From Bacteroidales bacterium (GTDB taxonomy: Bacteria > Bacteroidota > Bacteroidia > Bacteroidales > UBA3663), in assembly GCA_045628525.1 (NCBI GenBank), contig JAZQPJ010000034.1, positions 4,061 to 68,060 of the forward strand: a stretch of 64,000 nt of DNA, written 5' to 3'. Shown here piece by piece: positions 1 to 64,000 of the stretch. The translations under genes were made by a program, and so were the position numbers. Below the pieces are notes generated by a model, which saw only the letters and a program-made list of their open reading frames with translations, was not told where the DNA came from and ran no database searches. The first letter of the stretch is position 1, and the number at the start of each line of letters is the position of its first letter.

Positions 1-2
1 TG

Positions 3-1634
3 CTGGCTCCTGTGACGTGGGAACTCATTGAACCTGTGGAGGGAAAGTACGATTTCTCTTCGCTTGACAATATCATCCAGGAGGCGCGACGGAACGACCT
101 GAAGGTGGTGGTGCTGTGGTTCGGCGCATGGAAGAACTCGATGAGCTGCTATGCGCCCGAGTGGTTCAAACGCGACGTGAAGCGTTTCCCTCGTGTGCAT
201 GATCGCAACGGCCTGCCGATGGAGGAGGCCTCTTCGCTCTCGGCCAATGTGCTGGAGGCGGACAAGCGTGTGTTCTGCCAGATCATGCAGCACATCAGGG
301 AGGTGGACAGCGAGGAGCAGACCATCGTGATGGTGCAGGTGGAGAATGAGATAGGCATGATCAAGGAGCCGCGGGACTACAGCAAGGATGCGACGAAGAT
401 GTATGAGAGCCAGGTGCCGAAGGAGCTGACAGAGTATCTGCTAAGTTTGAAGGGTTTGAAGGGTTCGAAGGGTTCGAAGGGTTTGAAGGGTTCGAAAGAT
501 CCGAATGGTTCAAAGGTTACTCTCAAACCCCTCAAACCTTTCAAACCCCTCAAGCTTAATAATCCTCGCTTAGAGATCTCGACCGACAAGGGCAGCTGGG
601 CAGAGCTCTTTGGCAACGACATGTATGCCGAGGAGATCTTCCAGGCATGGACCTATGCCGTCTATGTGGAGGAACTTGCCAAGGCGGGCAAGGCCATCTA
701 TGACCTGCCGATGTATGTGAATGTGGCGCTCAACAGCCGTGGCCGTAAGCCTGGCGAATACCCTTCGGCCGGCCCTTTGGCGCACCTCATCGACATCTGG
801 CATTGTGGCGCACCAAGCATCGCTGTCCTCGGCCTTGACCTCTACGACAAGGGTTATCGCGACTGGACGGCTAAGTATCATCTGCCTAACAATCCGCTCT
901 TTATCCCGGAAATCCGTCTCGAAGATCAGGATGCCATGCGTGCGCTCTATGCCTTCGGTCATCATGACGCGATGGGCTTCTGCCCGTTCTCGATCGAGGA
1001 TTATCCGCTGTATCTTAACTCTTCAAACTCCTCAAACTCTTCAAACTCCTCAAACTCCCTCGACCTCTCACTCGATGATCAGCTGAACGCGTTTTCTTCT
1101 AATAGTTCATCCCTTTCGCCTTTGGCAGCATCTTATAAATTGCTAAGACAAGCCGAGCCCTTGATCCTCGCACACCAAGGCACCGACGACATGGATGCCG
1201 TTATCCTCGACAACGACATGCGCGAAGCTGATATCCGTACGCCTGACGGCATCACCCTGCACGTAAAGCACAGCTACTCACTTGGTTGGGAGCCAGGCGC
1301 GCAATCGGACACTTGGCCGGAAGCTGCCTGCATCATCGTCCGTCAGGGCAAGGAGGATTATGTCGTGATCGGGTCGGGCGTGGTCATAACTTATGAGAAG
1401 AGTATGGAGGGGTTGAGGGGTTTGAAGGGTTCGAAAGGTTTGAGAGGTTCGAAGGGTTTGAGGGGTTCGAATGTTCAGATCGGCCTTGCCAAGTGCGAGC
1501 AAGTAGAATATGACAAGGATGGCAACATGCAGATCATCCGTCACCTGAGTGGCGATCAGACGCACCAGGGCCGTCACGTCCGCATCCCGGTAGGAGAGTA
1601 CGCGATCCAGCACTTCCGCCTTTACGAATACTAA
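3..1634 (+). CDS. Glycoside hydrolase, clan GH-A beta-galactosidase-like (GH35/42-type catalytic region with DUF5597-like C-terminal part); 5' end cut by the window edge
   Basis: The frame is open to the window start. It contains WELIEPVEGKYDFSSLD, VVLWFGAWKN and the catalytic-type VQVENEIG motif. Three repeat insertions interrupt it in frame. Confidence 0.6.
   Translation: MAPVTWELIEPVEGKYDFSSLDNIIQEARRNDLKVVVLWFGAWKNSMSCYAPEWFKRDVKRFPRVHDRNGLPMEEASSLSANVLEADKRVFCQIMQHIREVDSEEQTIVMVQVENEIGMIKEPRDYSKDATKMYESQVPKELTEYLLSLKGLKGSKGSKGLKGSKDPNGSKVTLKPLKPFKPLKLNNPRLEISTDKGSWAELFGNDMYAEEIFQAWTYAVYVEELAKAGKAIYDLPMYVNVALNSRGRKPGEYPSAGPLAHLIDIWHCGAPSIAVLGLDLYDKGYRDWTAKYHLPNNPLFIPEIRLEDQDAMRALYAFGHHDAMGFCPFSIEDYPLYLNSSNSSNSSNSSNSLDLSLDDQLNAFSSNSSSLSPLAASYKLLRQAEPLILAHQGTDDMDAVILDNDMREADIRTPDGITLHVKHSYSLGWEPGAQSDTWPEAACIIVRQGKEDYVVIGSGVVITYEKSMEGLRGLKGSKGLRGSKGLRGSNVQIGLAKCEQVEYDKDGNMQIIRHLSGDQTHQGRHVRIPVGEYAIQHFRLYEY
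445..557. repeat. Intragenic self-complementary element: six GTTYGAAGG 9-mers, a 23-bp centre, then four CTCAAACCY-type 9-mers (reverse complement of the left arm)
   Basis: Direct reading of the sequence. Period 9 keeps the frame, and it translates as SLKGLKGSKGSKGLKGSKDPNGSKVTLKPLKPFKPLKL. Confidence 0.85.
1019..1063. repeat. Intragenic 9-bp tandem repeat CTCYTCAAA x4-5 (C-strand orientation of the TTYGARG family)
   Basis: Direct reading; translates as NSSNSSNSSNSSNS. Confidence 0.85.
1407..1472. repeat. Intragenic 9-bp tandem repeat GARRGGTTY x7 (G-strand orientation), the inverted partner of 1019-1063
   Basis: Direct reading; translates as EGLRGLKGSKGLRGSKGLRGSN. Positions 1429-1446 are identical to 26459-26476. 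Confidence 0.85.
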
Positions 1635-1683
1635 CTACTTTCCATAGCCAATGCTGATTATCGGCACTTTCGATGAGTGTGCT

Positions 1684-3027
1684 TCATGATGCCTTGTTCT
1701 GATCGCTGATAGACAGCGCAATAATGATGGTCAAGCCGCCGCCATCGGTTTCTTCGGCCACGGCACTTCCACCATATTGCACGGCGATGTTCTTGACGAT
1801 GGCAAGGCCAAGACCAGTGCCACCTAACTTGCGGCTTCGCCCTTTATCGACGCGATAGAAGCGCTCGAAGAGGTGGGGGAGGTGTGCAGCAGGTACGCCT
1901 ACGCCATTGTCGCTGAACGTGAAGATGTAGTCAGATGACGTCATTGCAGCAGATACCGTGAAGCGTGTGGCACCCATGGCGTATGCCAGTGTGTTGTCGA
2001 AGATATTGCGAAACAGGGAGTAAATCAGGGCGGAATCGCCTTGCATGGGCATTGAACCAGGGAGCGAAAGCATATCGAGTTCAATGCCTTGTTCTGTGAA
2101 TTTGGCTTTTGTCTCGTCGGCGATGCCTTGCAGGATTTCTGCTGCATCGACTTTGGTCGTAGGGCGTACGATGGCGGCTTCGTCCAGACGTGTGAGCATG
2201 GACATGTCCTGTAGCAAGCGGCTCATGCGCTGGCTTTGCGCATAGCAGCGTGTGAGGAAAGACTGCCGTTGTTGGGCAGAAAGTGAATCGCCGGCAGAGA
2301 TCATCGTCTCAAGGTAGCCTTCGATGGCGGCAGCCGGCGTCTTGAGCTCGTGGGCGGCATTTTCGGTGAGCTGGCGCTTGATGCGACGCTTGTCCTCCTC
2401 GCTGCGATGCAATCTGAACCGAAGATAAAGCACCACGGCTATGAGCACGAGGATGCCTGCGGTGTAATAGAAAAAAGTGTAGTCGCGTTCGAGCGAAGAG
2501 GTAAGAGGGGCGGAATAGGGTACGGACGAGCGGATAATAAGACCCTTTCCCCAACCCTCCTCTGCACCCCTTCTATCCCCCGAACAGCGGGGGCAGAAAT
2601 CCGTAATCGGGAGGGAGTATTGGTTACTATCTATAGCGAAATAGGTTGCCGAATAGAAATACTTTTCACCATTGGTTTCGGACGCTCGCTTAATGTCAAA
2701 TCCAGAACCATACTGAAGGGCATCCTGAATCTCCTTGCGGAGAAGGTGGTTGCCCATTTTCTTTACATCTTTCTCCTGGCTATCATAGAGCACATTTCCT
2801 TCAGTGTCAATTATTGTGATGCGAAATGTGGTATCTATTTCTCCCTCCCCATTACGGGTGAGGGTTGGGGAGAGGGTCCTATAGTTATTGAGCTGCAGCT
2901 GCGAGTGCAGGATATCGACGCGAAACGCATGTTCACGCTGGTATTCATACACGCCGAAGCTGATGGTAAACAATGCCACCAGCAGCGTAACAATCAGAAA
3001 CAGATTATTTTTCGAACGAATATCCAT
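1684..3027 (-). CDS. Sensor histidine kinase (two TM segments, periplasmic sensor region, HisKA + HATPase_c)
   Basis: H-box ENAAHELKTP and G-box GGTGLGLAIVKNI. The start was chosen at MDIRSKNN (ATG 3027, overlapping the regulator's 3' end); ATG 3057 is an alternative. Confidence 0.85.
   Translation of the reverse strand: MDIRSKNNLFLIVTLLVALFTISFGVYEYQREHAFRVDILHSQLQLNNYRTLSPTLTRNGEGEIDTTFRITIIDTEGNVLYDSQEKDVKKMGNHLLRKEIQDALQYGSGFDIKRASETNGEKYFYSATYFAIDSNQYSLPITDFCPRCSGDRRGAEEGWGKGLIIRSSVPYSAPLTSSLERDYTFFYYTAGILVLIAVVLYLRFRLHRSEEDKRRIKRQLTENAAHELKTPAAAIEGYLETMISAGDSLSAQQRQSFLTRCYAQSQRMSRLLQDMSMLTRLDEAAIVRPTTKVDAAEILQGIADETKAKFTEQGIELDMLSLPGSMPMQGDSALIYSLFRNIFDNTLAYAMGATRFTVSAAMTSSDYIFTFSDNGVGVPAAHLPHLFERFYRVDKGRSRKLGGTGLGLAIVKNIAVQYGGSAVAEETDGGGLTIIIALSISDQNKAS
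2541..2617. repeat. C-tract/G-tract palindromic element (long form) inside the kinase sensor region
   Basis: GACCCTTTCCCCAACCCTCC...CCCCCGAACAGCGGGGG...CCGTAATCGGGAGGGAG. It is read through in frame. Confidence 0.75.
2841..2879. repeat. C-tract/G-tract palindromic element (short form, inverted relative to 2541-2617)
   Basis: The reverse complement reads GACCCTCTCCCCAACCCTCACCCGTAATGGGGAGGGAG, with the same termini as the long form. Confidence 0.75.
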
Positions 3028-3739
3028 AGCCGAACCTTGTGCGAATACATTTGCCATATTGTCCGATCTTCTTGCGCAGACGCGTGATGTTGACATCCAC
3101 CGTGCGGTCGAGCACGTACGCATCATTTGGCCAGATGCGTGTCAGGATCTCCTCGCGAGAGAAGACGGTGTGTGGGTGTTCCAGGAGCAAATCAAGCAGC
3201 TCATATTCAAGCTTTGTGAGCGTCACCTCCGTACCATCCACATGGCAGGTCTTTGCCAACGTATCGAGCACCAAACCCTCATAACTCACCTTATTGTCGC
3301 TGTTATTTGTTTCTTTGGCAGGGAGCTCTTTATCTTTTTCACTCTTTACCTCTTTCGCTTGCTGAGATGCAGCGCGGCGAAGCACCGCCTTGACCCTCGC
3401 CTTCACCTCACTCAATCTGAATGGCTTCGTGATATAGTCATCCGACCCCAGCGAGAATCCGTCCAGCACATCCTTCTCCTCGGTCTTTGCCGTGCAGAAG
3501 ATGATGGGGATTGCTGCCAACGCCGCATCCTGTTTCATCAGTTTGGCCACCTCAAACCCGCTGAGGCCCTCCATCATCACGTCGAGCAGCACTAGGTCAA
3601 ATGCCTCGGCCTTGAGCATGACAAGCGCTTCCTCGCCCGATGCCGCGGTCTCGACCGTGTACCCTTCCGTCTGGAGGTTATACTGCAGGATGTCGCAGAT
3701 GTCCTGCTCATCATCCACTATCAAAATTCGTTCGTTCAT
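3005..3739 (-). CDS. OmpR/PhoB-family DNA-binding response regulator
   Basis: Receiver domain (ILIVDDEQDI, LLDVMMEGLSG) and a winged-helix C-terminus (LTKLEYELL...VDVNITRLRKKI). The start was set at MNERIL because a -7 box lies inside the longer ORF. Confidence 0.9.
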   Translation of the reverse strand: MNERILIVDDEQDICDILQYNLQTEGYTVETAASGEEALVMLKAEAFDLVLLDVMMEGLSGFEVAKLMKQDAALAAIPIIFCTAKTEEKDVLDGFSLGSDDYITKPFRLSEVKARVKAVLRRAASQQAKEVKSEKDKELPAKETNNSDNKVSYEGLVLDTLAKTCHVDGTEVTLTKLEYELLDLLLEHPHTVFSREEILTRIWPNDAYVLDRTVDVNITRLRKKIGQYGKCIRTRFGYGYSFEK

Positions 3740-3758
3740 AGTTCCATGTTTGTGGGTG

Positions 3759-3766
3759 CAAAGATA
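3759..3766 (-). promoter_or_regulatory. Bacteroidetes-type -7 promoter box (TATCTTTG) for the response regulator/kinase operon
   Basis: Matches the TAnnTTTG consensus about 20 nt upstream of ATG 3739. Confidence 0.5.
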
Positions 3767-3913
3767 ATACATTTTTGTTACAAAGTTGTGACGAATGCCT
3801 GGGAAGTGAATTTTTTTGCTAATCGCACACTCTATTTTCGCGTATTTTAGTCAAAATTGCATTCATTTCATCCATTTAGTTCTCAAAACTGCGGAACTTT
3901 GAAGAAAAAGACT

Positions 3914-3921
3914 TACCTTTG
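3914..3921 (+). promoter_or_regulatory. -7 promoter box (TACCTTTG) upstream of the toxin-antitoxin pair
   Basis: Matches TAnnTTTG about 60 nt upstream of ATG 3984. Confidence 0.4.
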
Positions 3922-3983
3922 CACTCAAATGGTCGCGAAGAACAAAAGCGACACTCATAACAATCGAACAAAATCATACTACT

Positions 3984-4223
3984 ATGGCAACATTGGCAAT
4001 ACAACCCGAAGCAAATCAGATGGTCGTTACATTCAGCGATGTTAGCGTTATGCAGCAAGTAAAGAAAGCCATCGCACTTATGCGAGGCGTAAAATCGGTT
4101 ACTATGCCTCGCAAGAAGCGTATGTGCGGCCTTGATCTCGCCTTGCAGGACGTAGAAGAAGGACGTGTAACTCGGTGGAATAGTGTGGAAGAGATGTTTG
4201 AGCACTTGAATAAAGAGGATTGA
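3984..4223 (+). CDS. Putative type II antitoxin (DinJ/RelB-like C-terminal segment)
   Basis: A 79-aa ORF ending 3 nt before a YafQ-family toxin gene. Its C-terminal ...QDVEEGRVTRWNSVEEMFEHL resembles the DinJ tail. Confidence 0.65.
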   Translation: MATLAIQPEANQMVVTFSDVSVMQQVKKAIALMRGVKSVTMPRKKRMCGLDLALQDVEEGRVTRWNSVEEMFEHLNKED

Positions 4224-4226
4224 TCC

Positions 4227-4499
4227 ATGTACACAGTCATCACTTCAAAAGCTTTTGAGAAGGATTATAAAAGGTGCCAAAAGCGAGGCTTGAATATTCG
4301 ACTACTTCAGGAAGCAATCACCCTTCTGGCCAATGACGGAAAACTTCCACCAGAATATCGCCCACACATCCTAAGCGGCAAGTATGCCGGCATCTGGGAA
4401 TGCCATATCAAGGGTGACTGGCTCATGACATGGCGACAGTATGATGACCGTCTTGAGCTGCTCATGCTCAATACGGGTACACATTCCGACTTATTTTAG
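4227..4499 (+). CDS. yafQ: Type II toxin, YafQ/RelE family mRNA interferase
   Basis: 90 aa, collinear with E. coli YafQ (KDYKRCQKRG..., ECHIKGDWLM..., C-terminal NTGTHSDLF versus TGTHAALF). Confidence 0.85.
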   Translation: MYTVITSKAFEKDYKRCQKRGLNIRLLQEAITLLANDGKLPPEYRPHILSGKYAGIWECHIKGDWLMTWRQYDDRLELLMLNTGTHSDLF

Positions 4500-4527
4500 T
4501 TGCTCAAAGTGGTACATCTTTTTTATT

Positions 4528-4565
4528 AGGCCCTGCCTCCCAAGAACATCCAGGAGGCAGGGCCT
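4528..4565. terminator. Convergent-gene hairpin (13-bp perfect stem AGGCCCTGCCTCC/GGAGGCAGGGCCT)
   Basis: Lies between the yafQ stop and the nptA stop. There is no canonical U-tract on either side. Confidence 0.5.
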
Positions 4566-4570
4566 TAATA

Positions 4571-6253
4571 TTACTTGTTCACAGCAGCTTCTGCCTGCAC
4601 CACATTGATCGCATAGTCGCCTATCTTCTCGCATTCGGCAATGAAGTCGTTGAAGAAGGCGCCGAGGCGGTAGCTGTACTTGCCCTCGTTCACGGCGATG
4701 AGGTTCTCCTCGCGGCTGATGGTGCGCAGGGAGTTGATCTCGTTTTCTGCCTCGATGTTGTCGCGCAGATTGATTACCACGTGTTCAGGGTCGGTGATCA
4801 CCTGACGCATCTCATGCAGGGCGCGCTCGGTGAGGTCGAGCATCTGGGTCATCTGCATCTTCTGGTAGTCGGTGAAGTCGCTCGGCTCATTCTCACGCTT
4901 GCGCTGCAGGGTACGGCCGAGGTGGAACATCGAGTCTCCGATCGACTCCAGCTCGTCCACCTGTCGCAGCATCTGGGCGATGTGGTTCTTCGAGTAAGCC
5001 GAGAGCCTGCCCTCCGACACCTTGCGCAGGTAGCCGGCAATCTCCACCTCCATGTTGTCGGTGATCTGCTCGTAGTGTTCCAGTCGCTTGTATTCCTCGG
5101 CAAAGTCGCTCTCCTTCTTGGCCGAAAGGGCGCGGTTCACCATGTCGAGCATCTTCTGGCAACGCTCGGCCATGACACCCACCTCGTTGCGTGCCTGCAG
5201 GATGGAGAGCTCGGCCGTAGAGAGCAAGCCGCCGCTGATGTAGCGCAGACGTGTCTCCTCCTGCGTCTCCTTCTGAGGCAGCACGCGGCACACCAGCTGC
5301 TCAATCTGCTTGACGAAGCCAATCAATAACAAGGTGTTGAATACGTTGAATGCCGTGTGGAAGGCCGAGAGCTTGAAGAGGTCGTTGTTGCCAGCGCCCA
5401 TCACATGCTCCACGAACCATGACACGCCGTTGCAGAACGGATAGAACATCAGGAGCACCACCACCACGCCGAACACATTGAAGAACATGTGCGCGAGTGC
5501 CGCGCGTCGTGCCTGCGTGTTGGCGGTCAGGGAGGCGATGAATGCCGTGATCGTCGTACCGATGTTCTGACCCATGGCCAAAGCCGCTGCCTGCTCAAGG
5601 CCGAAGCCGGGGATCTGCATGTCGAACAGCATCAACGTGATGGCCATCGTGGCGGCCGATGCCTGAACGAGCATGGTAACCAATGCACCCACTACCACGA
5701 AAAGCAAGATTGTGAGGAAACCGCCATCGGCCACGCCTGCCAGCATCTGTGCCACCAGTTCGCCGATGTTCAGATCGGTGGCCGATTGCTGCAGGAAACT
5801 CAAGCCCATGAACAGGAACGAGAAGCCGAAGATGAACTCGCCGATCGACTTGCGATGCGAATTGCTGCTGAAGATGAGCGGAATGCCAAAGGCAAGCAAC
5901 GGCAACGCCAGGGCGGCGATATTGACCTTGAAACCGACAGCCGAGATGATCCATGCCGTCACCGTGGTGCCCACATTGGCACCCATGATCACGCCGATGG
6001 CTTGTGCCAGCGTCATCAATCCGGCATTGACAAACGAAACGACCATCACCGTGGTGGCCGAAGAGGATTGGATCAAGGCGGTCACGGCAATGCCCGTGAG
6101 AACACCCATCACACGATTGCGCGTCATGGCAGCCAGGATGCTGCGCAGACGATCGCCAGCAAATTTCTCAAGACCCTCGCTCATCGTCTTCATGCCGAAG
6201 AGGAAGAGTGCCAGGGATCCGATCAGGGAGAGGAGATTCAGAATTGTATCCAT
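4571..6253 (-). CDS. Na+/phosphate cotransporter family protein (NptA/YjbB type) with a C-terminal PhoU-like helical domain
   Basis: Duplicated Na_Pi_cotrans motifs (QSSSATTVMVVSF, GANVGTTVTAW; GQNIGTTITAF) and a long helical C-terminal half. Confidence 0.9.
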   Translation of the reverse strand: MDTILNLLSLIGSLALFLFGMKTMSEGLEKFAGDRLRSILAAMTRNRVMGVLTGIAVTALIQSSSATTVMVVSFVNAGLMTLAQAIGVIMGANVGTTVTAWIISAVGFKVNIAALALPLLAFGIPLIFSSNSHRKSIGEFIFGFSFLFMGLSFLQQSATDLNIGELVAQMLAGVADGGFLTILLFVVVGALVTMLVQASAATMAITLMLFDMQIPGFGLEQAAALAMGQNIGTTITAFIASLTANTQARRAALAHMFFNVFGVVVVLLMFYPFCNGVSWFVEHVMGAGNNDLFKLSAFHTAFNVFNTLLLIGFVKQIEQLVCRVLPQKETQEETRLRYISGGLLSTAELSILQARNEVGVMAERCQKMLDMVNRALSAKKESDFAEEYKRLEHYEQITDNMEVEIAGYLRKVSEGRLSAYSKNHIAQMLRQVDELESIGDSMFHLGRTLQRKRENEPSDFTDYQKMQMTQMLDLTERALHEMRQVITDPEHVVINLRDNIEAENEINSLRTISREENLIAVNEGKYSYRLGAFFNDFIAECEKIGDYAINVVQAEAAVNK

Positions 6254-6255
6254 AT

Positions 6256-6302
6256 TTTCAAATTACAGATTACAGATTTCAGATTACGAATTACAAATTA
6301 CG
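6256..6302. repeat. Heptamer tandem repeat (GTAATYT/GAAATCT x6-7 on the gene strand) filling the 5' leader of nptA
   Basis: The gene strand reads CGTAATTTGTAATTCGTAATCTGAAATCTGTAATCTGTAATTTGAAAAT-ATG. The 18-mer at 6256-6273 is identical to 57896-57913. Confidence 0.85.
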
Positions 6303-6314
6303 TTATTGACGCTG

Positions 6315-6322
6315 CAAAGATA
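6315..6322 (-). promoter_or_regulatory. -7 promoter box (TATCTTTG) for nptA
   Basis: Matches TAnnTTTG, which places the heptamer repeats in the transcribed leader. Confidence 0.5.
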
Positions 6323-6424
6323 TTACAACAATGTTACAATTTTATGACAAATGCTAAAAAAATGCGCAAATACCCTATTATTAGATCTTATAGTGGTCGT
6401 TTTTGTCTGTCCTCCTCAAAAAAA

Positions 6425-6552
6425 AGTTGAATGGATTAGACGTTAACTTCAGCCCTAGTTGAATGCTTTTAGGCATAACTCCGACAAGAGTTGAATGATT
6501 ATCTCTTAACTCCAAAACCTATTGAGTTCAGCCTTGTCTGGCCTGTTCAACT
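6425..6552. repeat. Three direct repeats in exact 32-bp register (AGTTGAATG-N9/10-TAACTYC) plus a degenerate fourth unit
   Basis: Units start at 6425, 6457 and 6489. The fourth (6521) ends in GTTCAACT, an inverted copy of the AGTTGAA core. Confidence 0.7.
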
Positions 6553-6846
6553 AAATCCAGAGTTTGTTGTTGCGTGGAGGGGGAGAGTATGAAACGATAT
6601 CTGTGAAATGATATGGATAGTATTGGTTTGATATAGTTTATATTTCATGCGGGCGTTTTTAGGTGTTTTGTTTGGGATTTGTCGTGACGACACGTCCCTT
6701 TTTCAATTTCATAATGTCTTGCGTTCTGGATAGATTTGACGATTACAAATGTGAAGAAATGCAATGTTTCTACTTGTTTAGGATGTACAAACCCAAATAT
6801 TTTTATGATTTATTTGATTTTATTTGTAACCGCAAATTATTTTGCG

Positions 6847-6854
6847 TATATTTG
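6847..6854 (+). promoter_or_regulatory. -7 promoter box (TATATTTG) for the DUF3791/DUF3990 module
   Basis: Matches TAnnTTTG about 40 nt upstream of ATG 6896. Confidence 0.45.
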
Positions 6855-6895
6855 CACCGTGATAATGTCGAATCATTAGATTAGTGTGAAGTAAT

Positions 6896-7114
6896 ATGTC
6901 AAAGCAAGAACAAGATAAGTCATATTTCGTTGCTTTCTGCATTGAGCAGTATAAGGCAGCAAAGGGAATGGACGGTGCAGACGTGGCGCAGCTGTTCTTC
7001 CAAAAAGGCGTGGCATCGTACCTCGCTGATAACTTTGATGTGCTTCATACTCAAAGCCGACAGTGGCTTATGGAGGAGATCGATGAATATCTGGAACAAA
7101 ACGAAGAGAAGTAA
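6896..7114 (+). CDS. DUF3791-family small helical protein
   Basis: 72 aa with the family-typical FVAFCIEQYK...YLADNFDVLHTQ. Its stop lies 1 nt before the next start. Confidence 0.75.
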   Translation: MSKQEQDKSYFVAFCIEQYKAAKGMDGADVAQLFFQKGVASYLADNFDVLHTQSRQWLMEEIDEYLEQNEEK

Positions 7115-7115
7115 A

Positions 7116-14874: not shown

Positions 14875-15160
14875 TGCAATAGTCCGACTTGGATCTGAGT
14901 CGGACTATTGCAGATCTGCAAAAGCATGTCGCAAGACAGAATATGTAATTGTAAATCTGCAGCAGTCCGACCTGGATCCAAGTCGGACTGCTGCGGCTCT
15001 TCAATAGTCCGACTTGATACCGTGTCGGACTGTCGCGCGTTTGCAATAGTCCGACTTGGTACCGTGTCGGACTGTCGCACGTTTGCAATAGTCCGACTTG
15101 GGTTCAGGTCGGACTGTCGCGCGTTTGCATTAGTCCGACTTGGGTTCAGGTCGGACTTTT
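14875..15160. repeat. Array of six palindromic units (AGTCCGAC-N10-GTCGGACT); the last four are in exact 42-bp register
   Basis: Left half-sites at 14881, 14964, 15006, 15048, 15090 and 15132. A conserved 16-bp linker GTCGCRCGTTTGCAAT separates units; the first two stems extend to 13-14 bp. Confidence 0.9.
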
Positions 15161-15255
15161 GTAAAACTTAAGTGCATTTAAACCTTCTAATACGATCATC
15201 GTCCTAAAGACAAAGAACGAAACTTGTATTATTAACACTTTAATACCTTAGAATT

Positions 15256-16047
15256 ATGAAGAAGATGTTCATGACCATGATGCTCGTCATCATCGCAGCC
15301 GCACAGGTATTCGCAATGTCAAACAGCAGCATCCGCCAGCACGCCCGTTTCCTGAGCGACCGCATGGCTTACGAGCTCGACCTGACTCCGTATCAGTACG
15401 ACGACGTGTATGAGATCAACTACGACTTCATCTACAGCATCGATCGCTATATGGACGATGTAGTTTATGGCTACCACGATGCCATCGAGCGCTACTATCG
15501 CTTGCTTGACTATCGCAACGAGGATCTGCGCTTCGTACTCAATGCGCGCCAGTATGCCAAGATGCTGACCCGCGACTACTTCTATCGTCCGGTGTATAGC
15601 AATGGCCGGAGCTGGTACTTCCGCATCTATACGATCTACAGCAACCGTAACTTCTTCTATTACGATGCACCAACCGTGTATAAGAGCTATCGCGGCGGTC
15701 ACTCGCAGGGCAGCTACAACCACAACTACTACAACCAGCGCCATCATCATGACAGCTACGGCCAGCAGTCGGCCATCCACGGCTCAAGCAGCTACCAGGA
15801 GCATGGTCGCAACGACTTCGGCGTAAACCGTCGCGAGCGTGGCAACAAGCACCAGAACGAGATCAACAACTACAACAACCACAACCAGCACAACCGCACC
15901 CAGGATCCTCGCTACCAGGATAATAGCGGCAACCACAATTCGCCACAGATCAATAACCGTGGGCAGCAGGGTGGCCAGGGCAAACCGCAGGACAGCAAGC
16001 AGGGCAATAGCCAGCAGGGCGGCGGTGCCAAGTCGGGAAGAAGATGA
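15256..16047 (+). CDS. Secreted protein with a conserved Tyr-rich N-terminal domain and a His/Asn/Gln/Gly-rich tail (paralog of 31673-32719)
   Basis: Signal peptide MKKMFMTMMLVIIAAAQVFA. About 125 aa align with the other copy (DRMAYEL.LTP.QY, MDDVVYGY, LDYRNEDLR). Confidence 0.8.
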   Translation: MKKMFMTMMLVIIAAAQVFAMSNSSIRQHARFLSDRMAYELDLTPYQYDDVYEINYDFIYSIDRYMDDVVYGYHDAIERYYRLLDYRNEDLRFVLNARQYAKMLTRDYFYRPVYSNGRSWYFRIYTIYSNRNFFYYDAPTVYKSYRGGHSQGSYNHNYYNQRHHHDSYGQQSAIHGSSSYQEHGRNDFGVNRRERGNKHQNEINNYNNHNQHNRTQDPRYQDNSGNHNSPQINNRGQQGGQGKPQDSKQGNSQQGGGAKSGRR

Positions 16048-16093
16048 GGGATTGAGGTGCGAACGCCTCAACACGATGGCTGAAAAATAAGAT

Positions 16094-16126
16094 GCCCCCT
16101 CGCTACAAATGGTGTGGCGAGGGGGC
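16094..16126. terminator. Bidirectional hairpin terminator (GCCCCCTCGC/GCGAGGGGGC)
   Basis: A 10-bp GC-rich perfect stem between convergent genes. Confidence 0.6.
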
Positions 16127-16127
16127 G

Positions 16128-16160
16128 TTGTCATGATTGTCAATTGTCATGATTGTCATT
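16128..16160. repeat. 16-bp tandem repeat GTCATGATTGTCAATT x2 (ATTGTCA sub-repeat)
   Basis: Direct reading; it lies just downstream of the SDR gene stop. Confidence 0.8.
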
Positions 16161-16194
16161 AAGCATTTGCCATTTAGCAGTTGCGCTCATGCAA

Positions 16195-17004
16195 TTACTT
16201 AGGCTGCTTGCCGATGTAGGCGAGGATGCCGCCATCGACGTAGAGCACATGGCCGTTGACAGCGTCAGAAGCCTTAGAGGCGAGGAAGACGGCTGGGCCA
16301 CCGAGCTCAGATGGGTCGAGCCAACGGCCGGCAGGGGTCTTAGCCACGATGAATGAGTCGAATGGGTGACGGCTACCATCTGGCTGACGCTCGCGGAGTG
16401 GTGCTGTCTGTGGGGTGGCGATGTAGCCAGGGCCGATGCCGTTGCACTGGATGTTGTACTCGCCATACTCTGAGCAGATGTTGCGGGTGAGCATCTTGAG
16501 GCCACCCTTGGCAGCTGCATAGGCGCTGACGGTTTCGCGGCCAAGCTCAGACATCATAGAGCAGATGTTGATGATCTTGCCTTCGCGACGCTCCATCATC
16601 TCGGGGAGCACGGCGCTGGCGCAGATGTATGGGGCCACGAGGTCGATGTCGATGACCTGCTGGAACTCGGCGCGCTTCATCTCGTGCATTGGGATGCGCT
16701 TGATGATGCCGGCGTTGTTGACGAGGATGTCGATCTGGCCGACCTCCTGGTGAACCTTCTCGACCAGGGCCTTGACGCCCTCTTCGTCGGTCACGTCGCA
16801 GACGTAGCCCTTGACGTTATCGATGCCTGCCTCCTTGTAGTTGGCAAGGCCGCGCTCGAGAGCTGCCTCGTTGATATCGTTGAAGATGATGGTCTTGGCA
16901 CCAGCGGCTACGAATGCCTTGGCGATGTTGAAACCGATGCCGTAAGATGCGCCGGTGATCCAGGCGTTCTTACCTTCGAGGGAGAATGCTTTCAATGATT
17001 CCAT
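16195..17004 (-). CDS. SDR-family oxidoreductase, gluconate 5-dehydrogenase / KduD-like
   Basis: TGASYGIG, NNAG and YAAAKGG motifs. The start was set at MESLKAF (ATG 17004). Confidence 0.85.
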   Translation of the reverse strand: MESLKAFSLEGKNAWITGASYGIGFNIAKAFVAAGAKTIIFNDINEAALERGLANYKEAGIDNVKGYVCDVTDEEGVKALVEKVHQEVGQIDILVNNAGIIKRIPMHEMKRAEFQQVIDIDLVAPYICASAVLPEMMERREGKIINICSMMSELGRETVSAYAAAKGGLKMLTRNICSEYGEYNIQCNGIGPGYIATPQTAPLRERQPDGSRHPFDSFIVAKTPAGRWLDPSELGGPAVFLASKASDAVNGHVLYVDGGILAYIGKQPK

Positions 17005-17038
17005 TTTGATAAGATTTATGATGTTAGTGGATGATTGT

Positions 17039-17079
17039 TTCGAGGTTTCGATAATTCGAGGTTTCGATGCTTCGAGGGG
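17039..17079. repeat. 16-bp tandem repeat TTCGAGGTTTCGATRM x2.5 in the LacI-SDR spacer
   Basis: Direct reading; related to the TTYGARG family. Confidence 0.8.
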
Positions 17080-17083
17080 AAAC

Positions 17084-18109
17084 TCAGATGGCACTTTCGC
17101 GCAGGATCAGATCGTGGTTGACGATGAGGTGCGCCGGGTGCTGCGTCTCGTCCTCGATTTCGCCGAGGCGGCTGAGCAGGAGGGTGGCTGCCATCTCGCC
17201 GATGCGCTGCTGATGCAGGTCGAACGAGGTGAGGGGTGTGGACAGATAATTGTCGAAGGGCTCGTTGGCCACGCCGATGATGGCGATGTCCCGGGGCACG
17301 TTGAGGCCCTTGCGGCGGAAGAGGTCGATGGCGGTGATGGCCGGGAAGTCGCCGGCCGAGAAGATGGCATCGGGACGATCCTGCATGGTGAGGATGCTCT
17401 GTGCGGCTTCGGTTCCTGCCTCGATGGTGATGGTGTTGCTGAACAGCCACTCGGGGCGGCATTCAAGGTCGAGATCTGCAAGCGCCTTGCAGTAGCCGTT
17501 GTAGCGGTCGGCATACGCCTTCTGGGCGAGAGGGCCGGCGAAGTGTCCGATCTTGCGGCATCCAAGCTTGTAGAGTTGCTGCACGGCATCGTAGCCTATC
17601 TGGAAGTTGTCGTTGGTCACCGAATCGGTGTCCTGCTGGGTGGCAGGCAGACGGTCGAAATAGACGAGCGGAATCTTGTGCTGGGCAAGGAGCGTCTCGT
17701 AGATGGGGTTCTGTGTCCTGGCCGAGAGTGAGAGGGCGATGCCATCGACCTTCTTCGAGATAAGGGCCTTGATGGCGTTTTCCTCCTGCTCCTGGCTCTC
17801 GTTGCTGGCAGCGATGATGACCTGGTAGCCGTACTTGTCGGCCATCTTCTGGAACGAACTGATGATGGTGGCAAAGAAGTTGCGGTCGATACGAGGCACC
17901 ACGATGCCGAGGACATTGCCTTTGCCCGTGCGCAGGTGGTGAGCTACAGGGTCGGGGATGTAATTGAGTTCCTTGGCCAGCTTCTGCACGGCTTGTCGCA
18001 TCTTGAGGCTGATGCGTGGATTGTTCTGCAGGGCGCGTGACACGGTCGAGGCCGTGGTGTGAAGCTGCTGCGCCAGATCGTAGATGGTCACTTTGCCATT
18101 CTCGCTCAT
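17084..18109 (-). CDS. LacI-family transcriptional regulator
   Basis: N-terminal HTH VTIYDLAQQLHTTASTVSRALQN plus a periplasmic-binding-protein-like sugar-binding core. Confidence 0.9.
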   Translation of the reverse strand: MSENGKVTIYDLAQQLHTTASTVSRALQNNPRISLKMRQAVQKLAKELNYIPDPVAHHLRTGKGNVLGIVVPRIDRNFFATIISSFQKMADKYGYQVIIAASNESQEQEENAIKALISKKVDGIALSLSARTQNPIYETLLAQHKIPLVYFDRLPATQQDTDSVTNDNFQIGYDAVQQLYKLGCRKIGHFAGPLAQKAYADRYNGYCKALADLDLECRPEWLFSNTITIEAGTEAAQSILTMQDRPDAIFSAGDFPAITAIDLFRRKGLNVPRDIAIIGVANEPFDNYLSTPLTSFDLHQQRIGEMAATLLLSRLGEIEDETQHPAHLIVNHDLILRESAI

Positions 18110-18172
18110 GGGTGTATAAGATGTTTGGTTGGTTGTCTTAGGTGTTAATATGTAATTTCGACTTGCCGAATT

Positions 18173-18187
18173 GTGTCAAATCGACAC
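18173..18187. promoter_or_regulatory. Candidate LacI-type operator GTGTCAAATCGACAC
   Basis: A 5+5 bp inverted repeat immediately downstream of the -7 box of the lacI-family gene. Confidence 0.3.
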
Positions 18188-18189
18188 CG

Positions 18190-18197
18190 CAAAGTTA
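18190..18197 (-). promoter_or_regulatory. -7 promoter box (TAACTTTG) for the LacI-SDR unit
   Basis: Matches TAnnTTTG about 80 nt upstream of ATG 18109. Confidence 0.4.
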
Positions 18198-18309
18198 AAC
18201 CATTATTTCTTTTTTTGCAAATTTTTGAGCAAAAAAATGCGCAACGAGTATTATTTTGTTGCATAAAGAGACGAAAACAGCGATTTTGACGCGCAATTGA
18301 TTGTGCAAA

Positions 18310-19236
18310 TCACACCAACGCAGCGTGGCATCGGGCAATGTAGCCAGGCGCGAACCATTGCTGGCAGAGGGGTTGTGGCTGGGCAAAGATGCCGAACAGC
18401 GCCGAACCCGAACCCGACATGCTGGCATAGAGGGCACCGTGCTGATAGAGCAGATCCTTGGCTTGCTGCAGCTCGGGATGCAGGGGGAAGACGGAGGTCT
18501 CGAAGTCATTGCGCACACAATCCTTCCACTGGGTGAGCGGACGCTGGAGCAGGTCGCACAGGTCGATGGCCGGCTGCTGCGGATGCACATTGCTGTAGGC
18601 CTCCTTGGTGCTCACACCGAACGGCGGCTTGACCACCACGATGTGATAGCCCAGCAGGGTGAGGGGGTGGGGTTGGAGCTCGTGGCCGATGCCTTCGCAA
18701 TACTGAGCCACCATGCGGCCATCGTTGCACGCCGTGTTGTAGAGGCTGCCGCAACGGCAGAAGAAGGCGCAGTCGGCACCCATGCCGGCAGCCAGGGCTT
18801 CGAGTTCGGCATCGGTGATGTCGAGCTGGAACATGTGACGCAACATGAGCAGGGCATGGGCACCGTCGCTGCTGCCACCGCCCAAGCCGGCACCGAAGGG
18901 TACCTCCTTCTGCAAGTGCATATCGACGGCAGGCAAGTCGGGGTAGCGCTCCTGGAGCAGACGGTAAGCCTTGACGCAGAGGTTCAGCTCAGGATCACAA
19001 TTGACCTGGATGCCCGTCTGGAACCATCGGATGCGGCCATCGGCCGTGGTTTGGAAAGTGCTCTGTGGCAATGCCTCGCCCTGCAGGCGGATCTCGAGGG
19101 CATCGCGCCAGTCGATGGGGTAGAAGAGCGTCTGCAGGATGTGGTAGCCATCAGGGCGGCGACGTGTGACGAAGAGGCCGAGGTTGATCTTGGCTTGCGG
19201 GAAGAGGATTTCCTTGTCGGCAGGAGTTGCGTTCAT
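18310..19236 (-). CDS. ispE: 4-(cytidine 5'-diphospho)-2-C-methyl-D-erythritol kinase
   Basis: GHMP kinase motif PFGAGLGGGSSDGA and N-terminal AKINLGLFV. The start was set at MNATPADK because a -7 box lies in the longer ORF. Confidence 0.9.
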   Translation of the reverse strand: MNATPADKEILFPQAKINLGLFVTRRRPDGYHILQTLFYPIDWRDALEIRLQGEALPQSTFQTTADGRIRWFQTGIQVNCDPELNLCVKAYRLLQERYPDLPAVDMHLQKEVPFGAGLGGGSSDGAHALLMLRHMFQLDITDAELEALAAGMGADCAFFCRCGSLYNTACNDGRMVAQYCEGIGHELQPHPLTLLGYHIVVVKPPFGVSTKEAYSNVHPQQPAIDLCDLLQRPLTQWKDCVRNDFETSVFPLHPELQQAKDLLYQHGALYASMSGSGSALFGIFAQPQPLCQQWFAPGYIARCHAALV

Positions 19237-19272
19237 AATATTATATTTAATGTGTATGACATTTTTGCGCTG

Positions 19273-19280
19273 CAAAGATA
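19273..19280 (-). promoter_or_regulatory. -7 promoter box (TATCTTTG) for ispE
   Basis: Matches TAnnTTTG about 37 nt upstream of ATG 19236. Confidence 0.5.
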
Positions 19281-19441
19281 ATCATTTTAGTCGAATAATA
19301 GAAAAGAATTGACAAAAAACTTAAGATTGACCCCGAAAAACGGCATCACGAAGTCGAAATGCTTTGACATTTTGTCGTGGCACGGAGTTTGCAAGGCGTT
19401 GATCGTAAAACAAACAACCCGAAAATAATAAAACAGACAAT

Positions 19442-20026
19442 ATGGAACAGAACGAAAACAAGAACTACGAGGAGCCAATCAACGAGGCCCAGGATCAGGA
19501 AACCGCCAACGAGCAGGACAACGTGAACAACCCAGAGGAGAGCGCCGAAGAGAAAAAGGAACAAAACCCTGAAGAGAAGCTCGAAGCCCTAGAAGCCGAG
19601 CTGGCTGCGATGAAGGACAAGTACCTGCGCCAGGCAGCCGAGTTTGACAACTACCGCAAGCGCACCATCCAGGAGAAGGCCGACTTGCTGAAGTATGGCG
19701 CACAGAAGGCCGTAGAGGCGCTGTTGCCTGTGGTTGACGACATCGAGCGTGCCATGCAGCACATCGAGAAGGCAGAGGACGTAGAGAGCGTGAAGGAGGG
19801 CATGACGTTGATCTACCAGAAGTTTCAGAAATATCTGGAGCAGCAGCAGGTTTCAGTCATCCCTGCAAGCCAAGGCGACGACTTCGACGACAGCATCCAT
19901 GAAGCTGTCACCATGTTTCCGGCACCCGATCCATCACTTAAGGGTAAGGTTGTCGATTGCGTTACGAAGGGCTACAAGTTGTATGACAAGGTGGTTCGTT
20001 TCGCGAAAGTAGTAGTGGGACAATAA
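19442..20026 (+). CDS. grpE: Nucleotide exchange factor GrpE
   Basis: Acidic N-terminus, a coiled-coil ([17 protein letters not shown]) and a C-terminal beta domain. Confidence 0.95.
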
Positions 20027-20030
20027 TTTT

Positions 20031-21110
20031 ATGGCAAAGAGAGATTACTATGAGGTGCTAGGTCTTCAGAAGGGAGCAAGCACCGACGAAATAAAGAAAG
20101 CCTACCGCAAGTTGGCTATAAAATGGCACCCAGACAGGTGGCAACAGGCCAGTGATGCCGAGAAGAAGACCGCTGAGGAGAATTTCAAGGAGCTGGCAGA
20201 GGCCTATGGTGTGCTGAGCGACGACAACAAGCGTGCACGCTACGATCAGTTTGGCCATGCCGGCATGAGCGGATCGGGCTTCGGAGGTGCAGGTGGCGGT
20301 GGCGGTTTTGGCGGCTTCGGTGCCGACTTTGACCCAATGGACATCTTCAATGCCTTCTTTGGCGGCGGTGCACGTGGCGGTCGTGGCGGCCGCACCTATA
20401 CCTATACCAACATGGGTGGCAACCCCTTTGGCGGTGGCGGTTTCGGTGGTTTTGCCGATGCCTTCAGCGGTGGTTTCGGCCGTCAGGCGGTGAAGGGGCA
20501 GGACTTGAATATCACGCTGAAAGTTACCCTCGATGAGGTGGTGAACGGCGTGGAGAAGAAGGTCAAGATACGTCACACTGTGGCCGATGCCAATGGCGAG
20601 GTGCGCCAGATAGAGGACATCATCCCCATCAAACTGCCAAAGGGCGTGATGGAGGGTCAGAAGTTCAAGGCCAAGGGCAAGGGCAATGCGGCTCCTGGCG
20701 GCCAGGGTGAACCGGGCGACCTCATCGTCAACATCGAGGAGGTGCCACATCATGAACTGTTGCGCGACAAGGAGGATCTGGTGTACAACCTCGTCATCTC
20801 GTTCCCCACGGCAGCACTGGGTGGCCCTGTGGAGATTCCGACGCTTAATGGACGTGTGCGCATCACCATCCCAGCCGGCACACAGCCAGGCAAGATGTTG
20901 CGCCTGAAGGGCAAGGGGTTGCCAACCAACGGTGGTGCATCGACAGGCGATATGATTGTGAATATTCTTGTTTATGTGCCTGAGAACTTGACAAAAGAAG
21001 AAAGAAAGGCTATTGAATGCCTTGCCAGCGGCAAGAATTGTGAACCGAATGAGGAAAAGCGTCAATCGCTCTTCTCAAAACTTAAGTGGTTCTTCACCAA
21101 ACATGAGTGA
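20031..21110 (+). CDS. J-domain co-chaperone, class II (CbpA/DnaJB-like): J domain + G/F region + CTD I/II but no zinc-finger domain
   Basis: DYYEVLG...HPDR J domain and a G/F-rich stretch. There are no CxxCxGxG repeats anywhere in the 359 aa. Confidence 0.85.
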
Positions 21111-21147
21111 TTGTATAATTCATAATTGAAAAATCATAATATCACGT

Positions 21148-21402
21148 ATGAAAGAATTGATTTACCCAACACAGGGCACTTGCAGCAAAGCAATCCGTGT
21201 GGTGCTGAACGACGAGAATGTCATCGAGGAGGTACAGTTTGTAGGCGGCTGCCACGGCAACACGCAAGGCATCTGCGCCCTGGTCAAAGGCCAGAAAGCT
21301 GAGGATATTATCGGCCGCGTGAAGGGCATCTCGTGCAACGGGCGACCCACCTCATGTCCCGACCAGCTCTCGATAGCGTTGACACAGGCAATGGCAAAAT
21401 AA
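21148..21402 (+). CDS. TSCPD-domain small protein (TIGR03905-like)
   Basis: 84 aa with the GGCHGN and TSCPDQL motifs. Confidence 0.8.
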   Translation: MKELIYPTQGTCSKAIRVVLNDENVIEEVQFVGGCHGNTQGICALVKGQKAEDIIGRVKGISCNGRPTSCPDQLSIALTQAMAK

Positions 21403-21423
21403 GTTTGCATATTTATTAAAAAA

Positions 21424-21466
21424 ACGTCGATTTAGGATAAAAATGACTAAATCGACGCTTTTTTTT
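21424..21466 (+). terminator. Rho-independent terminator
   Basis: Stem ACGTCGATTTAG/CTAAATCGACG followed by T8. Confidence 0.8.
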
Positions 21467-21498
21467 GTTAAATGATTGGAGGATTGATAAATTTTATT

Positions 21499-21506
21499 TA
21501 TCTTTG
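21499..21506 (+). promoter_or_regulatory. -7 promoter box (TATCTTTG) only 4 nt before ATG 21511 (leaderless or near-leaderless mRNA)
   Basis: Matches TAnnTTTG; the geometry implies a TSS at or next to the start codon. Confidence 0.35.
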
Positions 21507-21510
21507 CAGC

Positions 21511-22491
21511 ATGAATAATCGTAGAATTCTGCTGTTAGCCATCACAGTATTGATCATAAATTTCAGTTTTCGAACAAAAGCAGACGTAGTGCCACAGGTT
21601 CACCGCGACATTCATCGTATCCTTCAGGATGAGATGAGCGATTCGCAGCTCTTTCAGGCAATGGTTGACTCCGTGAACAGTACGCAGGAACCAGGAGAAT
21701 TTGTTGATTTGTTTTCGACCAACGATTTCTATGCCGTTTGGAGCAATAATTATGTGAATCCGCTGCTCGATATGAACGGACAGACGATTCCCAATTCAAC
21801 GGATATTGACCTCACCGGTTTTGTTGCTCCTGTTGTAGGCCCTATCACGTCGCCTTATGGCTGGCGTCGCCGTCGTATGCATAAGGGTGAAGATATAGGA
21901 TTGCATACTGGTGATACCGTGCGAGCTGCCTTCGATGGACGTGTCCGCATTAAGCGTTACGAGCGTCGTGGCTATGGATACTATTATGTGATTCGACATG
22001 CTAATAATCTTGAGACAATCTATGGTCACCTGTCACGTCAGTTGGTACAGGAGGGAGACTATGTAAAGGCCGGACAAGCAATCGGGTTGGGAGGAAGTAC
22101 AGGACGAAGCACCGGACCACACCTGCATTTTGAAATGCGTTTCATGGGAATCGCCCTTGACCCTTCAGATTTGATTGACTTCGAAAATTATAAGCCAAGG
22201 ATGCAGGTTTATCATTTCGACAAGAAACACGCTGAGTGGGCGCAAGACAATAAAGGCAAGCGTGGAGCTGGAAGTGGTCCTGGCAAGACAAGCGCATCGA
22301 CAACCCAGAAATCAACGACTTCAAGCAAGGGAACAAGCGGCTCGGGTGGTAGTGTTCATCGCGTCAAGCAAGGTGACACACTCAGCAGCATTGCCCGAAG
22401 GTATGGCACTACTGTATCGCGTCTATGCAAGCTGAACGGCATTAAAGCTAACAAGGTTTTGCAGCTAGGTGAAAAGATACGTTACAAGTGA
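21511..22491 (+). CDS. M23 family metallopeptidase with a C-terminal LysM domain
   Basis: HKGEDIG ... HLHFEM M23 motifs and LysM HRVKQGDTLSSIARRYGTTVSRLCKLNG. Confidence 0.9.
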   Translation: MNNRRILLLAITVLIINFSFRTKADVVPQVHRDIHRILQDEMSDSQLFQAMVDSVNSTQEPGEFVDLFSTNDFYAVWSNNYVNPLLDMNGQTIPNSTDIDLTGFVAPVVGPITSPYGWRRRRMHKGEDIGLHTGDTVRAAFDGRVRIKRYERRGYGYYYVIRHANNLETIYGHLSRQLVQEGDYVKAGQAIGLGGSTGRSTGPHLHFEMRFMGIALDPSDLIDFENYKPRMQVYHFDKKHAEWAQDNKGKRGAGSGPGKTSASTTQKSTTSSKGTSGSGGSVHRVKQGDTLSSIARRYGTTVSRLCKLNGIKANKVLQLGEKIRYK

Positions 22492-22533
22492 ATCGGTCAT
22501 GTAAGAAAAAACAATTGTTAACAAACTTCGAAT

Positions 22534-22713
22534 ATGGATCCAATTGATGTTGCGCAGAAAGTGCTGCGTGTTTTGTTTTACATTTTCGTAGGTATAGCCC
22601 TCTATGGCTTTATTACAGATCACTTTTACAATACGCCAAATACTTACTGGATCTGGTCAGGTCTTGGAGCAATCGGAACTTCTGTCATTCGATTCTTCCT
22701 TCGATTTATTTGA
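22534..22713 (+). CDS. Candidate small membrane protein (59 aa, two hydrophobic helices)
   Basis: An ATG..TGA ORF below the track cutoff: MDPIDVAQKVLRVLFYIFVGIALYGFITDHFYNTPNTYWIWSGLGAIGTSVIRFFLRFI. Confidence 0.4.
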   Translation: MDPIDVAQKVLRVLFYIFVGIALYGFITDHFYNTPNTYWIWSGLGAIGTSVIRFFLRFI

Positions 22714-22764
22714 GATGGGATGATTGTTGACACCAATCGGCTCTTTATGAATTGGTAAACTGCT

Positions 22765-23877
22765 ATGAAAAGAAACCTCCTGTTCATCATCAATCCAATT
22801 GCTGGTATCCGTCCTAAAGATGAGATTCCGGCTTTGATACGTGAGGTGTTTGCCCAGTCGGAAGCATTTGAATTCGAGATTTGTTTCACGGAATATGCCG
22901 GACATGCCAGTGAATTGGCACATCGGGCAGTGTTGCAAGGCATTGATACGGTGGTGGCAATTGGTGGAGACGGAACCATCAATGAGACAGGTCGTAGCCT
23001 GGTTGGATCAAACGTAAAATTCGGAATTGTCCCAATGGGAAGCGGCAATGGCCTGGCTCGTCACATGCAACTGCCTTTGAGCATTCCTAATGCATTGGAG
23101 AGTATCAAGGAAGGGCATGTTGAAGCGGTGGATTATGGTACAGTTAATAATCATATCTTTTTCTGTACTGCAGGAGTAGGTCTTGATGCCAAGGTTTCTG
23201 CCAAGTTTGCAGAATCCGGGAAAAGAGGTCCGATTACTTACCTGAGAAGCTTTGTTGAACTATTGAGTGACTACAAGCCTTCGACGTATGTGATCTATAC
23301 AGATGATGGCAAGGTGCGAGAGAAAGCATTTCTCATTGCAATCGGAAATGCGTCGCAATGGGGCAACAACGCCTTCATTACACCTCACGCTTCCCTACAA
23401 GACGGATTGCTTGACATCACGCTTGTCAAACCGATGCCGCTCATAGAGATCCCACACATGGCAATGCAGCTATTTACACGTCAGCTTGACACTAATTCCA
23501 GGGTGCTGACATTTCGATCCAATCACATTCGCATAATCATGCCACATCCCGATGTTGTGCACGTCGATGGTGAGCCTATTCAGATGGATGGTGTATTGGA
23601 CATACTGACTCACGCTGGTCAGTTGAATGTAATAACACCATTACATCACACGAATGTGGTGCAAGATACCTTGCAGTTTGCCTTTGAGGATCTATATTAT
23701 AGTGTTCAGGACAATGTGCGCAAGGGAATCCGTCAGTTGGAAGAACAGAACAAACAGGTCCTAAAGGTGGCCGAAGACACCGTTACCAATGTCATGCATA
23801 ATCCATTGTTCCGATTGATGTCTTCCAATGGAGTTGAAGAAAGCAAAGACTCGAAACGAAAACAAGATAAACAATAA
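22765..23877 (+). CDS. Diacylglycerol/lipid kinase family protein (YegS/DagK-like)
   Basis: N-terminal LFIINPIAG and the GGDGTINE catalytic-domain motif. Confidence 0.85.
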   Translation: MKRNLLFIINPIAGIRPKDEIPALIREVFAQSEAFEFEICFTEYAGHASELAHRAVLQGIDTVVAIGGDGTINETGRSLVGSNVKFGIVPMGSGNGLARHMQLPLSIPNALESIKEGHVEAVDYGTVNNHIFFCTAGVGLDAKVSAKFAESGKRGPITYLRSFVELLSDYKPSTYVIYTDDGKVREKAFLIAIGNASQWGNNAFITPHASLQDGLLDITLVKPMPLIEIPHMAMQLFTRQLDTNSRVLTFRSNHIRIIMPHPDVVHVDGEPIQMDGVLDILTHAGQLNVITPLHHTNVVQDTLQFAFEDLYYSVQDNVRKGIRQLEEQNKQVLKVAEDTVTNVMHNPLFRLMSSNGVEESKDSKRKQDKQ

Positions 23878-23889
23878 AATAATTAGACT

Positions 23890-24210
23890 ATGGCAAATCA
23901 AATTGAAGACGCTATCTATGATGATGATGAGGCAGTAAAATATATTCAGGCTCATCTCCCACAAGAGGTTCAGGGCAAGTACTCTGATGATGACATTGTT
24001 CTCATCACCGACACGATGGTAGAGTATTATGAGCGAAATGGCTGGCTCGATGCAGATCCTACTGAGGAAATTGATATTGATGTTGAGGACTTGGTCAACT
24101 ATGTTTGCAATACATGTAAAAAAGATGTTGACTGTCAGTTCGATACGAATCCGGAAATGCTCCGTTGGGTGATTGAGGCAGAACTCGATTATGAAGAGTC
24201 TCTTGCTTGA
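23890..24210 (+). CDS. Hypothetical acidic protein
   Basis: A 106-aa ORF with good coding appearance and tight spacing to neighbours. I recognised no family. Confidence 0.55.
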   Translation: MANQIEDAIYDDDEAVKYIQAHLPQEVQGKYSDDDIVLITDTMVEYYERNGWLDADPTEEIDIDVEDLVNYVCNTCKKDVDCQFDTNPEMLRWVIEAELDYEESLA

Positions 24211-24245
24211 TCATTCAGTCAGGTATTCCATGGTAAACGATTTAT

Positions 24246-24920
24246 ATGCAATTAGTAAAGAATAAACATAATAAATATTTCAATACTGCATTCATTCGCG
24301 CTATATTTGTAGCGTGTGCAATACTATGTGTTTCATGCCCTCTTCATGCTCAGACGGTTGAGCGCATGTCTGACATCGAGTCAGAACTCTATGCAGCTAA
24401 TGCATTCGTCAAGGGAGATGACTATGAGACGATGAAAAATGTGCGTAATTACTGGCAAAAGGAGGTTTTACGCATGCGCTCAATGCGTCAGATAGAGTTT
24501 GCATTAACTGGAAGTCATGAAGCTGTGCTCAAGGTTACGATTCCAGCTCGCCTACTATTCAACCAGAACGATACAACTCTTATCTCATCGGCAGAAGGCA
24601 CACTTCGTCCATTTCTACGTCTGGTGCGTGGGGACGAGGCGGTTGCAACACTCATCGTAGCTGCATATACTGATAACAATGGTTCCGCGCCTTATTTGCA
24701 ACGTCTTTCCACAGGTCGGTCGAGCACTTTACACCGCTGGTTTGCACGACAAGGAGTCGGTGCGGCTTGTATCCATAGTTTTGGATTGGGCAACCGAGTG
24801 CCTCGCACCGACAATTCAAGCATCAAGGAGCGTGAGCGTAATCGAAGGATATCCCTTTATTTTGTTCCGAATAAGAAAATGCTTAAGAATGCGAAGAAAG
24901 GCAATCTTGAATTGAAATAA
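24246..24920 (+). CDS. OmpA-family (OmpA/MotB C-terminal domain) protein
   Basis: Signal/anchor region plus ...VAAYTDNNGS...LSTGRS...NRRISLYF, typical of the OmpA_C fold. Confidence 0.75.
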   Translation: MQLVKNKHNKYFNTAFIRAIFVACAILCVSCPLHAQTVERMSDIESELYAANAFVKGDDYETMKNVRNYWQKEVLRMRSMRQIEFALTGSHEAVLKVTIPARLLFNQNDTTLISSAEGTLRPFLRLVRGDEAVATLIVAAYTDNNGSAPYLQRLSTGRSSTLHRWFARQGVGAACIHSFGLGNRVPRTDNSSIKERERNRRISLYFVPNKKMLKNAKKGNLELK

Positions 24921-24953
24921 TCAATATAGTTTAAATCAATAATAAATATATTT

Positions 24954-26447
24954 ATGGCAAAAGAATTGAACAAAATGACCAAGCGCTCCGATGACTATTC
25001 GAAGTGGTATAATGACTTGGTCGTAAACGCTGACCTCGCCGAGCAGTCAGCTGTGCGTGGCTGTATGGTCATCAAGCCTTATGGCTACGCTATCTGGGAG
25101 AAGATGCAGAGCATCCTCGACGCCAAGTTCAAGCAGCAGGGCGTACAGAACGCATACTTCCCACTCCTCATCCCTAAGTCATACCTCTGCCGCGAGGCCG
25201 AGCACGTTGAGGGCTTTGCCAAGGAGTGCGCCGTTGTTACCCACTACCGCTTGAAGAACGATCCTGACGGCAATGGTGTTGTTGTCGATCCTGAGGCTCG
25301 ATTGGAGGAGGAGCTCATTGTGCGTCCAACCTCAGAGACCATCATCTGGTCAACCTATAAGAACTGGATCACCTCGCACCGCGACCTGCCAATCCTCTGC
25401 AACCAGTGGTGTAACGTGATGCGTTGGGAGATGCGTACCCGCATGTTCCTCCGCACCTCTGAGTTCCTCTGGCAGGAGGGACACACCGCTCACGCCACCA
25501 AGGAGGAGGCTGGCGAGATGGCTATGAAGATGATCAACGTGTATGGCGACTTTGCCGAGAACTACATGGCTGTGCCTGTGATCAAGGGTCCTAAGTCGCC
25601 AAACGAGCGCTTCGCCGGTGCCCTCGACACCTTCACCATCGAGGCTATGATGCAGGATGGCAAAGCCCTCCAGGCAGGTACTTCGCACTTCCTCGGCCAG
25701 AACTTCGCCAAGGCTTTCGACGTAATGTTCACCAATAAGGAGAACAAACAGGAGTATGTTTGGGCAACCTCATGGGGCGTTTCGACCCGACTGATGGGTG
25801 CGCTCATCATGACCCACTCTGACGACAACGGCCTCGTGCTGCCTCCAAAGCTTGCTCCAATTCAGGTTGTCATCGTGCCTATCTACAAGAAGCCAGAGGA
25901 GCTCGCTGCTCTCACCGAGCGCATCCAGCCATGGGTTGACGCACTCCGCGACAAGGGCGTGAGCGTGAAGTACGACGATGCTGACAACAAGAAACCAGGT
26001 TGGAAGTTCTCTGAGTACGAGCTCAAGGGCATTCCAGTACGTATCGCCATGGGTCCTCGCGACCTGGAGAACGGCACGCTCGAGATCATGCGTCGTGACA
26101 CACTCGAGAAGGAGACCATCTCGCAGGAGGGCATCGTAGAGCACGTTGTGACTCTGCTCGACGACATCCAGGAGGGCATCTTCCAGAAGGCCAAGGCCAT
26201 GCGCGACGGCTATATCCGCCGTGTTGATACCTGGGACGACTTCAAGACCGAGATCGAGAAGGGCGGCTTCCTCCTTTGCCACTGGGACGGCACCACCGAA
26301 ACAGAGGAGCGCATCAAGGCCGAAACCAAGGCTACCATCCGCTGCATCCCATTCGAGGCACAGGATCCTGCCGACCTCGAGCCAGGCTTCGACATTCTCA
26401 CCGGCAAGCCATCTGCACGTCGCGTGCTGTTTGCTCGTTCATACTAA
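24954..26447 (+). CDS. proS: Proline--tRNA ligase (archaeal/eukaryotic-type class II)
   Basis: 497 aa with [23 protein letters not shown] and a C-terminal ProRS-C1 domain. Confidence 0.95.
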
Positions 26448-26455
26448 GGGAAAAT

Positions 26456-26541
26456 AGAGTTCGAAAGGTTTGAGAGATTTGAAAAGTATGTATTTGATAA
26501 CACTCTCGAACATTTCGAACTTCTCAAACTCTCAGATTCAA
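26456..26541. repeat. Intergenic palindromic element of the TTYGARG family, exactly filling the proS-pnuC spacer
   Basis: The left arm GTTCGAAAGGTTTGAGAGATTTGAAAAG faces the right arm CTCTCGAACATTTCGAACTTCTCAAACTCTCAGATTCAAA. The 18-mer at 26459-26476 is identical to 1429-1446. Confidence 0.85.
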
Positions 26542-27333
26542 ATGAGAAATAAATATACCACCCTTTTGAAGCTCACATTTCGCAGCCTCAATTGGTTTGA
26601 GATCATGCTGCTGCTGGCGATTCTGTCGCTGGCAGTGGCATCTTTCGTCATTAAGGGATCGTTCACGATCAATTCTGTCATCGCAGCTGTGGCCGCCATC
26701 TTAGGCGTTTTCTGCGTCGTGCTGGGTGCCAAGGGTTCGATGGCCAACTGGCTGTTTGGTATCGTTGAGGCATTCCTGCATATTTATATATGTTTTTGCA
26801 CGCACATCTACGGCGACTTTCTGCAACGATTGTTCTACAATCTGCCCATGCAGTTTGTGGGATGGAAGACGTGGGGCAAACGCAAGCGTCATGACAACTC
26901 GGGCACCATACATACCCGTTACATGACGTGGCGCCAGCGTGGCATCACGTTGCTCTCGGTCATCGTGGGAACGTTCGTGCTTGGCGAATTCCTCATTTAT
27001 TTCGGCCCTTGGATGATTCAAGCCATTACCTCGTTGTTCGATTCGATGGGATGGGGCGAGGTGTCGTTCAAGACGCTCAAGATGGATTATGACACGCAGT
27101 CGCAGCTCTGGCTCGACTCGTTCACCACCGTTATGAGCATCATCACGATGATCGTTTCGGTCAAGGCGTTCGTCGAGCAGTGGTATATGTGGCTCTTCAT
27201 CAACGTGGCATACATCGCCATGTGGCTTATGTCCGATTCTGACTTCTCGTTCATGACCGTAGCCAAATACAGCGTCTATCTCATCAATTCGTTCTACGGC
27301 ATCTATATGTGGAACAAGTTGAGCAAGAATTGA
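26542..27333 (+). CDS. pnuC: Nicotinamide riboside transporter PnuC
   Basis: A multi-TM protein with family-typical NWLFGIV and W..W motifs. The start was set at MRNKYTT. Confidence 0.85.
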   Translation: MRNKYTTLLKLTFRSLNWFEIMLLLAILSLAVASFVIKGSFTINSVIAAVAAILGVFCVVLGAKGSMANWLFGIVEAFLHIYICFCTHIYGDFLQRLFYNLPMQFVGWKTWGKRKRHDNSGTIHTRYMTWRQRGITLLSVIVGTFVLGEFLIYFGPWMIQAITSLFDSMGWGEVSFKTLKMDYDTQSQLWLDSFTTVMSIITMIVSVKAFVEQWYMWLFINVAYIAMWLMSDSDFSFMTVAKYSVYLINSFYGIYMWNKLSKN

Positions 27334-27337
27334 ATCT

Positions 27338-27345
27338 TACCTTTG
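27338..27345 (+). promoter_or_regulatory. -7 promoter box (TACCTTTG) for hisB
   Basis: Matches TAnnTTTG about 22 nt upstream of ATG 27367. Confidence 0.45.
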
Positions 27346-27366
27346 TGTAATTTTAATTTCATAGAT

Positions 27367-28575
27367 ATGAAAAAGTGTCTCTTCATAGATCGTGACGGCA
27401 CGCTGGTTGTTGAACCGCCCATCACCGAGCAGATTGACAGCTTCGAGCAGGTCGAGTTCCTGCCGCGTGTCATCCAGAACCTCTCGTTCATCCGCCATAC
27501 GCTCGATTATGACTTCATCATCGTGAGCAATCAGGATGGCTTGGGCACGCCTGCCAATCCGTTGAAGCGATTCAAGCAGATCAACGACTTCATCTTCCGT
27601 GTGTTCCACACCGAGGGCGTTGATTTTGAGGCGATGCACTTCGATGAGCATTACCCGGACGATTTCCATCCCAACCGCAAGCCAGAGACAGGTATGCTCA
27701 CCAAGTACATCGAGGGAAGCAAACCTGCTAAGGAAGGGGAGGAGCCAGAATATGACCTGGTCAACAGCTTTGTGATCGGCGATCGCCTGACCGATATTGA
27801 GCTCGCCAAGAATCTCGGTTGCAAGGGAATCCTTCTGGCGCAGAATGGCACGGTAGATGAGTGCCGCGAGTGGCTGCAGGAGTCGAACCTCACCGAGCAT
27901 TGTGCGCTCATCGCTGCCGATTGGGATGCGATTGCTGCCTTCCTCTTTGCTGGCGAGCGTCGTGCCGAAGTGACACGCACCACGAAAGAAACCGACATCC
28001 ACATCACCATCGACCTCGACGGAACAGGTCGCACCCAGATCTCTACGGGCCTTGGTTTCTTCGATCACATGCTCGAGCAGATTGGCAAGCACAGCGGCAT
28101 GGACCTGACCATTCAGGTAAAGGGCGACCTTAACGTCGATGAGCATCACACCATCGAGGACACAGGCATCGCGCTGGGTGAGTGCATCGCCAAGGCATTG
28201 GGAAACAAGCGCGGCATCGGCCGCTATGGTTTCTGTCTGCCTATGGACGATTGCCTCTGCACAGTGGAGACAGATTTCGGTCATGCCTCTGAGACCAAAA
28301 CACAGGTAGCGCTCGACTTCGGAGGCCGTCCTTGGCTCGTGTGGGATGCAGAGTTTCATCGCGAGAAGGTGGGCGACATGCCTACCGAGATGTTCCTGCA
28401 CTTCTTCAAGTCGTTTGCTGACAGCGCCCGCATCAACCTCAACATCAAGGCTGAGGGCGAGAATGAGCATCACAAGATTGAGGGTATCTTCAAGGCTCTG
28501 GCTCGTAGCCTCCAGATGGCCATTCGTCGCGACATCCATCACTTCCAGCTTCCATCGAGCAAGGGTGTGCTCTGA
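27367..28575 (+). CDS. hisB: Bifunctional histidinol-phosphatase / imidazoleglycerol-phosphate dehydratase
   Basis: HAD motif FIDRDGTL at the N-terminus; IGPD motifs HHTIED and [10 protein letters not shown]. Confidence 0.95.
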
Positions 28576-28632
28576 TGTGCCTCATCAGGTGCTATGTAGA
28601 TTCAGTATTTATTATTCTCAAAACAAACAGCA

Positions 28633-29580
28633 ATGCAATATCATGAAATAGGAAATACCGGCATGAAGGTCTCCGCCCTTTCGTTTGGAGCCTCTTCGCT
28701 GGGTGGGGTGTTCCGCAACATCAATGAGAGCGAAGCCATCAACGCTGTCTTCACGGCCGTGGAGGGTGGCATGAACTTCATCGACGTGTCGCCTTACTAC
28801 GGTCACTACAAGGCCGAAACCGTGTTGGGCAAGGCGCTGAAGGAGCTGCCACGCGACAAGTATTATCTCTCGACCAAGGTGGGCCGCTATGGCAAAGATG
28901 GTGTCAATACCTGGGATTATAGCGCCGAGCGTGTCACTGCCAGCGTCTATGAGAGCATGGAGCGCCTGAACATCGAGCACATCGACCTGATTAACGTGCA
29001 CGACATCGAGTTCCAGGCATCCCTGCCCGGCGGCTTGCAGAAGGTGGCTGAAGAGACGTTGCCAGCTTTGGTCGAGCTCAAGAAGAAAGGCATAGTGAGC
29101 CACGTAGGCATCACCGACCTTCAGCCGGAGAACATCAAGTGGGTGATCGAGCACGTCGAGCCAGGTACGGTGGAGGCCACCCTCTGCTTCTGCCACTATT
29201 CGCTCAACGATGAGCTGCTCAACGAGTACTTCGACTTCTTCGAAGCCAACAACGTAGGCATCATCAATGCCTCGCCACTCTCAATGGGTCTGCTGTCATC
29301 GCGTGGTGTTCCTGACTGGCATCCTGCCCCCAAGGCATTGGTCGAGGCATGTCAGCGTGCTGTGCAGCATTGCAACGCCAAGGGCTATCCGATCGAGAAA
29401 CTCGCCATCCAGTACGCCATCAGCAACCCTCGCATCGCCACCACGCTGTTCAGTTCGGCCAATCCTGTGAATGTTCAGAAGAATATCGAGTACGCTGAGG
29501 CACCTATCGACTGGGATCTGGTGCGCGAGGTGCAGGAAATCATTGGCGACCAGATGCGTGTTCGTTGGAAGAATTCATAA
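28633..29580 (+). CDS. Aldo/keto reductase, aldose 1-dehydrogenase type (L-galactose/L-fucose dehydrogenase-like)
   Basis: AKR fold motifs (GASSLGG, FIDVSPYYG, LSTKVGRY) in the context of a lactonase and a Zn-ADH. Confidence 0.75.
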   Translation: MQYHEIGNTGMKVSALSFGASSLGGVFRNINESEAINAVFTAVEGGMNFIDVSPYYGHYKAETVLGKALKELPRDKYYLSTKVGRYGKDGVNTWDYSAERVTASVYESMERLNIEHIDLINVHDIEFQASLPGGLQKVAEETLPALVELKKKGIVSHVGITDLQPENIKWVIEHVEPGTVEATLCFCHYSLNDELLNEYFDFFEANNVGIINASPLSMGLLSSRGVPDWHPAPKALVEACQRAVQHCNAKGYPIEKLAIQYAISNPRIATTLFSSANPVNVQKNIEYAEAPIDWDLVREVQEIIGDQMRVRWKNS

Positions 29581-29602
29581 CTTTTCAAACTCTACAAATT
29601 CC

Positions 29603-30529
29603 ATGTTAGTCATCGATGCCCACAGCCACCTTTGGCTGAAACAAGATACCATGGTCAACGGCCAGCCGATACGGACGTTGTCGCCCAATGGCTCGCGCTC
29701 GCTCTTCTTTGGCAAGGAGGTGCAGATGATGCCGCCGTTCATGATTGACGGTCGCAATACCGCCGAGGTGTTCCTCTCGAACATGGACTTTGCCCAGGTG
29801 ACTGCTGCCGTGGTGGTGCAGGAGTTCATCGACGGCGAGCAGAATGACTACCTGCGTGAGGTTTCGCAGCAATACCCCGACCGATTCAAGGTGTGTGCCA
29901 TGTGCGAGGTTCGCAAGCCAGGATTCCTGGAGGAGGCAAAACGTCTCATCGCCATTGGTGCATACGCCGGCATTGCCATCCCTGGTCATCGTCTGCAGTT
30001 GCCCGAAGGTGTGCGCCGCCTGAACGATCCGGAGTTCATGGCTATGTATCAGTTGCTTGACGATGCTGGCATGTACCTCTCGCTCTGTCTGCATGAGGAC
30101 AATTCGCAGCTCGCAGAAGTAGAGGAGATCGTGGCTCGTTTCCCGAACCTGCGCATCGCCATCGGTCACTTCGGCATGGTGACCTATCCAAACTGGATGG
30201 CTCAGATCCGATTGGCTCGTCACCCCAACGTCTATGTGGAGGCAGGTGGCATCACGTGGCTGTTCAATGACGAAGGCTATCCTTATCCAGGTGCCGTGCA
30301 GGCCATTCGCGAAGCAGCGGATGAGGTGGGCATTGAGAAACTGATGTGGGGCAGCGACTACCCCCGCACCATTTCGGTGATTACCTATCGCATGGCATAC
30401 GACTTCGTGCTCAAGTCGGACGTCTTGTCCGAACGCGAGAAGGAGCTCTTCCTGGGCGAGAATGCGCGCAAATTCTATGGATTTGGAGCATTGCCCGAGA
30501 TGCCATATATTCACCACATGGCAGAATAA
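29603..30529 (+). CDS. Amidohydrolase_2 family sugar lactonase (L-galactono/L-fucono-1,5-lactonase-like)
   Basis: Starts MLVIDAHSHLW (HxH metal motif) and has the C-terminal WGSDYP motif. The start was set at ATG 29603. Confidence 0.75.
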   Translation: MLVIDAHSHLWLKQDTMVNGQPIRTLSPNGSRSLFFGKEVQMMPPFMIDGRNTAEVFLSNMDFAQVTAAVVVQEFIDGEQNDYLREVSQQYPDRFKVCAMCEVRKPGFLEEAKRLIAIGAYAGIAIPGHRLQLPEGVRRLNDPEFMAMYQLLDDAGMYLSLCLHEDNSQLAEVEEIVARFPNLRIAIGHFGMVTYPNWMAQIRLARHPNVYVEAGGITWLFNDEGYPYPGAVQAIREAADEVGIEKLMWGSDYPRTISVITYRMAYDFVLKSDVLSEREKELFLGENARKFYGFGALPEMPYIHHMAE

Positions 30530-30550
30530 CTAAAGATTACAAAATTAAAT

Positions 30551-31567
30551 ATGAAAGCTGTACAAATTTCTGAAATAGGCAAGTTAGAGGTAATCCAGAT
30601 GGAGAAGCCCGCTTACGGTGACCATGAAGTATTGATCCGTCTGGCATACGTAGGCTTCTGCGGCTCGGACATCAACACCTGGCGAGGACGCAATGCCATG
30701 GCCAAGATGCCGGTGATTCCTGGCCACGAAGTAGGCGGCATTATCGAAGCAGTAGGCAAGGAGGTGCCCGAAGGTTTGAAGCCAGGCATGACCGTGACTG
30801 TAAATCCCTACACCAACTGCGGCAAGTGTGCATCGTGCCGCAATGGTCGTGTCAATGCCTGTCAGCACAACGAGACCCTGGGCGTGCAGCGTGACGGTGC
30901 CATGCGCGAATACATCGCCCTGCCTTGGGAGAAGGTGATCCCTGCCGGATTGCTCACCCCACGCAACTGTGCTTTGATCGAGCCAATGAGTGTGGGCTTC
31001 CATGCCGTTTCGCGTGCCGAAGTAACTGACATCGACGTGGTTCTGGTCATCGGCTGTGGTATGGTCGGCTTGGGTGCTGTGGTGCGTGCTGCCCAGCGTG
31101 GCGCTACCGTAGTGGCTGCTGACATCGACGATGACAAGCTGGCTTTGGCTCGTCGCATGGGTGCCAGCTACACGGTCAACACCCTGACCGAAGATGTTCA
31201 CGCTCGTATGCTGGAGTGCACCTCGGGCTTCGGTCCTGATGTGGTCATCGAGGCCGTGGGAAGCGCACAGACTTACCAGATGGCTGTTGATGAGGTGGCC
31301 TTCACCGGTCGCGTGATCTGCATCGGCTATGCCAAGAGCGAGGTGTCGTTCCAGACAAAGTACTTCGTGCAAAAGGAACTTGACATCCGCGGCTCACGCA
31401 ACGCCATGCCTTCGGATTTCCGTGCCGTGATCCATTATCTGGAGCGTGGCACCTGTCCGATGGACGAACTCATCTCGCGCATCGTTGAGCCTGAAGGCTG
31501 CGAGGATGTGATGGAATGGTGGGACAAGAATCCGGGTAAGGTGTTCCGAATCCTCGTTCAGTTTTGA
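30551..31567 (+). CDS. Zinc-dependent medium-chain dehydrogenase (L-galactonate 5-dehydrogenase-like)
   Basis: GHEVGG, structural Zn site CGKCASCRNG and the Rossmann motif GCGMVG. Confidence 0.8.
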   Translation: MKAVQISEIGKLEVIQMEKPAYGDHEVLIRLAYVGFCGSDINTWRGRNAMAKMPVIPGHEVGGIIEAVGKEVPEGLKPGMTVTVNPYTNCGKCASCRNGRVNACQHNETLGVQRDGAMREYIALPWEKVIPAGLLTPRNCALIEPMSVGFHAVSRAEVTDIDVVLVIGCGMVGLGAVVRAAQRGATVVAADIDDDKLALARRMGASYTVNTLTEDVHARMLECTSGFGPDVVIEAVGSAQTYQMAVDEVAFTGRVICIGYAKSEVSFQTKYFVQKELDIRGSRNAMPSDFRAVIHYLERGTCPMDELISRIVEPEGCEDVMEWWDKNPGKVFRILVQF

Positions 31568-31593
31568 GATTCCGTATCCAGGATCAGGAAATG

Positions 31594-31662
31594 AAATTGT
31601 GCCTGCACAAATTGTCTGTCCGAGATGTTGACAGAGAATTGTGCAGGCACAATTTTTTTTTT
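31594..31662 (+). terminator. Rho-independent terminator with a long perfect stem
   Basis: TTGTGCCTGCACAA ... TTGTGCAGGCACAA followed by T10. Confidence 0.8.
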
Positions 31663-31672
31663 GTTCTAAGTT

Positions 31673-32719
31673 TTATCTGCGGCCGCCACGTTCACCATGG
31701 CTTCCACCACCGTGGTTGCCGTGGTTGTTGCCGTTGCCTTCGCTACGGTTGCCATGGCTACCTGATGAACGCTCGTGTGAGCGGGTTCCTCCATTGGCTC
31801 GTTGCTCGTGCGAATGAGCGGCCTGGTTTGAACGCTGATCGTGAGAACGGTTGGCAGAAGAGCGTTCCGATGAACGATGCTGCTTTTCAGGGCGGATATT
31901 GCCTTGGTTGCCATGTTTGTTGTTGCCACCTTGGCCAGCATTGCCATGGTTACCGTGGTTGTTTCCGCCGCCTTGACCGGCATTGCCATGGTCGTTGTGA
32001 CCGCCGTTGCTGTGGTCGTTGCGGTTGCCATGACCACCATTGTTGTGACCGCCGTTGCCATGGTTGTTGTTGTGGCCACCAGGACGTGCGTCGTGGTTGT
32101 TGTGTCCGTTGCTGTTATGATGGCCACCATGATCGCGGTGATGGTAACGATTGCCAAAATCGTTGTGACGATGGGTTTCGTAATGAGGACCGCGGAGGAT
32201 AGGAGCGGGGACAGCGTGATGTGGGTGGCTGTAACGATTCACGTAGAAGCCGCCATGATGATGGTGGTGGCTGTGCAGGCCGTGGTAGGTATGATAGCAG
32301 TTGGGCAAACCATAATAGTAATAGTGATGGTTGTGATATACATCATAGATGCGGAATGCCCAGCGACGTGCTGTGGTGTAGATTGGACGGAAGAAATAGT
32401 CCAAACCCATGAAGATGCCGTACTGTGTAGCGTTGAGGATGTAACGCAGATCCTCGTTGCGGTAGTCGAGATAGTCGTAGTATGTGTCGATGGCATCAGA
32501 GTAGCCATACACTACATCGTCCATCAGGTTATTTGCCTCGTAGATGAAGTCGTAGTTGACCTCAAAGCAGTCTTCGTACTGAGCAGGGGTGAGCTGCAAC
32601 TCGTAAGCCATGCGGTCGGTGAGGAAACGTGCTGTCTCACGAATGCGTGCATCGCTCATTGCCATTACGCTCATCAGGGTGAGCAGCGGCAGGGCCAGGG
32701 TTAGAAAAAGTCTTTTCAT
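31673..32719 (-). CDS. Secreted protein with a conserved Tyr-rich N-terminal domain and a very long His/Asn/Gly-rich tail (paralog of 15256-16047)
   Basis: Signal peptide MKRLFLTLALPLLTLMSVMA. The N-terminal domain is homologous to the 15256 product. The tail is full of HGN/HNN/GGH repeats. Confidence 0.8.
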   Translation of the reverse strand: MKRLFLTLALPLLTLMSVMAMSDARIRETARFLTDRMAYELQLTPAQYEDCFEVNYDFIYEANNLMDDVVYGYSDAIDTYYDYLDYRNEDLRYILNATQYGIFMGLDYFFRPIYTTARRWAFRIYDVYHNHHYYYYGLPNCYHTYHGLHSHHHHHGGFYVNRYSHPHHAVPAPILRGPHYETHRHNDFGNRYHHRDHGGHHNSNGHNNHDARPGGHNNNHGNGGHNNGGHGNRNDHSNGGHNDHGNAGQGGGNNHGNHGNAGQGGNNKHGNQGNIRPEKQHRSSERSSANRSHDQRSNQAAHSHEQRANGGTRSHERSSGSHGNRSEGNGNNHGNHGGGSHGERGGRR

Positions 32720-32823
32720 AGTTCAAAGGTATTTATGTGTAACTATTATTGTTTCCTTTGTGCAACAAGCTTTACCCACTTGTTTGATTATAAGACGAAC
32801 AGATGGACGAATGGTTTAAAACA

Positions 32824-32862
32824 AATGCATCCCGACTACCAGTTTGATAATCGGGATGCATT
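32824..32862 (-). terminator. Hairpin terminator downstream of pfp
   Basis: AATGCATCCCGA/TCGGGATGCATT, a 12-bp perfect stem with U-rich sequence following on the minus strand. Confidence 0.7.
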
Positions 32863-32899
32863 ATTTATGATTTGCTATTTGTTATTTTTGCAATAGCAA

Positions 32900-34543
32900 T
32901 TACTCCTGCTCGAGGGTAAGGGTGATGGTTGGACGGTCGCAAACCTCGGCTGGACCCCAGTACTGGATAGGACCAGGATATACGAAGCTTGTCTCCTTTG
33001 CCCACTCGTCGCGCTTAGAGACGAAGAACTTGAATGGCTTGCCATCGAGCTCAACGAGAGCCTTGCGGATTACTGGCTTCATCTCACCCGAACGCTTCTC
33101 CATGTTCATCATAGCGGTGATAGGGATACCACCAGCAACCCACTCATCAGCTGGACGGAAGGTGTTCTTGATAGATGACATGTAGCCGGTCTTGCCAGCA
33201 GCCATCAACATTGAAGCATTGAAGCCAAGGCTGTAGCAGTAGTCAGCATCCCAGTTAGAAGGAGCTGCGCAACGGCCCTCATAGCCGAAGAAGTGGTGCT
33301 GGGTAGAGAACTTGCCGTTGAACTTGCCCTCCTTCTTCCACTGAGCGAGCTTCTTGCCAACCATCTCAGCAAGCAACTGCTCGGTCTCGATCAGAGATAC
33401 CTGTACGTTGCCGTGTGGGTCACGCTCGAGTGCGAGCTGACGTGAAACTGAGAGTGGGAGCGAGTTGAAGATAGCAGCATTCTCAGCTGAGAGCTTGCCA
33501 AGTACGTACTCAATCTTCTTGTCATCAGCAACGGTGTCGAACTCAGCCTGGTTGGCAGCCAGCATATCGTTGAGCTCAGAGATGAGCTTCTTGATGGCAG
33601 GGATGAACTCGATAAGGCCCTCTGGAACGAGCACAACACCGAAGTTCTTGCCCTCGTTAGCACGGGCAGTAACTACCTCAGCGATGTAAGTTACAACGTC
33701 GTCGAGCGTCTGGTTCTTAGCCTCAACCTCCTCACCGATGAGGGTTACGTTTGGATGAGTCTGAAGAGCGCACTCGAGGGTAACGTGTGAAGCCGAACGG
33801 CCCATCAGCTTGATGAAGTGCCAGTACTTCTTGGCTGAGTTACAGTCGCGCATGATGTTGCCGATAACCTCAGAGTAAACCTTGGTAGCGGTGTCGAAAC
33901 CGAATGAAGCCTCGATAGCCTCGTTCTTGAGGTCGCCGTCGATGGTCTTAGGACAGCCGATAACCTGAACGCCAGCGTTGATGGCCTTGTAATACTCTGC
34001 GAGTACGCAAGCGTTAGTGTTAGAGTCGTCACCACCGATGATTACGAGAGCCTTGATGCCGAGCTCCTTGAGGATCTCGAGACCCTTGTCGAACTGCTCC
34101 TTCTTCTCGAGTTTGGTACGGTCAGAGCCGATGATGTCGAAGCCACCGGTGTTACGATACTCGTCGATGATCTCAGGAGTGAGCTCCATGTAGTTGTGAT
34201 CAACGAGACCGCCAGGGCCGAGGATGAAGCCGTAGAGCTTGTTGGCTGGGTTGAGCTTCTTGATGCCGTCGAAGAGGCCAGAGATTACGTTGTGACCGCC
34301 AGGAGCCTGACCGCCAGAGAGGATTACGCCTACGTTCATCTGAGCGTTTGGCATAGCCTCGGTTGTTGGCTCGAACTTGAGGTATGGCATACCATAAGTG
34401 TTAGGGAAGAGCTTCTTAACCTCCTCCTGATTGGCTACTGACTGGGTTGGCTCACCCTCAACAGCCTTGAGTGCGCCACGCAAAGCTACTGGGAGCTTTG
34501 GCTGATAGGCAGCACGAGCAATCTGAAGTGCTGATTTTTCCAT
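32900..34543 (-). CDS. pfp: Diphosphate--fructose-6-phosphate 1-phosphotransferase (PPi-dependent PFK)
   Basis: 547 aa with GGDDSNT, PKTIDGD and the long-type PPi-PFK architecture. Confidence 0.95.
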
Positions 34544-34648
34544 AGTTATTTTTGTAATGTTGATTGTTATATTTGATGTATTCGTGTACTAGTTGATCTG
34601 GGATTTCAAGTTATTCTAGGATTTCTAGACTTCCAAGTACCTAGAATA

Positions 34649-35830
34649 TTAGTGGTGGAACAGGCGGACACCGGTGAAGCACATGGCGATGCCATACTTG
34701 TCGCAGGTGGCAATGACATTGTCATCACGAACGCTGCCGCCAGCCTCGGCGATGTACTCTACACCACTCTTGTGTGCACGCTCGATGTTGTCACCGAATG
34801 GGAAGAAGGCATCCGATCCGAGGGCAACGCCCTTGAGCTGCTTGAGCCATTCCTTCTTCTCTGCAAGGGTCAGCACCTCAGGCTTTTCGGTGAAGAAGTT
34901 CTGCCATGTACCCTCACGGAGTACGTCGTCGTGCTCCTCCTCGCTGATGTAAACGTCGATGGTGTTGTCACGATCGGCACGTTTCACGCCCTCCTTGAAT
35001 GGGAGAGCCATTACCTTTGGATGCTGACGCAGCCACCAGATGTCAGCCTTGTTGCCAGCCAGACGGGTGCAGTGGATGCGGCTCTGCTGACCGGCACCAA
35101 TGCCAATGGCCTGACCGTCCTTCACGTAGCACACTGAGTTCGACTGAGTGTACTTGAGGGTGATGAGTGCAATGACGAGGTCACGACGTGCCTCAGCAGT
35201 GAAGTTCTTATTCTGGGTTGGGATGTTCTGGAAGAGTGCATCATCGTTGAGGTCGATCTCGTTGCGACCCTGCTCGAAGGTGATGCCATAGACCATCTTG
35301 CGCTCGATAGGAGCAGGACGATACTCGGGATCCATCTGGATCACGCAGTAAGTACCCTTACGCTTGGCCTGGAGAATCTCAAGCGCCTCAGGCTCGTAAC
35401 CAGGAGCAATGACGCCATCGCTGACCTCACGGTTGATGAGCTTGGCAGTAGCCACGTCGCAAACGTCGCTCAGAGCGATGAAGTCGCCAAACGAAGACAT
35501 ACGGTCAGCACCACGGGCACGAACGTAGGCGCAAGCCAATGGAGAGAGCTCGTAATCGTCGGTGAAGTAGATCTTCTTGAGGGTGTCGGTCAATGGCAGG
35601 CCAACGGCAGCACCGGCAGGAGAGACGTGCTTGAACGAAGTGGCTGCAGGCAGACCTGTGGCACGCTTCAGCTCGCTTACCAACTGCCAGCTGTTGAATG
35701 CATCAAGAAGATTGATATAACCTGGGCGGCCATTGAGCACGGTGATAGGAAGCTCCTGATCGCCCTCCATGAAAATACGTGACGGCTTCTGGTTAGGATT
35801 GCAGCCGTACTTGAGCTCGAGTTCTTTCAT
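34649..35830 (-). CDS. AICAR transformylase-domain protein (PurH C-terminal-domain homolog lacking the IMP cyclohydrolase/MGS domain)
   Basis: KYGCNPNQ, FKHVSPAGAA and C-terminal GGSVRDD motifs in only 393 aa. Confidence 0.8.
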   Translation of the reverse strand: MKELELKYGCNPNQKPSRIFMEGDQELPITVLNGRPGYINLLDAFNSWQLVSELKRATGLPAATSFKHVSPAGAAVGLPLTDTLKKIYFTDDYELSPLACAYVRARGADRMSSFGDFIALSDVCDVATAKLINREVSDGVIAPGYEPEALEILQAKRKGTYCVIQMDPEYRPAPIERKMVYGITFEQGRNEIDLNDDALFQNIPTQNKNFTAEARRDLVIALITLKYTQSNSVCYVKDGQAIGIGAGQQSRIHCTRLAGNKADIWWLRQHPKVMALPFKEGVKRADRDNTIDVYISEEEHDDVLREGTWQNFFTEKPEVLTLAEKKEWLKQLKGVALGSDAFFPFGDNIERAHKSGVEYIAEAGGSVRDDNVIATCDKYGIAMCFTGVRLFHH

Positions 35831-35862
35831 TTAAATATAAATATGTATAGCTATTTTCGGTG

Positions 35863-35870
35863 CAAAGTTA
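35863..35870 (-). promoter_or_regulatory. -7 promoter box (TAACTTTG) for the AICARFT-domain gene
   Basis: Matches TAnnTTTG about 33 nt upstream of ATG 35830. Confidence 0.45.
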
Positions 35871-35933
35871 ACAAATTTCGGGCAATATTCCAAATTATCA
35901 TTCTCAATTTTTGTTTCTATAAGAAATTATTAC

Positions 35934-35941
35934 TATTTTTG
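35934..35941 (+). promoter_or_regulatory. -7 promoter box (TATTTTTG) for the 36029 gene
   Basis: Matches TAnnTTTG about 88 nt upstream of ATG 36029. Confidence 0.35.
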
Positions 35942-36028
35942 CAGCATCAAATAAACAATTTTGACATGTTCGAGTATTTACATTGGTCCAATAATAGCCA
36001 TGTGAGTATCTGTACGACATAAAAGAGA

Positions 36029-36850
36029 ATGAAGAAATTACTGTTCCGCATCATAGCATCATTAGAGAAACGTTATTGGGCCCTGTCATATTGGCCACGT
36101 CACATAGTCGGCATTTGCATTCTTTTGGGTGTCTTTGCCGGAGTGTTTGGCATTGTTTATGGCTGTTATTATGGTGTTCGCTCAACAGTCGTCTATGTGT
36201 CAGAATTATTAAACTCTGGCAGCAGTTCAAATGATGTTGATGAAGGGGCGACGGATCTAGAAGAATATAGTCGTCCCGGACGTAATCATTTTGAATTTCC
36301 ATTAAAGGCAGAGGAAAAGCATCCCAAGCGTCGTCCGAACTATCATCGTGACTTCGATTATATCAACGATGTGCACATGGGAGCCGCCCGACGCCTCGGC
36401 ATCAAGCCATTGGTCGACCGTGACGCAGTGAAAGGCATGGAAAACAAGTTGGTCGAACTTCATAACACTCGCTACTATAAAATTGATCCACTGACCAGTT
36501 CTGTACCATATCTGGTCCCGAAGGCAGCAGACTTTCTGACAGCGTTAGGACGCCTGATGCAAGAATACAATGGCACAAAGTCACGTTTTATTGTTACAAG
36601 TGTATTGCGCACACAGGCCGATGTCAAATCTCTCCGTCGCCGCAATGGCAATGCCTCCGAAAACTCTACACATTGCTATGCAACAACAGTAGATATTACC
36701 TATAACCGATTTGACATTCATGGCAATACCTGGGAGGGGAAACTGAAGGAAGATCTGGCAAAAGCCTTGTATGACCTGCAGGAACGTGGCTACTGCTATG
36801 TGAAATATGAGGTAAAGCAACCCTGCTATCACATCACGGTACGTCCATGA
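36029..36850 (+). CDS. Conserved Bacteroidales membrane-anchored protein (DUF5715-like, family assignment from memory)
   Basis: An N-terminal TM segment and a C-terminal VTSVLRTQADVKSLRRRNGNASENSTHCYATTVDITY block. Confidence 0.55.
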   Translation: MKKLLFRIIASLEKRYWALSYWPRHIVGICILLGVFAGVFGIVYGCYYGVRSTVVYVSELLNSGSSSNDVDEGATDLEEYSRPGRNHFEFPLKAEEKHPKRRPNYHRDFDYINDVHMGAARRLGIKPLVDRDAVKGMENKLVELHNTRYYKIDPLTSSVPYLVPKAADFLTALGRLMQEYNGTKSRFIVTSVLRTQADVKSLRRRNGNASENSTHCYATTVDITYNRFDIHGNTWEGKLKEDLAKALYDLQERGYCYVKYEVKQPCYHITVRP

Positions 36851-37145
36851 ATAGACAGCAGGGCTGAAGCAATAATATTTTGGAAATAAAAAATGTAGTG
36901 TAGTACAATAAAAGAGAGCGGTTGCCGTTATATTAGAAAACAAAAATATAATATTGCCTATGAAGCATCGCTCTACCTCTTCACTAATTTCATCTTTGAT
37001 GTTTGCCAGCAGTTTGGCTTTGCCAGCAGTTTCGGACGATGCAATTAACATTGACGAAAAACCAATGGATTGTATCGCAACGCAAGGACCACGTCAAGAG
37101 ACCATTTGTGCGTTACAGATGTTTGCCCGTGTTTATACTGCGAAA

Positions 37146-39098
37146 TCAAAAGATGGATGGTTCGACAAACATGCGCTTGCCAGCGAACCCGTCTAATTGT
37201 TGCAAGCTAAGTCCGAGTCGGAAATGCAACATCTGTAGATGTGAATCGTCGCGTGCAGTGAGGTGTTGACCCAGTGCATCGTTTTCAGGTGCAATCAGTA
37301 TGTACGAATCCTGACCGCCGTCATCCTTTATCATGAGGTTGAGGGTGGTTTCTTTTTTTAGTTCCTCTATGAACTGGCTCAGTCCGCCATGTCCCTCGTA
37401 AAGTTGCGTCAACCTGTCTGCAATTGTCACATCAAGCACGGCAGGCAGCGTACCATCCTGTATTCTGTGATTGAGGTATTGGTCGATTTTGGCAGAGAAC
37501 TTGGTACGAAGACGCTGAAGCAGATCCTCTCCATCAAGAATAGGGCTCTTGCCATAAAGACATTCAACAAGTTGCAGATATTGAACAGTAAGGTGTTCAC
37601 GATCGAGTGCAATGGCCTGTGCTGCCTGATGAATCGGTTCAATGGGGAAAATACCGCATAGCGATGCAGGTTCGCTCTCGGTCAGACTACGCTTTGTGGC
37701 GAGTATGGCATCGTAGCAGTAGGCTGTAAGCCGATCGCTGCCATCCGACAGAGCCGCTACCTGAGGAATCAGCTCGTTAAGCAGTTTGTTGGCAAACGTG
37801 CATCCAGGTATCAGTGTGCGCTGTTCGAAGAAATTCTGCAGCAGCGCTTTGTATTGACTCAGCAAAACCTGATTCTTGCCACGCAGACGATCGAACAGTC
37901 CGAGGTTGTTCCATTGATTGGTGAGCGCATCTAATTCAGCCTGGATTGATTTGACCTGTTGCTGTGACTGCTGCAGAATCTGGTTGATTTCAAGCACCTT
38001 CTGCTGCAATCGGTTCACGATGGCGTGCACAATATCCTTGAGCACTGAGGGTGGGTAAGGAGATTGCAACATCGTCTTGTGCAAGCCGTCGCTAATGATT
38101 GCCAGCAGTATGCGGTTGTAGTCGGCTGTCTTCTTGAACTCAAGATTGAAGAAGAACTCTACACCCAGCTCTCGGAAACGACTTTGGAACAATACCTCAA
38201 CACGGTTGCGCATCTGTCTGAACCATTCTTCACGCGGCAAGTCATTCATGCCTTGGCAGGACAGGTCGATTGATTGCTGCCAATAGTTGGATGGCACGTC
38301 CCATGTCTGGTCGGAGTCGGGATTCAGATTGATGAACATTTCCTCCTGCAGGCAAACCCGCATATTCGAGAGGGGCACCTGAGCGAGAATAGAATCCGCT
38401 TCCTCGTTGCACACTTCCATTTCTACAGGATTGTCTTTCACCTGTGTCAATGTCAGCAAAGCATTCAGATATGCCTGATGCAGGTGGTAGCGCACTTCGT
38501 CGTCGGGATAGCTGATGCCCGTTGCATTGAACGTGGCAAAAACTGGTGGGAAGTCGCAAGCATCGCCTAAAGGAATATATATTTTTTGCTCAATGACCGG
38601 ATTCTGGGTTACATTGAACAAGAACTGGGAGAGGCTGACCTGCGTTGCATCTGTGTATAGAAAACAGGTTTGCAGAAGTTGTATGTCGAGATAGTCTGTA
38701 ACGGCATTGTTGATGCATGCCAGACTCTTCCATGCACCGTTTCGCTCCTTGTCTGAGCAATGATTCAGATCGGGAAGCTGGCAATAGCAGAAATTATGAT
38801 AGGCGTATTTCTCGGAGACAGCAAAATTCTTGCGGATCAATGTAAGCGTCTGAACGATCATCGACCCGACGTCCACATGATCGAGTGTAGCACATATATG
38901 GAAAGAGATGTCGCTTGGGTTTTCTTCCTTGCGGCGCAATTCATTGACTTCATGCAGCAACTCACGTTCCTCCAGCTGCTTGCTGAGGAACAACAATGTT
39001 GCATTGCGCGAAACCAAAGAGGTGGTTGCAAACTGCCTGTACACGGGGTTTTGTATGCGTGACTGGCAGTAATTGAGGAAGATGATCAGATGCTTCAT
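37146..39098 (-). CDS. Large hypothetical protein (650 aa) with a central Gln-rich coiled coil, translationally coupled to tdk
   Basis: A long uninterrupted ORF whose ATG overlaps the tdk stop (TAATG). I saw no P-loop or other recognisable catalytic motif. Confidence 0.7.
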   Translation of the reverse strand: MKHLIIFLNYCQSRIQNPVYRQFATTSLVSRNATLLFLSKQLEERELLHEVNELRRKEENPSDISFHICATLDHVDVGSMIVQTLTLIRKNFAVSEKYAYHNFCYCQLPDLNHCSDKERNGAWKSLACINNAVTDYLDIQLLQTCFLYTDATQVSLSQFLFNVTQNPVIEQKIYIPLGDACDFPPVFATFNATGISYPDDEVRYHLHQAYLNALLTLTQVKDNPVEMEVCNEEADSILAQVPLSNMRVCLQEEMFINLNPDSDQTWDVPSNYWQQSIDLSCQGMNDLPREEWFRQMRNRVEVLFQSRFRELGVEFFFNLEFKKTADYNRILLAIISDGLHKTMLQSPYPPSVLKDIVHAIVNRLQQKVLEINQILQQSQQQVKSIQAELDALTNQWNNLGLFDRLRGKNQVLLSQYKALLQNFFEQRTLIPGCTFANKLLNELIPQVAALSDGSDRLTAYCYDAILATKRSLTESEPASLCGIFPIEPIHQAAQAIALDREHLTVQYLQLVECLYGKSPILDGEDLLQRLRTKFSAKIDQYLNHRIQDGTLPAVLDVTIADRLTQLYEGHGGLSQFIEELKKETTLNLMIKDDGGQDSYILIAPENDALGQHLTARDDSHLQMLHFRLGLSLQQLDGFAGKRMFVEPSIF

Positions 39099-39697
39099 TA
39101 CTTTCTATTCTTGTCTTTCATCATTTCATGGTAGCAGGCACGACACAGTGGCATGTATTCCTGCTTTTCACCAATCAGCACCTGATCCACACCTTTGGCG
39201 ATGCGATAGGAATAATTGGCAAGGTGTCCGCACTTCATGCAGATGGCACGACACTTGTACACATCATCGGCAATGGCCATCAGTTCGGGCATGGGGCCGA
39301 AAGGTTGACCAAGGTAGTCCATGTCAAGACCAGCCAGGATGACTCTTTTGCCGGAAGAAGCCAGAGCATTAACAACCTTGACCAGTTCGGCATCGAAGAA
39401 CTGTGCCTCGTCGATAGCCACTACGTCAACGTCGTCGGTCACGGTGTTGGCAATGACCTGAGCAGACTGTACAGGAATGGCTTCACTGCTGCTGTGTGTA
39501 TGTGAGACGATGTCGCGCTCGCTGTATCGGTAATCGAGCGATGGTTTGAATATCATGATATTGCGTTTGGCAATCTTGACGCGATTGATTCGGCGGATCA
39601 ACTCTTCGGTTTTGCCTGAGAACATTGATCCACAGATTACTTCAATACATCCGGTGGAACGATAGGAGTTTGCGGGAAAACTGTTTTCGAAATACAT
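39098..39697 (-). CDS. tdk: Thymidine kinase
   Basis: P-loop GSMFSGKTEELI and C-terminal zinc-ribbon cysteines CMKCG...CRAC. Confidence 0.95.
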   Translation of the reverse strand: MYFENSFPANSYRSTGCIEVICGSMFSGKTEELIRRINRVKIAKRNIMIFKPSLDYRYSERDIVSHTHSSSEAIPVQSAQVIANTVTDDVDVVAIDEAQFFDAELVKVVNALASSGKRVILAGLDMDYLGQPFGPMPELMAIADDVYKCRAICMKCGHLANYSYRIAKGVDQVLIGEKQEYMPLCRACYHEMMKDKNRK

Positions 39698-39737
39698 AAT
39701 ATTATGTTTTATTGTTGATTATTCAATTTTTAGAAGG

Positions 39738-39975
39738 GTTCTTCGATTCGAGACGTCGAAAAGCATGTCCGGAATCTTGGCGAAGGAATTCGAGTTGTCG
39801 AATAGTTTGTCCGGACCTTGTGACAAGGAATTCGAGCCGTCGAAAAGGCTGTCTGGATTCTTGGACAAGGAATTCGAGCCGTCGAAGAGCCTATCCGAAA
39901 CCTCAGACAAAGATTTCGAGCCGTCGAAAAGCATGTCATAGAACTCTGGCAAAGATTTCGAGACGTCGAACTCTA
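39738..39975. repeat. Tandem array of about 5.6 units in exact 42-bp register (ATTCGAGCCGTCGAAAAGSMTGTCYGGAWYCTTGGMCAAGGA)
   Basis: TTCGAG anchors at 39747, 39789, 39831, 39873, 39915 and 39957. Each unit carries TTCGA-N4-TCGAA and CCTTG/CAAGG mini-palindromes. Confidence 0.9.
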
Positions 39976-39977
39976 TT

Positions 39978-41684
39978 TTATCGTTCTTCAGATGCTGTTA
40001 CTACATTGATGATGTAGTCACCGATCTTTTCGCATTCATTGATGAGCATCATGAAAAACGTACTTTGCTGATATTGCACCTCGTTGCGGTCAAATTGATC
40101 CAATACGGAGTTACGATATTGATTGCGGAAGTTGTTGATCTCGTCCTCGATGTTGAATGCTTTGTTCAGAGCGCTTGACGTCACTTCGTCCATGTCCATC
40201 AGCTTGAGCATGTGCTGCAAGGCATCGTCGGTGAGAGCGAACATCTTGTTTACATTCGTGTTGAGCTCAGGACTGAAGCGTACCCGTTGCTCGCTCTTGC
40301 TGTACAAGGTGGCAGACAGGTGATAGATGGAATCGGCAATGGATTCAAGTTCATCGACGATCTTGTACAGATTGCGACACAACTGCTCACCTTGCCCAGA
40401 CAGCGATTTAGGTGAGATCTTGTTGAGGAAGTCCGCAATTTCCATCTCTGCCCGATCGCTTTCCTGCTCCATCGTCCGCACTTGGTCATCGATCTGCAAC
40501 TGACGCTCAGAACCAAGCGGTTCGGACAACATCTCACGAACAAGCGAGAACATGATATAGACATTCTCACCATATCTTGTCGCTTCTTTCTGCACTTGAG
40601 CCAAAGCCATTTCGCTTGATGAAATGATGCCAGAGGTGATGAATTGCAGCTTGAATGACTGTTCGGAGTCGGGTTCTGTCTCTGGCGTGTTCCTGGAAAC
40701 AAGGCGTACAAACTGATGACGCAAAGGCAACAACAAGAGCATCGTCACGACATTGAAAGCTGTATGGAAAAGGGCCAGACCGGCTGGCATGTTTTCCTGA
40801 AGGTTCGGATTGCCTAAGCCGATGCTTTCGCAGCAATAGGCAATCGTGGATTCTCCGTCTGCCAGTTTTCCATTGAAAATAAAATACAAGCCAAGCATCA
40901 GCAGGAGCACCCAAAGCATTCCAATAAAATTAAATAGGAAATGTAACAGGGCTGCACGTCGTGCCATGGCATTGGCCTTTCGTGCTGCAATCAATGGAGG
41001 TATGCAAGTGCCGATATTGGCCAATACGATGAGTGCGCAGCCAAGATCGAACGATATCCATTCAGACACACACAGCAGTAGGGCGATGAGGAAGGTGATG
41101 GTTGACGAACGGAACAGAACGGTTAGCAGCAATCCGCTCAGCAAGACAACTGATACCGACAATACATACAGATATCCCTCTCCATCGAGCCCCTGGGGCA
41201 ACCACGTACCATCCATCTGGTGGAATGAAACCTGCATGAAGTGGATGCTAATGACCAGAAGTGCTATGCCAATGATCAGTTCACCCCATGAGACAGACGA
41301 TCCCTTGCGGAATCCGAAGAGCGGAATCGTTATGGCAACCAGCGGAAAAGCCCAGAGATAAGCGTCGAAATTGAAGCACAGGAGCGCAATGAGCCAGGCG
41401 GTGATGGTTGTGCCGATGTTGGCACCCATGATGACAGATGCTGATTGCGAAAGCGTGATCAATCCGGCGTTGGTGAACGAAACCGCCATCATGGTTACAG
41501 CAGTTGATGACTGAACCAGAGCGGTGACACCAAGGCCGGTGAACATACCTGTCAGGGCATTGCCTGTCATGGCTGATTGCGCATGACGCAGCACATCACC
41601 CGCAATCTTTTGCAGATTGTCGCTGATGAGCTGCATGGCAAACAGGAAGAGGCCAATGGAGCCGATGAGGGTCAGTAGTGTCAT
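39978..41684 (-). CDS. Na+/phosphate cotransporter family protein (second copy) with a C-terminal PhoU-like domain
   Basis: QSSTAVTMMAVSF and GANIGTTITAW motifs, and the same architecture as 4571-6253. Confidence 0.9.
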   Translation of the reverse strand: MTLLTLIGSIGLFLFAMQLISDNLQKIAGDVLRHAQSAMTGNALTGMFTGLGVTALVQSSTAVTMMAVSFTNAGLITLSQSASVIMGANIGTTITAWLIALLCFNFDAYLWAFPLVAITIPLFGFRKGSSVSWGELIIGIALLVISIHFMQVSFHQMDGTWLPQGLDGEGYLYVLSVSVVLLSGLLLTVLFRSSTITFLIALLLCVSEWISFDLGCALIVLANIGTCIPPLIAARKANAMARRAALLHFLFNFIGMLWVLLLMLGLYFIFNGKLADGESTIAYCCESIGLGNPNLQENMPAGLALFHTAFNVVTMLLLLPLRHQFVRLVSRNTPETEPDSEQSFKLQFITSGIISSSEMALAQVQKEATRYGENVYIMFSLVREMLSEPLGSERQLQIDDQVRTMEQESDRAEMEIADFLNKISPKSLSGQGEQLCRNLYKIVDELESIADSIYHLSATLYSKSEQRVRFSPELNTNVNKMFALTDDALQHMLKLMDMDEVTSSALNKAFNIEDEINNFRNQYRNSVLDQFDRNEVQYQQSTFFMMLINECEKIGDYIINVVTASEER

Positions 41685-42403
41685 CGCAGGTTATTGATTG
41701 AAGTTTCAAATGATTCGCGGTATGTCTTTCCCATGGGGACTTCCTCGCCCGAAGTGAGCAGGACCGACTGGGTATTGTAGCTGCACACGTGTTTCAATCC
41801 CACTATATAGGAGCGTTGCACACGGGCAAATCGTGCGCTTGGCAATTGTTGCTCGAAGCTGCTGAGCGTGCCGAGTGTCGTAAGCTTGCGACCATCAGAG
41901 AGGACGAGCTGGGTGTAGTCCTTGAACGCTTCGAGACATACGATGTCAGCAACACGGATCATCTCAGTACGGCCTTCGCTGCGAATGCCAATCATCTGAT
42001 CTGCTGATGCTGCGTCCTGTGTCCTTTCGATTTCATGATGCACTTTCGATAGCGCTTGCTTCAGTCTGTCCAGCGTATATGGTTTCAGCAGATAGTCCGT
42101 GACACCATAATTAAATCCGTCGATGGCATACTGATCGTAGGCAGAGGTAATGATGATGGCTGTGCGTCCTGCATCTTTGTTATCTTTGGTATTCTGCAGG
42201 GATTTCAGGAACTCCAGGCCAGTAAGATTGGGCATCTGGATATCAAGGAATATCAAATCGGGGAGCCCCTCTTCTCTGATCGCAGTCTGAAGCTTACTTC
42301 CATCGCCGAAGGTCGAGATGTCTCCACCTTCACCGGCTTTCTCAAGGAAAAGCTTGAGTTTGGCGGCTGCCAATGGTTCGTCTTCGGCAATGTAGATTCT
42401 CAT
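41681..42403 (-). CDS. LytTR-family response regulator (receiver + LytTR DNA-binding domain)
   Basis: MRIYIAEDEPLA...FLDIQMPNLTG receiver and a C-terminal LytTR region. Its stop overlaps the nptA start (ATGA). Confidence 0.9.
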   Translation of the reverse strand: MRIYIAEDEPLAAAKLKLFLEKAGEGGDISTFGDGSKLQTAIREEGLPDLIFLDIQMPNLTGLEFLKSLQNTKDNKDAGRTAIIITSAYDQYAIDGFNYGVTDYLLKPYTLDRLKQALSKVHHEIERTQDAASADQMIGIRSEGRTEMIRVADIVCLEAFKDYTQLVLSDGRKLTTLGTLSSFEQQLPSARFARVQRSYIVGLKHVCSYNTQSVLLTSGEEVPMGKTYRESFETSINNLR

Positions 42404-42437
42404 ATGATCGGATGGGTATTGTCTAAGATTGAATATT

Positions 42438-43451
42438 TTAATTAAGTGCGGTCAGTATCTTGTCAGCCACAGTCTCTGGTGTCAAGCCGCTCATACAGCG
42501 ATAGTCGCCAAACTTGCAAGGCTTGTTGCCATAGATGGAGCAAGGACGGCAGGGGAGGGGCAGCTCGATGCAGTCAGAAGGCTGTTGTCCGTAGCCCAGG
42601 AATCCGGCATACTGATGTGTGGCTCCCCAGATGGAGAAGCAGCGTGTTCCGACAAGAGAAGCCAGATGCATATTGGCCGAGTCCATCGAAACCATGGCAC
42701 GCAGACATGACATGGTGCGCAGGTCAGCATCAATGAACTGAGCTCCGGCCAGATTGTGTATGCGGTCAGGGTTGTCTTGTCTCCACAATTCGAGTTCTGC
42801 AGCCTCTTCCTTGCTGCCAAACAGATAAATGTGCAGGTCGGGACGCTTTTGCAACATGAGACGGATTGCCTGCCGCATCTGGGCTATCGGATAAATCTTG
42901 CCTTGATGTTGAGCAAAGGGGGCGATACCGATTGAGGTCGGGGAGACATCTCTGTCTGTCCCTGCTAATAGTAGTCCGACCTTTCGGCCATCGTAATCAA
43001 CCTCAAAAGGATAACCAAGTTCTGCAAAGACAGCCCGATAACGTTCGATGCCACTGGTCAATTGCTTGAAGTCCTGATGGGCGGTGAGTGACTTTTTGTC
43101 CTTGCGTCCCTTGTCGATTACGCTTACCTTCTTTCCTGCCAACTTGAAGCGGATACGTACCCACTTGGTTCGCAACACATCGTGCAGATCAGCCACAACA
43201 TCAAAATGCTGCTCCCGTAACTCATTATAGAGTTTGTTCATACCCGACAGACCATTGTAGTCGTTCTTGTTGATGGCAAGACACTTGAAGTTGGGCAGAT
43301 GGATGACAGTATTGGCGACCTTGGCGCCAATCTTGCTGGTGAGCAAGGTCAGCTCCACATCTGGATAGGTGCGGCAGAACGAATCAAGCACGGGCAACGT
43401 CATACAGATGTCGCCCAATGCACTCAAGCGGATGGCAAGGATCTTAGTCAT
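42438..43451 (-). CDS. Glycosyltransferase family 9 (LPS heptosyltransferase-like)
   Basis: ILAIRLSALGD N-terminus, the GT9 C-terminal SMDSANMHLA motif and a terminal CRPC...C cluster. Confidence 0.85.
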   Translation of the reverse strand: MTKILAIRLSALGDICMTLPVLDSFCRTYPDVELTLLTSKIGAKVANTVIHLPNFKCLAINKNDYNGLSGMNKLYNELREQHFDVVADLHDVLRTKWVRIRFKLAGKKVSVIDKGRKDKKSLTAHQDFKQLTSGIERYRAVFAELGYPFEVDYDGRKVGLLLAGTDRDVSPTSIGIAPFAQHQGKIYPIAQMRQAIRLMLQKRPDLHIYLFGSKEEAAELELWRQDNPDRIHNLAGAQFIDADLRTMSCLRAMVSMDSANMHLASLVGTRCFSIWGATHQYAGFLGYGQQPSDCIELPLPCRPCSIYGNKPCKFGDYRCMSGLTPETVADKILTALN

Positions 43452-44060
43452 TTATTTCGTGTTGGCGTAGAGCACAGGATTGAGGTTCGGATCGTTGTAC
43501 ATCTTCATCTGCTTATACACTTTCATGTACTTGCGGCCTGCTGCTATATCGTCGAGCAGCTGGCTGATGGCGGTGGTCAGATCCTCATGCTGTGTGAGCA
43601 GCACGTTGAGCTTCTGCTGGCACTTGTCATGATGCTCCTGGCTTACGTCGGTGCGATCCACTTCTACCTGCATGTGATAGATCTTCAGATAAAGGATCGA
43701 CAGGCGGTCAATGGCCCATGCTGGTGATTCTGTGTTGATGGTGGCATCAGGCAACACGTTTACCTCCTTGTATGTATCCAGGAAGTAGGAATCGATCATC
43801 TCTACCAAGTCGGTACGGTCCTGGTTCGATTTGTCAATACGACGCTTCAAGACCAAAGCGGCAGCCGGATCAATTTCCGGGTCACGGATGATGTCTTCGA
43901 AGTGCCACTGTACAGTATCGATCCAATTCTTCAGATAGAGATAGAACTCGATAGTGCCCTGCTGGAAGGGATTCTGGATGGGAGTGTCAACGTTGTCAGT
44001 CTTGTGATAGTCGGCAATCGACTGCTTGAAGATGCCGTCACATAGTTCAGTAAATTTCAT
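43452..44060 (-). CDS. DUF4254-family protein
   Basis: About 200 aa directly abutting the GT9 gene, a pairing typical of Bacteroidetes. The start was set at MKFTELC downstream of a -7 box. Confidence 0.7.
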   Translation of the reverse strand: MKFTELCDGIFKQSIADYHKTDNVDTPIQNPFQQGTIEFYLYLKNWIDTVQWHFEDIIRDPEIDPAAALVLKRRIDKSNQDRTDLVEMIDSYFLDTYKEVNVLPDATINTESPAWAIDRLSILYLKIYHMQVEVDRTDVSQEHHDKCQQKLNVLLTQHEDLTTAISQLLDDIAAGRKYMKVYKQMKMYNDPNLNPVLYANTK

Positions 44061-44092
44061 ATTTATATTTAATGTTAATTTCAAAATTGCTG

Positions 44093-44100
44093 CAAAGATA
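44093..44100 (-). promoter_or_regulatory. -7 promoter box (TATCTTTG) for the DUF4254-GT9 unit
   Basis: Matches TAnnTTTG about 33 nt upstream of ATG 44060. Confidence 0.5.
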
Positions 44101-44143
44101 GTTATTTTTTTCCAAAAAAAGTACAACTTTGCCAAAAATTCTT

Positions 44144-44151
44144 TATCTTTG
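44144..44151 (+). promoter_or_regulatory. -7 promoter box (TATCTTTG) for topB
   Basis: Matches TAnnTTTG about 86 nt upstream of ATG 44237. Confidence 0.4.
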
Positions 44152-44236
44152 CACCCGATTTTTCACGAAAAGGGGATGTTTTTACAACTTATCGCCCTAT
44201 AAATAGCCCAAATCTAATTATAAATTAGTTTACGAA

Positions 44237-46357
44237 ATGAAAGTTTGTATCGCAGAGAAGCCCTCCGTGGCTCAGAGCATCGCCCAAATCCTTGGAGCCA
44301 GTCAGCGCCAGGGTCGCGGCCCTGTAGGTTATTGGGAGGGCAATGGCTATCAGGTCACCTGGACTTTTGGCCATCTGTGCGAGCTCAAGAATCCCGAGGA
44401 ATACGATCAGCGCTGGAAAGCCTGGAGTCTGGTGTGGCTTCCCATCATGCCACAACGTTTTGGCATCTCGCTCAAGGAGGACAACATGGTCAAGCAGCAG
44501 TTCGATGTCATCAAGCGTCTATATGACGATGCCGAGTGCATCATCAACTGCGGTGATGCCGGCCAGGAAGGAGAACTGATACAGCGATGGGTGATGCAGA
44601 AGTCTGGTGCTAGCGATCGCGAGCGTGCCGGGCAAATCCCTATTTATCGACTGTGGATCAACTCGATGACCGATGATGCTATTCGCGAAGGATTTGCTCA
44701 TCTGGAGTTGCAGCAGAAGTACGAACGTCTCTATCTGGCAGGCCTCAGTCGCGCCATTGGCGACTGGCTTCTGGGCATGAATGCCACACGCCTCTATACG
44801 CTTCGCTATGGACAGACGGGAGCACGCCAGGTGCTCTCCATCGGTCGTGTGCAGACGCCCACGCTTGCCATGATCGTGAAGCGACACTTTGAGATTGTGA
44901 ATTTCCAGCCACAACCATATTGGGAACTCAAGACCCTTTATCGTGATGTCACCTTCAACAGCACCAAAGGGCGCTACGAGAAGATTGAGGAGGCACAGCA
45001 GGCACTTGAGGCAATCAAGGATGCTCCATTCACAATCACCGATGTGCAGAAGAAGTCGGGCAAGGAGTCGCCCAAGCGTCTGTATGACCTTTCGGCCCTG
45101 CAGGTGGATTGTAATCGAAAGTTCGGGTTGACGGCCGAGCAGACGCTGCAGACCATCCAGTCCCTTTATGAAAAGAAGGTAGCCACATACCCACGTGTGG
45201 ATACTACATTCCTGCCCGATGATGTCTATCCGAAGTGTCCTGGCATCTTACAGGGATTGCGTGGCTATGAAGGATTCACCCAGCCTCTGTTGAACTCTGG
45301 CAAGAAGTTGCCGAAGTCCAAGCAGGTGTTCGACAACAGTAAGGTGACCGACCACCACGCCATCATTCCGACAGGCGTTCCTCCCATGGCTTTGACCCAG
45401 ATTGAGCATCAGGTATTCGACTTGATTGCACGTCGGTTTATTTCAGTCTTTTATCCTGATTGCCTGTTCGATACGACCACAGTCATGGGCGAAGCAGCCA
45501 AGGTGGAATTCAAGGCAACGGGCAAGCTGATTACCAATCCTGGCTGGCGCATACTTTACAGCGATCAGAAGGAGGAGGAAGATGATAAGGATGGTGGATC
45601 TTTGCTGCCAGAATTTACTATTGGCGAACGTGGTCCGCACACTCCTTCGTTGCTCGACAAATGGACTCAACCTCCGAAGTTGTATAATGAGGCTACGCTG
45701 ATCCGTGCCATGGAGACGGCGGGCAAGCAATGTGAGGATGAAGAACTTCGTGATGCCATGAAGGAGAACGGCATCGGACGTCCTTCCACCCGCGCCGCTA
45801 TCATCGAGACGCTGATCAAGCGACGCTACATCCGTCGTGACAAGAAGAGTCTTGTGGCCACACAGACGGGCATCGACGTCATTCAGGTAATTCACGAGGA
45901 GTTGCTCAAGAGCCCCGAGTTGACGGGCCAATGGGAACGCAAGCTGCGCATGATCGAACGAGGCGAATATGAAGCCTCGCAATTCATTGCCGAACTCAAG
46001 CAGATGGTGATGGAGATTATCCAGAGCGTGATGAGTGACAACACCAACCGCCAGGTGGCGTATGTCGATCCGGAAGAGGAAAAGAAACGTGCAGCCGCCG
46101 AAAAGCGTGCTGCTGCTGCCGAGAAGAAGGCTGCGGACGAAGCTGCCGGAGTGGTCAAACCCAAGCGCGCTCCTCGCAAGAAGAAGTCCGATACTGCTTC
46201 CACATCATCCACTCCACAAAATCCTCAGCCTCCACAATCTCTTCCCCAACCTCCTGCCGTCTGCCCTCTTTGTGGCGGACAGGTTCTCAAGGGGAAGACT
46301 GCATTCGGTTGTGCCAATTGGCGTAATGGTTGCACATGGCGTCTGCCGTTTGCCTGA
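44237..46357 (+). CDS. topB: DNA topoisomerase III
   Basis: TOPRIM start MKVCIAEKPS, GRVQTPTL and the active-site region. It has a K/A/E-rich and Pro-rich tail ending in a zinc ribbon, CPLCGG...CANWRNGC. Confidence 0.9.
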   Translation: MKVCIAEKPSVAQSIAQILGASQRQGRGPVGYWEGNGYQVTWTFGHLCELKNPEEYDQRWKAWSLVWLPIMPQRFGISLKEDNMVKQQFDVIKRLYDDAECIINCGDAGQEGELIQRWVMQKSGASDRERAGQIPIYRLWINSMTDDAIREGFAHLELQQKYERLYLAGLSRAIGDWLLGMNATRLYTLRYGQTGARQVLSIGRVQTPTLAMIVKRHFEIVNFQPQPYWELKTLYRDVTFNSTKGRYEKIEEAQQALEAIKDAPFTITDVQKKSGKESPKRLYDLSALQVDCNRKFGLTAEQTLQTIQSLYEKKVATYPRVDTTFLPDDVYPKCPGILQGLRGYEGFTQPLLNSGKKLPKSKQVFDNSKVTDHHAIIPTGVPPMALTQIEHQVFDLIARRFISVFYPDCLFDTTTVMGEAAKVEFKATGKLITNPGWRILYSDQKEEEDDKDGGSLLPEFTIGERGPHTPSLLDKWTQPPKLYNEATLIRAMETAGKQCEDEELRDAMKENGIGRPSTRAAIIETLIKRRYIRRDKKSLVATQTGIDVIQVIHEELLKSPELTGQWERKLRMIERGEYEASQFIAELKQMVMEIIQSVMSDNTNRQVAYVDPEEEKKRAAAEKRAAAAEKKAADEAAGVVKPKRAPRKKKSDTASTSSTPQNPQPPQSLPQPPAVCPLCGGQVLKGKTAFGCANWRNGCTWRLPFA

Positions 46358-46450
46358 TAGGAACTGCTATTTCAATATTTAAAAAAGGCAATTTACTAGC
46401 GGAAAAAGTGAAAAAGGTATAAATTATTTGGTATTTCGCGAAAAATAGAC

Positions 46451-46458
46451 TATCTTTG
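46451..46458 (+). promoter_or_regulatory. -7 promoter box (TATCTTTG) for the lptD-like gene
   Basis: Matches TAnnTTTG about 24 nt upstream of ATG 46482. Confidence 0.5.
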
Positions 46459-46481
46459 CGCCGTTTTACGTACGAATATAG

Positions 46482-49388
46482 ATGCTTTCGCATATCAAAT
46501 ATATCATTCGAAAGGGATTTGCACCCTTGTTGCTGGCCCTCCTGCTGCTGCCATCATGGCTCGGTGGGGGAGCCTTTGCTGCATCTGTGCGTCAGGTATT
46601 GATTGATACACTTGGCTTGGGTGCAGATGTACCTGCTGACAGTCTTGCCGTTCGTGACAGCATCCTCGATCCTGCCGACAGCATACGCCATGCCATGGAT
46701 AGCTTGCTCAATGCCTCGGATCTGTCTGATCCTATCGCATTGGATAGTTTGCCAGCTGACTCTACCAAGAAAAAGAAGGAGGGAGGCGGCCTCACGGCTG
46801 TGGTTAACTACAAGGCCAAGGATTCTGTCGTGTTCACGATGGGCAACCTTGCCTGGCTGTATGGTCAGTCGCAGATCACGTATGCTGACATCCAGCTCGA
46901 TGCCGAGCGCATCCAACTCTCGCTCGATTCTTCGCTGGTGCATGCCAACGGCGTGCCTGACTCGCTTGGCAAACTTCAGGGCAAGCCTGTTTTCAAGGAC
47001 AATTCAGGTGAGTATGAGACGCGCACCATGTCTTATAACTTCAAGACTGCCAAGGGTTACATCTGTGACGTCGTGACACAGCAGGGCGATGGTTACGTGA
47101 CCGGTGGCGTCACCAAGAAGATGCCCGACAGCGACATCTTCCTCGAGGACGGCAAATACACCACTTGCGACCAGGTGGAGTGTCCGCACTTCTACATCCA
47201 GCTCACCAAGGCACGCGTCCGTCCGAAGAAGAACATAGTGACCGGCCCTGCCTATCTCGTTGTGGCCGATGTGCCACTGCCTGTGGCCATTCCTTTCGGG
47301 TATTTCCCATTCACGAAGAGTTATTCTTCGGGTATTATCATGCCAAGCTATGGTACGGACCAGCAGCGAGGCCTCTATCTGCGCGATGGCGGTTATTACT
47401 TCGCCATCAACGATTATGTCGATCTGGCGCTGAAGGGCGAGATTTATACCAAGGGTTCATGGGGTATCTCAGCCGAAAGCCGTTATTCCGTTCGCTACAA
47501 GTACAAGGGCAACTTCTCGTTCAGCTATCTGGTGAGCAAGACGGGCGACAAGGGCCTGCAGGATTATCAGGAGCAGAACAACATGCGCGTGGTATGGAGC
47601 CACTCGCAGGACAGCCGCTTCAATCCGAACCTCACGCTTTCGGCCTCGGTCAACTATACAACTTCCGGATTTGAACGCAGCAACACCCGTTCGCTCTATA
47701 GCAACGAGATGACGCAGTCCACCAAGTCGTCAACCATCAATGCGACATACAAGGTTCCAAATTCCCTGTGGAGCCTCTCTGCTTCGACCAGCATCACGCA
47801 GCGAACCACCGACTCCACGCTCGTCGTTTCGTTGCCCGACCTTTCTCTCTCCATGAGCCGATGGTTCCCATTCAAGCGCAAGAAGGCTGCAGGTGCCGAC
47901 CGTTGGTACGAGAAGATTTCGATGACCTACCAGGGACGCATCAGCAACAACATCACCGCCAAGCAGGATGAGATCTTGCGCAAGAGCCTGATACGCGATT
48001 GGGATAACGGCATGCAGCACAGCATTCCACTTAGCGCCACGTTCACGGCCTTGAAGTATATCAACATTACGCCAAGTTTCTCATTCACCGATCGAACCTA
48101 TTCGCACAAAACCGTACAGCACTATGATCCGAGTCTGCGCAATGAACGCGACGGATCGCTGGGCGGTGTAGCAAAGGACACGATCTACGGTTTCTACAAT
48201 GCTTATAATTTCAACACGGCTATTTCTGCCAATACCAAGCTGTATGGCTTCTACACTCCATTGTGGAAGAACTCCAAGCTCGTGGCAGTACGTCACCTGC
48301 TGACTCCATCCATCTCGTTCAACTATACTCCTGACTTCTCTGATAAGAAGTACGGCAGCTGGGGCTCATACTATGTTCCCGATTCCACGTCTGTCACAGG
48401 CCGCAAAGAGGTGAAGTATTCGTATTTCCAGGGATATAAATTCGGCACACCAAGTGGTGGACGCAGCGGAAGCATCAGTCTTAGTCTGGCCAATAATATT
48501 GAGGCAAAAGTTCGTTCTGATAAAGATTCAACAGGATACAAGAAGATTTCAATTATCGATAATCTTACGACTAATCTGTCGTATAACATGGTTGCCGACT
48601 CCATGCGCTGGAGTCCCACTTTGCCTGTGACCGCCACTTTCAAGTTCAGCAAGAACTCGACGATGAACCTCAATGCCACCTTCGACCTGTACTGCTACGA
48701 TGACAATGGTAAATATTATGACAAGTTCCGTCTTTTCCACGGTCCATTGCCTCGACTGATGAATACAGGTTACTCCTGGAGCTATCAGTTGAACAACGAG
48801 AAGCTCGCCAAACTCTTTGGCCGAGGCAGCGGCAACGATGATGATGACGATGACATGGACGAAGATCTAGACTTTGACGAAGATGGCTATGTCGATGAAG
48901 AGATTGATCCCACCAGCCTCGAAGGCATGCAGCGCAGTCAGGCCAAGAACAAACGCAAGAAAGAAAAGAAAGCTGCCACCGGCAAATACGATGATGATGG
49001 CTACCTGATCTGGAAGTTGCCTTGGTCACTCAACTTCTCATATTCGATGCGTTACCAGTACGATCGTCAGAAGTTTGACAAGAAGACGCATGAATATGAT
49101 CGAACCATCGTACATTCAGCGACGTTGTCGGGAACTTTCCAACCGACCGAGGCATGGAACTTCTCGTTCAATGCGTCCTACGATTTCAATTTGGGCAGAG
49201 TGACCCACATGAATATAAATTGTACGCGTGACATGCATTGCTGGGCGCTGACTGCTTCGCTCAATCCGATGGGCCGTTATGCTTCATTCAATGTCAACAT
49301 TGCTGTCAAGAGCTCTATGCTTTCTGACCTCAAGTACGAGAAGACTAGCGTAAGCCGCTCGAACAAGATTGACTGGTACAACGACTAG
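46482..49388 (+). CDS. lptD: LPS-assembly outer-membrane protein, LptD/OstA-like (Bacteroidetes long form)
   Basis: 968 aa with a signal peptide, an OstA-like N-terminal region and a large beta-barrel-type sequence ending in an aromatic residue. It has an acidic D/E insertion near residue 790. Confidence 0.65.
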   Translation: MLSHIKYIIRKGFAPLLLALLLLPSWLGGGAFAASVRQVLIDTLGLGADVPADSLAVRDSILDPADSIRHAMDSLLNASDLSDPIALDSLPADSTKKKKEGGGLTAVVNYKAKDSVVFTMGNLAWLYGQSQITYADIQLDAERIQLSLDSSLVHANGVPDSLGKLQGKPVFKDNSGEYETRTMSYNFKTAKGYICDVVTQQGDGYVTGGVTKKMPDSDIFLEDGKYTTCDQVECPHFYIQLTKARVRPKKNIVTGPAYLVVADVPLPVAIPFGYFPFTKSYSSGIIMPSYGTDQQRGLYLRDGGYYFAINDYVDLALKGEIYTKGSWGISAESRYSVRYKYKGNFSFSYLVSKTGDKGLQDYQEQNNMRVVWSHSQDSRFNPNLTLSASVNYTTSGFERSNTRSLYSNEMTQSTKSSTINATYKVPNSLWSLSASTSITQRTTDSTLVVSLPDLSLSMSRWFPFKRKKAAGADRWYEKISMTYQGRISNNITAKQDEILRKSLIRDWDNGMQHSIPLSATFTALKYINITPSFSFTDRTYSHKTVQHYDPSLRNERDGSLGGVAKDTIYGFYNAYNFNTAISANTKLYGFYTPLWKNSKLVAVRHLLTPSISFNYTPDFSDKKYGSWGSYYVPDSTSVTGRKEVKYSYFQGYKFGTPSGGRSGSISLSLANNIEAKVRSDKDSTGYKKISIIDNLTTNLSYNMVADSMRWSPTLPVTATFKFSKNSTMNLNATFDLYCYDDNGKYYDKFRLFHGPLPRLMNTGYSWSYQLNNEKLAKLFGRGSGNDDDDDDMDEDLDFDEDGYVDEEIDPTSLEGMQRSQAKNKRKKEKKAATGKYDDDGYLIWKLPWSLNFSYSMRYQYDRQKFDKKTHEYDRTIVHSATLSGTFQPTEAWNFSFNASYDFNLGRVTHMNINCTRDMHCWALTASLNPMGRYASFNVNIAVKSSMLSDLKYEKTSVSRSNKIDWYND

Positions 49389-49402
49389 TAAGGTATTATA
49401 CA

Positions 49403-50020
49403 ATGAAAGTAGCAATCATCAAATACAATGCAGGCAATATCTATAGCGTTTATTGTGCCTGCAAGCGCTTGGGTGCCGAGGCTGTGATTACCGACGATCC
49501 CGAGGTGATCCGCTCTGCCGACCGCGTCATCTTCCCTGGCGTAGGCGAGGCACGTGCAGCCATGGACTATCTGCGCGAGCATGGTCTTGACCTGTTGATC
49601 CGAAGCCTCAGGCAACCTGTGCTGGGCATCTGCATCGGCATGCAGCTGATGTGCCGGGAGAGCGAAGAGGGTGCGGCAGATGGCCGAAATACGGAATGTC
49701 TTGGCATTTTCGACGTTCCTGTGCAGCGCTTCCGTCCCGCAGATGCTGACCTCAAGGTTCCGCAGATGGGTTGGAACCAGGTGGCCCCTACTGTCGATAC
49801 CCCATTGTTCGACGGCATTACGGCCGAGGATTACGTCTATTACGTGCATTCCTATCGCGTACCTCTCTCAGCCTACACTATCGCTACCACCGAGTATGGC
49901 GAAGTCTATAGCGCCGCCCTGCATAAAGACAACTTCTGGGCCACGCAGTTCCATCCCGAGAAGTCGGGTTCCATAGGGGAGCAGATCCTCAAGAACTTTA
50001 TTTTCACAGCTCGTAAATAG
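49403..50020 (+). CDS. hisH: Imidazole glycerol phosphate synthase, glutamine amidotransferase subunit
   Basis: PGVGEA, the nucleophile motif GICIGMQL and QFHPEKS. Confidence 0.95.
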   Translation: MKVAIIKYNAGNIYSVYCACKRLGAEAVITDDPEVIRSADRVIFPGVGEARAAMDYLREHGLDLLIRSLRQPVLGICIGMQLMCRESEEGAADGRNTECLGIFDVPVQRFRPADADLKVPQMGWNQVAPTVDTPLFDGITAEDYVYYVHSYRVPLSAYTIATTEYGEVYSAALHKDNFWATQFHPEKSGSIGEQILKNFIFTARK

Positions 50021-50039
50021 TCAAATTCCACGTCGTGTT

Positions 50040-50768
50040 ATGATCGAACTCATTCCTGCCATTGACATTATCGATGGCAAACTGGTGCGCCTCTCCAAGG
50101 GCGACTATAATGCCAAGACCGAATACAGCCAAGAGCCGCTCGAAGTGGCCAAGAGCCTCGAAGACATCGGCATACGCCGCCTGCATCTCGTTGACCTGGA
50201 TGGTGCCAAGGGCGGCCACATCGTCAACCATCGCGTGCTTGAGCAGATAGCCACCAACACCCACCTCACCATCGACTTCGGCGGTGGCATCAAGAGCGAC
50301 GAGGATGCTCACATCGCCTTCGAGAGTGGTGCCAGCATGATCACAGGCGGCTCCATTGCCGTCAAATATCCGCAGATGTTCCTGTCATGGCTCGAACGCT
50401 ATGGATCGGATCATATCATCCTCGGCGCCGACATCAAGAACGGCTGCATAGCCGTACAGGGCTGGCTTGAGTCGAGCGATGCTCGCTGGCAGACCTTCCT
50501 GCAGAGTTATGTGTCGCGTGGCGTCAGCCAGGTCATCAGCACCGACATCTCGCGCGACGGCATGCTCTCCGGTCCCGCCACCGAACTCTATAAGGACATG
50601 ATGGCCGAGTTTCCAGGTCTCCACGTCACAGCCTCGGGCGGCGTGTCGTGCATGAGCGATGTCTTCCAGCTGCAGGACGCTGGCGTGCCTGCTGTCATCA
50701 TGGGCAAAGCCATCTATGAGGGCCGCATCACCTATCAGGAGATTGAGTCGTTCCTGGCCAAGGGCTAA
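50040..50768 (+). CDS. hisA: 1-(5-phosphoribosyl)-5-[(5-phosphoribosylamino)methylideneamino]imidazole-4-carboxamide isomerase
   Basis: IPAIDIIDGKLVRL start and the HisA/HisF barrel motifs. Confidence 0.95.
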   Translation: MIELIPAIDIIDGKLVRLSKGDYNAKTEYSQEPLEVAKSLEDIGIRRLHLVDLDGAKGGHIVNHRVLEQIATNTHLTIDFGGGIKSDEDAHIAFESGASMITGGSIAVKYPQMFLSWLERYGSDHIILGADIKNGCIAVQGWLESSDARWQTFLQSYVSRGVSQVISTDISRDGMLSGPATELYKDMMAEFPGLHVTASGGVSCMSDVFQLQDAGVPAVIMGKAIYEGRITYQEIESFLAKG

Positions 50769-50831
50769 CCCAGCTTCACACCATCCTAACTCCCTAATTT
50801 CAGAACTCCATAACTTCTTAATTTGAAAATT

Positions 50832-50866
50832 CGAGTCCCACGTCCCACGTAGGACTCGTTTTTTTT
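50832..50866 (+). terminator. Rho-independent terminator after hisA
   Basis: CGAGTCCCACG/CGTAGGACTCG stem followed by T8. Confidence 0.8.
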
Positions 50867-50949
50867 ATATTATGTTTCAAAAATGAAACAAAGACTACGA
50901 TTTTTGATACCATTTATCACATGTGCACGTATGTTACATAATAACTTAT

Positions 50950-50957
50950 TATCTTTG
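50950..50957 (+). promoter_or_regulatory. -7 promoter box (TATCTTTG) for the GH9 gene
   Basis: Matches TAnnTTTG about 47 nt upstream of ATG 51004. Confidence 0.5.
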
Positions 50958-51003
50958 CAGCGTTGTTTCACATACTCTCATTCATCAAAATATATCAAAT
51001 CTT

Positions 51004-53550
51004 ATGAAAAAACAACTATTCCTAACCCTCGCCGCTGGCTTCCTGCTTGCTTCGTGCAGCGGAAACAAGACTGGCGAACAGGCATTGATGCTGAATGACC
51101 TCGACTATTTCGAGGAGCAGGGCGTGAACGTGCTGGTCTATAGCAACGACTTCAACGGCGGCTTCAATGACGAGAAGAACTCGGGCATCGAGCTCATTCA
51201 CCACGGCGTTCGTACCGTGCAGGGTGGTGCCGTGCGTCTGAACAAGACCCCCGAGCAGTGGGACCTCGTTCCCAAAACCACCAACCGCGTGGTGAATCAT
51301 GAGGACAACTCCATCGAGGTGAGCCTCCGTTACGAAGACTACGATTTCGATTCGCGCGTCGTCGTTACCGGCAAGGGCAAGGCTGTGGAGATTGCCGTCT
51401 ATCTGGACAAGCCCGTGCCAGAGCAGTTGGTGGGCGATGCAGGTTTCAACCTGGAGTTCCTGCCATCGCAGTACTGGGCCAAGACCTACATGATGGATGG
51501 CCGCCTGAACCGCTTCCCACGCATCGCAGCCAGCGAGACCGTCACCCGTCCCAACTCGGAGAAAGCCAAGCAGTTCAAGGGCTTCAAGACCTACGACGAC
51601 CGCGGCACCGACCGCTTCATCGATCCGCTTCCACTCGAGACCGGCCACACCATCCTCATGGCACAGGACGCTCCTGAGCGCATGATCAAGGTCACCAGCG
51701 AGGATGCCGAACTCAAGCTCTACGACGGCCGCATGCTCGCTCAGAACGGCTGGTTTGTGCTCCGTTCTGAGCTCCCGGCAGGCAAGACCGGCAAGGTCAT
51801 CACCTGGACCCTTGAGCCAAACGCCATTCAGGGCTGGGTGCGCGAGCCGAACATCGGCTTCTCACAGGTAGGCTATCTGCCCGAGCAGCCGAAGGTGGCT
51901 GTCATCGAGCTCGACAAGGTCGATCAGCCACGCTCTACCGCCAGCGTCCATCGCGTGATGCCCGACGGCTCTGTAAAGCAGGCTTATAGCGGCAAGACCA
52001 CCACCTGGGGCCGTTACTTCAAGTATAACTATGTGAAGTTCGACTTCTCGGAGGTTACCGAGCCAGGCGTTTACTACATCCAGTATGGCGACACCAAGAC
52101 CAACAACTTCATCATCGACAAGACCGTCTATGACAAGATTACCGATGCAACCAGCGACGTCTGGATCCCAATCCACATGAACCACATGACCGTCAACGAG
52201 GGCTATCGCATCTGGCACGGCGAGCCATTCAAGGAGGGCTACCTCCAGGCTCCTGAGTCTGACCACTTCGACCTCCACTGGCAGAAGCAGTCCGACACCA
52301 AGTACAAGCCATACCAGCTCATCCCAGGCCTGAACGTAGGTGGCTTCTTCGATGCCGGCGACTACGACATCGAGACCGGTTCGAACATCTCCGTTGTGCA
52401 GAACTTCGTATCTGCCTGGGAGCTCTTCCACTCAGAGCGCGACGAGACCTTCGTCAGCCAGGAGCAGCGCTACGTTGACCTGCATCGTCCAGACGGCAAG
52501 CCAGACCTCCTGCAGTTCATCGAGCACGGCACCCTCAACCTTGTGACCCAGGCTGAGGTCATCGGCCACATGTCGCAGACCTTGTCGAACGGTGTACTCG
52601 ACAACTATCACCACCTCGGCGACATCTCGGCCATTACCGATGGTCTGCATTATGACCCATCGCTCAAGCCATACGAGAAGTCAGCCGACGGCAAGCGCAG
52701 CGGCACCAACGACGACCTCTGGGCATTCACCACACGCAATCCTCAGCTTGACTTCCGCGGCGCCACCATGCTCGCAGCTGCCAGCCGTGCGCTTGAGGGT
52801 TACAACGATGCCCTTGCCAAGCGTGCCCTCGTGCAGTCGAAGCGTCTCATGGCCGAGGCTACCGAGCTCATGAAGAAGAACGGTCGCGTGGACAACGAGC
52901 GCGACAGCCTGGCACGTGCTGGCTTCGGCAACATGGCCACCAACCTCCAGCTCTTTGCCGCCACCGGTGAGCAGCAGTACCTTGAAGCCTTCGAGGGCCA
53001 GATCTGGAAGGCTCTCGACCGCAACGTCGAAGCCTCGATCAAGGTGGCACTCGACGGCATCCCATACATGAACGATGCCTATCGCGAGAAGCTCCGTCCA
53101 TACGTCGAGAAGTTCAACGAGAGCATCAAGGCCCTTGAGGAGGACAATCCTTATGGTGTGCCCATCGGCCTCGGCAACTGGGCAGGCAGCACACAGGTTG
53201 CCACCTGGGGTACCACCGTCTGCTTCGCTTCGAAGTATTATCCTGACATTGTGAGCAAGAACGAGGCCTACAAGGCTGCAGCCTGGATCTTCGGCTGTCA
53301 CCCATATCACAACTACTCACTCGTTGCCGCCGTGGGTGCAGCCCGTCCAAAGGCTGTATTCTATGGCAACAACCGCGCCGACTTCTCGTTCATTCCAGGC
53401 AACATGGCACCAGGCCTCCTGTTCCGCAAGCCTGACCACTTCGAGAACTACGACGATTGGCCGTTCCTTTGGGGTCAGAACGAGGGCACCATCGCTGGCA
53501 ATACCCTCTACCTGATCTTCGGTTCTGCTTTCAAGGACCTTGAGAAGTAA
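51004..53550 (+). CDS. Glycoside hydrolase family 9 lipoprotein (N-terminal Ig-like domain + GH9 catalytic domain)
   Basis: Lipobox LLASCSG and the GH9 signature GGFFDAGDYD. The start was set at MKKQLF. Confidence 0.85.
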   Translation: MKKQLFLTLAAGFLLASCSGNKTGEQALMLNDLDYFEEQGVNVLVYSNDFNGGFNDEKNSGIELIHHGVRTVQGGAVRLNKTPEQWDLVPKTTNRVVNHEDNSIEVSLRYEDYDFDSRVVVTGKGKAVEIAVYLDKPVPEQLVGDAGFNLEFLPSQYWAKTYMMDGRLNRFPRIAASETVTRPNSEKAKQFKGFKTYDDRGTDRFIDPLPLETGHTILMAQDAPERMIKVTSEDAELKLYDGRMLAQNGWFVLRSELPAGKTGKVITWTLEPNAIQGWVREPNIGFSQVGYLPEQPKVAVIELDKVDQPRSTASVHRVMPDGSVKQAYSGKTTTWGRYFKYNYVKFDFSEVTEPGVYYIQYGDTKTNNFIIDKTVYDKITDATSDVWIPIHMNHMTVNEGYRIWHGEPFKEGYLQAPESDHFDLHWQKQSDTKYKPYQLIPGLNVGGFFDAGDYDIETGSNISVVQNFVSAWELFHSERDETFVSQEQRYVDLHRPDGKPDLLQFIEHGTLNLVTQAEVIGHMSQTLSNGVLDNYHHLGDISAITDGLHYDPSLKPYEKSADGKRSGTNDDLWAFTTRNPQLDFRGATMLAAASRALEGYNDALAKRALVQSKRLMAEATELMKKNGRVDNERDSLARAGFGNMATNLQLFAATGEQQYLEAFEGQIWKALDRNVEASIKVALDGIPYMNDAYREKLRPYVEKFNESIKALEEDNPYGVPIGLGNWAGSTQVATWGTTVCFASKYYPDIVSKNEAYKAAAWIFGCHPYHNYSLVAAVGAARPKAVFYGNNRADFSFIPGNMAPGLLFRKPDHFENYDDWPFLWGQNEGTIAGNTLYLIFGSAFKDLEK

Positions 53551-53611
53551 TTTGCACCTTTGCTGAAAGTCAAAGAGTTGCAAAAACATTTGTTGCAATC
53601 AAAAAATATTT

Positions 53612-53640
53612 GCGCCCGGCACAAAAAATGTGTCGGGCGC
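53612..53640 (+). terminator. Hairpin terminator after the GH9 gene
   Basis: GCGCCCGGCACA-AAAAA-TGTGTCGGGCGC (one G-U pair), followed by GTTTCGTT. Confidence 0.6.
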
Positions 53641-53652
53641 GTTTCGTTCAGT

Positions 53653-54090
53653 AGCGGTGGCATGTCGAAAGAGATGGAAAAAGCGCTGAAAATGTGCTGA
53701 AAGTTCGCAAATCCATTAGGAATGCCTCTGCAAGTGTGCGGAAGGGCGGAAAATGATTTTTTGCGGCTCAGCAGATCTGCGGAGGGTTTCCAAAAGTTTT
53801 TTTTGCGGCTCCGCACGTTTGCGAAAGCTCTACAAAAAGTTTTTCTGTGACTCTGCAAATCTGCGGAAGCTCTCCAAAAGTTTTTCCAAGGCTCAGCAAA
53901 CTGTCGGAGCTCAGAAAATGTTTTAGCGAAGGTTTTGCAGGTTTGCAGAGGCATTCCTAAAGATTTTGTGTCCGCTCCGCATGTTTGCATCACCTTTTCG
54001 ATGCGATTTGCAGATTCAGTGCGAGCTCGCATCACCTTTTCGATGCGATTTGCAGATTCAATGCAAGTTCGCGTCACTTTTCCTGATGCT
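53653..54090. repeat. Degenerate tandem array of about 10 units holding a 40-42-bp register; the last 2.5 units are near-identical (GCATCACCTTTTCGATGCGATTTGCAGATTCARTGCRAGYTC)
   Basis: Unit anchors at 53695, 53737, 53778, 53820, 53862, 53904, 53944 and 53986/53987, then 54029 and 54071. The final unit runs into the 3' end of the DUF2851 gene. Confidence 0.8.
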
Positions 54091-55387
54091 TGATGAGCCA
54101 GCAGCCAAGTCGGCAATGGAGGCATTTATGAGGCTGGCAATAGTTTTGCGACAGGTGGAGGAGTGCCTGCGTGTCGAGGGCCGACCGTGCAGGGATGCCG
54201 GCCTCAATCCATTGGGTAATGAAGCGGTTCGATTCGGCTGGGAGCTGTTCGAGCAGGGCGAGCGCCTGTTCTGCACGTTCGTCGTCGCCCTGCCAGCGGT
54301 GGTAGGAGAGGAGCGTAGGCACGACGGCGTTGATCAGCACGATCTGGACCGTCTGCTTGCCGATGCCCTTGACCGAGAAGATGCGTTGCAGCTCGTCGAG
54401 CGACTTGGCTTCGAGCGTCTCGCTCAGCAGGTTGGGATGCGTCCAGATGAGGGCGGCAAACGCATCGAGTCGGCATTGTGGCGTGGCTTGTGGACGCAGT
54501 CGGCTCATGCGCCAGGCTGTCGGGTCGATGGGTGTGAGGCTGAATTTGTTGCGAAGGAAGTTGTATTCCTGCTCCAGTTGTCGGCCTTCGGGGGTGGTGA
54601 AGTCGATGAGCCCTGCCTGACCGAGCAGCATGGCGCGCAGCTGGAAGAGGTTGTCGCGATGGTGCAGCAGGCAGCTGTATGGGAGGCTGCGGGCAAGGCG
54701 CTCCATGGCATCGCTGTTGGTGCCCGAGCCGAGGCTACGGAGCAGGATGGTGTAGAAGGCCTCTTCCCACGACTTCATGTCGGTCTGAACCACCTGTTGC
54801 ACACGTTGCATCTTGCCCAACATGCGCTGGATGGCCAGGGCGTTGATCCAGTCGTGCAGGACGATGGCGGGAACCTCGGTGACGCGTGGGCGGCAGTACA
54901 GGAGGGAGCCCGGAGTGAAGGGGGAGGGGTTGCCGGGAATCAGGGGCTTCGTAGCAGATGCCGGCGAAACTGCGTCAACGGAGACAGACTCTGGTGAAAG
55001 AGGGTCAACAGCCGAGGTGCCGGCAGGGACGCAGAGCGCATAGTAGCGGCGCATCACGTCGTTGGGAATGTGCATCACCACGGTCTTGAGTTCGGTGCCA
55101 TCGTGCAGGTGGATCTGCGCATCGGCCTGAAGCACGACGTGGAGGATCACGGAATCGTAGGCGCGGTTGTCCTGATGATGGTGGCGGTACCAGTCGGAAG
55201 CCTTGACGTGCATCTCCACGTTGCCCGCCCAGGTCACGCCGTCGTAGCGCACCTTGGCGTTGAAGAAGTCAGGGCCGACCTCATGGTTGCGAAGGCCGGG
55301 ATGAATGACCTCGAGCGGCTGTCCGTCGAGTGTCACGATGCTATTGAACAGGCGTTGCTGCCACACGAAATACATGAGCTCCTCCAT
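54074..55387 (-). CDS. DUF2851-family protein
   Basis: Starts MEELMYFVWQQRLF... and has HPGLRN..GPDF and VEMHVKASDWYRHHH. The start was set at ATG 55387 downstream of a -7 box. Confidence 0.8.
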   Translation of the reverse strand: MEELMYFVWQQRLFNSIVTLDGQPLEVIHPGLRNHEVGPDFFNAKVRYDGVTWAGNVEMHVKASDWYRHHHQDNRAYDSVILHVVLQADAQIHLHDGTELKTVVMHIPNDVMRRYYALCVPAGTSAVDPLSPESVSVDAVSPASATKPLIPGNPSPFTPGSLLYCRPRVTEVPAIVLHDWINALAIQRMLGKMQRVQQVVQTDMKSWEEAFYTILLRSLGSGTNSDAMERLARSLPYSCLLHHRDNLFQLRAMLLGQAGLIDFTTPEGRQLEQEYNFLRNKFSLTPIDPTAWRMSRLRPQATPQCRLDAFAALIWTHPNLLSETLEAKSLDELQRIFSVKGIGKQTVQIVLINAVVPTLLSYHRWQGDDERAEQALALLEQLPAESNRFITQWIEAGIPARSALDTQALLHLSQNYCQPHKCLHCRLGCWLIKHQEK

Positions 55388-55469
55388 GCTGTTTCTGGTG
55401 CTTGTGATGTTGGTTTCGACTGCTCCATTCCTTGCCATTTTGCGCAAAAAACGGAGCATTAGGATGGGG

Positions 55470-55477
55470 CAAAGATA
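55470..55477 (-). promoter_or_regulatory. -7 promoter box (TATCTTTG) for the DUF2851 gene
   Basis: Matches TAnnTTTG about 83 nt upstream of ATG 55387. Confidence 0.4.
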
Positions 55478-55582
55478 TGGAAAAAATCATAAATAGCATA
55501 TACGTTGTGCAAAAAATGAGAAAAATAGGGGGCAAAAAAGACAAAAATAATAAAATGTGTGGGAAATGTCGAAAAAAATCCG

Positions 55583-55590
55583 TATCTTTG
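55583..55590 (+). promoter_or_regulatory. -7 promoter box (TATCTTTG) for dapB-lepB
   Basis: Matches TAnnTTTG about 27 nt upstream of ATG 55617. Confidence 0.5.
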
Positions 55591-55616
55591 CGCCAAATTG
55601 TATATTATAATTTAAT

Positions 55617-56405
55617 ATGAAGATAGCATTGATCGGATATGGCAAGATGGGCCATATCATCGAAGAGATAGCATTGAGCCGCGGCCACGAGGTGGTGTGC
55701 ACCATCGACGTGAACAACCTGGAGGACTTCGAGAGCGAAGCCTTCAGGAGTGCCGATGTGGCCATTGAGTTCACCACCCCAAAGACCACACGCGGCAATA
55801 TGGCCAAGTGCCTCAAGGCCGGCGTTCCTGTCGTGGTCGGCTCGACCGGTTGGTATGACCAGCTCGACGAGGTGAAGGCCGAGGTGGCAGCGGCTGACGG
55901 CTCGCTGTTCTGGGCGTCGAACTTCTCGATCGGCGTGAATGTGTTCGTGGCCATGCAGAAGTACATTGCCCGCATCATGAATCAGTACCCACAGTACGAC
56001 GTGACGATGGAGGAGGTGCACCACATCCACAAGCTCGATTCGCCATCGGGCACCGCCATCACCATTGCCAATGCCATCACCGACAACCTGGAGCGCAAGC
56101 AGACCTGGAAGGAGACCGCCTGCATCTGGCAGCATGAGGACGAGAGCGTGGACGTGGCCCGCAATGCTGAGGTCGGCACCCAATTCGCAGCCCACAAGCC
56201 TGAGGAGCTCGAAGTGGTGGCCAAGCGTCGTGGCGAGGTGCCAGGCATCCACACCGTGGTTTACGACAGCGAGGTGGACACCATCACGATGACCCATTCG
56301 GCCAAGAGCCGCCGTGGCTTTGCCCTCGGAGCCGTAGTGGCTGCCGAGTGGATGGGCGATGGCAAGAAGGGTGTTTATACGATGACTGACTTGATGAAAT
56401 TCTAA
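55617..56405 (+). CDS. dapB: 4-hydroxy-tetrahydrodipicolinate reductase
   Basis: MKIALIGYGKMG Rossmann start and EEVHHIHKLDSPSGTA (the E.HH..K.D.PSGTA motif). Confidence 0.95.
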   Translation: MKIALIGYGKMGHIIEEIALSRGHEVVCTIDVNNLEDFESEAFRSADVAIEFTTPKTTRGNMAKCLKAGVPVVVGSTGWYDQLDEVKAEVAAADGSLFWASNFSIGVNVFVAMQKYIARIMNQYPQYDVTMEEVHHIHKLDSPSGTAITIANAITDNLERKQTWKETACIWQHEDESVDVARNAEVGTQFAAHKPEELEVVAKRRGEVPGIHTVVYDSEVDTITMTHSAKSRRGFALGAVVAAEWMGDGKKGVYTMTDLMKF

Positions 56406-56408
56406 AAG

Positions 56409-57881
56409 ATGGGAAATAAAGAGCGCGGCTTCGGCCGCAAGATGACGACAGGCGACAAGGTGAAGCTCGCGATCTGGGTGGTGCTGATCATCCTGTTTGG
56501 TGTGTGGATGGCATCGTGGATTCCATTCCTGGCCATCCTCTATGTGCTGGACCTCTACTGGTGGCATTTCATCAACTGGGATTGGTGGAAGGACATCAAG
56601 AACAGCCTGCTGCGTAATGTAATGTCATGGGTGGATGCCATCGTGTTCGCCCTCTGCGCCGTATGGGTACTGCAGAACTTCTTCTTCCAGAACTTCCAGA
56701 TCCCTACCACATCGCTCGAGAAGACGATGCTGGCAGGTGACTATCTGCTGGTGTCGAAGTATCACTATGGACCTCGTGTGCCGATGACTCCGCTGTCGTT
56801 GCCCTTGTTCCAGCATTCGATCACCATCGGCAGCAAGAACCTGGGCAAGTCGTACATCGAGAAGCCGCAGGTGAACTACCGCCGCATGCCGGGCCTGACC
56901 GATATGGAGCGCTACGACATCGTGGTGTTTAACTATCCGAATGGCGACACCGTGTGCACCAAGTGCGAAAATCCGGATTACTACTCGCTGTGCAAGGCAT
57001 ACGGCCGCGAGCGAGTGTGGAACGACAAGAAGAACTTCGGCGACGTGGTGTATCGCCCTGTGGATCGCCGCGAGAACTATGTGAAGCGTCTGGTAGGCAT
57101 GCCAGGCGAAACACTCCAGATCATTGATCGCCAGGTGATGATCGACGGCAAGAAGCTGGAAGATCCAAAATACCTGCAGCATCGTTATCTGGTGCTGGGC
57201 AAGGGTCCGATCACCGAGACCTACTGGCGCAAGGAGCTGGGCGTCTATACCAAGGGCAATGGCGCGACGCTGGATCGTGACGTGGAACTGGTGCAGGATG
57301 CTTCGCTCTATGAACACCTCGGCATCGAACCCGACAGCGTGACCAAGATACTGCCTCCGCTCTACATGGCCAACATGACCCGTGAGATGGTGGAGAAGCT
57401 GGAGAAGAGCGGCAAGGTGCAATGGGTGCAGGACTATTCGAATGTGTTTGTTGACACTCCGGGTGTCGTCTATCCACAGAACGAGCTGTCTGATTGGACA
57501 TCGACCAACTTCGGCCCGCTCTGGATACCCAAGCGTGGCGCATCGATCAAGCTGACCGACGACAATGTGATGCTCTACGGCCGCTGCATCCGCTCGTATG
57601 AGCAGAACCTCAAGACCGGCAAGGGCCAGGGCAACGAGCTGGTGCGCGTGGCAAAGGACAAATACGAGCTGAACGGCGAGCCTGCTGCAGAATATACCTT
57701 CCAGATGGATTACTTCTGGATGATGGGCGACAACCGCGACAATTCGCTCGACTCGCGCTTCTGGGGCTTTGTGCCTGAGGATCATATCGTGGGCACTCCG
57801 CTCTTCGTGTGGTTCTCAATCAACCAGGAGACGGGCGAGTGGAGGTCGGATCGATGGTTCAAGCAGGTCAAGGGACTGTAA
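56409..57881 (+). CDS. lepB: Signal peptidase I (long Bacteroidetes form)
   Basis: The SLEKTMLAGD serine box and GDNRDNSLDSRFWGFV box E. Confidence 0.9.
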   Translation: MGNKERGFGRKMTTGDKVKLAIWVVLIILFGVWMASWIPFLAILYVLDLYWWHFINWDWWKDIKNSLLRNVMSWVDAIVFALCAVWVLQNFFFQNFQIPTTSLEKTMLAGDYLLVSKYHYGPRVPMTPLSLPLFQHSITIGSKNLGKSYIEKPQVNYRRMPGLTDMERYDIVVFNYPNGDTVCTKCENPDYYSLCKAYGRERVWNDKKNFGDVVYRPVDRRENYVKRLVGMPGETLQIIDRQVMIDGKKLEDPKYLQHRYLVLGKGPITETYWRKELGVYTKGNGATLDRDVELVQDASLYEHLGIEPDSVTKILPPLYMANMTREMVEKLEKSGKVQWVQDYSNVFVDTPGVVYPQNELSDWTSTNFGPLWIPKRGASIKLTDDNVMLYGRCIRSYEQNLKTGKGQGNELVRVAKDKYELNGEPAAEYTFQMDYFWMMGDNRDNSLDSRFWGFVPEDHIVGTPLFVWFSINQETGEWRSDRWFKQVKGL

Positions 57882-57915
57882 TTCTAGATAATTACGTAAT
57901 CTGTAATTTGAAATC
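57878..57915. repeat. Heptamer-repeat element in the wbqC leader
   Basis: GTAATTCTAGATAATTACGTAATCTGTAATTTGAAATC. Positions 57896-57913 are identical to the nptA leader 18-mer. Confidence 0.8.
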
Positions 57916-57921
57916 AACAAT

Positions 57922-58521
57922 ATGGTCGTATTGCCGGTAGCATACTTTGCGCCAATATCATACTATGCAACGATGTTTCAGTCGCCCGAAGTGGTGATTG
58001 AGGCACAGGAGCATTATGTGAAGCAGAGCATTCGCAACCGCTGCGTGATCGGAACAAACCAAGGGCCGCAGACATTGAGCTACAGCGTGCAGAAGGGTAA
58101 CAAGCTGAAGATGCCAATCCGCGAGGTGCTGCTGAGCGACCACGGCAACTGGATGCACCAGCATCTGTATTCGCTGGCCACTTATTACGGCAACTCGCCA
58201 TTCTATGAATACTACATCGACGAACTGCGCGAGGTGATGCAGCATGGACATGACGGCACGCTCTTCGGATTCAACGAAGCCCTGCGCCGCAAGGTGTGTG
58301 AACTGATCGGCTTTGAGCCCAACGTGCGCTATAGTGAACAGTGGATGGGAGGCGTGGATGCCGATATCACCGAGGGTGTCACCATCGACACAACCCCTTA
58401 CTATCAGGTGGCGACCGTAGGCACCAGACAGCCTTTCATGGCCAACCTGTGCATTTTGGACTTGCTCTTCAATATGGGAAATGAGAGCATCCTCTATCTA
58501 AATCAATGGAACAGAGACTGA
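57922..58521 (+). CDS. WbqC-family protein
   Basis: 199 aa with the N-terminal YFAPISYY... and KQSIRNRC motifs typical of the WbqC-like family. Confidence 0.8.
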
Positions 58522-60410
58522 CAGATATATTAGAAAAGATAGGATATCCATCCGACCTGCGCAAGTTGCCTGTTGACAGCTTGCCGGACGTATGTGAAGC
58601 CATCCGCCACTTCATCATCGAGCAGGTGAGTGTCCATCCCGGCCATTTTGCTTCGAGCCTCGGTGCTGTGGAACTGACGGTGGCGTTGCATTATGTTTAC
58701 AACACACCCGATGACCGTCTGGTGTGGGACGTGGGTCATCAGGCCTATCCGCACAAGGTGCTTACCGGCCGTCGCGAACAGTTCCACACCTTGCGACAGA
58801 TGGGCGGACTGAGCGGATTCCCCACTCCGAGCGAGAGCGAATACGACACCTTCAGCGCCGGACATGCCAGCAACAGTATCAGCGCGGCATTGGGCATGGC
58901 TGTGGCCAACAAGCTGCAGGGCAATGACCGCAAGGTGGTGGCTATCATAGGCGATGCTTCGATCAGCGGCGGCATGGCATTTGAGGGTTTGAACAACGCT
59001 TCGTCAAACCCCAACGACCTGCTGATAGTGCTCAACGACAACCAGATGGCCATCGACCCCAATGTGGGTGGCCTCTATCACTATCTGACACGCATCACGA
59101 CAAGCCAGCGCTACAACCTGCTGCGATATAAGGCTTACAACGCGTTGAAGCGCCATAAGCTGGTGGGCGACAAGTTCCGCCGCACGGTGATCCGCTTCAA
59201 CAATGCAATCAAGTCGCTGGTGAGCCATCGGCAGAACATCTTCGAGGGACTCGACATCCGCTACTTCGGTCCTGTGGACGGCCACAATGTCATCTCGCTG
59301 GTCCGAACCTTGCGTAAGATCAAGGATCTGCAGGGACCCAAGATGCTGCACGTGTGCACAATCAAGGGCAAAGGCTTTGCGCCGGCAGAGGAATCAGCCA
59401 CCATCTGGCACGCACCAGGCAAGTTCAATCCTGAGACGGGCGAGCGCATCAAGGAGAACACCGTGGGCAAGGCTCCGAAGTTTCAAGACGTCTTTGGTAA
59501 GACATTGGTGGAACTGGCCGAGCAGGACGAGCGCATCGTGGGCATTACGCCCGCCATGCCGACAGGTTGCTCTATGACCTATATGATGGAGCGCTTCCCC
59601 AATCGCTCGTTTGACGTGGGCATCGCCGAAGAGCATGCCGTGACGTTCAGCGGCGGTTTGGCCAAGGAGGGACACATCCCGTTCTGCAACATCTATTCTG
59701 CCTTCATGCAACGTGCCATGGATCAGGTGATCAACGATGTGGCCCTGACGCGACTTCATGTAGTCTTCTGCCTGGATCGAGCCGGCATCGTGGGTGCCGA
59801 TGGTGCCACGCATCATGGTGTGTTCGATATCGCTTATTTCCGTGCCATTCCCGGCATGACCGTCTGCTCGCCCATCAACGAGCATTGGCTGCGCAAGCTG
59901 ATGTTTACGGCCTCACAACCAGCCTCTGGCCCCTGGGTGATACGTTATCCTCGCGGCACGGGCAGCATCGGAGGTCTGGATGCCGAGGGGCAGCCCTTGT
60001 GGCAATGTCCGTTGGAGGAGGTGCCCGTTGGCAAGGGATATTGTCTGCGCGAAGGACATGGCGATACTGCCATCCTCTCATTTGGCCCCATCGGCATCGA
60101 GGCAGCCAAGGCCATCGAACAGAGTGGCAAGGATGTGGCACATTATGATATGGTGTTCTGCAAGCCGCTCGACAAGGAGCTTCTGGCCGATATCTTCGCA
60201 CGCTTTGCTCGCATCATCACCGTGGAAGATGGTGTTGTCAACGGAGGTTTCGGTTCGGCTGTGCTCGAAGAGGCCAATGTGCGCGGCTATCAGGGCAAGA
60301 TCATCCGCCTGGGTACGCCTGACGAGTTTGTGACTCATGGCAGCGTGAAGGAACTTCATGCCCTGTGTGGCATCGATGCTGTTTCAATCGCTAAGGTTCT
60401 GACAGAGTAA
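58506..60410 (+). CDS. dxs: 1-deoxy-D-xylulose-5-phosphate synthase
   Basis: [13 protein letters not shown] and the TPP motif [17 protein letters not shown]. It overlaps wbqC by 16 nt. Confidence 0.95.
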
Positions 60411-60448
60411 CATCTCTATCACTCCCTTTTCACTCCTTATTTAATAAT

Positions 60449-64000: not shown

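Follow-up and report, generated by a model that had tools for sequence, protein, structure and literature searches.

A degenerate 42-bp tandem array between convergent genes of a Bacteroidales bacterium and its relation to 42/84-bp hairpin arrays of the clade

Introduction

The closest described relatives of the array reported here are two intergenic repeat elements of P. gingivalis, MITEPgRS and BrickBuilt, although its membership in either is not supported. MITEPgRS (MITE464) is bounded by IS5-type terminal inverted repeats that enclose a tandem array of Repeat C, in up to 14 copies (PMC2575886); the Repeat C unit is 41 nt long (PMC4596501). BrickBuilt is a 23-nt minisatellite within a MITE, present as 19 intergenic copies (PMC4596501). 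Judged by description, our array resembles MITEPgRS, which is strictly intergenic and present at many loci, in its Bacteroidales host, its intergenic position and its size, the MITEPgRS unit being 1 nt shorter, and it shares the internal tandem array of a ~41-nt unit (here period 42, ~10 units). A literature search on 42-bp tandem repeats in Bacteroidales found nothing specific.

Repeats of similar size or placement are known from other bacteria. REP/BIME elements are extragenic palindromes that lie in intergenic regions or 3′ UTRs of enterobacteria and pseudomonads in either orientation, with proposed roles in mRNA 3′-end stabilisation and in gyrase and IHF binding. The MIRU VNTRs of M. tuberculosis are 40–100-bp repeats at dozens of intergenic loci, with units that are often multiples of 3 and with repeat ends that overlap the stop or start codons of the flanking genes. 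The sopC centromere of the F plasmid consists of 12 units of 43 bp, each with an inverted repeat, and is bound by SopB, while ToxI repeats are tandem, structured RNA units of 34–45 nt. REP super-families are described in PMC3733652.

A 42-bp register in a convergent intergenic region

The window, that is, the whole 64,000-nt stretch of DNA that was analysed, shows at positions 53653–54090 a 42-bp periodicity that extends over about 10.4 units, with a lag-42 autocorrelation of 0.53 (z = 12.6 against shuffles). This bears out the sequence-only reading, which had described a third, degenerate array of about 10 units in a 40–42-bp register. That description would fall if the 42-bp peak were confined to the last two units; with these two young units removed (53653–53986), the lag-42 autocorrelation is still 0.49 (z = 9.3), so the description holds. 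TRF, suggested as a check, reported period 42 in two segments, 53757–53912 (3.8 copies, 74–75% matches) and 53987–54082 (2.3 copies, 90%). The unit anchors lie within 0–2 nt of the positions first given for them, with spacings of 42, 41, 42, 42, 40–42 and 42. When the window's 18 intergenic gaps >140 bp were compared, only 3 gave a strong 42-bp signal (14849–15255, 39698–39977 and the gap of the studied array). The convergent setting had also been recognised correctly, the GH9-like gene ending at 53550 (+) and the DUF2851 gene reading towards it on the − strand. The features of the locus are as follows.

50923–53550, + strand: GH9-like glycoside hydrolase gene (CelD_N + Glyco_hydro_9), from ORF and Pfam; flank, outside the repeat
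53603–53641, no single strand: bidirectional intrinsic-terminator hairpin, from the terminator scan; inverted repeat I8
53653–53736, − strand: two leftmost units with a weak period (lag-42 z = 4.0), an inverted copy of 53943–54002
53737–53943, + strand: five old direct units, consensus ~TGCGGAAGCTCTCCAAAAGTTTTTyynnGGCTCAGCAAATC, from TRF, row layout and repeat family D1/D2
53944–53986, + strand: one old unit, which bears the inverted repeat's right arm (TTGCAGAGGCATTCCTAA); this arm is conserved in L002
53987–54070, + strand: two young units with 93% mutual identity; both contain the hairpins GCATC-N8-GATGC and TTGCA-N7-TGCRA
54071–54090, + strand: final partial unit, overlapping the DUF2851 codons H-Q-E-K and the stop codon at 54074–54076 (− strand)
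54074–55459, − strand: DUF2851 gene (Pfam PF11013, E = 2e-105)

The two leftmost units form part of a long inverted repeat, in which a left arm at 53674–53733 faces a right arm at 53943–54002 over 60 nt with 73% complementarity (alignment score 56, against 18.8 ± 3.3 in shuffles); the arms include an exact inverted 18-mer, TTGCAGAGGCATTCCTAA, at 53716–53733 and 53943–53960, which is found nowhere else in the window. The middle of the array (53737–53986) consists of six old direct units, of which the five at 53737–53943 are spaced by 41, 42, 42, 40 and 42 bp. Each old-unit boundary carries a small GCA-N4-TGC hairpin, which pairs better on the + strand through G·T pairs. The right end (53987–54090) holds 2.3 young units with two 5-bp hairpins per unit. 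The near-identity of the terminal units was confirmed for these last 2.3 units (90–93% alike), and the hairpin reported in them is present, but with a loop of eight rather than seven nucleotides; the palindrome GCGAGCTCGC is likewise present, but as a single occurrence and not once per unit. The final partial unit does contain, as first described, the last codons of DUF2851 and its TGA stop. In L002, which belongs to another species (see below), the homologous end of the DUF2851 gene is a perfect hairpin, GCATC-AGGAGAAGT-GATGC. Short-range dyad symmetry in the array is at the level of chance (3 centres against 3.0 expected), and over a longer range the array gives a strong alignment with its own reverse complement. 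Hairpin potential was not significant for the consensus of the middle units and was significant for most, not all, unit types.

The terminator hairpin has a 13-bp stem at 53611–53641 with a T-rich tail on the + strand; the − strand score comes from a shorter inner stem (53625–53609) followed by a T-run. A DUF2851 transcript would cross the whole array and read to the terminator at 53641–53611, so the array probably makes up, incidentally, the 3′ UTR of this gene, which would be roughly 460 nt long.

Related arrays in the window and at other loci

The two other arrays of the window are the following.

14875–15160, + strand: array A1, 42-bp; six hairpins AGTCCGAC-N10-GTCGGACT plus a 16-nt linker
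39746–39970, + strand: array A2, 42-bp; unit core TTCGAGNCGTCGAA

A1 is flanked by a PHO4 transporter gene and a 263-aa gene, A2 by a Na/Pi-PhoU gene and a thymidine kinase gene. These two have the 11-mer AAAAGCATGTC in common, and the palindromes of the three window arrays differ. A link with A1, with which an 11-nt identity had been noted, was upheld by 13 common 8-mers in the same orientation, against 2.1 expected (p ~0.005), the common words including CGCACGTTTGC and GCAGATCTGC. The 11-mer noted, CGCACGTTTGC, matches exactly at 15076–15086, but its site in the studied array is 53812–53822 and not 53810–53820; these are its only two exact sites in the window.

Outside the window, an array of the same type was reached at locus L121 by an exhaustive phmmer search with a spurious 205-aa ORF spanning the studied array, which led to protein P0128, the translation of the L121 array. 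L121 and strain L034 of the window's species derive from one sample series, and the genome that holds L121 may differ from that of the window. L121 carries 6–7 units of the studied array's type (CGGAGGGTTCGCAAAAGTTTTTTCTGCG..CGCAGATGTG) with an 84-bp super-period, is identical to the unit at 53778 at up to 32 of 42 positions (CAAAAGTTTTTTnTGCG), and is placed, like the studied array, after a gene and a strong terminator hairpin. Unit-by-unit collinearity was looked for and is not supported, the identity matrix having no clear diagonal. By sequence comparison, the studied array and L121 appear to draw on a common unit family rather than to be copies of one whole element. The more distant locus L115 contains an array of six degenerate units, which in reverse complement agrees with the middle unit of the studied array at 24 of 41 positions; the corresponding site is near-empty in L004 and L117, with a gap of 25–53 bp.

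Arrays of 42 and 84 bp across the clade

In a survey of 29 DUF2851 loci of GTDB species representatives, 42 was the most frequent tandem-repeat period of at least 20 bp and 84 the second; all 42/84-bp arrays fell in the clade with at least 53% DUF2851 identity, made up of rumen or gut Bacteroidales MAGs. Arrays lie directly after DUF2851 in L007–L012 (9–10 × 42 bp or 5.4 × 84 bp) and before it in L004 and L006. In lineages intermediate between the window and the L007 group, a convergent gene abuts DUF2851 without a gap, so the presence of arrays is patchy, as insertion or expansion would give. A nhmmer profile of the L007-type unit (GTCCAATT family) had no match in the window. Orthology with the post-DUF2851 arrays of L007–L012 was rejected on account of the gapless intermediates and this null profile, and the DUF2851-adjacent arrays of the window and of L007–L012 more likely represent independent gains. 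Adjacency to DUF2851, seen in 3–4 of ~12 lineages, is not significantly above the background density of arrays (p ~0.1, a rough estimate).

A metagenome scan with the pattern GTCC-N18-GGAC-N16 (x3) gave 78 loci, about 48 of which are arrays with the invariant stem GTCCAATT...AATTGGAC. These arrays were found in either orientation and in six or more gene contexts (convergent, divergent and tandem). Their loops and linkers are specific to each locus; the stem does not change across at least six loci, and its 16 positions are ~8-fold less variable than the loop and linker positions. A common stem variant, GTCCATTT, leaves an uncompensated T·T mismatch. The arrays typically have 9–11 units, by copy numbers that come from short-read assemblies and are possibly biased. 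No common flanking sequence, leader or tail was found around them. Periods of 42 and 84 bp also recur in arrays that have no detectable sequence relatedness. There was no match to the studied array among 72,556 plasmids and no 42-bp GTCC...GGAC array in viral contigs, and a phage or plasmid origin was rejected; the AGTCCGAC hairpin gave no more than single chance matches in viral contigs.

Sequence evolution of the array

Five strains were compared, the window and L001, L034, L035 and L036. The array has the same length in 5/5 strains, without any indel; the comparison of array length among strains that had been suggested thus found one unit count throughout. Of the alignment columns, 4.5% vary in the old units (15 of 334) and 16% in the young ones (14 of 87), and pairwise third-codon divergence of DUF2851 among the strains is ~4%. 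L002 and L003 represent another species, with 90% amino-acid identity to the window's DUF2851 over aligned residues, and their contigs end ~180 bp into the array. Between the window and L002 the array alignment is gap-free over ~215 bp. The old units are 72% identical and the young ones 60%, against 69% for four-fold degenerate positions in DUF2851, which puts the drift of the old units at an approximately neutral rate. Since the two units corresponding to the young ones are unlike each other in L002, the 93% identity of the young units reflects homogenisation in the window lineage, by gene conversion or re-duplication. We propose that turnover continues only at the DUF2851-proximal end of the array.

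The sequence-only reading had gone further, proposing selection on spacing rather than on sequence because the register is kept where identity is low. The array itself speaks against this. Its 41- and 40-bp spacings amount to two indel events in about eight old units, and the old units, by the figures just given, show neutral drift. A control intergenic region of the same two genomes contains a single 2-nt indel in ~200 bp, a similar indel density, so the gap-free alignment with L002 is unremarkable, and a constraint on length that might be read from it was dropped. As the spacings and the indel density fit neutral decay, the studied array offers no evidence for spacing selection. Gene conversion between units in the window lineage would preserve the register automatically. 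Selection on spacing is thus unnecessary for this array and is hinted at only at the level of the class, where the remaining support is comparative: that nearly all sequence-unrelated arrays of the clade have a period of 42 or 84 bp suggests a constraint on unit length. Shared descent of units can explain the near-constant periods as well as selection can.

Origin of the array and alternative explanations

We consider it somewhat more probable than the opposite that the array belongs, as a non-coding minisatellite, to a family of repeats with 42-bp hairpin units dispersed through the intergenic DNA of this lineage of uncultured rumen Bacteroidales. A 42-bp hairpin unit would have been amplified in place by replication slippage or unequal recombination, and gene conversion would have kept neighbouring units similar temporarily. 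Slippage, unequal exchange and gene conversion would all preserve unit length, and once turnover stopped the units would diverge at the neutral rate, so that the 42-bp register would be inherited rather than selected. Such a history accounts for the neutral rate, for the 41- and 40-bp slips and for the hypervariable, recently homogenised gene-proximal end, as well as for the patchy phylogenetic presence, the indifference to gene orientation and the second locus. Several observations count against it. The exact 42/84 bp of unrelated arrays would demand very fast divergence under pure descent; the invariant, low-variability GTCCAATT stem suggests selection or templated self-correction of the palindrome; the copy number is near 9–11 units in many arrays, a figure that short-read assembly may bias; and dispersal has no explanation in a transposase, terminal inverted repeats or a target-site duplication, none of which was found. 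A minisatellite history by itself does not explain the 42/84 constancy or the invariant GTCCAATT stem, for which rapid divergence from one founder unit and palindrome self-correction are possible neutral explanations.

A helically phased DNA-binding array, over which a dimeric or nucleoid-associated protein would polymerise along ~420 bp, is unlikely at this locus. Here the 42-bp unit would equal four turns of B-DNA and would present a palindromic site on one face of the helix, as in sopC or iterons. The dominance of 42/84-bp periods in intergenic arrays across sequence-unrelated families favours this explanation, as does the invariance of the GTCCAATT stem sequence, and not merely of its pairing, across loci and species; the uncompensated mismatch of GTCCATTT makes the stem resemble a protein half-site more than an RNA stem. 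The arrays also occur in either orientation and between convergent terminators, where low transcription is expected, typically have 9–11 units and show a 21-bp sub-structure within units. However, in the studied array the old units evolve at the neutral rate, the register slips to 41 and 40 bp and short-range dyad symmetry is not above chance. The closest GTDB relatives have no array at the DUF2851 site, no partition gene or candidate binding-protein gene adjoins it, and the arrays of one genome differ in palindrome, so that each would need its own reader. A protein-binding lattice is a live alternative for the class and is not well supported for the studied array. Its extension to a genome-wide system, with phased palindrome arrays of 42/84 bp (four or eight turns) and ~10 units at several loci per chromosome serving uncultured rumen Bacteroidales as protein assembly platforms, is less likely again. 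If it were true, the platforms might have roles in, for example, chromosome organisation, as centromere-like sites or as transcriptional insulators, and 53653–54090 would be a diverged, possibly retired member.

Readings in which the array acts through a product, RNA or protein, are less likely than either the minisatellite or the phased array. It is quite improbable that the + strand gives a structured or processed non-coding RNA that would start from the ATATTTGCGCC box, run antisense to the DUF2851 3′ end and perhaps be processed into separate hairpins, much as ToxI repeats in type III toxin–antitoxin systems. The + strand does fold better, both over the whole array (−173 kcal/mol, z = −6.2, against −141, z = −4.4) and locally (−129.9 against −97.5 kcal/mol), because many stem positions are G·T on + and A·C on −. 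A −7-like box, AATATTTGCGCC (53603–53614), which by its motif might serve a promoter, precedes the terminator hairpin; the ATATTTGCGCC box found at this position also stands beside the hairpin upstream of the L121 array, so the order box, hairpin, array is repeated there, and arrays of this type (A3) lie downstream of a gene and terminator in both known cases. On the other hand, a sigma-70-type scan found no promoter, and the proposed −33/−7 spacing is 22 nt, outside the 19–21 nt that are usual in the Bacteroides promoter consensus. The terminator scan found no + strand terminator after the array, and no nuclease or toxin gene was found downstream. Against Rfam 15, neither the window nor six related loci had a match that reached the gathering score, and the best match below it overlapped the terminator only; a known RNA family was rejected on this ground. 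An apparent compensatory change in L001, GCATC..GATGC to GTATC..GATAC, was rejected: three other strains have C, C and A opposite the same partner A, which marks a hypervariable site and not covariation. No covariation was thus seen, strain changes disrupt the 18-bp long-range pairing, and evolution at the neutral rate also argues against an RNA. That the array encodes a protein is scarcely credible. The 205-aa ORF (53508–54125, −), with 14-residue repeats, spans the array, is predicted as a gene in public assemblies and is open in 5/5 strains; as 42 is a multiple of 3, a frame that has no stop within one unit is open in the other units too. Weak phmmer repeat-to-repeat matches, such as KNFWRxSxxL in P0128 and P0129, were obtained, but P0128 is simply the translated L121 array. 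Across the five strains the ORF has 14 synonymous and 19 non-synonymous variants, two other frames scoring equally, and unit-level coding tests on related arrays showed no clear coding frame. The ORF extends into both flanking genes at their ends and across the terminator hairpin, has no Pfam domain and found homologues only within the same species in a word-indexed search of 5.8 billion proteins. The substitution counts across strains and units, together with the Pfam and homologue searches, led us to reject a protein-coding array of 14-residue repeats.

Taken alone, the studied array is ordinary decaying repetitive DNA of modest practical consequence: short-read assemblies break at it (two related contigs stop within the array), it causes a spurious 205-aa protein prediction that is now in public databases, and it supplies the stop codon of a conserved gene. 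More interesting than the array itself is the undescribed class of 42-/84-bp hairpin arrays that occurs commonly in MAGs of rumen Bacteroidales. Should the fixed unit length be functional, the class would be a new kind of chromosomal protein-binding lattice; if it reflects only descent, it would be a useful case of the birth, homogenisation and decay of a bacterial minisatellite, with potential strain-typing (VNTR) markers for uncultured rumen species.

Comparison with known repeat systems

MITEPgRS differs from the studied array in its boundaries. Its IS5-type terminal inverted repeats, GAGACTGTTGCA/TGCAACGGTCTC, are absent around both the studied and the GTCCAATT arrays; the pattern GAGACyNTTGCA ... 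TGCAAnrGTCTC with at most two mismatches had no match in 53550–54100 and 33 matches window-wide, against 38 expected by chance. Membership among IS5-type MITEs is therefore unsupported, as these terminal repeats are absent and the inverted arms that do exist consist of repeat units. The inner flanking repeats A and B of MITEPgRS are direct, whereas the flanking units of the studied array are inverted. BrickBuilt, restricted to its species, has imperfect units in variable copy number, and annotation pipelines predict false ORFs across its dispersed copies (PMC4596501), traits by which the studied array may be likened to it. BrickBuilt differs in its 23-nt unit, in a leader and tail with IS5-like terminal inverted repeats and in its experimentally observed bidirectional promoter activity; here the unit is 42 bp, and the flanks of related arrays have no common leader or tail.

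REP/BIME elements have a single genome-wide sequence, alternate in orientation and are linked to RAYT, unlike the head-to-tail 42-bp units with array-specific sequences described here; a Pfam scan of ~28 ORFs of the window found no transposase, and RAYT was likewise not seen. A CRISPR array was ruled out, since the whole 42-bp unit repeats without unique spacers and Rfam gave no CRISPR RNA family. ToxI requires a promoter, repeats, a terminator and a ToxN-family endoribonuclease gene, whereas the studied array follows genes: its neighbours are the GH9-like and DUF2851 genes, and on the + strand a terminator precedes it. The likeness to sopC lies in the near-equal unit length and copy number and in one palindrome per unit. 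However, sopC is plasmid-borne beside sopAB, whereas the studied array is chromosomal, with several loci and differing palindromes; the genes flanking it are housekeeping genes, with no partition genes nearby, it had no match in the plasmid set, and related arrays were absent from viral contigs. As in MIRU, the last unit of the studied array supplies a stop codon, that of DUF2851. MIRU belongs to another phylum, has no emphasis on hairpins, lies mainly inside operons and varies in copy number among strains, against five identical strains here. The resemblances to REP/BIME, MIRU, sopC and ToxI are best read as functional analogies only.

Assembly breaks and an annotation artefact

In the relative whose DUF2851 protein shows 90% amino-acid identity, both contigs stop within the array (L002, 4164-4348; L003, 2070-2244), which is consistent with the breakage of short-read assemblies at such repeats. 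Copy numbers from public MAGs therefore need to be treated with caution. NCBI and Logan assemblies list the 205-aa ORF lying across the studied array (53508-54125, reverse strand) among their predicted proteins (P0121-P0124). The ORF is spurious, and is an annotation artefact spreading through protein databases.

Tandem repeats inside genes and in another organism

Repeats were also found within genes of the window, and are listed below with their hosts.

Intragenic repeats in the window
31898-32070, 42/24-bp repeat in ORF 31673-32719 (reverse strand)
10754-10876, tandem repeat with a 33-bp unit (3.7 copies, 95% matches), in the Schlafen AlbA_2/HATPase_c_4 gene (9597-11081)
445-516, 522-553, 1017-1058 and 1397-1471, 9-, 18- and 27-bp repeats (GTTCGAAGG and relatives) in the GH42/GH35-like gene (12-1634)

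The product of the 42/24-bp repeat is Gly/Asn/His-rich and had no match in Pfam. It is a coding repeat that is not kin to the intergenic arrays, though its period is equal. The GH42/GH35-like gene gave a weak collagen-repeat match in Pfam. Dense long tandem repeats were present in an unrelated organism, on a 494-kb contig (L120, ENA ERZ26222911), at 1-545 (62 bp x 8.8), 1352-2029 (77 bp x 8.7) and 4180-4422 (42/21 bp x 5.8).

Phosphate genes next to the other 42-bp arrays

The two further 42-bp arrays of the window, A1 and A2, each lie directly downstream of a phosphate-transporter gene, and two more phosphate genes are located in the window.

Phosphate genes in the window
4571-6253, second Na/Pi-PhoU gene
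11408-12538, phosphate-selective porin gene
12578-14848, PHO4 phosphate-transporter gene, followed by A1 (14875-15160)
39978-41684, Na/Pi-PhoU phosphate-transporter gene, next to A2 (39746-39970)

The proximity of these genes to A1 and A2 may be due to chance or may reflect a tie to phosphate regulation.

Related and composite arrays at other loci

Units of the studied-array type were found at a second locus (L121, Logan SRR21150872, approximately 1745-2033, reverse strand), where the array has an 84-bp super-period and is preceded by a gene and by a strong terminator hairpin carrying TATATTTGCGCC within its loop and 3′ arm. At the matching relative position, the window contains AATATTTGCGCC (53603-53614), which may represent a promoter box.

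In the 70%-identity relative, the divergent gap upstream of DUF2851 is occupied by three successive, unrelated tandem arrays with units of 49 bp (2.7 copies), ~42 bp (7 copies) and 42 bp (5 copies) (L004 6906-7773, equal to L006 8924-9791). The 84-bp units at L005 13344-13681 and downstream of DUF2851 in L010-L012 combine two unlike hairpins of 42 bp apiece, for example TTGACAC..GTGTCAA with GAGGGGCAAAA..TTTTGCCCCTC in the former, and GTCCAATT..AATTGGAC with GCATAC..GTATGC in the latter.

A big array family, with approximately 10 units of 42 bp each, was present in JGI contigs of rumen metagenomes (L037-L114; for example, L060 3682-4101 and L072 7714-8175). No flanks were common to the arrays of these loci, which occur in at least six gene contexts and in both orientations. 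The stem GTCCAATT-N10-AATTGGAC is unchanging in this family, with TAC opening the loop and CGATTG at the linker centre.
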